From the IMG/VR virus record IMGVR_UViG_3300046788_000074, positions 1 to 34,700 of that record: a DNA stretch of 34,700 nt; one strand, written 5' to 3'. The position numbers were made by a program, and so were the translations under genes. Shown here piece after piece: positions 1 through 34,700 of this stretch (within the stretch, counting starts at the first letter, position 1; the number at the start of each line of letters is the position of its first letter). The notes below the pieces were generated by a model. The model saw only the letters and a list, made by a program, of their open reading frames with translations. It was not told where the DNA came from and did not search any database. The DNA is from a virus. Taxonomy: Duplodnaviria; Caudoviricetes.

Positions 1-61
1 GCTTTCGCAGGATCCCGCGCATTCGCAATCCAACTTCCTGGGGGATCGGCTTTTCCATCAT
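1..61 (-). CDS. N-terminus of a probable cI-like HTH repressor (runs off the window)
   Basis: Minus strand reads MMEKPIPQEVGLRMRGILRK from ATG at 61, preceded by SD-like GGTGAG. It is divergent from a cro-like gene. Only 20 codons are visible. Confidence 0.55.
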   Translation of the reverse strand, partial: MMEKPIPQEVGLRMRGILRK

Positions 62-98
62 ATGCTCACCAGCGTCCGCTTCCCCATTCTCGCATACT

Positions 99-164
99 GA
101 CAGATTATCTGTCTGCCCCTAGAAAGTTGTCTCCTTGCCAAAAAGTAAGTTGTCAGCCTATCGT
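99..164. promoter_or_regulatory. Genetic switch region with operator palindrome, half-sites and rightward promoter
   Basis: Perfect inverted repeat GACAGAT-T-ATCTGTC (99-113); AAGTTGTC at 124 and 147; TTGCCA (135-140) - 18 bp - TATCGT (159-164) upstream of cro. Confidence 0.6.
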
Positions 165-173
165 GGCAGGACA

Positions 174-401
174 ATGACAACGGCCAAGCTGTTCCGGCTG
201 TTTGGCGGGCGGGAGGTCGTGATGTCTGTCTCGGGCGTCTCCCGGCAGGCCGCCAATCACTGGCTGAGGAACGGTGTGCCGTATCGGCACTGGCCGGCGC
301 TACGGGCTGCGGCTGAGGAGGCGGGCATTCCAGGGATCACCGATACAGCACTGGCTTCCACCCGGCCCGATTGGCGCCGTGCGCAGCGGGCCGCCGAGTG
401 A
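174..401 (+). CDS. Cro-like HTH regulator
   Basis: 75 aa with LFGG...SGVSRQAANHWLRNGVPYRHW, a Cro/YdaS-like pattern; first gene of the rightward operon. Confidence 0.75.
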   Translation: MTTAKLFRLFGGREVVMSVSGVSRQAANHWLRNGVPYRHWPALRAAAEEAGIPGITDTALASTRPDWRRAQRAAE

Positions 402-859
402 TGCCGGTCTATTTCATCCGCGCGGGGGATACCGGGCCGGTCAAGATCGGCTGGGCGGACGATGTCGAGGCGCGGCGTAAGCAACTTCAGGTCAGCAACC
501 ACGCGCTGCTGCGGATAATCCGCACCATCGAATGTGGTCGGCAGGCTGAAGGCTGGATGCATGAGTATTTCGCGGCTCGACGGCTGGAAGGGGAATGGTT
601 CCAGTTCGATACTGAGATGCTTGTCATCGAGCCACCTGATCTTGGACCACCCAAAGCGAACTGGCGGGCAAGAAAAGCGGCGTGGCGGGCGAAAAAGGCG
701 ACGATGCGGCCGGTGTCATGGGCTGCTGACAGATGCACCATACAGCGCCCTTGTACGCAGTGTCTGGGCCTACTCCCCGGTCTGAACCCCGAATACCTCT
801 ACTGGACCACGCCGCGCCCCCATCGCCGTGGGTTGGGCTTAGCGGAGGCCGCCGAGTGA
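401..859 (+). CDS. T5orf172/MUG113 family (GIY-YIG superfamily) protein
   Basis: VYFI...GPVKIGWA.DVEARRKQLQ...EGWMHEYFAARRLEGEWF motif; start overlaps the cro stop (GTG at 398 is an alternative). Confidence 0.8.
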   Translation: MPVYFIRAGDTGPVKIGWADDVEARRKQLQVSNHALLRIIRTIECGRQAEGWMHEYFAARRLEGEWFQFDTEMLVIEPPDLGPPKANWRARKAAWRAKKATMRPVSWAADRCTIQRPCTQCLGLLPGLNPEYLYWTTPRPHRRGLGLAEAAE

Positions 860-1260
860 GCGGCGCGTTCGCCACTGCGTCGCTGCTGCCCGAGCCGCCC
901 CGGCGCCGGCACGAGGAGGACGACCTCCAGGCGCAGGTGGTGGAGTACCTCCGCTGGGCGCTGCCGGATGCCGTGGTCCACCACAGCCCCGGCGAGGGCA
1001 AACGCACCAAGGCCGCCCAGGCCAGGCTGAAGCGCTCCGGCTACTGCACTGGCTGGCCGGACCTCGAGATCGCCTGGCGCTCGCGGACCTACTTCATTGA
1101 GCTGAAGGCGGCGCGCGGCACGTTATCGCCCGCACAGAGGGAGACGCATCGGCGGCTGATCTATGCCGGGTTCGACGTGATGCTGTGCAAATCGCTGCCG
1201 CAGGTCGAGGCCAGCCTGCGGGAATGCGGCGTGCATGTGCGGGCGACGGTGGCGGCATGA
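856..1260 (+). CDS. VRR-NUC domain nuclease (putative Holliday junction resolvase)
   Basis: E..LQ..V, GWPDL, FIELK..GTLSPAQ motifs; GTGA coupling at 856-859. Confidence 0.85.
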   Translation: MSGAFATASLLPEPPRRRHEEDDLQAQVVEYLRWALPDAVVHHSPGEGKRTKAAQARLKRSGYCTGWPDLEIAWRSRTYFIELKAARGTLSPAQRETHRRLIYAGFDVMLCKSLPQVEASLRECGVHVRATVAA

Positions 1261-1487
1261 AGCGCGTGCGGCCATGCGAGTATTGCGGTACGTGGTACCT
1301 GCCATCGAAAGCCGGCTCGCGGTTCTGCACGCGGCGCTGCGCGGCCCAGAGCCAGGGACAGCCTGTGCCGCCCCGCCCGCTCTACGCCTACAACGGCCGG
1401 CTTTCGGATGGGCTGTGGCGGGAGATCCACGCGGCGCGGGCTGAGATGGCGACGGCGCCGCTGTATCGGCCGGGGAGCGTGGGATGA
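1257..1487 (+). CDS. Small Zn-finger protein
   Basis: CEYCG...RFCTRRC; ATGA coupling at both ends. Confidence 0.65.
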   Translation: MKRVRPCEYCGTWYLPSKAGSRFCTRRCAAQSQGQPVPPRPLYAYNGRLSDGLWREIHAARAEMATAPLYRPGSVG

Positions 1488-2077
1488 GCGATGGTACGCA
1501 GCTCGTCCGGTACGATGCGATGTGCCGCGCCATCGCGGAGGCACATGCGGTCGATGAGGTGAAGGACATCCGCGACAAGGCGCGTGCCATCGAGATGTAT
1601 GCGCGCCAGGCGCAGAACACTGAAGCCGAGGAACGGGCGCGCGAAATCAGGCTACGGGCTGAACGCAAGTGCGGGCAGATGCTGGCGGATGGTAGCGATC
1701 GAGCCGAGCGCGGCAGGCCAGCGAAAATGTCAGATGAGCGGACATTATCCGACCTCAACATCAGCCGAAACCAATCATCGCAATGGCAAAAACTAGCGGC
1801 TGTACCTGAAGACTTGTTTGAGCAGGCACTTGCGGAACCGAACGCTTCCACCAGCGGCATCATTATGCGTCACGAGGTAGCGGAACGACCGCCCGGCCTG
1901 GTTATGAGCAACCATCAAGCATTGTGGCTCTGGGGATGCCTCCAGGATTTCGAGCGCGACGGGATACTGGATGAAGATCCTAACGAGCTGATCGCGACAA
2001 TGCTCGATCACATGCAGACAACAACACGGGACTTGGTGCCGCGTGTCATGGCGTGGCTGGGGAGGATCGGCAAATGA
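1484..2077 (+). CDS. Phage hypothetical protein (helical, possible HTH)
   Basis: 197 aa with ATGA overlaps; LVRYDAMCRAIAEAHAVDEVKDIRDKA N-terminus resembles common phage early proteins. Confidence 0.7.
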   Translation: MSDGTQLVRYDAMCRAIAEAHAVDEVKDIRDKARAIEMYARQAQNTEAEERAREIRLRAERKCGQMLADGSDRAERGRPAKMSDERTLSDLNISRNQSSQWQKLAAVPEDLFEQALAEPNASTSGIIMRHEVAERPPGLVMSNHQALWLWGCLQDFERDGILDEDPNELIATMLDHMQTTTRDLVPRVMAWLGRIGK

Positions 2078-2532
2078 GTGAAGGGGATGTGTTAGCCGAC
2101 GCCGTCCGCCGAATGTACGAGATCAATCGCTTCGTGGTCGCCATCGATCCCGAGTTCCTTGCCAAGGGGGCGATGGATATCATCCAGTTCGATAAGTCCT
2201 TGCACCCGGTTGGCTGGGTTGGTTGCAATCTGCACTGCCGCCAACTCGCGCGAGCGTTCTGCCGACGGAACTTTGATGCTGCGGCTCACGCCCTGTCCGA
2301 CGCTGCGATCAACGGCGAGCTGTTCCCCGACACGCTACAAGACCGCTACCCGCGCCAGCTACAGAAGGGCAAGGAGCCTGAGTATGTGCTTCGGGATCAT
2401 CTGAGCGAGGACGATCGCTGGTTCAATATCGACCGGCTACGCGGCACCGCGCAGGCGCTGCAGAAGCACGCCAGGGCGTTGGAGACAGAGACGCTGGCAA
2501 CGTTCGGCCCCCGCAAGGGCCGCGCCGCATGA
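2074..2532 (+). CDS. Hypothetical protein
   Basis: ATGA coupling, GGAGG SD upstream, protein-like composition. Confidence 0.7.
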   Translation: MSEGDVLADAVRRMYEINRFVVAIDPEFLAKGAMDIIQFDKSLHPVGWVGCNLHCRQLARAFCRRNFDAAAHALSDAAINGELFPDTLQDRYPRQLQKGKEPEYVLRDHLSEDDRWFNIDRLRGTAQALQKHARALETETLATFGPRKGRAA

Positions 2533-2693
2533 AGCCCTTCCGACTCAACGCGTTACGCGCTACAAATGACCACGCCCCCCGTGTTGGAAGCACGGAGGGC
2601 GCTGAAACTGTAACCAACGGCCGAGGCCGCGAGAAGGAGCTGATACCCCTTTTCTCGCACACCTCTGAGCCGCAACGCAAGAGGTGTGCCTTC

Positions 2694-2954
2694 ATGTCAT
2701 CCAATCGTCCTGTGGATATCCGTGGCCGCGAGCATCGCCGCATGCTGCTGGCGATCGTGCTGCGCTGCGCCGAGCGTGGCTGCCGACTGCCGCAATACCG
2801 AGTGCTGGGCCGGGCGCTGGGCATCGACCGCAGCCAGATATCCCGCCATCTCAAGCGGTTACGTGCCGAGGGGGCCTACGTCGAGTTGCCGGCCGGGCAC
2901 TGGCGCAGGCACGTCACCACCACCCGCAACGAGCATCTGAGGATCGCGGCATGA
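2694..2954 (+). CDS. Small winged-HTH protein (alternative start 2529)
   Basis: LPQYRVLGRALGIDRSQISRHLKRLRAEG HTH; GAGGT SD before ATG 2694. Confidence 0.65.
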   Translation: MSSNRPVDIRGREHRRMLLAIVLRCAERGCRLPQYRVLGRALGIDRSQISRHLKRLRAEGAYVELPAGHWRRHVTTTRNEHLRIAA

Positions 2955-3733
2955 GCAACGGCAACGGCCACCACTGGTCCAAGTTCGCCTGGCGCGACTG
3001 GTCGGGCGACAAGGCGCTGCATTCCTGCACGATCGCGGCCCGCGGCTTCTGGGTCGAGGTGCTGTGCATCATGCACGAGGGCGATCCGGTCGGGCACCTG
3101 ACCATGAACGGCAGGCCGGCAACCCTGCGGCAGATCGCATCCAGCGCGAATGTCACCGAGAAAGAAGCCCTCAAGCTGCTCGCTGAACTCGAGGAGGCAG
3201 GGGTATTCAGCCGAACCCCCGATGGCACGATCTACTGCCGCCGGATGGTTAGAGATACCGCCGCCTCTGAGGTTGGCCGGACTAACGCCGTGAAACGATG
3301 GAACGCCACACACCCTAATGGGGCCCCCAATGGGGGGGCCATGCACAAACCCAATGGGGTAGCCAATGGGGAGGCCAGTGGGGAAGCCAATGGGGCCCCC
3401 AATGCTAAGAACTTAGAGTCAGAGTCAGAGTTAGAAGAAAGACCCTCCCGTAGCCCTCCCACCGCTGACGCGGCAGGAGGGCTCCCCGCCGCTGACGCGG
3501 CAGGGCCCCTGACGAGAACGCGCGCCAATGGCCAAAATCCCAGGGTTCAAGGCACCAACCCCAGAGCCGCAGCACGGCGGGCGGGCGGCTTCGTGAGCGG
3601 CGGCATCGCCGTCCTCGCCGAGCGACTGCTCCAGGTCGCGGCCGCAAACCAGCCGCAGCACCCCGACGATGACCTGACCGATGAGCGGAGCTACTTCCCC
3701 GGACTCAAAGTCGTGGAGGGTGGCCGTGGCTGA
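2951..3733 (+). CDS. Phage replication initiator (lambda O-like organisation)
   Basis: N-terminal WSKFAWRDW..D..L..C...ARGFW winged-helix-type domain, followed by internal iterons and an ESESELE linker. Confidence 0.75.
   Translation: MSNGNGHHWSKFAWRDWSGDKALHSCTIAARGFWVEVLCIMHEGDPVGHLTMNGRPATLRQIASSANVTEKEALKLLAELEEAGVFSRTPDGTIYCRRMVRDTAASEVGRTNAVKRWNATHPNGAPNGGAMHKPNGVANGEASGEANGAPNAKNLESESELEERPSRSPPTADAAGGLPAADAAGPLTRTRANGQNPRVQGTNPRAAARRAGGFVSGGIAVLAERLLQVAAANQPQHPDDDLTDERSYFPGLKVVEGGRG
3315..3405 (+). repeat. Iteron array, probable replication origin
   Basis: CCAATGGGG-like units on an exact 12-bp period at 3315, 3327, 3351, 3363, 3375, 3387 and 3399 (3339 degenerate), inside the initiator gene. 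Confidence 0.8.
3462..3504 (+). repeat. 16-bp direct repeat CCGCTGACGCGGCAGG
   Basis: Identical copies at 3462-3477 and 3489-3504, next to the iterons. Confidence 0.8.
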
Positions 3734-4229
3734 CCCAGCAATCGTTCACGACTGGCTAACATATCTCGCGGCGCTTAACGTCGGCGGCCTCGGCAAAGAC
3801 GAGGTCGAGCTCCGCCTCGCCGTGCTCGCTCCAGCGCTTGCCGAGGAGTTCGCCGACGAAGCCTTCACACCCGCCACAGCCCGCGCCGTAGCCCGCAAGC
3901 ATACCCGGTATTTCCCAACCTTCGGCGAGCTCTGCCAAACTCTCGAGCCGCTGCTACAGCAACACCGGGAGCGCAGACGCTTCTTGGCCCTGCCGCCGCC
4001 TCGCGCCGAAAATCGGGAACCATACAAACTCCCACCACCACCACCCGAGCGTAAACCGCGCCACCTCGGGCCACTCTCCCGCGACGAAATCCATGAACTG
4101 ATCCAGAAACCCGTCCGCACCGTCGCACAGCAACTCGCTGAACTAGGGTTCGCCGAGCCACCGCCCATGAAGGCCGCCGCCGCATCGATCAATGCTGAAA
4201 CCAAACATGGGCTGCCAGTCGATGCGTGA
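3726..4229 (+). CDS. Hypothetical protein, possible helicase loader/inhibitor
   Basis: Directly after the initiator; YFPTFGEL resembles the F-P-(S/T)-x-x-E motif of loader-like proteins. Confidence 0.55.
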   Translation: MADPAIVHDWLTYLAALNVGGLGKDEVELRLAVLAPALAEEFADEAFTPATARAVARKHTRYFPTFGELCQTLEPLLQQHRERRRFLALPPPRAENREPYKLPPPPPERKPRHLGPLSRDEIHELIQKPVRTVAQQLAELGFAEPPPMKAAAASINAETKHGLPVDA

Positions 4230-4235
4230 CGCCGC

Positions 4236-4655
4236 ATGACCCCCACCGAGCAACCCATCGTCCAGGCCGCCGCACCAGACGACGACGTCGCCGTCATGCG
4301 CGAAATCCTCCGCCAGGCCTTCTGGGACCTCGCATACCACGAGGCACAACTGCCAAAAGCTCACCGAAACATGGCCAACAGGCGCGCTCTCCTCGAACGC
4401 GCCGGCATGGTCATCGAACTCAGGCAGGCTCAGGAAACCTTCGACGCCGTTGAGGAGGAAGGCGATATCAAGGACGCCAACCAATACGCCGCATGGCTGC
4501 TGGCCGACGCCGCCCAAACCATCGCCTACCACGAAAAAGAACTCACCAGAGCCCACATCAAACTCGCCAACGCAAAAGCCCTGATGCGCCGCGCCAACCT
4601 CGATCTCCCACTCGCCGACATCGAAGCAAAAGCCCACGAGACCGACAGTGCTTGA
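4236..4655 (+). CDS. Hypothetical helical protein
   Basis: 139 aa, codon usage like its neighbours. Confidence 0.65.
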   Translation: MTPTEQPIVQAAAPDDDVAVMREILRQAFWDLAYHEAQLPKAHRNMANRRALLERAGMVIELRQAQETFDAVEEEGDIKDANQYAAWLLADAAQTIAYHEKELTRAHIKLANAKALMRRANLDLPLADIEAKAHETDSA

Positions 4656-5226
4656 CGCCGAACCACACACCCGGTTAGATGACCACCAACAGGATACGGG
4701 GCACGCCACGCATTTTGCCCCCACGCCTAGCGGATGCCGTCACACCTGGCACGTCGTCGCCTCCTACCCAAAAGCCGAGCGCCGCGCCCACGCAGCCCTC
4801 CACCTCAAGGGCTATGAGCCATATCTCCCGCTGCTCACCACCAGACGCCCAGACCGCTCCTGGCACACCGCCGCGCTGTTCCCAGGCTACCTGTTCATCC
4901 GCCTCGACCTGCAGCGCCCCTGGTATCCAATCCGCTACGCTCCAGGCGTCTACAGCCTCATTCTCACCGAGGGCGTCCCCAGCATATGCCCAGATGCCGT
5001 AATCAGCGTGCTACAGGCCGGCGACGCTCTGAGGGCTACCCCGATACCAGAAAGCCGCTACTGGGCGCCTGGAGCCGCCGTAGCCGTCTCTAGGGGGGCG
5101 TTTGCTCAGCACCAGGGAGTGCTGCTCGAGGTGGCGAAGGATCGGGCATCGGTCCTCCTGATGGTGTTCGGACAACTGCGCTCTGTGTCCGTGGACCTCG
5201 ACTGCCTGGAAAATCCTGCCGGTTGA
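4648..5226 (+). CDS. NusG/RfaH-family transcription antiterminator
   Basis: NGN domain WHVV..YPKAERRA...YLP...LFPGYLFIRLD and KOW domain G.AVAV.RGAFA...GV; sits where Q would be. True start may lie slightly downstream. Confidence 0.9.
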   Translation: MLDAEPHTRLDDHQQDTGHATHFAPTPSGCRHTWHVVASYPKAERRAHAALHLKGYEPYLPLLTTRRPDRSWHTAALFPGYLFIRLDLQRPWYPIRYAPGVYSLILTEGVPSICPDAVISVLQAGDALRATPIPESRYWAPGAAVAVSRGAFAQHQGVLLEVAKDRASVLLMVFGQLRSVSVDLDCLENPAG

Positions 5227-5689
5227 AGGAGATAACTCGCTGCTCACGGTCCACGTAGAGAAGTCTTACTCCAGCCAAGGCCTGAGCCTTCGTCCCCTTG
5301 GTGCTAGGTTTGCCACCGACAGCCGTGCTCTTCACGTCAATCAGAATGGGGGCATCGCCAGGTTTCCAGACGACATAGTCGGCCAGTCCGCTTTGACTGA
5401 TGTTACGAAACACTTCGTATCCCTGGCGAAGAAGCCACTCGCAGGCCATGATCTCAGACAGCGCCCCAAGATGCTTGTTGTCGACCCCAGGGATCGAGGG
5501 TTGTCTCTTGACCTTGAATGACATTCCGCTCGTCCACAAGGGAATGCCATTGTGAGCATCACGAGCGCATTTGGCGGAACAGAACCGCCCACGACCGTCA
5601 GGATCAGCAAACTGCCGCTGCCGTCGTAGATGCATAACCTTGCCGCATTGGTAACAGGAGCGAAGGACAGGGGGTTTCGTGGTGCTCAT
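5090..5689 (-). CDS. PD-(D/E)XK homing-type endonuclease (I-Ssp6803I-like) with N-terminal Zn finger
   Basis: CYQCG...RFCSAKC, then KHLGALSEIMACEWLLRQGYEVF...DYVV...IDVKS; free-standing and antisense to its neighbours. Confidence 0.75.
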   Translation of the reverse strand: MSTTKPPVLRSCYQCGKVMHLRRQRQFADPDGRGRFCSAKCARDAHNGIPLWTSGMSFKVKRQPSIPGVDNKHLGALSEIMACEWLLRQGYEVFRNISQSGLADYVVWKPGDAPILIDVKSTAVGGKPSTKGTKAQALAGVRLLYVDREQRVISFNRQDFPGSRGPRTQSAVVRTPSGGPMPDPSPPRAALPGAEQTPP

Positions 5690-5699
5690 CTCGCCAACT

Positions 5700-5753
5700 C
5701 TCAGTAACGCTTCAATACTGTAACATGTTTGAAAAACAATCAAACTAAATCAA
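5700..5753. promoter_or_regulatory. AT-rich intergenic region, candidate divergent/late promoter region
   Basis: Sharp AT-rich tract between the divergent endonuclease gene and terS; no exact hexamers assigned. Confidence 0.4.
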
Positions 5754-6080
5754 ATGTCTGCACGCGGAGGTAGGCGCGATGGCGCGGGGCGCAAGCCTGG
5801 CGCGCCGAACAAGCTCAACGCCGATATCAAAGAGATGGTTCTGGGCGCCCTTGAGGATGTCGGCGGTCGCGGATACCTCGCAGCCCGCGCACTCGATACG
5901 CCAGCGTCGTTCCTGGCGCTCTTAGGCAAGATCCTACCAACACAGCTAACCGGTGAGAACGGCGCCCCGATTGCGGTCGATTTCCGTTGGGCAGATGCGC
6001 TACCAGCGTCGCAGCAGATCGAAAGCGACGACGCTGTTGTGGTAACATTCGTAGATACAACAGGCGTGGGCGAATGCTGA
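5754..6080 (+). CDS. terS: Terminase small subunit
   Basis: GGRRDGAGRKPGAPNK N-terminus, FLALLGKILP and LTGENGAPI motifs; directly upstream of terL. Confidence 0.8.
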   Translation: MSARGGRRDGAGRKPGAPNKLNADIKEMVLGALEDVGGRGYLAARALDTPASFLALLGKILPTQLTGENGAPIAVDFRWADALPASQQIESDDAVVVTFVDTTGVGEC

Positions 6081-6168
6081 TTAGGGGACTGACAATCCCT
6101 TAATCCCCAGGCCAGCTCTGCGGGTTTTCGCAGGCTTGTTGTCCATGAGGTATCGATAAAGTATCGCA

Positions 6169-7491
6169 ATGCCGCCGCGCCATACCGTAACGCTGCCGTT
6201 CGCCCCACGCGATTGGCAAAAGCCGCTAATCGATGACCGCGCCAAGCGCATCGTCGCCGTCGTGCATCGCCGCGCCGGCAAATCCACAGCCCTGCTCTGG
6301 CGCGGCCTCAAAGTCGCCATCACATCAACCAAGCCGCTGCCGCGTGTCGTGCATATCCTGCCGTATGGCGTCATGTGGACGAGGACGGGCCTGTGGGACC
6401 AGGCGGTGCGCGCCGCCGAGGCTATACCAGGCACACAGGTTCGTCGCTCAGAGATGGCGATACGGCTGCCGAACGGCGGCACGTGGCAGGCGGGCGGCGC
6501 GGACAACCCTGACAGTTGGCGTGGCGGCTATGCCGACGAATGCATCATCGATGAGTTCGACGACACGCCGCAGTCGATGGTCCCGCTGGTGATCGAGCCA
6601 ATGCTCGCCGATCGAGACGGCACGCTGGTACGATCTGGAACGCCGAAGGGACGCGGGTTGCTTCAAGCGGCATATGATCGTGCGCGCATCTCGTCGGGGT
6701 ACTCGTCGTATTTGCTTGATTACAAGCTCACTGGCGCGCTTTCTGACGGGGCCATCGAACGCCTGCGCAACGAGATGTCCGATGAGGAATTTGCGCAAGA
6801 ACTGGAGTGTTCGTTCAACGCGCCGAACTCGGGGAGCTATTACGGGAAAAACATCGATGAGGCTGAACGCAATGGCCGCATCTGTTCCGTGCCACACGAA
6901 CCAACGCTCAAAGTATGGACTGCGTGGGACCTCGGCATCGATGACTCGACAGCAATATGGTGTTGTCAGATTACGCGCGGCGGTGATTGGCGAATGATTG
7001 ACTACATTGAGGACAGCGGGGCTGGCCTTGATCATTACGTGCGCCTCCTGCAACAGCGTCCCTACGTCTACGAGCGCCACCTTCTGCCACACGACGCCGA
7101 GGTCCGCGAGCTGGGTTCCGGCCGCTCCCGCACCGAGACGCTCAACGGCCTCGGCGTGCGGCCCACACGCACCGTGCGCGCCCACAGCGTCGCCGATGGC
7201 ATCAACGCCGTGCGGATGATCCTGCCGCGCTGCTGGTTCGATGCCGAGCGCTGCGCCAAGGGCATCCACGCGCTGCGGCACTACCGGCGGGAGTGGAACG
7301 AGGCGGCGCAGACCTGGCGCTCGGCTCCTGTGCATGATCACGCGAGCCACGGGGCTGATGCGGCGCGCTATCTGGCGCTGGGCGTGCGTGAGGCCGAGGT
7401 GAAGCCGCTGGACAGCATCATCGAGCGGCAGTTCCCGACGGAGCGGACGTTCTACGAAGGCAGCCACAATACCGGCTGGATGAGCGTATGA
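6169..7491 (+). CDS. terL: Terminase large subunit
   Basis: Walker A HRRAGKS, Walker B CIIDE, GTPKG, QELECSF, nuclease motifs WDLG.DDSTA and SHGADAARY. Confidence 0.97.
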   Translation: MPPRHTVTLPFAPRDWQKPLIDDRAKRIVAVVHRRAGKSTALLWRGLKVAITSTKPLPRVVHILPYGVMWTRTGLWDQAVRAAEAIPGTQVRRSEMAIRLPNGGTWQAGGADNPDSWRGGYADECIIDEFDDTPQSMVPLVIEPMLADRDGTLVRSGTPKGRGLLQAAYDRARISSGYSSYLLDYKLTGALSDGAIERLRNEMSDEEFAQELECSFNAPNSGSYYGKNIDEAERNGRICSVPHEPTLKVWTAWDLGIDDSTAIWCCQITRGGDWRMIDYIEDSGAGLDHYVRLLQQRPYVYERHLLPHDAEVRELGSGRSRTETLNGLGVRPTRTVRAHSVADGINAVRMILPRCWFDAERCAKGIHALRHYRREWNEAAQTWRSAPVHDHASHGADAARYLALGVREAEVKPLDSIIERQFPTERTFYEGSHNTGWMSV

Positions 7492-7870
7492 GCGACGTGG
7501 AGCTTCTCACTGGGTTTGCCCCCGCTGAATACGACTTGATGCTGGATGTTCTGAGGCGAGAGGACGAAGTCAGGGCAAGGGCAGTGGAGCGGTGGGAGCC
7601 GCGAAAGCCGACCGATGCGGAACTCATTGCTGCAGGTTGGAAATCGCCACCACCACCACCCCCGACTGAGGCTTGCTTGCTGCGGGGATTACGTAACGCG
7701 CACCGCGAGATCGGCCCGCGGCAGTGGGTGCTGTTCAGTCATGCCGGGGATGACGTGCTTCTCGCGCTTCATGACCGTGAACCCGGTCTGCTGCGCCATA
7801 AAGTGACGAAGCTCTGGGGCCATATGTGGCGCCTGAGTGCAGCCACAATACCGGCTGGATGAGCGTATGA
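7460..7870 (+). repeat. 32-bp perfect direct repeat duplicating the terL 3' end
   Basis: GCAGCCACAATACCGGCTGGATGAGCGTATGA at 7460-7491 and 7839-7870. Confidence 0.95.
7488..7862 (+). CDS. Hypothetical protein between the direct repeats
   Basis: ATGA coupling to terL; 124 aa. Confidence 0.6.
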   Translation: MSDVELLTGFAPAEYDLMLDVLRREDEVRARAVERWEPRKPTDAELIAAGWKSPPPPPPTEACLLRGLRNAHREIGPRQWVLFSHAGDDVLLALHDREPGLLRHKVTKLWGHMWRLSAATIPAG

Positions 7871-8334
7871 CGGATTATGCCGCCAGGGAGGGCCGACGGG
7901 AGTGGAAGAACCCAGGCAGCCATGATCCGTTGGCGATCATTCATCTTCGCTGCACGAATTGCGGTTATGGGCGCATGCGTCGCCAGCGGATGACCGAGGC
8001 TCGCATTAAGGAGATCGTCGATGGCAAAAGTAATGGCAGGTTTCTGCATCAATGCGATCTCTGCGGGTATCCGGAATGGGTGAATGGCTCGTATCCCCGG
8101 CCGCTGTGGCCGTGGGACATGGAAGCCTATCAACAGGTGGAAGTAAGGGAGAGCACACACCATGAGCCACACGACAGCCACGGCCACGACCCACCACGTG
8201 CCACCGAAGGTGAAGCTCGAGCTGCTGGTCGCGCTGCTGGCGGCCGACGTGTGCCACGGCGACGCGCACTATCGGGCGCAGATCCAGGAGATGGCGCTTC
8301 GGCTGCTGACGGAGCTCGGCGAGGAGGGGGCTGA
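7867..8334 (+). CDS. Hypothetical Zn-ribbon protein
   Basis: CTNCG...CDLCG; ATG lies in the second repeat copy; C-terminal part overlaps the next ORF and may be non-functional read-on. Confidence 0.55.
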   Translation: MTDYAAREGRREWKNPGSHDPLAIIHLRCTNCGYGRMRRQRMTEARIKEIVDGKSNGRFLHQCDLCGYPEWVNGSYPRPLWPWDMEAYQQVEVRESTHHEPHDSHGHDPPRATEGEARAAGRAAGGRRVPRRRALSGADPGDGASAADGARRGGG

Positions 8335-8383
8335 GGCAAAGGGGCGGCTGGCAGGAGCAGCGCAGTCGACGCTGGCCGCGTAA
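8162..8383 (+). CDS. Small hypothetical protein
   Basis: AAGGGAGAG SD-like sequence upstream, high GC3 codons, ends LAA. Confidence 0.6.
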   Translation: MSHTTATATTHHVPPKVKLELLVALLAADVCHGDAHYRAQIQEMALRLLTELGEEGAEAKGRLAGAAQSTLAA

Positions 8384-8528
8384 TTGTCCGATTAGCTTCT
8401 GAGACGTTCGCCGTTAGCGCGCGGCGTTAGCGGAAAGCCCAGCAAATCGGGGTATCGCGGACGCCCGATCGGACGTCCGACTGGGGCTTGCCCAAATAGG
8501 ACACCGCCGCAACGGTTTTAGCTGATAC

Positions 8529-8556
8529 TCCCGCCATACTATGGTATGATGCGGGA
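8529..8556 (+). promoter_or_regulatory. Extended -10 promoter within a hairpin, just before the HNH gene
   Basis: TG-G-TATGAT (8542-8550) ends 7 nt before ATG 8557, which would give a leaderless mRNA; inverted repeat TCCCGC-CATAC/GTATG-(AT)-GCGGGA. Confidence 0.6.
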
Positions 8557-9138
8557 ATGAATGACACACGCATCAAGAAAGGCCAGCGGCTCAGTCCGGC
8601 CACGGAGTTCAAGCCAGGTCAGCACTGGCGGGCACACGGCAAGCATCGTGAGCGAGACTGGCTGCTTGCCGAATACGTGGAGAAGGGGCGCACCGTTGGT
8701 GATATAGCCAAGGGCTTGGGCCTTACTGAAGTGGCATTGACTTTCTGGATGCGCAAGCATGGCATCGGGCGCCGTTCGACCAGTGAAGTTCGGGCGCTGA
8801 AGAAGTGGACCGTGGCCGGTGCGGCCAATGGCATGTTCGGTAGGACCGGTTCGGCCAATCCGAACTACGTGGATGGCAGCAGCCCAGAGCGCCAGCGGGC
8901 CTATGTGCAGGCTATCGGTAGAGCGTTCTTGCGTGCTGTCTACGAACGCGACGGCTACCGCTGCATGCGGTGTGCCGAACCGAAGGGTGAGCCGCGCAGT
9001 CTGCATGCGCACCACATCGTGCCCTGGGCCGGCAACGAGACGCTACGCTTCGATCTCGCGAACGCTGTTTCGCTCTGCCGTTCGTGCCATTCGTGGGTTC
9101 ACAGCAAGGCGAACACGGAAAGGGCCTATCTGGCGTGA
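8557..9138 (+). CDS. HNH endonuclease (free-standing) with N-terminal DNA-binding modules
   Basis: SPATEFKPG, an HTH-like segment, NGMFGRTGSANPNY (NUMOD3-like), RDGYRCMRC...HAHHIVPW...N.VSLCRSCH. Confidence 0.92.
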   Translation: MNDTRIKKGQRLSPATEFKPGQHWRAHGKHRERDWLLAEYVEKGRTVGDIAKGLGLTEVALTFWMRKHGIGRRSTSEVRALKKWTVAGAANGMFGRTGSANPNYVDGSSPERQRAYVQAIGRAFLRAVYERDGYRCMRCAEPKGEPRSLHAHHIVPWAGNETLRFDLANAVSLCRSCHSWVHSKANTERAYLA

Positions 9139-9233
9139 GTATTCGCTTAATCACTGGAGATTGCAGGGAGGTCCTAGCCGGTATGGCCTCTGGTTCGGTG
9201 CACTGCATCGTAACCAGTCCGCCATACTACTGA
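9135..9233 (+). CDS. N-terminal 32-aa fragment of N4/N6 DNA methyltransferase (contains catalytic SPPY)
   Basis: GTG coupled to the HNH stop; reads MSIRLITGDCREVLAGMASGSVHCIVTSPPYY then TGA; in frame with 9243-11381. Missing from the ORF track. Confidence 0.85.
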   Translation: MSIRLITGDCREVLAGMASGSVHCIVTSPPYY

Positions 9234-9242
9234 AGGAACGGA

Positions 9243-11381
9243 TTGCGCGACTACGGCACGGCGCGGTGGGAAGGTGGCGATGCGGCGTGTGAGCATGCGC
9301 CGCAGATGGGCAAAGCATTCAGCAGCGGCACGTGGCGCAACGGCAAGGACTACAGCGGCGCGCAGAAGGTGTTGAGCCGCGACTGTGCGTGCGGTGCGCG
9401 GCGCATAGACGCCCAGCTCGGGCTTGAGCCTACGCCGGATGCCTACATTGCGGCGATGGTGGGGGTGTTCCGCGAGGTGCGCCGCGTGCTGCGGGATGAC
9501 GGCACCTGCTGGGTGAATGTAGGCGATTCGTTCTCTAGTGGTAACGGCAAGCGGACGAACAACAACGGCACTGGCGCATCGACGCTGAAGAATGACGGTC
9601 GCGCAGAGGATAGTCGGTTGCACAGTCTGTCGCTCACCAAGACGATAGGCATGGAACTGCCGGAGGTCGAGCATGGCCTCGCGTCCAAGCAGCTGCTGCT
9701 GATGCCGGCGCGGCTGGCGCTTGCGTTGCAGGCGGACGGGTGGTGGGTGCGGTCGGACATCATCTGGGCCAAGCCTAACCCGATGCCGGAGAGCGTGACG
9801 GATCGCTGCGTTAGCGCCCACGAGCACATCTTCATGCTCGCCAAATCCGGCAGCAGCACATACTGGATGCATCGCGATCATGCCGGCTCACGCACACAGC
9901 CGCCGCCGGATTACCGCTGGGTGCATAAGACGACCCGCGAGGAACGCGATAGCGATCCTGGCGATCCGGAGACATGGCGTCGCATCAACCTCTGGCGCGG
10001 GCATGCTTACTTCTATGACGCGGATGCGGTCAGGGAGGAGGCATCGGATGTATCGCTGGTCCGTATCGCGCAGCCGAACTTCGCGCAACAGACGGGCGGC
10101 CCGAAGGACTACGGCACGACCGGCGTCAATGCCAGCCGCTCGATGCGCAGGACGTTGGAGAACTTTGCCGCCAATCCAGGCCGTAACCTGCGTAACGTTT
10201 GGACGATCGCCACTGCGCCATTTAGCGATTGGGGCGAAACCGTCCGTCAGGTCCGTGTGGCAAGGGATGCCGGCGTCGATGGCATGAAGCGCAAAGCGTC
10301 TCCAGATTGTCCAGCGCATGGGGATCATCCTGCCCCGGCTGCCAATGCTGACGATGATGCACATGCAGACGGTTCGTTGAGCCACATTGCACGCAACGGT
10401 GGCCGTCTCGTTCAAGAACAAGCAGGCGGTTTCGCACCAACTGGCCCGCACCATATGCTGATGAACGAAAGACAAAGTTCGGATTTGCCTCTGCTTGGGT
10501 ATGGGCCTTCTGCCATGCTCCATAGCAATCGAAGCCACAGAACGGACCTCGCTCCTGCGACCAGTCCTGCATGTAGCGCCGCCGCTGAAACTGACGACGG
10601 CACTGCACGCACGTCAGAACCACAGGTGTCGGTTGGTTCGGCTGACCGCACTTTGAGGAGCAATAGCGAGCCGGGCGACTTGGGCGGTAGTCCCAGCAAT
10701 CGAACGGCTTCCCGCATCGCTCACACACCAGGCGAACAGGCGTTGTCCTCGGCATCCGATCCATCCCTTTGCACGTGCGAATGGTATATCGAGAAGACCG
10801 AGAAAACCAGCCACTTTGCCACGTTTCCTCCCGAGTTGGCTGCCCGCTGCATCAAAGCCGGAAGTTCGGAACGCGGATGCTGCGCGGCCTGCGGGGCGCC
10901 GTGGGTGCGGGTGACGGAAACCACTCGCACGAAAGACCTGACGCGCCACACGGGACGCGCTGCGGTGGGATGTGACGACCGGACGGATAGCGACTGGCCA
11001 CGGATGATAGCGACAGCCACCACCACCGGCTGGTCGCCGTCGTGCAGGTGTCGCAGCGACGCTTGTGATGCGCCGTATCAGGTCGAGCCTTGCACCGTCC
11101 TGGACCCATTCTCCGGAGCCGGCACCGCCCTCCTGGTTGCGGATCGCCTCGGCCGTGACGCGGTGGGCATCGACCTCAGCCACGCCTACGTGGAGATGAC
11201 CAAAGAGCGCCTCCATGCTGATTGCCCGCTGTTCATGGACATCGGCCCATCACCGCCGCCGGCTGAAGACCCAGAGGACGCGCGGATGGCGGACCTGTTC
11301 GATGTGGCGGCGGACCAGAGCCTCATCGGCAGGGGATGCAGGTATCGTATGGCTGGGTCGACGGGCCGTCTGGCGCGGTGA
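9243..11381 (+). CDS. Beta-class N4-C/N6-A DNA methyltransferase, main part, with several insertions
   Basis: LRDYG, LGLEPTP, FREVRRVLRDDGTCWVNVGDS, IIWAKPNPMPESVTDR, RNVWTI, HFATFPPEL and motif I VLDPFSGAGT. Confidence 0.93.
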   Translation: MRDYGTARWEGGDAACEHAPQMGKAFSSGTWRNGKDYSGAQKVLSRDCACGARRIDAQLGLEPTPDAYIAAMVGVFREVRRVLRDDGTCWVNVGDSFSSGNGKRTNNNGTGASTLKNDGRAEDSRLHSLSLTKTIGMELPEVEHGLASKQLLLMPARLALALQADGWWVRSDIIWAKPNPMPESVTDRCVSAHEHIFMLAKSGSSTYWMHRDHAGSRTQPPPDYRWVHKTTREERDSDPGDPETWRRINLWRGHAYFYDADAVREEASDVSLVRIAQPNFAQQTGGPKDYGTTGVNASRSMRRTLENFAANPGRNLRNVWTIATAPFSDWGETVRQVRVARDAGVDGMKRKASPDCPAHGDHPAPAANADDDAHADGSLSHIARNGGRLVQEQAGGFAPTGPHHMLMNERQSSDLPLLGYGPSAMLHSNRSHRTDLAPATSPACSAAAETDDGTARTSEPQVSVGSADRTLRSNSEPGDLGGSPSNRTASRIAHTPGEQALSSASDPSLCTCEWYIEKTEKTSHFATFPPELAARCIKAGSSERGCCAACGAPWVRVTETTRTKDLTRHTGRAAVGCDDRTDSDWPRMIATATTTGWSPSCRCRSDACDAPYQVEPCTVLDPFSGAGTALLVADRLGRDAVGIDLSHAYVEMTKERLHADCPLFMDIGPSPPPAEDPEDARMADLFDVAADQSLIGRGCRYRMAGSTGRLAR
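10222..10764 (-). CDS. HNH endonuclease nested antisense within the methyltransferase gene
   Basis: Two Zn fingers (CERCG..YCSSKC; CVQC..FCGFDC), ANPNF, RDGHRCVQCGSTNRLHVHH...NLETLCASCH; AAAGGGA SD before ATG 10755; TACCAT -10-like at 10786-10781. Confidence 0.9.
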   Translation of the reverse strand: MDRMPRTTPVRLVCERCGKPFDCWDYRPSRPARYCSSKCGQPNQPTPVVLTCVQCRRQFQRRRYMQDWSQERGPFCGFDCYGAWQKAHTQAEANPNFVFRSSAYGAGQLVRNRLLVLERDGHRCVQCGSTNRLHVHHRQHWQPGQDDPHALDNLETLCASCHRRRHPLPHGPDGRFRPNR

Positions 11382-11440
11382 CGGCGAGGGCGGCAACGCC
11401 GCCGATGAGGAGCAGGCAGATGGCGAGAATGTAATAGGTC

Positions 11441-13156
11441 ATGAGCGCCACCATACACACAACCGGGACGCAAGTCATTACGTGGCCTGACGGGTCAACC
11501 ACGACGGTGCCGATAGACACCACGGTGACGGCGCCGGTGACGGACGTGCCGCCGCCGGATGTGCCGCCTGATCCTGAGGAGCCACCGCCTGTCATCACCA
11601 CAGGGCGGGCGGTGACCATAACGATTGGTGGGCAGCACCACCAGTTTGCCCAGGAGGGTGGGGCGGACCTGGGTGATTACGTGGGGCCGCACTTCACGCA
11701 GCATTGCATCATGGCGACCAACTCCGCGCTACCGGCGCTCAGTGTCATGTTCCGGCCGGATGCGGACGGGAAGCGCGAGGAGGTGGTGTTTGAGTTGGGC
11801 GCCATCTGGCCCACCGAGCCGGCGGCGAACCTGGGCGCATATACGGCCACCATCAGCAAGGATGGGGCGACGCTGGCGACGGTATCCGTGCCGCAGCATT
11901 TTTGGTTCAGCCGCTGGCGCTGGTGCTCGGCGCCTCGGCCGGTGATTGCCGAGGTGTCGGACCTGGTGGCGGGCGGGCTGGTGCCGCGGTTTGATCTGAC
12001 GGCCGGCGGCAACCTGACGCCGCCCTCGTTGCCGGTGACGTATGTCGGGCCGATGGATCTTGCCGGGATCACCCCCTACATGCCGCAGACCGGGAACCGG
12101 TATGATATCGGCATCGTGACCGAGTGGCAGGCGGACTATCTTTGCACGTGCAGCGCGGCCTCGCTGACGTCGACGCTGGCGCAGCTCGAGGGATCGGGAA
12201 CGTTGCCGTGGCATTACCGGGACGAGACGACGGGAGCGCCGCTGGATACGGCGGTGTATCTGCGGGCCAGTAGTTTCAACCAGTGGGAGAGCGATCCGTA
12301 TATCCCGTGGTCGGTGGGGAATACCGGGATCGAACTGGATACCAGCCACGAGCCGGATCTGGCGTTTGTGCCGTTTATCCTGACGGGCGATCCGTATGCC
12401 ATTGAGGAGATGCAGTTCGCGGTGACGTATAATGTCATCAAGCAGAACCCGGCGTATCGCAATTCATATAACATGACCGGCGCGTTGCGGGCGCACGCCT
12501 GGGCGCTGCGGACGATGGCCAACGCGGCGCGGTGCACGCCGGACAACGTGCCGAAGTGGCTGCTGCCGCGGGCGTATTTCCGCACGCTGCTGGATGGCAA
12601 CCGCGACTATGTGGCGGGCACGTATGCCGCGTCGCTGGCGAACCCGTTTCGGGGCATGTGTGTGATGGAGGACGGCCAGGGGGCGCCGGCTGAGACGTAT
12701 ATACCGGCGGATTGTGCGGGTGCGCCGTGGTGGGAGGATTACGAGAGTGCGGTACAGGGGCATGTGATCCAGATGGGGTTCACGGATTGGCTGCCCAATT
12801 TCCAGTGGCAGATCCAGAACCTGGTCGAGCGGACGAATGGCACATCTGGCTGGAAGCGCGGCGCTGCGTTTCCCTACAAGATTGCGCTGCGGGCCGATGC
12901 CTCGTCGCCCTACGCCACTGACTGGGCCAATGCGTGGCACATCAACTGTGGAACGGGAAACTGTGTGGAGGATACCTCCAACGACCATCTGCCGGCGGGC
13001 GATCTGACGTATCCGAGCCTGGGCCTGGCGGCGCTGGCGATTGCGGCTGAACTTGGGATTGCGGGCGCGGCCGCCTGTCATGAGTGGCTGCAGGGCGAGG
13101 TGCATGCGAACGTGGCATCGAACGTGACGATCGGCGCGCGGTGGTGTGTGGTATAG
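11441..13156 (+). CDS. Large hypothetical protein, possibly a polysaccharide-lyase-like alpha/alpha toroid
   Basis: 571 aa; Thr/Pro/Asp linker, then a Trp/Tyr-rich body (DTSHEPDLAFVPFILTGDPY, RAHAWALR). The family call is tentative. Confidence 0.6.
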   Translation: MSATIHTTGTQVITWPDGSTTTVPIDTTVTAPVTDVPPPDVPPDPEEPPPVITTGRAVTITIGGQHHQFAQEGGADLGDYVGPHFTQHCIMATNSALPALSVMFRPDADGKREEVVFELGAIWPTEPAANLGAYTATISKDGATLATVSVPQHFWFSRWRWCSAPRPVIAEVSDLVAGGLVPRFDLTAGGNLTPPSLPVTYVGPMDLAGITPYMPQTGNRYDIGIVTEWQADYLCTCSAASLTSTLAQLEGSGTLPWHYRDETTGAPLDTAVYLRASSFNQWESDPYIPWSVGNTGIELDTSHEPDLAFVPFILTGDPYAIEEMQFAVTYNVIKQNPAYRNSYNMTGALRAHAWALRTMANAARCTPDNVPKWLLPRAYFRTLLDGNRDYVAGTYAASLANPFRGMCVMEDGQGAPAETYIPADCAGAPWWEDYESAVQGHVIQMGFTDWLPNFQWQIQNLVERTNGTSGWKRGAAFPYKIALRADASSPYATDWANAWHINCGTGNCVEDTSNDHLPAGDLTYPSLGLAALAIAAELGIAGAAACHEWLQGEVHANVASNVTIGARWCVV

Positions 13157-13300
13157 GCCCACGGCGAGCGCGGCGCGGCTGTGTCATATGCGGTTGATCT
13201 GCGGATTGGCGGCAGCATCACGCTGATACCGGCGGCGCCGGTCATCGTTGCACGAGTAACGACCCGCATCGGCGGGATCTCAATCACAGGAGCGGGCGAC

Positions 13301-13624
13301 ATGGCATACAACATGCCGGTGCAGACGCAGGTGAATGTGCAGGTTGCCTATGTCGACAAGGGCGGCAACCCTGCGGCGATCGACGGGGAGGTGACGTGGT
13401 CCTCGAGCAATGATGCGATTGTGTCGGTGTCATCGCAGGGGCCGGACATAGCGAACGTGATGGCGATGAGCACGCTTGGCTCGGCGCAGGTGACGGCGAG
13501 CGCCGATGCGGATCTGGGTGCTGGGACGCGGACTCTGCTGACGCTGCTTGATGTCACGGTGGTGGCGGGCGAGGCGGTGGCCGGCACCATCAGCCCGATC
13601 GGTACGCCTGGACCGATCCCGTGA
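13301..13624 (+). CDS. Ig-like (Big_2-type) domain protein (alternative start 13181)
   Basis: VTWSSSNDAIVSV...GSAQVTAS motif; AGGAG SD before ATG 13301. Confidence 0.7.
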   Translation: MAYNMPVQTQVNVQVAYVDKGGNPAAIDGEVTWSSSNDAIVSVSSQGPDIANVMAMSTLGSAQVTASADADLGAGTRTLLTLLDVTVVAGEAVAGTISPIGTPGPIP

Positions 13625-14007
13625 TGCCGTTCGTCGCCGCGCATTCGGAGCGGTATCTCGCCCAGGTCGTGGGCAATGGGCACTGCGTTGCCTACGTCCG
13701 AGCCGCGGCCGACCTGCCTCATACGTCACTCTGGGTGTGTGGTGACCCGGTGGCGACGACGGATATCCCGCGGGGGACGGCTGTCGCCACGTTTGGCACC
13801 ACCGGCAAGTACGAGAACCGCACGGACGGCGCCAGCCACTGCGCGATCTTCCAACAGCAGATCAGCACCGGCATCCGTGTGCTCGACCAGTGGGTGGGCC
13901 ACCCGGTGGCGCATCGTGTGATCCGTTGGAAGGACGGCGTGGGCAAGGCGGCGGATGACGCCAGCTGTTACCACGTGATTGAGACTGCCTTGGTGCCAGA
14001 TGATTGA
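13621..14007 (+). CDS. BPSL0067/Tae2-type Cys-His peptidoglycan amidase, putative endolysin
   Basis: GNGHCVAYV...T.LW..G...GTAVATF...Y.N....SHCAIF...IRVLDQW pattern. Confidence 0.8.
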   Translation: MMPFVAAHSERYLAQVVGNGHCVAYVRAAADLPHTSLWVCGDPVATTDIPRGTAVATFGTTGKYENRTDGASHCAIFQQQISTGIRVLDQWVGHPVAHRVIRWKDGVGKAADDASCYHVIETALVPDD

Positions 14008-14645
14008 GGCCGGAGATGGCAGAGGCAGGCAAGGACGGGTCCACGGCGCTTGGCGTGCTCGACCGGCTCCTGGCATACGCCAGCAGTCCCTGGCGGGCGG
14101 TCGTCATCCTGATCGCCATCGTGATCTGTGGCGTGGGGTGGCTGATCTGGACGGAGCGGGTGCGGATAGCGGACGCGGTGTTGATCGGCGCCAATGAGCG
14201 GGCGATGATGAATGAGGCAGCGTTCATTGCCGACGCGTCGATGCTGCTGCGCAACACCCGCGCTGATTTTGCGCTGCTGACCGAGGTGGACCTGAACGAC
14301 AACCTGATGACGGACAAGGTGGGAATTGATACTGACGGGAACCGCTGGGTGCCGAGCAACGGTCCACAGGAGGCCCTGCACCCCGCGTCGTCGATGCCGA
14401 TGCTGGTGCGGTTTCTGATGAACGAGGTGGTTTGCACCGATACCGCCACCGGCGCAGTCAACGAGGACGCCAAGGCGCTTGCGGCTAAGGGCTACCAGCG
14501 CGAGTGCCTGGTGTCGGTGCCGCCGATACTGGGGGTGGGCGTTGGTGGCCTGGTTGTGGCGTGGAAGGTGGCGCCGTCGCCGGCTGCCGAGGTTCGCGCG
14601 GGGCTGGTGATGCGAACGGCGGCGCTGAAATACGCGACGTGGTGA
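14004..14645 (+). CDS. Single-TM membrane protein, putative holin with large soluble domain
   Basis: TM segment AVVILIAIVICGVGWLIW, then ~150 aa ending CLVSVPP...GGLVVAW; adjacent to the amidase. Confidence 0.5.
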   Translation: MRPEMAEAGKDGSTALGVLDRLLAYASSPWRAVVILIAIVICGVGWLIWTERVRIADAVLIGANERAMMNEAAFIADASMLLRNTRADFALLTEVDLNDNLMTDKVGIDTDGNRWVPSNGPQEALHPASSMPMLVRFLMNEVVCTDTATGAVNEDAKALAAKGYQRECLVSVPPILGVGVGGLVVAWKVAPSPAAEVRAGLVMRTAALKYATW

Positions 14646-14689
14646 AAGAAAGGCCCCGCCGTGCCCGAGCGGGTGGAAAGGTGGTTCAG

Positions 14690-14887
14690 ATGATGCTGGT
14701 AGATACCCTGATCTATGTGCTCATCCTGGTCCTGGTGTTCGGCGTGGTCTGGTACATCATCACGCTGATCCCGCTACCGCATCCATTCGCGCTCATTGCG
14801 CAGCTCATCCTGGGGCTGATCCTGGTGCTGCTGCTCATTAGCTTGCTGTTGGGCGGGCTGCCGCTGCGGCCGCTGAGCCTGCGGTGA
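14690..14887 (+). CDS. Small two-TM membrane protein (possible holin/antiholin)
   Basis: Two hydrophobic helices separated by IPLPHPF; AGGTGG SD. Confidence 0.7.
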   Translation: MMLVDTLIYVLILVLVFGVVWYIITLIPLPHPFALIAQLILGLILVLLLISLLLGGLPLRPLSLR

Positions 14888-14941
14888 GGGCGGATTGCAC
14901 GCGATAACGGCGATTATCACGGGTAATGGAGTTTTGGCAGC

Positions 14942-15154
14942 ATGAAACCATCCCTGTTCGATGCCGAGAGCCTCCCCGAGATGGCCACGCCGGCCTCAGA
15001 GGCGTCGATGGAATGGCGTGAAGCTCAGATGCTGCGGCTCGTCGAGGGCATCCGGTTCAACCCCGAGCGGCTGGCTGCCTATGTCGCTGACAATTCGGAC
15101 GGAACGGGGTTCCTGGACTTTATGATCGAGAGGCTGGGCGGGCGGTCGCAGTGA
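14942..15154 (+). CDS. Hypothetical protein
   Basis: GGAG SD; GTGA coupling to the next gene. Confidence 0.6.
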   Translation: MKPSLFDAESLPEMATPASEASMEWREAQMLRLVEGIRFNPERLAAYVADNSDGTGFLDFMIERLGGRSQ

Positions 15155-15444
15155 AGGGCGTCGTCCAGACCACCCCCTGGACGGACGAGGAGCGGGCGAT
15201 GCTGCGCCGGCTGCGCGCCAACGGGCTCGGAGGCACGCGGATCGGCCTGATGATCGGGCGCAGCAAGTCCAGCGTGGACAAGCAGCTCCGCTATCTGGCG
15301 CTGAACCTCCCCCAGGCGCCGCGGCCGGCATCACCAAAGGTCCCGGAGCGGTCGTCACACGACGCCGGTGGAGGCATTCGCGCCGGCAAGACTACGCTGC
15401 CGCCACTGCCCTCGCTGACTGACGGCCAAGACCCCGCTGGGTGA
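15151..15444 (+). CDS. GcrA N-terminal-like/Myb-like HTH protein
   Basis: WTDEERAMLRRLRANGLGGTRIGLMIGRSKSSV pattern. Confidence 0.7.
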   Translation: MKGVVQTTPWTDEERAMLRRLRANGLGGTRIGLMIGRSKSSVDKQLRYLALNLPQAPRPASPKVPERSSHDAGGGIRAGKTTLPPLPSLTDGQDPAG

Positions 15445-15523
15445 GGCCCGACGGCGGCCGCTCGCGTCGTTGCCTGGCGAAGGCGCGCGTGGGGACTGCC
15501 GGCGCTGAGGAGGCCCCCATGGG

Positions 15524-15613
15524 GTGTACTGGTTCGCCTGTCTGATCGCTCTTGTGACCACCACCTGGGCTGCCCTCGCGCTGATCGCCTGGGCCATCAT
15601 GGAGATGTTGTGA
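15524..15613 (+). CDS. Possible 29-aa membrane peptide
   Basis: GAGGAGG SD, GTG start, reads MYWFACLIALVTTTWAALALIAWAIMEML; fills an intergenic gap. Confidence 0.4.
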   Translation: MYWFACLIALVTTTWAALALIAWAIMEML

Positions 15614-15616
15614 CCG

Positions 15617-15898
15617 ATGGCTGACTGCTGCAAGACCGATCTTGTCCCTCTTGTGCACGTCTATCGAGGCACGATGGAGGGACACCGCTTCACTGCGGTG
15701 ATTTGCCAAGGTTGTGGTGAAGCCATCATCAAAGAGACGGCAACCAATTGGACGTTAACGAGTAATCCGTTCCACGCGGTGACGCTGGACGATTACAAGC
15801 AACTACGTGAGGAGGATAAGGCGCGCCTGATCGGGGCGACGCTAGAGCCAATCAGGGCAAGCGTCCTCATAGAGAAGGCAACCAATGCCGCGTCCTAA
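15617..15898 (+). CDS. Hypothetical Cys-containing protein
   Basis: CC...CQGC; lower GC than neighbours; overlaps the portal start. Confidence 0.55.
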   Translation: MADCCKTDLVPLVHVYRGTMEGHRFTAVICQGCGEAIIKETATNWTLTSNPFHAVTLDDYKQLREEDKARLIGATLEPIRASVLIEKATNAAS

Positions 15899-18065
15899 AG
15901 CCGGTGACGCCGCAATCCTACGCGAGGCGAAAGATCGCTTCGAGCGCTGCCGTGCGTGGGAAACCGCGTGGCGCGACCGCGCGCTGTTCGATACCAGGTT
16001 CGCCAACGGCGACAGCGCCAATTTGTGGCAGTGGGATACCAGCGTCCGCAGCGAGCGCGGCAGCCGGCCAACACTGACGTATAACCAGGTGAGGCAACAC
16101 AATCTCCAGGTCATCAACGACGCCAGACAGAACAAGGCGCAGATCAAGGTGACGCCCACAGGCGGCCGCGCATCCTACGAGGCGGCCCAGGTGTTCAGCG
16201 GCATCATCCGCCGCATCGAGTATCAGAGCAAAGCAGTGGACGCATATTCGACGGCGACATACCACCAGGTAGAGAGCGGCATCGGCTACGTGCGCGTCGA
16301 AACCGACTATGTGGACGATCAGAGCTTCGATCTGGATCTGTGGATACGCCGCGTTCCCGACCCGCGCTCCATCTACATGGACCCGGATTGTAAGACGTAC
16401 GACAAGAGCGACGCGAATTTCGCCTTTGTGTTCGAGGACATCCCGCGCGATCGCTACGAGGAGGAATACGGCGAGGAGGACAACCCGGCGCCAGCCACAC
16501 TCGACCACACGGACGGCTGGAACGACAAGGACCACGTCAGGATCGCGGAATACTGGCGGCGCAACGTCAACAACAGCACCATTCACCAGCTACGCGACGG
16601 CACCGTGGTGCGTGACGACGAGATACCCGACGACCTCCGCGAGCAGGTCGAGGCGATGATCGACAAGACGCGGGAAGTCGCGGAGCCGGAAATCGAGTGG
16701 TTCAAGCTGGCCGGCGACAAGGTGATCGATCGCCGCGAGTGGCCGGGGAAATACATCCCCATCGTGCCGTTCATCGGCGAGGAGACGGTGATCGACGGCG
16801 AGATGGACCGCAAGGGACACACGCGCAGCCAGATCGACGCACAGCGCATCTACAACTACTGGGCCAGTGCGGCCGTCGAGCAGGTCGCGCTGCAGACCAA
16901 GTCGCCATACGTGGCGCGCGTCGATGCCATCGAGGGCCGCGAGGAACAGTGGGCGACGGCGAATGTGAAGAACTGGTCCGTGCTGGTCTACAACGGGCTG
17001 GACGAGCAGGGGCAGCCGATTCCGCGGCCTGAGCGCGAGCCACCGCCGCAGATGGCCCAGGCGTATATACAGGGCATGACGATCGCGCGGCAGGATCTGA
17101 TGTCGGTCACCGGCCAGTATCAGGCCGAGCTGGGCATGCCGAGCAACGAGCGCAGCGGCATCGCGATACAGCAGCGGCAGCGGCAGGGCGACACCGCGAC
17201 ATATCACTACATCGACAACCAGGCGAAGGGCATCCGCCAGATCGGCCGCATCCTGATAGACCTGATACCGAAGGTGTACGACGTGCGCCGCGTCGTGATG
17301 ACGCTCGCCGAGGACGGCACCGAGAACAAGGTGATGGTCGCACCTGACGCACCCGATGCGCACCAGTTCGTGGGGCAGGGACCGGCCGGCCGGCCGCAGG
17401 CGCTGTCGCCGGGCGATGCGCAGAAGATGCAGGAAGACCCACAGCAGCCTGATCCGAGCGTAATCTTCAATCCAACGGTCGGGGCTTACGATGTCGAGGC
17501 GGATGTAGGTCCGGCCTACGGCACGCAGCGGCAGGAGGCGTTCAACGCCTTCTCGCAGCTCATCCAGCAGAACCCGCAGGCGTTCCAGGTGGTCGGTGAC
17601 TTCTGGGCAGACAATGCCGATTTCCCCGGTGCGGACGAACTCGCCGACCGGCTGAAGCGTGGGCTGCCGCCACAATACCGCGCCGGCCCTGACCCGCAGG
17701 TGCAGCACATCACGCAGGTGGCTTCGCAATTGGCGCAAAAGGCCGACGCCGAGATTGCCTCGCTCAAGGACCAGTTGGCACAGCATCAGGCGAAGCTGGA
17801 CGACAAGAGCGAGGACTTGAAGGTCAAGGACTATGCGGCCGAGACCGATCGGCTCAAGGTGGTCGGTGGCATCGATCCCATGGCGCTCCAGATCGTGGTG
17901 CGGCAACTCATCCGCGACATGATGCAGACGGACATCGTGCCGATGCTGCAGAACCACGCATCCCTCGAGAGCGGGCTACAGGCCACGATGGCGCCGCCCG
18001 CACCAGCTAACGGCGGCAACAGCTCCGCGGCGCCAGCAGGCCCCACAGGGGCGCCAGGGGCATAG
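15885..18065 (+). CDS. Portal protein (P22 gp1-like)
   Basis: F.NGD..QW, RPTLTYN, QRIYNYW.S, SGIAI.QRQ.QG, YDV..DVGP.Y.TQRQE; 726 aa. Confidence 0.95.
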   Translation: MPRPKAGDAAILREAKDRFERCRAWETAWRDRALFDTRFANGDSANLWQWDTSVRSERGSRPTLTYNQVRQHNLQVINDARQNKAQIKVTPTGGRASYEAAQVFSGIIRRIEYQSKAVDAYSTATYHQVESGIGYVRVETDYVDDQSFDLDLWIRRVPDPRSIYMDPDCKTYDKSDANFAFVFEDIPRDRYEEEYGEEDNPAPATLDHTDGWNDKDHVRIAEYWRRNVNNSTIHQLRDGTVVRDDEIPDDLREQVEAMIDKTREVAEPEIEWFKLAGDKVIDRREWPGKYIPIVPFIGEETVIDGEMDRKGHTRSQIDAQRIYNYWASAAVEQVALQTKSPYVARVDAIEGREEQWATANVKNWSVLVYNGLDEQGQPIPRPEREPPPQMAQAYIQGMTIARQDLMSVTGQYQAELGMPSNERSGIAIQQRQRQGDTATYHYIDNQAKGIRQIGRILIDLIPKVYDVRRVVMTLAEDGTENKVMVAPDAPDAHQFVGQGPAGRPQALSPGDAQKMQEDPQQPDPSVIFNPTVGAYDVEADVGPAYGTQRQEAFNAFSQLIQQNPQAFQVVGDFWADNADFPGADELADRLKRGLPPQYRAGPDPQVQHITQVASQLAQKADAEIASLKDQLAQHQAKLDDKSEDLKVKDYAAETDRLKVVGGIDPMALQIVVRQLIRDMMQTDIVPMLQNHASLESGLQATMAPPAPANGGNSSAAPAGPTGAPGA

Positions 18066-18114
18066 TGCCGAACGCGCTGCAGATCGACGACCCATACGAC
18101 AACGATCAGCAGAC

Positions 18115-18321
18115 ATGACCGACGAGCCGATCCCCAGCCTGGCCGAGCTGATAGCCGAGGCGCTCGCGGCGAACCCTGCCAATCCGTTCACGACGAGCCT
18201 TATCAAAATACACCGGTTGCTGGTTGGCTCTGGACGGCACAATGAAGCCGGGCAGCTTGCGATGATATTCCCAAACAATGAACGGGCGCGCGAATGGCTG
18301 GTTAAGATGCAGAGCCAATGA
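18115..18321 (+). CDS. Small hypothetical protein starting in repeat copy 1
   Basis: 68 aa; first 11 codons identical to the next gene; body is AT-richer. Confidence 0.6.
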   Translation: MTDEPIPSLAELIAEALAANPANPFTTSLIKIHRLLVGSGRHNEAGQLAMIFPNNERAREWLVKMQSQ

Positions 18322-18350
18322 CCGACGAGCCGATCCCCAGCCTGGCCGAG
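18115..18350 (+). repeat. 33-bp perfect direct repeat
   Basis: ATGACCGACGAGCCGATCCCCAGCCTGGCCGAG at 18115-18147 and 18318-18350. Confidence 0.95.
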
Positions 18351-18599
18351 GCAATGGCGGAAATCCGCCGCCTGCGGGACATGAATGAGCAACTCAAGGG
18401 CCTGATGCTGCAATCCAACCAGATTTGGCAGACCGAACTCGACTACTGTCGTCCCGAGATCGATCGTCTGTGCAAACGCGTCGCGGAGTTGGAGGCCGCC
18501 GCGGCCGTCACCCTCGGCACCCTGGCACAGCCCACGCCGGACGAGCCGGCACGCTACACACACGACCTCCCGCCATCAGCACCACCACACGACGAGTAA
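18318..18599 (+). CDS. Small coiled-coil hypothetical protein
   Basis: ATGA coupling; heptad-like sequence. Confidence 0.6.
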   Translation: MTDEPIPSLAEAMAEIRRLRDMNEQLKGLMLQSNQIWQTELDYCRPEIDRLCKRVAELEAAAAVTLGTLAQPTPDEPARYTHDLPPSAPPHDE

Positions 18600-18603
18600 C
18601 GCC

Positions 18604-19344
18604 ATGAGTGAAACCACCGAGACCCCGGAAGGCACGCCGGCCACCGAGCCAACGCCAACGCCTGGCACCGGACCGTCCGGCGCACCAGAGTCCACACCAG
18701 AGACCGAGGAGCCGGAGCAAAAGCCGCAGCGCGAGGCCGACGAGGAGGGCCGCCGCGTTGCCCAACTCCGCGCACGCCTCGGTGCCAAGGAGCGCGAGGC
18801 CGATGCTCAGCGCGCGGAGTTGGAGTTCTACCGCCGTCAGGCGCAGCAGCAGGCTCCCGCCGAGGAAACGCCGGAGCAGCGCTATATGCGCGAGCGAGCC
18901 AACATCCGCGCCGAGGTCGAGCAGCAGATCCGCACCGAACGCTTCCACGAGCAGGGGCAGTCAGCCTATGGCGATTGGAAGCAACGCTGCGACGATCTCG
19001 TGGCGATGGGCGCCGATGCCGGTATGGCGGCGCTGCTGGTCGAGATGCCGGACGGCGTGAAGGTGGCCGCGGCGTTGGCGGGCGACCCTGCCGAGGTGCA
19101 GCGCATCGCCAATCTGCGCAGCGAGCGGGCTCGTGCCGTGGCGCTCGGCAAGTACGCCGCGACGGTCGACAGTGATACCGCGACGCCAGCACGCGCGGCC
19201 ACGCCGCAGGTGACGCGGGCACCGGCACCCATTCGGCCGGTGACCGGACGCGCCTCGCCGCAGTTCAACGAATACACCGCAACTGCCGACCAACTTGCTG
19301 ACCGCTACATGCAGCAGAACCTCGATCGGCAGCAGCGGCGGTGA
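18604..19344 (+). CDS. Capsid scaffolding protein
   Basis: Acidic/Pro-rich N-terminus, coiled coil, APAPIRPV near the C-terminus; lies between portal and coat. Confidence 0.8.
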   Translation: MSETTETPEGTPATEPTPTPGTGPSGAPESTPETEEPEQKPQREADEEGRRVAQLRARLGAKEREADAQRAELEFYRRQAQQQAPAEETPEQRYMRERANIRAEVEQQIRTERFHEQGQSAYGDWKQRCDDLVAMGADAGMAALLVEMPDGVKVAAALAGDPAEVQRIANLRSERARAVALGKYAATVDSDTATPARAATPQVTRAPAPIRPVTGRASPQFNEYTATADQLADRYMQQNLDRQQRR

Positions 19345-19503
19345 TCGCATGGTTCCGGCGGTTATGGCGGTGGTTGCGACCGTCACCAGCGCCACTGCCG
19401 TCAATATTTACGTTCACTGGCGAGGAGCTTTTCCCGAGCGAGGAGGAGTTCGCCAGACGCTTCCTTCGGCGCGATCAGAAGGCCGAAGAATAGCCTACGC
19501 CTA

Positions 19504-19568
19504 ACCGGTAGCGGATCGGTCAACACCGCGTGACGTCTCTCACCCGTAGCGGATGGGCTAACACCGCG
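19504..19568 (+). ncRNA. Tandem 27-nt repeat forming two putative H-type pseudoknots in the coat gene leader
   Basis: ACCGGTAGCGGATCGGTCAACACCGCG (19504-19530) and ACCCGTAGCGGATGGGCTAACACCGCG (19542-19568), with a compensatory G-C to C-G swap. Confidence 0.6.
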
Positions 19569-19683
19569 CATCGTGCATAACCCGTGTGTCTGCGCGGCTT
19601 TCCTTCACTGCGACAGCGGTTTGAACCGGCGCCTGGCTCCCTGAGCGGGCGCCTCCCCTCAAACTCTGTTAGTGGAGGCTGTT

Positions 19684-20874
19684 ATGGCCGCTACCAATAC
19701 GTTACTCACAATCAATATGATTACCGCCAAGGCGCTGGCGATCCTCCACCAAAAGTGCAACATCCTCGGCTCGGTGAATCGTCAGTACGATGATTCGTTC
19801 GCCAACACCGGCGCCAAGATCGGCAGCACACTCCGCATCCGCCTGCCGGTGCAATACACCGTCTCCACCACCCCGGCGCTCTCGCTGCAGAACACCGTGG
19901 AAACCATGGTGTCGCTACCGATCACCAACCAGTATCACGTAGACTTCTCGTTCAGCAGCGCCGAACTCACGCTGTCCATCGACGACTTCTCGGCCCGCTA
20001 CATCGAGCCGGCGATCGCGGTGCTCGCAGCCCAGATCGAGGCCACCTTCGTCGGCATGATGTGGCCGAGCGTGTGGAACCAGGTCGGCACCGCTGGGGCC
20101 GCACAGACGTTTAAGACCGTGCTGCAATCCCGCAAGCTGCTGCTCGACAACCTCACGCCACAATCCAAGCAATGGCAACTGCGTATCAACACGCAGGACA
20201 ACGTGGACCTGGTGGACAGCCTAAAGGGCTTGTTCCAGCAGAGCACGCAGATTTCACGGCAATACACTGACGGCGTGATGGGCCTCGCGGCTGGCTTTGA
20301 GTGGGCAGAGAACACGCATCTAACCACGCAGACCCGCGGCGCACAGGCCGGCTACACGACCAGCACCGCCACCGGGCAGACCGGCAGCACGCTCGCCGTC
20401 ATCACCGGCACCGGCACCGGTAACGCAGGCGACGTGTTCACCATCGCCGGGGTGTTCCGCGTGCATCCCGAGACCAAGGTGAACAGCGGCATCCTGCAGC
20501 AGTTCGTGCTGACCGCCGCGGCTGGCGCCGGTGCCGGCAACTGGTCGATCGCGCCCGCGATCACCCCAACCGGGCCACAGCAGAACGTCTCCAACTCGCC
20601 GGGCGCCTCCTCGGCGATCACGTTCGCCAATACGGCCAGCGCGGCGACAGGGTTGAGCCTCGCGTATGCACCGGATGCTTTCACATTCGCAACAGCTGAT
20701 CTCATAATGCCCGGAGGTGTCGATATGGCATCACGGGTGGTAAAGGATGGTATCTCCATGAGGGCCGTGCGTCAATATAGTATTTCCGACGACACCATGC
20801 CGATTAGGATTGATGTCCTATGGGGAGCCGTTGCGATGCGGCCACAATTAGCGTGCCGCCTGGTAGCTAACTAG
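19684..20874 (+). CDS. Major capsid protein (P22 coat family)
   Basis: NTLLTINMIT.KAL.IL, VNRQYDDSF...GAKIGSTLRIRLP, RIDVLWG...RPQLACR; GGAGG SD. Confidence 0.95.
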   Translation: MAATNTLLTINMITAKALAILHQKCNILGSVNRQYDDSFANTGAKIGSTLRIRLPVQYTVSTTPALSLQNTVETMVSLPITNQYHVDFSFSSAELTLSIDDFSARYIEPAIAVLAAQIEATFVGMMWPSVWNQVGTAGAAQTFKTVLQSRKLLLDNLTPQSKQWQLRINTQDNVDLVDSLKGLFQQSTQISRQYTDGVMGLAAGFEWAENTHLTTQTRGAQAGYTTSTATGQTGSTLAVITGTGTGNAGDVFTIAGVFRVHPETKVNSGILQQFVLTAAAGAGAGNWSIAPAITPTGPQQNVSNSPGASSAITFANTASAATGLSLAYAPDAFTFATADLIMPGGVDMASRVVKDGISMRAVRQYSISDDTMPIRIDVLWGAVAMRPQLACRLVAN

Positions 20875-20951
20875 CTGAAATTGCAAGGCTAAACATACGG
20901 TATTATCCCACACACATAATGTCGTATATGTTGTTAATGACGACTGAGTAT

Positions 20952-20993
20952 GATACGGTGTCCATGCTTTCACAGGAGCATGGATACCGTGTC
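20952..20993 (+). promoter_or_regulatory. 19-bp hairpin sequestering the SD and ATG of the HNH gene
   Basis: 20952-20970 pairs with 20975-20993 (4 G-U pairs), loop CACA; TATGAT at 20949-20954. Confidence 0.8.
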
Positions 20994-21783
20994 GGGAAAC
21001 CAAGACGACCTTTGGACAGAATGTTGCGTCAAGGGCTGCGACGAGCCGCCAGTCTCTCTCGGCCTTTGCATCAATCATATGCGTCGCAACCAAAAATATG
21101 GCTCGCCAGTGGCATCCAAGATGATGCCGTGGCTTTGGAGGCGCCTTTCCTATGATGAGCGTTTCGCTACCAAGATCAATAAAACCGACACCTGCTGGCT
21201 ATGGAATGGCGGCAAGGACAAGGACGGCTACGGCATGTTCAATGGCCGGGTCGATGGAGTACTGCAGGCGAGAGCGCATCGCTACAGTTTCGCACGCTAT
21301 CACGGTCCGATCCCGTCATTGCTGAATGTCTGCCACACTTGCGACGTGCGGGCCTGCGTCAATCCCGATCATCTGTTCCTTGGAACAATGGCCGAGAATA
21401 TGGATGACAAGATGGCCAAAGGACGCCATCGCACACCCGAAGGTGAGAACCATTATAGAGCCATCCTCACGGAGGCAGACGCCAAGGCGATTCTTGCTGA
21501 TCCGCGCACGCACAGCAGAATTGCGGAAGATTATAAAGTTTCACGCAATACTATCAGCAGCCTAAAAGCGCGCCATTCATGGCCACATCTCGGGGATGAG
21601 AAGGGCGTGAGGGCGCCGCGTATCGGACCGAGAATGGGGGTAAGTGATCGGATAACGCCAGAGATCGTGCGTGCAATCCGCACAAGCGAAGAACGCGGCG
21701 TCGATCTTGCCAGGCGCTACGGAATTTCCGTGCAATACGTCTCTGGCATACGCCACAGACGCACCTGGAAACACATCGAGTAA
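20980..21783 (+). CDS. HNH homing endonuclease (HNH_3/I-HmuI-like) with two C-terminal HTH repeats
   Basis: CWLWNG..DKDGYG, AHRYSF..YHGPIP..LNVCHTCDVRACVNPDHLFLGT..EN..D; AGGAG SD before ATG 20980. Confidence 0.93.
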   Translation: MDTVSGNQDDLWTECCVKGCDEPPVSLGLCINHMRRNQKYGSPVASKMMPWLWRRLSYDERFATKINKTDTCWLWNGGKDKDGYGMFNGRVDGVLQARAHRYSFARYHGPIPSLLNVCHTCDVRACVNPDHLFLGTMAENMDDKMAKGRHRTPEGENHYRAILTEADAKAILADPRTHSRIAEDYKVSRNTISSLKARHSWPHLGDEKGVRAPRIGPRMGVSDRITPEIVRAIRTSEERGVDLARRYGISVQYVSGIRHRRTWKHIE

Positions 21784-21796
21784 GGAGACCACGCAC

Positions 21797-22171
21797 ATGC
21801 CATACGATCGAGGGCCACAACTGTTCGACCCTGGCCTGCTAACCGGCGGCGGCGGCATGTCGTTCGCTTCCGGCCTTGTCGCGCATGCTGGCGGCACGCG
21901 GGCGGCGGCGCTGCCACTGACCGCGGCCATCAACCACATCGGCACCTGTGCCACCGCCGCCGATAGTGTGTCCCTGCCGCCAGCTGTGGGCGGTCAGGAA
22001 ATGGTGGTGGTGAACAGCGGCGCGGCTGCCATGCAGGTGTTCGCCGCGGTCGGCACGTCGGACACCATCAACGGCATTGCGGCGGCGACGGGTGTGAGCA
22101 TGGCGGCCGCTGCCAAGGAGGTGTTCGTGTCTCCCGGCCCCGGCCTCTGGTTCGGCATCCTCTCGGCGTAG
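21797..22171 (+). CDS. Putative head decoration/cement protein
   Basis: TAAGGAG SD; small beta-rich Ala/Gly protein after the coat (VSLPPA..G....VVNSGA..MQVF). Confidence 0.6.
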   Translation: MPYDRGPQLFDPGLLTGGGGMSFASGLVAHAGGTRAAALPLTAAINHIGTCATAADSVSLPPAVGGQEMVVVNSGAAAMQVFAAVGTSDTINGIAAATGVSMAAAAKEVFVSPGPGLWFGILSA

Positions 22172-22174
22172 CCC

Positions 22175-23563
22175 ATGGCAGTCTCAGACCCAACCATGGG
22201 CGTGCCGACGCCCAGGGGCGTGCTACAGGGCGTTGCCGCCTTCTCCTGGGATGGCAGCGCCTGGCAGCCGTCCGGCCGCGCAGGGCCTGGCGTGGGCACC
22301 CCTACGGGGGTGCTGCGCGGCGTTGCGCCGTTCAACTGGAACGGTGCTGCCTGGCAGCCATCAGGGTGGGCCGGACCGGGGGTCGCAACGCCAACCGGCG
22401 TGCTCGATGGCGTCGCGGTTTATACCTGGTCAGGGTCGGCCTGGACGCCAGCGGGCGGACAGCCCACTCCCTCGACACCGAGCGGCGCGCTGCGGGGTGT
22501 TGCGGCCTTCAACTGGGACGGATCCGCATGGCAACCGGCGGGTCAGGCCGGGCCTGGCGTGGCAACGCCCTATGGCGTGCTCGATGGCGTCGCCATGTTC
22601 AACTGGACTGGTGCCGCATGGGCGGCGGTGCAGGGGCCGACGCTCGATATCGTGTTCTCCGGCCCGACGCTTGACCCGCGGCTTACGTTCGGACGCGGCA
22701 GCACCGCGACATATTTTGACAGCAGCGGCGTGATGCGGACGGTGAGCGGTGATACGCCACGCTTCGACTACGATCCAGTAACGCATGCACTGAATGGACT
22801 ACTGATCGAGGAGTCGCGGACGAACTCGTTACTGAATACCGCAACGCTGAACACGCAATCGGTCGCAGTCACGGCACAGGCTTATACACTGTCGTTCTAC
22901 GGCACCGGCACAGTCACCAAGAGCGGCACAGCGTCGGGCGCGTTGGTTGGCGCCGGCGCGTTTCCGCAGCGTGTGTCGCAGACATTCACACCAACCGCTG
23001 GCACGCTCACACTGACGGTAACTGGCTCGGCGCTAAATGCGCAACTCGAAGCAGGCACCTTCCCCACCAGCTACATCCCAACGGCGGGGGCGGCGGTCAC
23101 GCGGGCATTAGAGGTGTGCTACATCCCGGTAGGCACCTGGTTCAGCCCAACCGCACTGTCGTTGATGTTCGAGGTAAGGGGCGTTCAGGAGGCTGTCGGA
23201 GCTATTGGCGGCTTCAGTGACGGAGTATTCGGCAACTCGATGTATGCCATTCTTAATGGGACACAGTTGGGAACTGCATACAATCTCACGGGGGGCACAA
23301 CTGTTAATGGCGCAGTTGCCGTCGTTGGGGCCAATCTGAATAAGACGTGTTGCAGCTTTACCACAACACGCCTGGCCGTTTGCAATAACAGCGGAGCCGT
23401 CGCAGTCGGTGTGCTGACTACGACGCCGATGCCGGCGACCGTGCGACTATCACTGGGGAATGACCCCTGGTCGATTAGTACGGCAATAAGCGGTTACATG
23501 CGCCGGGTGCGCTACTGGCCGCGTGCGCTATCCGATACCGAGTTGCAGTCGGTGACCACATGA
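22175..23563 (+). CDS. Head fibre/spike-like structural protein with N-terminal repeats and LamG-like C-terminus
   Basis: TFGRGSTATYFDSSG..PRFDYDPVT..GLLIEESRTN, QLEAGTFPTSYIPT, RRVRYWPRALSDTELQ. Confidence 0.8.
   Translation: MAVSDPTMGVPTPRGVLQGVAAFSWDGSAWQPSGRAGPGVGTPTGVLRGVAPFNWNGAAWQPSGWAGPGVATPTGVLDGVAVYTWSGSAWTPAGGQPTPSTPSGALRGVAAFNWDGSAWQPAGQAGPGVATPYGVLDGVAMFNWTGAAWAAVQGPTLDIVFSGPTLDPRLTFGRGSTATYFDSSGVMRTVSGDTPRFDYDPVTHALNGLLIEESRTNSLLNTATLNTQSVAVTAQAYTLSFYGTGTVTKSGTASGALVGAGAFPQRVSQTFTPTAGTLTLTVTGSALNAQLEAGTFPTSYIPTAGAAVTRALEVCYIPVGTWFSPTALSLMFEVRGVQEAVGAIGGFSDGVFGNSMYAILNGTQLGTAYNLTGGTTVNGAVAVVGANLNKTCCSFTTTRLAVCNNSGAVAVGVLTTTPMPATVRLSLGNDPWSISTAISGYMRRVRYWPRALSDTELQSVTT
22190..22635 (+). 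repeat. Five ~30-aa coding repeats (TP.GVL.GVA.F.W.G.AW.P.G)
   Basis: Visible at protein and DNA level with a ~90-bp period. Confidence 0.9.
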
Positions 23564-24756
23564 CCATCGCCAATAACATCGTGTCCCTGTCGCTGCGTAA
23601 TGCCGGCGTGACCGGCGTCGGCCAGGTGCCGCTGCCTGCCGACACCGCCGATGCCTTCACGATCCTTAACGCCTGGATCAACGAGATCAACCTTGAGCGG
23701 GTGAATAAGGCCAACCGCATCACGGTGCCGACGTTCCCGGATATGACGACAGACGTGCCGTTCTGGACGCCCTATGAGCATGTGCTGCTCACCAGCATGG
23801 CGGTCAGGCTACGGCAGATATACGCGCTGCCGGCCGTCGATCTCGACGTTAAGCTCGCGGTCTCCGCGCTCGATGCGTTCAATTCCATCAATCAGCAGCA
23901 GGTCGCGCCGCTCTATCCTGGCGTCCCGGAGACCGTCCAGCAGGCCATCTTCCTGGCACTGCGCATGGCAGGCCGCATTAGCGACACGCAGAGCGTGGCG
24001 GACGGCAGCAAGGACGTGTACGACGCTTTCGCGCTGCTGGTGATGATGCTCGCGCAGTGGCAGCGCAGGCGATGGCTCATATGGAATGAGCAGGAGGCAG
24101 CGGTCGTCTCCACCGGAGCCAATTATTACACGATAGGGCCACGGCAGGATTTCAATGTCGCGCGGCCCGATAAGATACACGCGGCCTGGGTCAGACTTGG
24201 TCCAGGGTTCGGCAATCATGGAGCAATGCTGGAAGAGGCGTTGCCGTTCCCCCTGGGCGCGCGACCGGCGCTGCCCACGCCCAACCTGGTAGACATCCCT
24301 CTTGCCATAATCGAGGCGAAGGAGGACTGGGCCGGCATCACGATCAAGGATCTGAAGTCGATCCCCTCAGCGGTGTTCTACGACAGCTCATTTCCTATCG
24401 GGCGCATGTACTTCTGGCCTGTCCCGCCGGCCGCAACGTATGAAATGCACATCGTCGTCAAGGCGTCGCTGCCGGTCTATGCGGCGCTGAATGATGCACT
24501 GGACCTGCCTCCTGAGTACCTCGACGCGGTGGTGAACAACCTGGCGTGCAGGATCGTCGTGGCGAGTGGCGGGCAGATATCGCCATTCCTGCTCGGGCAG
24601 GCCAAGGCCAGCCTCGAGACCATTAAGATGGCGAACAGCCAGATCCCATTGCTGAGCATGCCGCCGTTCCTTTGTGGGAATCGCGGCGACGTCTCCAGTT
24701 GGATCGGGCGCGGACTGGATCGTGCGTGGACCGTAGGCTCGGAGGCCGTATTATGA
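23560..24756 (+). CDS. Head-tail adaptor (P22 gp4-like) with two tandem adaptor domains
   Basis: I..(S/A)LR.AG...DAF..L motif occurs twice; LPPEYLDAVVNNLACRI. Confidence 0.75.
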   Translation: MTIANNIVSLSLRNAGVTGVGQVPLPADTADAFTILNAWINEINLERVNKANRITVPTFPDMTTDVPFWTPYEHVLLTSMAVRLRQIYALPAVDLDVKLAVSALDAFNSINQQQVAPLYPGVPETVQQAIFLALRMAGRISDTQSVADGSKDVYDAFALLVMMLAQWQRRRWLIWNEQEAAVVSTGANYYTIGPRQDFNVARPDKIHAAWVRLGPGFGNHGAMLEEALPFPLGARPALPTPNLVDIPLAIIEAKEDWAGITIKDLKSIPSAVFYDSSFPIGRMYFWPVPPAATYEMHIVVKASLPVYAALNDALDLPPEYLDAVVNNLACRIVVASGGQISPFLLGQAKASLETIKMANSQIPLLSMPPFLCGNRGDVSSWIGRGLDRAWTVGSEAVL

Positions 24757-25487
24757 GTGTCACTATGCGACGGCGAGATGTCCCTCTCGCGCGCCTTGGC
24801 GTTTCTCCACATTCAGCCACCGGCTATCCCTGGGTCGATGGCGATATCCTCTATGCCGCCGATCTGAACTCGGCGTTCCTGCCAGTGAATGGCGGCACTG
24901 TCGCGGGGACCCTGACTGTCGATGGGCTGGGCATCAACGTCGCCGGCACCAACGGCATTACATATACCGGCGCTGTGCCAGGCACCGAAGCCCAGTGGAT
25001 GGCGTTCGGTTGGAACGGCTATAATGTCACGAGTTATGTCAACGGCACGGCAGTCGGTGGTCTTGCCAAGATCAGCGACCTCGGCAGCTATTTGCCTTTA
25101 TCTGGCGGTGCGATCAGTGGGCCATTGTCGGCCAACACCAATACCGGCGGATGGAGCGCGAACAACTGGGGCAAGCAATTGCTGGTGACGGTCTCTGGGC
25201 CAGCGACCAGCCCTGCCATCGGGATCACCGACATCAACGGCACTAATCTATGGGCGATTGCCAACGTCAACGGCGAGCTCAATATCGCTGCGATGCCGGC
25301 ATATAACAATAACAGCGCGGGGCCGACGCAGCGGATCAGGCTAACTGCCACCGGCATGGGCTTCAATGCGGCAACGCCAGTCGCCAGGCCAACAGTGACC
25401 GGGGCGAAGGGATCGAATGCGGCGCTGGCGTCGCTAATGACCGCGCTGGCTGCGTATGGGTTGGTCACAGACAGCACCAGCGCATGA
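24753..25487 (+). CDS. Tail fibre/spike-like protein 1
   Basis: GYPW.DGDILYAADLN, LPV.GGT repeats, C-terminal ALASLMTALAAYGL. Confidence 0.7.
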   Translation: MSVTMRRRDVPLARLGVSPHSATGYPWVDGDILYAADLNSAFLPVNGGTVAGTLTVDGLGINVAGTNGITYTGAVPGTEAQWMAFGWNGYNVTSYVNGTAVGGLAKISDLGSYLPLSGGAISGPLSANTNTGGWSANNWGKQLLVTVSGPATSPAIGITDINGTNLWAIANVNGELNIAAMPAYNNNSAGPTQRIRLTATGMGFNAATPVARPTVTGAKGSNAALASLMTALAAYGLVTDSTSA

Positions 25488-25517
25488 TCTCCAGCAACCT
25501 TTGCAGGTATGTGTGAC

Positions 25518-26789
25518 ATGACAGGATATCCCTGGACCACCGGCGATGTGCTGCTGGCGGCCGACCTGAACGCGGCGATCGCAAACTCGGCGGCTTATGG
25601 CCCGTTCCTGCCGGTGAGCGGCGGCACGGTGGACCCTGGGCCGACCACATTCACCCGCACCGCTTCCCCCGCCGGCCATGTCACCATAACGCCTGTTGGC
25701 ATGTATGATACGCTGCCGGGCAGCACATCGCTGGCCCAGTTGGATTCTCTGGTGAACCTCGGGCAAGGCCGCGGCGGCACTTACTTCAATCCGTTCTTTA
25801 CAGGCCGGTTTGTCTCGTCCGTCTATGGCTCGCTGGATATGAGCGCGGTCGGGCTGCTTGGACAGATCGACTTTGCCGGTCTTGGTGGCGTCGGACAACA
25901 CTGCGCCGTTCAGGCTTATGCGAACCGCTATAAGACGATCGCACAACCGACAACGACGGTTGCGGCGACGCTCGGAGCGCCAGCTATTACGATCCAGGTC
26001 GCTAACGTCAGCAACTTTCAGTATGACAGCCAGCCGGTCCTGATCAATGGCAATCCCTATTTACAGATTGCGCACAGCGGCACGTCAGGCGCGGGCACGA
26101 TCTCAGTCGAACGCAATGTCTCGGTGGCTGATGGCACGGCGGGCTGTGTCGTCACAGGGCAGAACAACCCATCACTGTGGGGCTTTAATATCAACGTCAA
26201 TGACAACGCTGGCGGCGATAACATCAACAGCAGCAGACTTAGCAACTACACAATCGGCTGCGAGTTGGACTTTTCCTGTAGCGGGCTGGATAACGCCGGG
26301 CCGCTGTTGTTCGGAACCCCGGCGGGCATCCGTAACATGATTGGCATGGTTGGCTTCGGTGGCACACCAGCCAATCCAGCCGAAATTGGAGACGGCGTTT
26401 CGATTGGCGAGGGGGCAGGTTCCACGATCAGTTGGAAGCGCGGCTTCCGGATGGCTGGTAGGTTCAGCCAGGCGGTGTTCGATACGCGACAGGCAGTGGC
26501 GCAGGGCGGCAGCGCCCATGCGGTGTGGCTCGCGGACGGACACACCATTGCGCTCGATACTGCCGGAACGACGACACTAGGGGCAAGCGGCGGCCGGGTT
26601 GCATTCGGCGGAACCGGCACGGGCTTTAACGGCACCGCGCCTGTCGCCAGGCCCACCGGATGGGGGGCGCCCACTGGCACGGCGACACGCACGACGTTTG
26701 CCACATCCACCGTGCTGCTTCCCGCATTGGCCGAACACGTCAAGGCGCTGATCGATGACCTGACTGCATACGGACTGATCGGATCATAA
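25518..26789 (+). CDS. Tail fibre/spike-like protein 2 (paralogous ends to protein 1; alternative start 25509)
   Basis: GYPWTTGDVLLAADLN...GFNGTAPVARPT...ALIDDLTAYGL. Confidence 0.7.
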   Translation: MTGYPWTTGDVLLAADLNAAIANSAAYGPFLPVSGGTVDPGPTTFTRTASPAGHVTITPVGMYDTLPGSTSLAQLDSLVNLGQGRGGTYFNPFFTGRFVSSVYGSLDMSAVGLLGQIDFAGLGGVGQHCAVQAYANRYKTIAQPTTTVAATLGAPAITIQVANVSNFQYDSQPVLINGNPYLQIAHSGTSGAGTISVERNVSVADGTAGCVVTGQNNPSLWGFNINVNDNAGGDNINSSRLSNYTIGCELDFSCSGLDNAGPLLFGTPAGIRNMIGMVGFGGTPANPAEIGDGVSIGEGAGSTISWKRGFRMAGRFSQAVFDTRQAVAQGGSAHAVWLADGHTIALDTAGTTTLGASGGRVAFGGTGTGFNGTAPVARPTGWGAPTGTATRTTFATSTVLLPALAEHVKALIDDLTAYGLIGS

Positions 26790-26791
26790 CC

Positions 26792-27025
26792 ATGAGCGCA
26801 ACCATCCAACACAGCCTGCCAATTGCCGTCACCCTCACCGCCGAGCAGTGGGAGATGGTGGCGCGCGTGTTGAGCAACGGGCCATACAACGTGGTGGCGC
26901 CGCTCATCAGCAGCATCCAGCAGCAGTGCATGCGCCACGCCGAGCCGCTCCCCGAGCACATGCCAATGCGCGTGCCGGGCGGCATGGCGCGGCCCAACGG
27001 TATCGATGAGGACGCGCGCGAGTGA
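26792..27025 (+). CDS. Small hypothetical protein (possible fibre chaperone)
   Basis: LT.EQW.MV..VL...PY.VVAPLI..IQQQ; follows the fibre genes. Confidence 0.6.
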   Translation: MSATIQHSLPIAVTLTAEQWEMVARVLSNGPYNVVAPLISSIQQQCMRHAEPLPEHMPMRVPGGMARPNGIDEDARE

Positions 27026-28497
27026 AGGTGGACTTCAGCCATGGCGCTTACACCGCCCGCAGTGTGACGGCCGACGCCCAGCGGCAGATCAACCTCTATG
27101 CTGAGCCGGGCTCGACCGACAGCCCGCACAAGGTCTCGCTATATCCCACCCCCGGCCTGCAGCTTGTAGCCGACTATACCGGCACCATCACCGGCCGCTG
27201 CCGCGGGCTGCACTGGGCATCGGGCAACTTACAACTCTATGCCGTGTTCGGGATGACCTTCGTCCGCATCAACACCGACTGGACGTACGCCCTGATTGGC
27301 ACGCTGACCGGCAGCGTGGATGACGGGTACCCGGTGTCCATGGCCGACAATGGTACGACCATCTTCATCGTTGACGGCAGGATCGATACCGGCTGGACAT
27401 ACAACATCTTTACCGGGACGTTCGCGGCGGTTGCCGACCCGGCGTTCTCAGGCAGCACCCGCGTCGATTACATTGACACGTATTTTATCTTCCACAACAT
27501 CAACACGCAGCAGTTCTACATTTCCAACAGCCTCGACGTCACGTTCAATCCCCTCTGGTTCGCTGGCAAAGTCGGCTACAGCGACCTGCTGGTGAGCATT
27601 GCCGCGCTGCATGACGCGATCTGGCTGTTCGGCGAGACCACCACGGAATTATGGTTCAACAGCGGCGCGCCGGACTTTCCATTCCAGCGCATGTCGGGGG
27701 CCATCCTCCCGTTCGGTTGTGCCTCGACCTATTCGGTAGTGGTGGCGGGGAATGGCGTTTATTGGATGTCGCAGGATCGCCACGGGCGCCTGATGTTCAT
27801 GCGCGGCGAGGGGTACAAGGCCGTGCGTGTCAGCAACTTCGCCGTCGAGCAGGCGTGGTCGCAATATAACCTCAACGCCGGCGCGATCATCTCCATGGTC
27901 TACCAGGTTGATGGTCACGAGTTCATCGTGATCCAGTTCACTAATATCGGCGTCACCTGGGTGCTCGATGCCACCACTGAGTTCTGGCATCAGCGCCAGA
28001 CCGGCGGCGGCGCGTGGCTACCGGGGGCGTTGGCTTTCTGGAAAGCGGGAGGCTTCGGCGGCACGTCGCTCACCAACTCGGTGGTGGCCGGCGATAGCAG
28101 CGTGGCGAAGCTGTACACCCTGGAGCGCACTCAATACACCGACAACGGGGTGCCGATCACGCGGCTGCGTTCGTGGCCCCATGTGCTCCCTGGTAGCTAT
28201 TCGCAGTTGGGAGTAAAAACGGAATCCGGCCAGCAGCGCGTCAGCCACCACCAATTCGTCGCGGCCATGCCGGGCACCAGCCTCTCGCCTGATCAGGTCT
28301 CGCTGCGCTGGAGCGACGATGGCGGCCAGACGTTCGGGACGCCCGTCACGCAGACCACCAACAACGCCAGCAACGGACAGTATTCGTGGCGGCGGCTTGG
28401 GATGGCACGTGACCGGGTGTATGAGTTGAGTTGGACGGCGACCGGAGAGACGGCGCTCAACGGCGCGTGGGTTGAACTGGAGCCGGCCGGAACATGA
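27022..28497 (+). CDS. Packaged DNA stabilization / tail hub protein (P22 gp10-like)
   Basis: INLY.E, LYPTPGL, VSMADNG, FGETTTELW, YQVDGHEF, LRWSDDGG.TF, WRRLGMARDRVYE. Confidence 0.9.
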   Translation: MKVDFSHGAYTARSVTADAQRQINLYAEPGSTDSPHKVSLYPTPGLQLVADYTGTITGRCRGLHWASGNLQLYAVFGMTFVRINTDWTYALIGTLTGSVDDGYPVSMADNGTTIFIVDGRIDTGWTYNIFTGTFAAVADPAFSGSTRVDYIDTYFIFHNINTQQFYISNSLDVTFNPLWFAGKVGYSDLLVSIAALHDAIWLFGETTTELWFNSGAPDFPFQRMSGAILPFGCASTYSVVVAGNGVYWMSQDRHGRLMFMRGEGYKAVRVSNFAVEQAWSQYNLNAGAIISMVYQVDGHEFIVIQFTNIGVTWVLDATTEFWHQRQTGGGAWLPGALAFWKAGGFGGTSLTNSVVAGDSSVAKLYTLERTQYTDNGVPITRLRSWPHVLPGSYSQLGVKTESGQQRVSHHQFVAAMPGTSLSPDQVSLRWSDDGGQTFGTPVTQTTNNASNGQYSWRRLGMARDRVYELSWTATGETALNGAWVELEPAGT

Positions 28498-28913
28498 GCG
28501 GCAGCATCCCGACAGCCCCTTCAGACATCGGCATGATCTCACCAGGGGCGCCATTCGTGGCCCCTGACAGCACACCAACGCCGCTCAGCTTCCGCTTTCT
28601 GTTTGAGCTATGGAGGCGCGTGGGAGTGATCGAGGCGCAGCTGCCTGGGGCTGGCGCCACCACGTACACTGGCACTTCGACCACCGATGGCAGCGGCGTG
28701 TTCACCGCATCATGGCCGGCGTTCTCCAGCGTCTTCAGGAGCCTGACGATCTCGACCACCGACCCGGTATATCCTGGCGGCACTTTCGCGCCGACGACCA
28801 TCACGCTGGGCAGCTACACCGGCACGCTGAGCACCACGGACAACCTGTATCCAACCCCGACCAGCGCCGTGCGGCCTGGCGTGACGTTCGGCTGGATCGT
28901 CAGCGGGTATTGA
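28494..28913 (+). CDS. Putative tail structural protein (gp26 position)
   Basis: Follows the gp10-like gene; PFV.PD...RFLFELWRRVG N-terminus; Thr-rich. Confidence 0.55.
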   Translation: MSGSIPTAPSDIGMISPGAPFVAPDSTPTPLSFRFLFELWRRVGVIEAQLPGAGATTYTGTSTTDGSGVFTASWPAFSSVFRSLTISTTDPVYPGGTFAPTTITLGSYTGTLSTTDNLYPTPTSAVRPGVTFGWIVSGY

Positions 28914-29482
28914 TGCGGAACTTTCAACAGGTAGCGGTGAATGTCGATGTGGTGCCGTTGACGCTGGCGTTGCAGGCTCAGCCGAAACTTTGGAACACGC
29001 ATCGTTTCAGGACCACATACACCGGCACACCGCATAGCGACGTTGACGATATCCTGCTGCGGTATTCGGCGGCCGACAAGACCACAGATCCCGACGATGT
29101 GCGCGGTGTCCTAGAGGATGTGGAGCCGGTGTTCTATCCGGCCTGGCACGTATTGCCGCAGGTGCGGCCGATCGTGTTCGATTTGATGCGGCGGTTCGAG
29201 GCGTTCCAGCTGGGCCGCGTCATCATCACCAGGCTAATCCCAGGGGGCCGCATTGCTCCACACGCCGACATAGATGGGAACTACGTCGTGCGGGATGACG
29301 GGATGCGGTTCCACGTCGTGCTGCAGGGGCTGCCTGGCAGCCTCTATCACTGCGGCGATGAGGTCGTCCAGATGCTGACTGGCAGTGTTTGGTGGTTCCA
29401 GCATCGGGAGGTCCACAGCGTCGAGAACAATTCGGCCGACGATCGCGTGCATCTTCTGGTCGATATGAGGGTGCCGACGTGA
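28913..29482 (+). CDS. Aspartyl/asparaginyl beta-hydroxylase family 2OG-Fe(II) oxygenase
   Basis: IAPHAD (HxD), RFHVVL, WWF...VHSVENNS.DDRVHLLVD. Confidence 0.88.
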   Translation: MRNFQQVAVNVDVVPLTLALQAQPKLWNTHRFRTTYTGTPHSDVDDILLRYSAADKTTDPDDVRGVLEDVEPVFYPAWHVLPQVRPIVFDLMRRFEAFQLGRVIITRLIPGGRIAPHADIDGNYVVRDDGMRFHVVLQGLPGSLYHCGDEVVQMLTGSVWWFQHREVHSVENNSADDRVHLLVDMRVPT

Positions 29483-29943
29483 TCCATCTTAGCGCGCAGG
29501 TCGAGCCGTTCTCCGCTGTGCTTCCCGAGATGTTGCCGATGCTGCCACAGCATTGGGATGAGTTGGCACTGGACAAGGAGAGCGTGCCGCTAGACCCGCG
29601 CTGGGACGTTTACGCCCGCATGGAGCGCGACGGCGAGTTGCTCCTCGTGACCCTGCGTGAGCGCGGGCGGCTGGTAGGCTACTCGTGGACCTTCGTCATG
29701 CCGCATTTGCACTATGGCTCCACGCTGAGCGCGGCAATGGACATCTTCTGGATTGCGCCGGAATACCGTGGGCGCATGGGCGGCAAGCGGTTGTTCAAGG
29801 CTGTGGAGGCTGAGCTGCGGAGGCGCGGCGTCAAGCGCTGGATGGTCGGCAGCAAGCTGCATCGCGATAGTAGCCGGCTGTTTCTGGCGTTGGGTTTCAA
29901 GCCGGCTGAGTTGTGGCTTAGCAAGCTGCTGGGGGGAAACTGA
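29479..29943 (+). CDS. GNAT family acetyltransferase
   Basis: LVGY, DIFWIAPEYRGRMGGKRLFKAVE.ELRRRGV, LF.ALGF. Confidence 0.88.
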   Translation: MIHLSAQVEPFSAVLPEMLPMLPQHWDELALDKESVPLDPRWDVYARMERDGELLLVTLRERGRLVGYSWTFVMPHLHYGSTLSAAMDIFWIAPEYRGRMGGKRLFKAVEAELRRRGVKRWMVGSKLHRDSSRLFLALGFKPAELWLSKLLGGN

Positions 29944-29944
29944 C

Positions 29945-30835
29945 ATGGTCGGCGCAGTGATCGGAGGAGCCCTGTCGGCGGCCGGCGGGATCGGCAGCTC
30001 GCTGCTTGGGGGCAAGAAGTCGTCGGGCGGCTCGGCGCAGTCGCAGTATCTCCAGGCGCTGGAGATGAACCAGAACATTGCCAACACGGCGCCCTTCATC
30101 GGCGCTGGGCAATACGCTGCGAATGCGCTCCAGGGCGGGTTGCAGAGCGGCCAGTTCGGCACGCCGATGGACCTGTCGGGTATGCCGACCGCCGGGCAGG
30201 TGCCGACAGCGCCTGGGCCGTTCGTCTGGAACCCGACGATGGAGGGCCTGGCAGCCACGCCGGGCTACCAGTTCACGCTGCAGCAAGCGCAGCAGGCACA
30301 GCAGAGTTCTGCGGCGGCGCGCGGTCTTGGGATGTCGGGGGCGGCGATGCGAGGGGCGGCTGATTATGCTGGCGGCCTGGCGAGCAAGACTTATGACCAG
30401 CAGCTGCAGAACGCCATCAGCATCTATGGCCAGGGGCTTACTCGCTTCGACAAGCAGTTGGCCGGCTATAACGCGGGGGCTGCCCAGTTCCAGAACCAGT
30501 TCAGCGACTACTGGGCGAACCAGAACAACAAATTCAGCAACTTCTATGACCTCGCCAGGCTGGGTGCCAACTCGGCGGCACAGCAGGGAACGACCGGGAC
30601 GACGGCCGCGCAGAACATCGGCAACGCGGCACAGATGGGTGCCAACCAACAGGCGGCCGGCATTCAAGGTGCTGGCAATGCGCTATCTACATTCGCCAAT
30701 AGTCCAGGGGTGCAGAGCGCGCTGACGAGCTTGTTCGGCAGCAACCAGACCGGGACCAATCTACCAGGAACACCGAGCTATGATCCAAACCTCACAGTTG
30801 GCGGCTATCGCGCGCCTGATAATTCGTGGCTATGA
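29945..30835 (+). CDS. DNA ejection/transfer protein (P22 gp7-like)
   Basis: Gly/Ala-rich N-terminus, TPGYQF.LQQ, SAAARG.GMSGA; Gln-rich. Confidence 0.8.
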   Translation: MVGAVIGGALSAAGGIGSSLLGGKKSSGGSAQSQYLQALEMNQNIANTAPFIGAGQYAANALQGGLQSGQFGTPMDLSGMPTAGQVPTAPGPFVWNPTMEGLAATPGYQFTLQQAQQAQQSSAAARGLGMSGAAMRGAADYAGGLASKTYDQQLQNAISIYGQGLTRFDKQLAGYNAGAAQFQNQFSDYWANQNNKFSNFYDLARLGANSAAQQGTTGTTAAQNIGNAAQMGANQQAAGIQGAGNALSTFANSPGVQSALTSLFGSNQTGTNLPGTPSYDPNLTVGGYRAPDNSWL

Positions 30836-33138
30836 GCGGTAATATCCTCGACGTTCTGTCGCATCCGGTTGCCGCCGACCCGGACTTCTATAGGAAGGGC
30901 CTCGACAACCTCAACGCGCTGCGTGATACGCAGGCTAAGCAGGCGATCGCGGACATCTACCAGCAGTCCATCGATCCGCAGACGGGCGTGCCGGACCCGG
31001 CAAAGTTTAACCTGCTGATCAGCCAGAACCCACGGGCTGCGTGGGCGGCAGGGCCTGCTATGCAGCAGCAGGGGCAGGCGCAGGCTGCACAGGGCCAGGG
31101 GCAGCAAGAGCAGGTCGCAGGACATCGCGCCCGTCTGTCGCAGATGTACGGCATAATGGCCCCCCTCGCTGCGAAGGGCGGCCCAATCAGCCTCAGTGAT
31201 ATCCAGAACGCCGCCAATCAAGCACATCTGTCGCCTACCGAGGCGGCGCAGATCGGACAAGACGTTAACGCCGAAGGCGGCGGCGATCCGAACCATGACT
31301 ACGCCGGCTGGCTTAAAGGCCGCATGACATCGAACCTGACGTCGCAGGAACAGATCGCCAGGACGACGCCAAATTACCAGTTCCACAATATCGGCGGCCG
31401 GCTTGTGCCGGTCGATATGAACGCCAACACCAATCCGAACCCCGGCAGCCTGATAACCACCCTCTCGCCGGGCGAGGCCACCCAGATCGTCGAAGTGACG
31501 ATGGACGATGGCAAGACGAAGCAGCAGATGCCGCTGTCGGATGCTATCACCAAGCTGTCGACCAATTCGGCGATGAAGATACTGGGGCCGACGACCGGCG
31601 GCGGCGGTGGAGGCAGCGGTGGGGCTGCCAACAATCCTCTCAACATTCGTTTTGCCGGCCAGGATGGCGCGACCAACGCAGGGGGCTTCGCAGCGTTCAA
31701 GACGCCGGAAGCCGGGCAGGCCGCAACTGACGCTCTGTTCAGCAAATATGCCGACAGCGGCATCAATACGCTGTCTGGGCTGATCTCGCGGTGGGCGCCC
31801 CCAAGCGAGAACGATACGCCCGGCTACATCGCGCGCGTCGCGAAGGCAACCGGGCTTGATCCGAATGCGCCGATCAACCTCAAAGACCCTGCGGTCGCCA
31901 GCAAGATCCAGCAGGCCATGGCGGTGGTGGAGGGCAATAAGAACGCCAGAGTGGTGCCGGCACCTGCGCCAGCCGCCTCCACGCCCCCGCCAGCGCCTCC
32001 CGCAGGGCCGCCGGGCGTCCAGATGGGCGGCGCGCCACCACCGCCTCCAGGGGGCACCGCAGGCCCCTATACGGGGGGCGGTATTGGTGCGGCGCTGGCA
32101 CCCGGAGGGACCGCTAATCCTGTCGTCGTCCGGGGAACACCTCTTCCGGCGGGGAGGCTGTCGGGCGATGTAGGAGCGATGGTGCAGGGTATGCAGCTCG
32201 CCCGCGCCAATCCGCTTCAGCAAGGCGCCGGCGCTATGGTTGCCGGCCCTGGGGCGCCGACCGGAAACAACGCGCTGGCGGGGCCGTCAGTTGAGCCTCC
32301 GCCGCAGCCGGGTTGGGGTAAAGCGGTGGGCACGTATGGCGATGGGCCGGCTCCTGCGGCAGCGCCTCCCGCAGCGCCGGTTGCTGCGCCGCCAGCAGCA
32401 GCGCAGCCGTCCGCGGCACCCATTGGCCGCTCAGTGATCGGAGTGCCGGAAGCCCAAAGGATTACCGCCGAGGCTGCAGCGAAGCGTGGTAATGATCTAG
32501 TCAACCAACTTACCGCCTCCAGTACAGTAAAGCCCATTCTTGCTGAGATGGAGGATGTGTTGACCAAGTCAGGCGGCACTGGCTTCGGCACCGCGCATAT
32601 TTCCGCGTTCAGGCAGGCACTTGAGCGGCTCGGCCTCACTCCCGCAGCAGTCGACGTTGCAACTCCCCAGGCGGCATTGGAGACCTTCAAGAAACTTTCG
32701 GCGCAGCTACAAGGCGCGCAGTTGGGCACCGTCGGCGGTGTGCCAACCGATGACCGTCAGTCGTTGATCGAGGCGTCGAACCCATCGGTGCTGAACAGCA
32801 CTGCCGGCAACAAGTCTATCATTCATGTTTTACAAGGCACTCAACAAGCTCTTGAGACTATGGGGCGTGCGTGGATGGCTAGTCCAGACTATCAGAACAA
32901 TCCGGGCAGTTTCGATAACTGGCGGACCAAGTTCACCGCCAAAGATCCAGCCACTGGCGGCCAATTCGATCCCCGCGCCTTCTGGCTCAGCAATATGCCG
33001 CCCGACGAGCAGCATGCTTATCTCTCGAACATGACCCCAAAAGGCCGGGCTGAATTTAAGAAGAACTGGGCTTTTGCCAGAAGCCGGGGGTGGGTTGATC
33101 CATTGCCGGGGCAGCCCGCAACGGCACCTGGGGGCTGA
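30832..33138 (+). CDS. Ejection protein with internal lysozyme-like domain
   Basis: NNPLNIR...FAAFKTPEAG...TL.GLISRWAPPSENDTPGY; Pro-rich linkers. Confidence 0.75.
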   Translation: MSGNILDVLSHPVAADPDFYRKGLDNLNALRDTQAKQAIADIYQQSIDPQTGVPDPAKFNLLISQNPRAAWAAGPAMQQQGQAQAAQGQGQQEQVAGHRARLSQMYGIMAPLAAKGGPISLSDIQNAANQAHLSPTEAAQIGQDVNAEGGGDPNHDYAGWLKGRMTSNLTSQEQIARTTPNYQFHNIGGRLVPVDMNANTNPNPGSLITTLSPGEATQIVEVTMDDGKTKQQMPLSDAITKLSTNSAMKILGPTTGGGGGGSGGAANNPLNIRFAGQDGATNAGGFAAFKTPEAGQAATDALFSKYADSGINTLSGLISRWAPPSENDTPGYIARVAKATGLDPNAPINLKDPAVASKIQQAMAVVEGNKNARVVPAPAPAASTPPPAPPAGPPGVQMGGAPPPPPGGTAGPYTGGGIGAALAPGGTANPVVVRGTPLPAGRLSGDVGAMVQGMQLARANPLQQGAGAMVAGPGAPTGNNALAGPSVEPPPQPGWGKAVGTYGDGPAPAAAPPAAPVAAPPAAAQPSAAPIGRSVIGVPEAQRITAEAAAKRGNDLVNQLTASSTVKPILAEMEDVLTKSGGTGFGTAHISAFRQALERLGLTPAAVDVATPQAALETFKKLSAQLQGAQLGTVGGVPTDDRQSLIEASNPSVLNSTAGNKSIIHVLQGTQQALETMGRAWMASPDYQNNPGSFDNWRTKFTAKDPATGGQFDPRAFWLSNMPPDEQHAYLSNMTPKGRAEFKKNWAFARSRGWVDPLPGQPATAPGG

Positions 33139-33139
33139 C

Positions 33140-34700
33140 GTGGCCGACGAAATTGACACCTTCCTCAATGCGCCTGCGCCGCCGGCGGTTGCCCAGGTTC
33201 CAGCTACTGCGACCCAGGCGCCTGACGAGATCGACCACTTCCTCGCAGCAGGGCCGCCTCCTTCTGCTGTCGTCCCTCCCGGACAACCACCGCCGCCCGC
33301 TCCAGGTAGTTGGACCAGCTATGTGCCGTCTGCGGTGCGGGACTTCGGTGCCGGCCTGGTACAGGGTGGCCGTAACGTCGCTCAGACGGTGGGGGGCTTT
33401 ATTGATGACGCTGGCAACTGGGTCGATGCGCGGGTGCCGTGGCTCGCGGCAATCGACAGGGCAACGGGTGTCGATTTCACTCGACCGGTCAATCAACTTC
33501 AGATGCAGACTGAGAATTTCCGCAAGCAATATGGGAGCAGCATCCCAGCGGGCATTGGCGAGGTAGTTGGCGACATTGGCGCTACGGTGCCGCTTACGGG
33601 CGCCTTCGGAAGTGCCTTGGGGGCAGGCGCGCGTGCGCTGCCAATCATCGGACGGGTGGCTGGGCCTGCCGTAGAGGGCGCTGTAGCGGGCGGCGCTGGC
33701 AACGCCTTGATCTCCGGGGGTACCGGCGAAGATCCCGGACGCGCTTTGGCTACGGGCGCTGCCGGCGGCGCGTTGCTTGGCGGGGTTCCGGCACTTGTAG
33801 GCGCCGGGGTAAGGGCACTCGGCGGCGGCGTGCCGTCCGCAATTTCAGGCATTGCGGACCGGCTTGGTATCAACCTCTCAACCGGGCAACGGACAGGCGG
33901 CGTTGCCAAGCGCATCGAAGATGTCGGCGCCGGTATTCCTGGCTCCGGCGCGGATCAGTTTGCGCGGACGCAGAACAGCCAGATTGCCGGCGTGATTGCC
34001 AGAGAAGGCGGCATCCCAGGCCCGGTGGTCAAACTCACACCGGCAAGCGTTAGCGATGGATTGACGGCTGCTGGCAACCGCATGGAAACGGCAGCTAGCA
34101 AGATCGACGTGCCAGGAGATAACACCACCCTGGGAGCCCTTGGCACCATTCATACGAATGCCAGCATTAGCGGCACCGATGCGCCGCAGGCCAAGACGGT
34201 AGCCACTCTCAACGACCGCATTCTCAACATCATGGCTAACAACAACGGCACGATGCCGGGGCCAGACTTTCAAAAGTTCATCGCGAAAGGCGGGGAACTG
34301 GAAGCGGCTATAAATTCGAGCAACCCGGATGTTGCCAACGCAGCCCAGCAGGTTAAGGACGCATTACTCGATGCTGCCAATCGTAGCGGTGCGGCCAGCG
34401 CGGACGCCGTGAAAGACCTCCAGACGGCGCGATACAATTACAAGGTTCTGAAGACAGCGCAGCCGGTCATCAACAACTCGGCGGATGGCAGCGACACGAT
34501 GAGCCAAGCGGCGCTGGCAGCGCGCATCCGCGGTGGCACCCAGAACCCCAACTTCGATATGAGCCGGTCTGGTCCTGGCAACAACATGCAGGATCTGGCG
34601 AGGCTCATCGAGGGTATTAAACCATTACGAAGCTCTGGCACTGCTGAGCGAGCGGCCTGGTATGGAGCGCTCGGGATCGGGGGCACCGGTGGGGCAGCCT
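33140..34700 (+). CDS. Third ejection protein, truncated by the window end
   Basis: GTG at 33140 reads MADEIDTFLNAPAPP; the same frame gives SSGTAER near the end. No stop seen in the stretches translated; absent from the ORF track, consistent with no stop in the window. Confidence 0.75.
   Translation, partial: MADEIDTFLNAPAPPAVAQVPATATQAPDEIDHFLAAGPPPSAVVPPGQPPPPAPGSWTSYVPSAVRDFGAGLVQGGRNVAQTVGGFIDDAGNWVDARVPWLAAIDRATGVDFTRPVNQLQMQTENFRKQYGSSIPAGIGEVVGDIGATVPLTGAFGSALGAGARALPIIGRVAGPAVEGAVAGGAGNALISGGTGEDPGRALATGAAGGALLGGVPALVGAGVRALGGGVPSAISGIADRLGINLSTGQRTGGVAKRIEDVGAGIPGSGADQFARTQNSQIAGVIAREGGIPGPVVKLTPASVSDGLTAAGNRMETAASKIDVPGDNTTLGALGTIHTNASISGTDAPQAKTVATLNDRILNIMANNNGTMPGPDFQKFIAKGGELEAAINSSNPDVANAAQQVKDALLDAANRSGAASADAVKDLQTARYNYKVLKTAQPVINNSADGSDTMSQAALAARIRGGTQNPNFDMSRSGPGNNMQDLARLIEGIKPLRSSGTAERAAWYGALGIGGTGGAA

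Follow-up and report, generated by a model that had tools for sequence, protein, structure and literature searches.

The window, i.e., the whole 34.7-kb contig analysed here, carries terminase, P22-like portal and coat genes, and its source is an uncultured tailed phage; the sequencing runs with matching sequences came from soil and rhizosphere, and none of those listed was an RNA run. A PF01555 DNA methylase gene adjoins the terminase region and carries a large insert (Table 1). This host gene begins with a GTG codon at 9135 and reads through motif IV, TSPPYY (9213-9230), into an in-frame TGA (9231-9233); from 9234 it is open up to the stop codon at 11379-11381, with HFATFP at 10812 and DPFSGAG beyond. 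The enzyme was placed in the beta class because motif IV (SPPY) precedes motifs X and I and because the predicted fold of an intact homologue, L001, is of the beta-class type, matching M.BceJIV, CcrM, M.RsrI and M.PvuII. The C-terminus of the window methylase extends ~22 residues beyond the end of its relatives.

Table 1 Features of the methylase locus, with positions in the window
Feature	Position	Strand	Details
Free-standing HNH gene	8557..9138	+	Directly upstream of the methylase, with its stop and the methylase start overlapping; the micro-insertion's candidate partner
Beta-class N4/N6 DNA methyltransferase (host)	9135..11381	+	PF01555, E 4e-31
Micro-insertion of 9 nt, TGA-AGG-AAC	9231..9239	+	Follows the TAC codon in SPPYY; probable ribosomal hop
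Antisense HNH endonuclease gene	10222..10755	-	Three N-terminal Cys-rich modules and HNH core; PF01844
Insert in the methylase frame	10224..10811	+	196 codons from F to H vs 3 in empty alleles; no family match
S-P-D-C-P-A-H, left half of predicted zinc clamp	10299..10319	+	Cys 10308, His 10317; overlaps HNH codons H-A-L-D-N-L-E
C-T-C, right half of predicted zinc clamp	10770..10778	+	In the HNH leader; conserved in 88/90 and 89/90
Likely HNH promoter	10781..10809	-	-35 TGGTTT (10809-10804), 17 nt, -10 TACCAT (10786-10781)

The methylase segments RNVWTIATAPF (F codon at 10221) and HFATFPPEL (H codon at 10812) share one open frame. From the R of RNVW to the H of HFATF there are 207 codons, compared with 14 in empty alleles, which gives a net insert of 193 codons. 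A previous sequence-only reading had described the stretch between the two segments as free of stops, and this is true of all 207 codons; its picture of an open methylase frame is correct across the insert but not for the whole gene, as the TGA at 9231-9233 had been missed.

That reading had also placed an HNH nuclease on the opposite strand of the insert, and we indeed found there an ORF of 180 codons (10764-10222) matching PF01844 (E 7.6e-9). The core of the domain, H-H...N...C-x2-C-H-x3-H, scores 36 bits against a cut-off of 21.4, and its residues are invariant or nearly so in 77 sequences. The product would comprise 177 aa from the ATG at 10755 (MPRTTPV) or 180 aa from the ATG at 10764; the former appears the likelier start, its position being used in many homologues. 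At the left boundary, the expected TAA is present and arises from the host Phe codon together with the following A, as does the HNH stop in 67 of 93 loci. The structural model of the nuclease (pLDDT 89.6) gave weak matches to the GVE2 HNH (5H0M) and McrA (best E 0.013), and no match over 80% of the HNH length was detected in annotated phages (n = 50,697).

A central question is whether the open methylase frame opposite the nuclease is more than a matter of chance. Homologous loci were gathered by HNH similarity alone, giving 144 with the window, of which 143 had a hit and 134 matched over at least 100 residues; the latter formed 99 clusters at 95% nucleotide identity, and the loci left out (nine matching fewer than 100 HNH residues and one without a hit) contained no methylase motif. 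The methylase register is stop-free in 99/99 of these distinct loci, which are related and not independent draws, and whose nucleases share 35-78% identity with the query; for the four remaining frames, the counts of stop-free loci are 7, 0, 2 and 0. The HNH frame is intact in 97/99, and the host frame is still open in the two loci in which it is broken. Under three nulls, 287, 367 and 408 host-frame stops were expected and none was seen, in all GC strata, and 3-5 stop-free genes were expected compared with the 99 observed. Thus, the stop depletion that the sequence-only reading proposed to check by synonymous shuffling holds for the family, and host-frame stops in homologous inserts, which it had named as counterevidence, occur in 0/99 loci. 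Its claim that an open frame is not trivially expected is strong at the family level, while the window copy alone is only mildly unlikely (zero stops with P 0.18, 0.07 and 0.02 under the three nulls).

All family members examined lie at the same site of a methylase, and no free-standing copy of this nuclease family was seen among them. A protein search returned 119 hits, mostly from short contigs: 82 with full inserts, seven with shortened in-frame inserts, 28 empty and two unplaced, the inserts being open by database selection and the full and short classes having been corrected by eye. When the host-frame insert itself was used as the query against viral contigs and GenBank phages, nothing was found. 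Annotated phages gave 318 methylase matches; the best 25 listed cover 61-75% of the filled query, as expected of empty alleles, and four records cover at least 80%. A DNA scan for S-P-D-C-P-x-H-G yielded 41 stretches, nine of them full elements in open-frame methylases and 32 unrelated, with no new host gene and no deleted element among the 41.

Selection was estimated in both frames, with a filter that removes poorly aligned columns. In 8/8 pairs, pN is well below pS in the HNH frame and likewise in the host flanks, whereas the host-frame reading of the insert has pN near or above pS. Among 168 overlap columns, 47 are conserved at 85% or more in the HNH frame versus six in the host frame. Two host-frame residues, Ala 10512 and Thr 10560, were considered as selected positions and rejected, since HNH Trp codons alone account for their conservation. 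About 540 nt are thus fully coding on both strands, an arrangement kept across nucleases that are 35-78% identical, with selection measurable in each frame.

These results bear on the possibility that filled alleles, and the window copy especially, encode a methylase that is inactive or not needed, its open frame being a leftover or a side effect of HNH conservation. Phages can do without orphan methylases according to PMC11855218, and HNH Trp codons do force some host-frame residues; against this, synonymous shuffles that keep the HNH protein still yield 2.9 stops per gene in the methylase frame, and pN is low relative to pS in the host flanks. We regard a dead methylase as very unlikely, and return to it below with the interrupted loci.

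How could a gene in this position be expressed? The family has a sigma-70-like promoter consensus, TTG(A/T)(C/T)T-17-TA(G/A/T)AAT, at a fixed place inside the host codons just before H-F-A. Matches to it average 7.45 of 12 (66/92 loci, common spacing), compared with 2.8 on average and 3.83 at most over 300 control positions. A Shine-Dalgarno sequence precedes the start in 55/92 loci and a leaderless-like ATG occurs in 19/92, with either in 70/92; the window copy is among the 22/92 with neither by these rules. Its promoter reaches 6 of 12 (-35 2/6, -10 4/6) and was missed by the consensus scan. Therefore, of the Shine-Dalgarno and -10-like TACCAT proposed earlier, TACCAT is present, but promoter and Shine-Dalgarno are weak here and convincing only as a family consensus, and, judging from these signals, expression of the nuclease is less certain in the window copy than in the family. 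Gene callers report the methylase only, and nested nucleases of this kind consequently stay hidden.

Both motifs said to bracket the insert, CPAH at 10308 and CTC at 10770, are present at these positions, and their conservation is informative at the codon level. Cys 10308 occurs in 90/90 sequences and is possible only with GAC as the overlapping HNH Asp codon, and GAC is used in 72/72; at control Asp codons before A elsewhere, GAC was counted 31 times and GAT 27 times. His 10317 occurs in 86/90, and the overlapping HNH His codon is CAT in 86/88; the CAT followed by G that this histidine requires is found in 79/86 cases at the site versus 83/860 elsewhere. Cys 10770 (88/90) and Cys 10776 (89/90) lie upstream of the usual HNH start, i.e., in the leader, or among the first codons of leaderless copies. 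Neither stop avoidance nor the HNH protein explains these four Cys/His positions, and the host-frame protein is therefore under selection at the ligand positions of what would be a Cys3His site. C-x2-H and C-x-C are each present in 94/99 loci. The motifs are missing at both ends of three full-length loci (L005, L028 and L083) and from the three shortest remnants, and four of the seven shortened in-frame inserts retain the clamp; since some full-length loci and remnants do without it, it is helpful and not obligatory.

An AlphaFold model of L001, computed from an alignment of 115 and giving no zinc geometry, scored >90 in the methylase core, 75-92 at the insert ends and <50 for residues 306-432, with strands at the insert ends (270-277, 287-289 and 450-458). 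The beta-class core is thus kept and the insert looped out in this prediction, so that the structural check called for by the sequence-only reading came out in its favour. The selected Cys/His codons, together with the ordered insert ends of the model, provide evidence that points to translation rather than splicing, and we read the four residues as a putative Cys3His zinc clamp that would close the loop. Such a clamp, allowing an enzyme to bear 130 arbitrary residues, would represent a natural design for nested genes.

Splicing has nevertheless to be considered at both the RNA and the protein level. Nucleases in coding genes are mostly carried in introns, and an unrecognised small intron would render the open frame incidental; one 13-nt inverted repeat does join the two insert ends in the window copy. 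However, an Rfam search over 8300-11600 gave no match at E<=1, only ~50-60 nt lie outside the HNH ORF and these are occupied by the promoter, and end-to-end pairing is weaker than internal pairing across 92 loci (-27.8 vs -34.6 kcal/mol), so that neither the ribozyme core nor the paired ends of a group I or II intron were found. Splicing of RNA would also leave the 99/99 open frames and the codon bias for host-frame Cys/His unexplained. The earlier argument that there is no room for an intron core stands, and we consider an intron very improbable. The same applies to an unusual intein leaving at the protein level, which we hold to be just as improbable: the insert often starts with Ser or Thr, and antisense nucleases inside inteins are described in a preprint (bioRxiv 10.1101/2025.01.02.630785), but no Hint domain was matched in Pfam or NCBIfam, the insert ends in Ser or Asp in 70/77 cases, the downstream residue is His, and the model has only a small stem and a disordered loop. 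Neither the Hint domain nor the terminal (H)N followed by C/S/T was found, the antisense-endonuclease type of intein included, in agreement with the absence of an intein signature reported earlier.

Another important question is whether the element is mobile. Empty alleles, whose existence had been proposed as a check, were listed at 62 loci, two of them without a readable site; in the remaining 60 distinct sites the spacing is fixed at 14 residues (60/60). Antisense HNH inserts at the same site, the second part of that check, were found in all 99 loci, and the insertion point is fixed between PF-x-x and H-F-A. A host tree was built with FastTree from host sequences without their inserts (237 columns; 45 rows filled and 80 empty, all passing a motif filter). 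Filled and empty states change 25 times on it, compared with at least 31 changes for shuffled labels (mean 36.6), so filled rows cluster more than shuffled labels do; an empty allele is the nearest neighbour of 30/45 filled rows, and the window lies in a starred clade of eight rows with seven empty alleles. This tree is weakly resolved, with 55/118 branches open, and taken alone it does not distinguish gain from loss. Among the 45 filled rows, host identity and HNH identity are uncorrelated (rho -0.01, P 0.56), and 0/12 supported HNH splits are shared with the host tree. Loss alone would leave the two histories congruent, and their incongruence therefore argues against it, although part of it could come from recombination inside the host gene. 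Sequence comparison thus supports movement of the element independently of the host gene, and homing is the mechanism of spread that we infer.

A strict association with one methylase family could also suggest that the HNH is a domesticated partner, forming a restriction-modification-like or regulatory pair with the methylase. Its HNH domain bears a weak likeness to those of McrA, ZorE and IscB, and convergent transcripts might allow mutual regulation. We find this highly unlikely: host and HNH histories are uncoupled, close host relatives lack the HNH, the host frame persists where the nuclease has decayed or been deleted, and the same methylase gene harbours two further HNH families at different sites. 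These are a second, different antisense HNH near G-D-S-Y in the same register (seven filled loci) and a same-strand, out-of-frame HNH near M-P-E-S-V (three filled loci). In other methylase homologues, inteins and in-frame LAGLIDADG-like inserts are visible.

Considering these data together, we believe it highly probable that the insert is a mobile homing-endonuclease cassette, lying antisense in a methylase loop and tolerated without splicing because its reverse strand is free of stops and predicted to fold as a clamped stem. Direct support for the cassette comes from its nesting, the open host frame, the fixed site, the family promoter consensus, the clamp codon bias and the uncoupled history. 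The splicing-free invasion suggested by the sequence-only reading, with the host protein translating the reverse complement as a loop, thereby gains computational support from open frames, empty alleles, independent histories and the predicted fold. In the proposed mechanism, the reverse strand of the insert would form a short beta-stem, closed by a C-x2-H...C-x-C zinc clamp, and loop out ~130 disordered residues. A promoter of its own on the minus strand would drive the HNH, with a Shine-Dalgarno lead in some copies and none in others (leaderless); the nuclease would nick or cut the empty PF-x-x-A-H-F-A site of a co-infecting phage, into which the cassette would be copied by recombination repair. 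Insertion would split the target site and so protect the filled allele, and deletion of the nuclease would leave in-frame remnants.

The stop at 9231 is a separate matter. In the window copy it cuts motif IV off from the remaining parts of the methylase, and one translated chain with all motifs would need a hop or readthrough, the other option being a two-piece enzyme. The TGA occurs in contigs of 4/4 runs examined, one of which may be the source sample, which rules out an assembly error; a variant contig from one of these runs (X3) has a 7-nt form that also begins with a stop and ends in AAC. Thirteen other loci already collected carry 3-8-nt insertions at the same place, and two pattern scans gave 61 stretches corresponding to 26 distinct methylase sites with micro-insertions. 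In 40/40 micro-insertion sites (3-9 nt) a stop directly follows the last sense codon, and the insertion-final triplet differs from that codon by at most one mismatch (nine exact, 31 one off; null 0.25 each), the scan patterns having fixed the stop, or TGG, and not the last triplet. A stop beside a take-off codon and a landing triplet matching within one mismatch are thus present throughout, and by analogy with the cases covered in PMC5009743 the micro-insertions have the anatomy of translational bypass. A Pfam nuclease lies directly upstream in 8/33 methylases with a micro-insertion versus 2/99 without (P 0.0002); the window has one (8557-9138), with a promoter-like site ahead of it (8522-8550).

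Judging from these sequence features, we lean towards a ribosomal hop as the meaning of the micro-insertions. In the window, take-off would occur at TAC, followed by the stop, landing at AAC and resumption at GGA; the methylase would be made only if ribosomes pass the TGA, a short hop being the most likely way. The rival readings are readthrough of this in-frame copy or a restart at TTG 9243 behind AAGGA, and, for the micro-insertions in general, inactivating duplication footprints. The last of these leads back to a dead methylase, which the position of the TGA directly after the catalytic motif would favour, as would the upstream interruption of 18/99 filled hosts. In those 18 loci motif IV is not in the same ORF though a stop closes the ORF, in 12 through micro-insertions and in six through other splits or short contigs. 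However, the methylase is complete downstream in 30/35 genes with a micro-insertion compared with 105/114 without, and in the X3 variant contig most of the differences ahead of the stop fall on third positions. The micro-insertions are relevant to whether short hops occur in nature, a question on which the 2016 review (PMC5009743) knew of no in-frame stop-hop case. This hop-like feature is separate from the cassette and possibly more novel.

How do these elements compare with known systems? The host itself shares fold and motif order with M.BceJIV, CcrM, M.RsrI and M.PvuII and differs from them by its large loop inserts, and the nuclease shares its core with GVE2 (5H0M) and McrA-type HNH enzymes and differs by three extra Cys-rich modules. 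The bypass of T4 gene 60, which has a homing nuclease upstream, is covered in PMC5009743 along with stop hops and the Streptomyces phage Hau3 terminase (Bonocora 2011 is cited there); as presented in that review, these cases resemble the micro-insertions in having a take-off codon, an adjacent stop and a matching or nearly matching landing triplet, and in combining an insert in a conserved gene with a neighbouring free-standing nuclease, while the micro-insertions differ in their gaps of 3-9 nt, in a landing triplet one base off in 31/40 and in having a Pfam nuclease upstream in only 8/33. Where inteins carry LAGLIDADG or VSR-like endonuclease genes in antisense (bioRxiv 10.1101/2025.01.02.630785), the nuclease likewise lies opposite to a frame that stays open and translated; according to that preprint, however, the antisense translation is part of a splicing domain and is removed, whereas the present insert has no splicing domain and encodes an HNH.

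The ShiLan domain, a hidden HNH insertion in mycobacteriophage methylases (PMC11855218; PMC9957025), offers a further comparison. As described in these papers, it too is an HNH nested in a phage PF01555 methylase with an open host frame and no intron or intein found, its distribution is patchy, and its insert is predicted to loop away from the enzyme. The features of a ShiLan-type element (an HNH ORF in another frame of a phage methylase insert, an open host frame and patchy lateral spread) are all found here. However, ShiLan lies on the same strand in the third frame, has no ribosome-binding site and is proposed to be initiated leaderless (PMC11855218), and the words 'antisense', 'opposite strand' and 'promoter' are absent from the main text of that paper. 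In gp65 its position is a KPSYEP site in a methylase of a distant subfamily, and the match between its nuclease and the present family spans only 34 residues. The present cassette is on the minus strand, with its own promoter, a site before H-F-A-T-F and a selected Cys/His clamp; without the strand, site and homologous nuclease of the strict ShiLan family, it works alike and is no member. No paper describing the micro-insertions, or a methylase with an antisense HNH that does without splicing, came up in a literature search; most subscription journals were outside its scope, as were the ShiLan and intein papers' supplements and GitHub data, which could hold antisense cases.

For the question raised by ShiLan, namely, how the nuclease is expressed and the host survives, the cassette would provide a concrete and testable answer: its own antisense promoter and a zinc-clamped loop. 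We give an even chance to the broader reading that a third way to harmlessness exists beside introns and inteins, with a clamped stem insulating junk translation, a promoter in host codons and 'mini' clamp-only relics, and that the stop-hop inserts at SPPY are the first widespread natural short-distance bypass in phages and, in the manner of T4 gene 60, go together with homing nucleases upstream. The principle itself has precedents in the same-strand ShiLan, published in 2025, and in antisense nucleases inside inteins, and the antisense cassette varies it anew; on sequence and model evidence, the element appears to be real, conserved, likely mobile and likely unspliced.

The SPPY(Y/W) motif of the phage methylases carries micro-insertions of 3-9 nt, which are present in the window and in further loci (L002, L020, L023, L065, L074, L077, L092, L098, L105, L108, L124, L213, L217, L224-L281 and L285). 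A stop codon adjoins the last sense codon, and in 40 of 40 cases the micro-insertion ends in a triplet that nearly repeats this sense codon. Outside the micro-insertion, the methylase is mostly intact. Such micro-insertions are enriched where an HNH or LAGLIDADG gene adjoins upstream. They are likely to represent short ribosomal bypasses. The window features are presented in the table.

Positions of window features
Feature	Window position	Strand	Remark
T5orf172/MUG113 nuclease-like gene	371-859		
VRR-NUC nuclease-like gene	733-1260		
Free-standing HNH gene	8557-9138	+	stop codon overlaps methylase start
Micro-insertion	9231-9239		at SPPY(Y/W) of methylase
Methylase C-terminus	11297-11381		
571-aa ORF	11441-13156		between methylase and portal gene; no match in Pfam
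HNH_3 nuclease-like gene	20950-21783		directly 3' of coat gene

A promoter-like site lies 6 nt 5' of the ATG of the free-standing HNH gene. A variant contig from sequencing run X3 is nearly identical to the window until about 9105, diverges across the methylase start and contains a 7-nt micro-insertion. In loci L046, L059 and L065 and proteins P0013 and P0063, an upstream insertion splits the methylase, which restarts with a common new N-terminus (…IPxHLLxYF…); these are genes in pieces. At its other end, the window methylase extends about 22 residues beyond the A-A-D end of its relatives, with CAG at the position of their stop codon.

In L008 and L116 (and L087), an intact duplicate of the W...H-Y-A target site comes after the nested antisense HNH element, as if the element plus its flanks had been inserted in tandem. 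In-frame deletion relics were found in P0050 and P0052 (compared with L094), P0029, P0064, P0082, P0095 and P0104; four retain both halves of the predicted zinc clamp, and the other three have 6-24 extra residues without Cys.

The same methylase holds other nuclease-related inserts. A second antisense HNH family, near G-D-S-Y (L031, L042, L054, L064, L077, L084 and L085), has the register of the element and leaves the methylase frame open. The methylases of L009 and L011 hold an in-frame LAGLIDADG-like segment in which intein ends are not evident. Near M-P-E-S-V, a same-strand, +1-frame HNH gene is nested in L005, L033 and L064, and 3' of it the methylase frame reads C-P-G-C-x-K-C; this insert perhaps has a clamp of its own. 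Its layout resembles that of ShiLan, the published same-strand HNH insertion in mycobacteriophage methylases.
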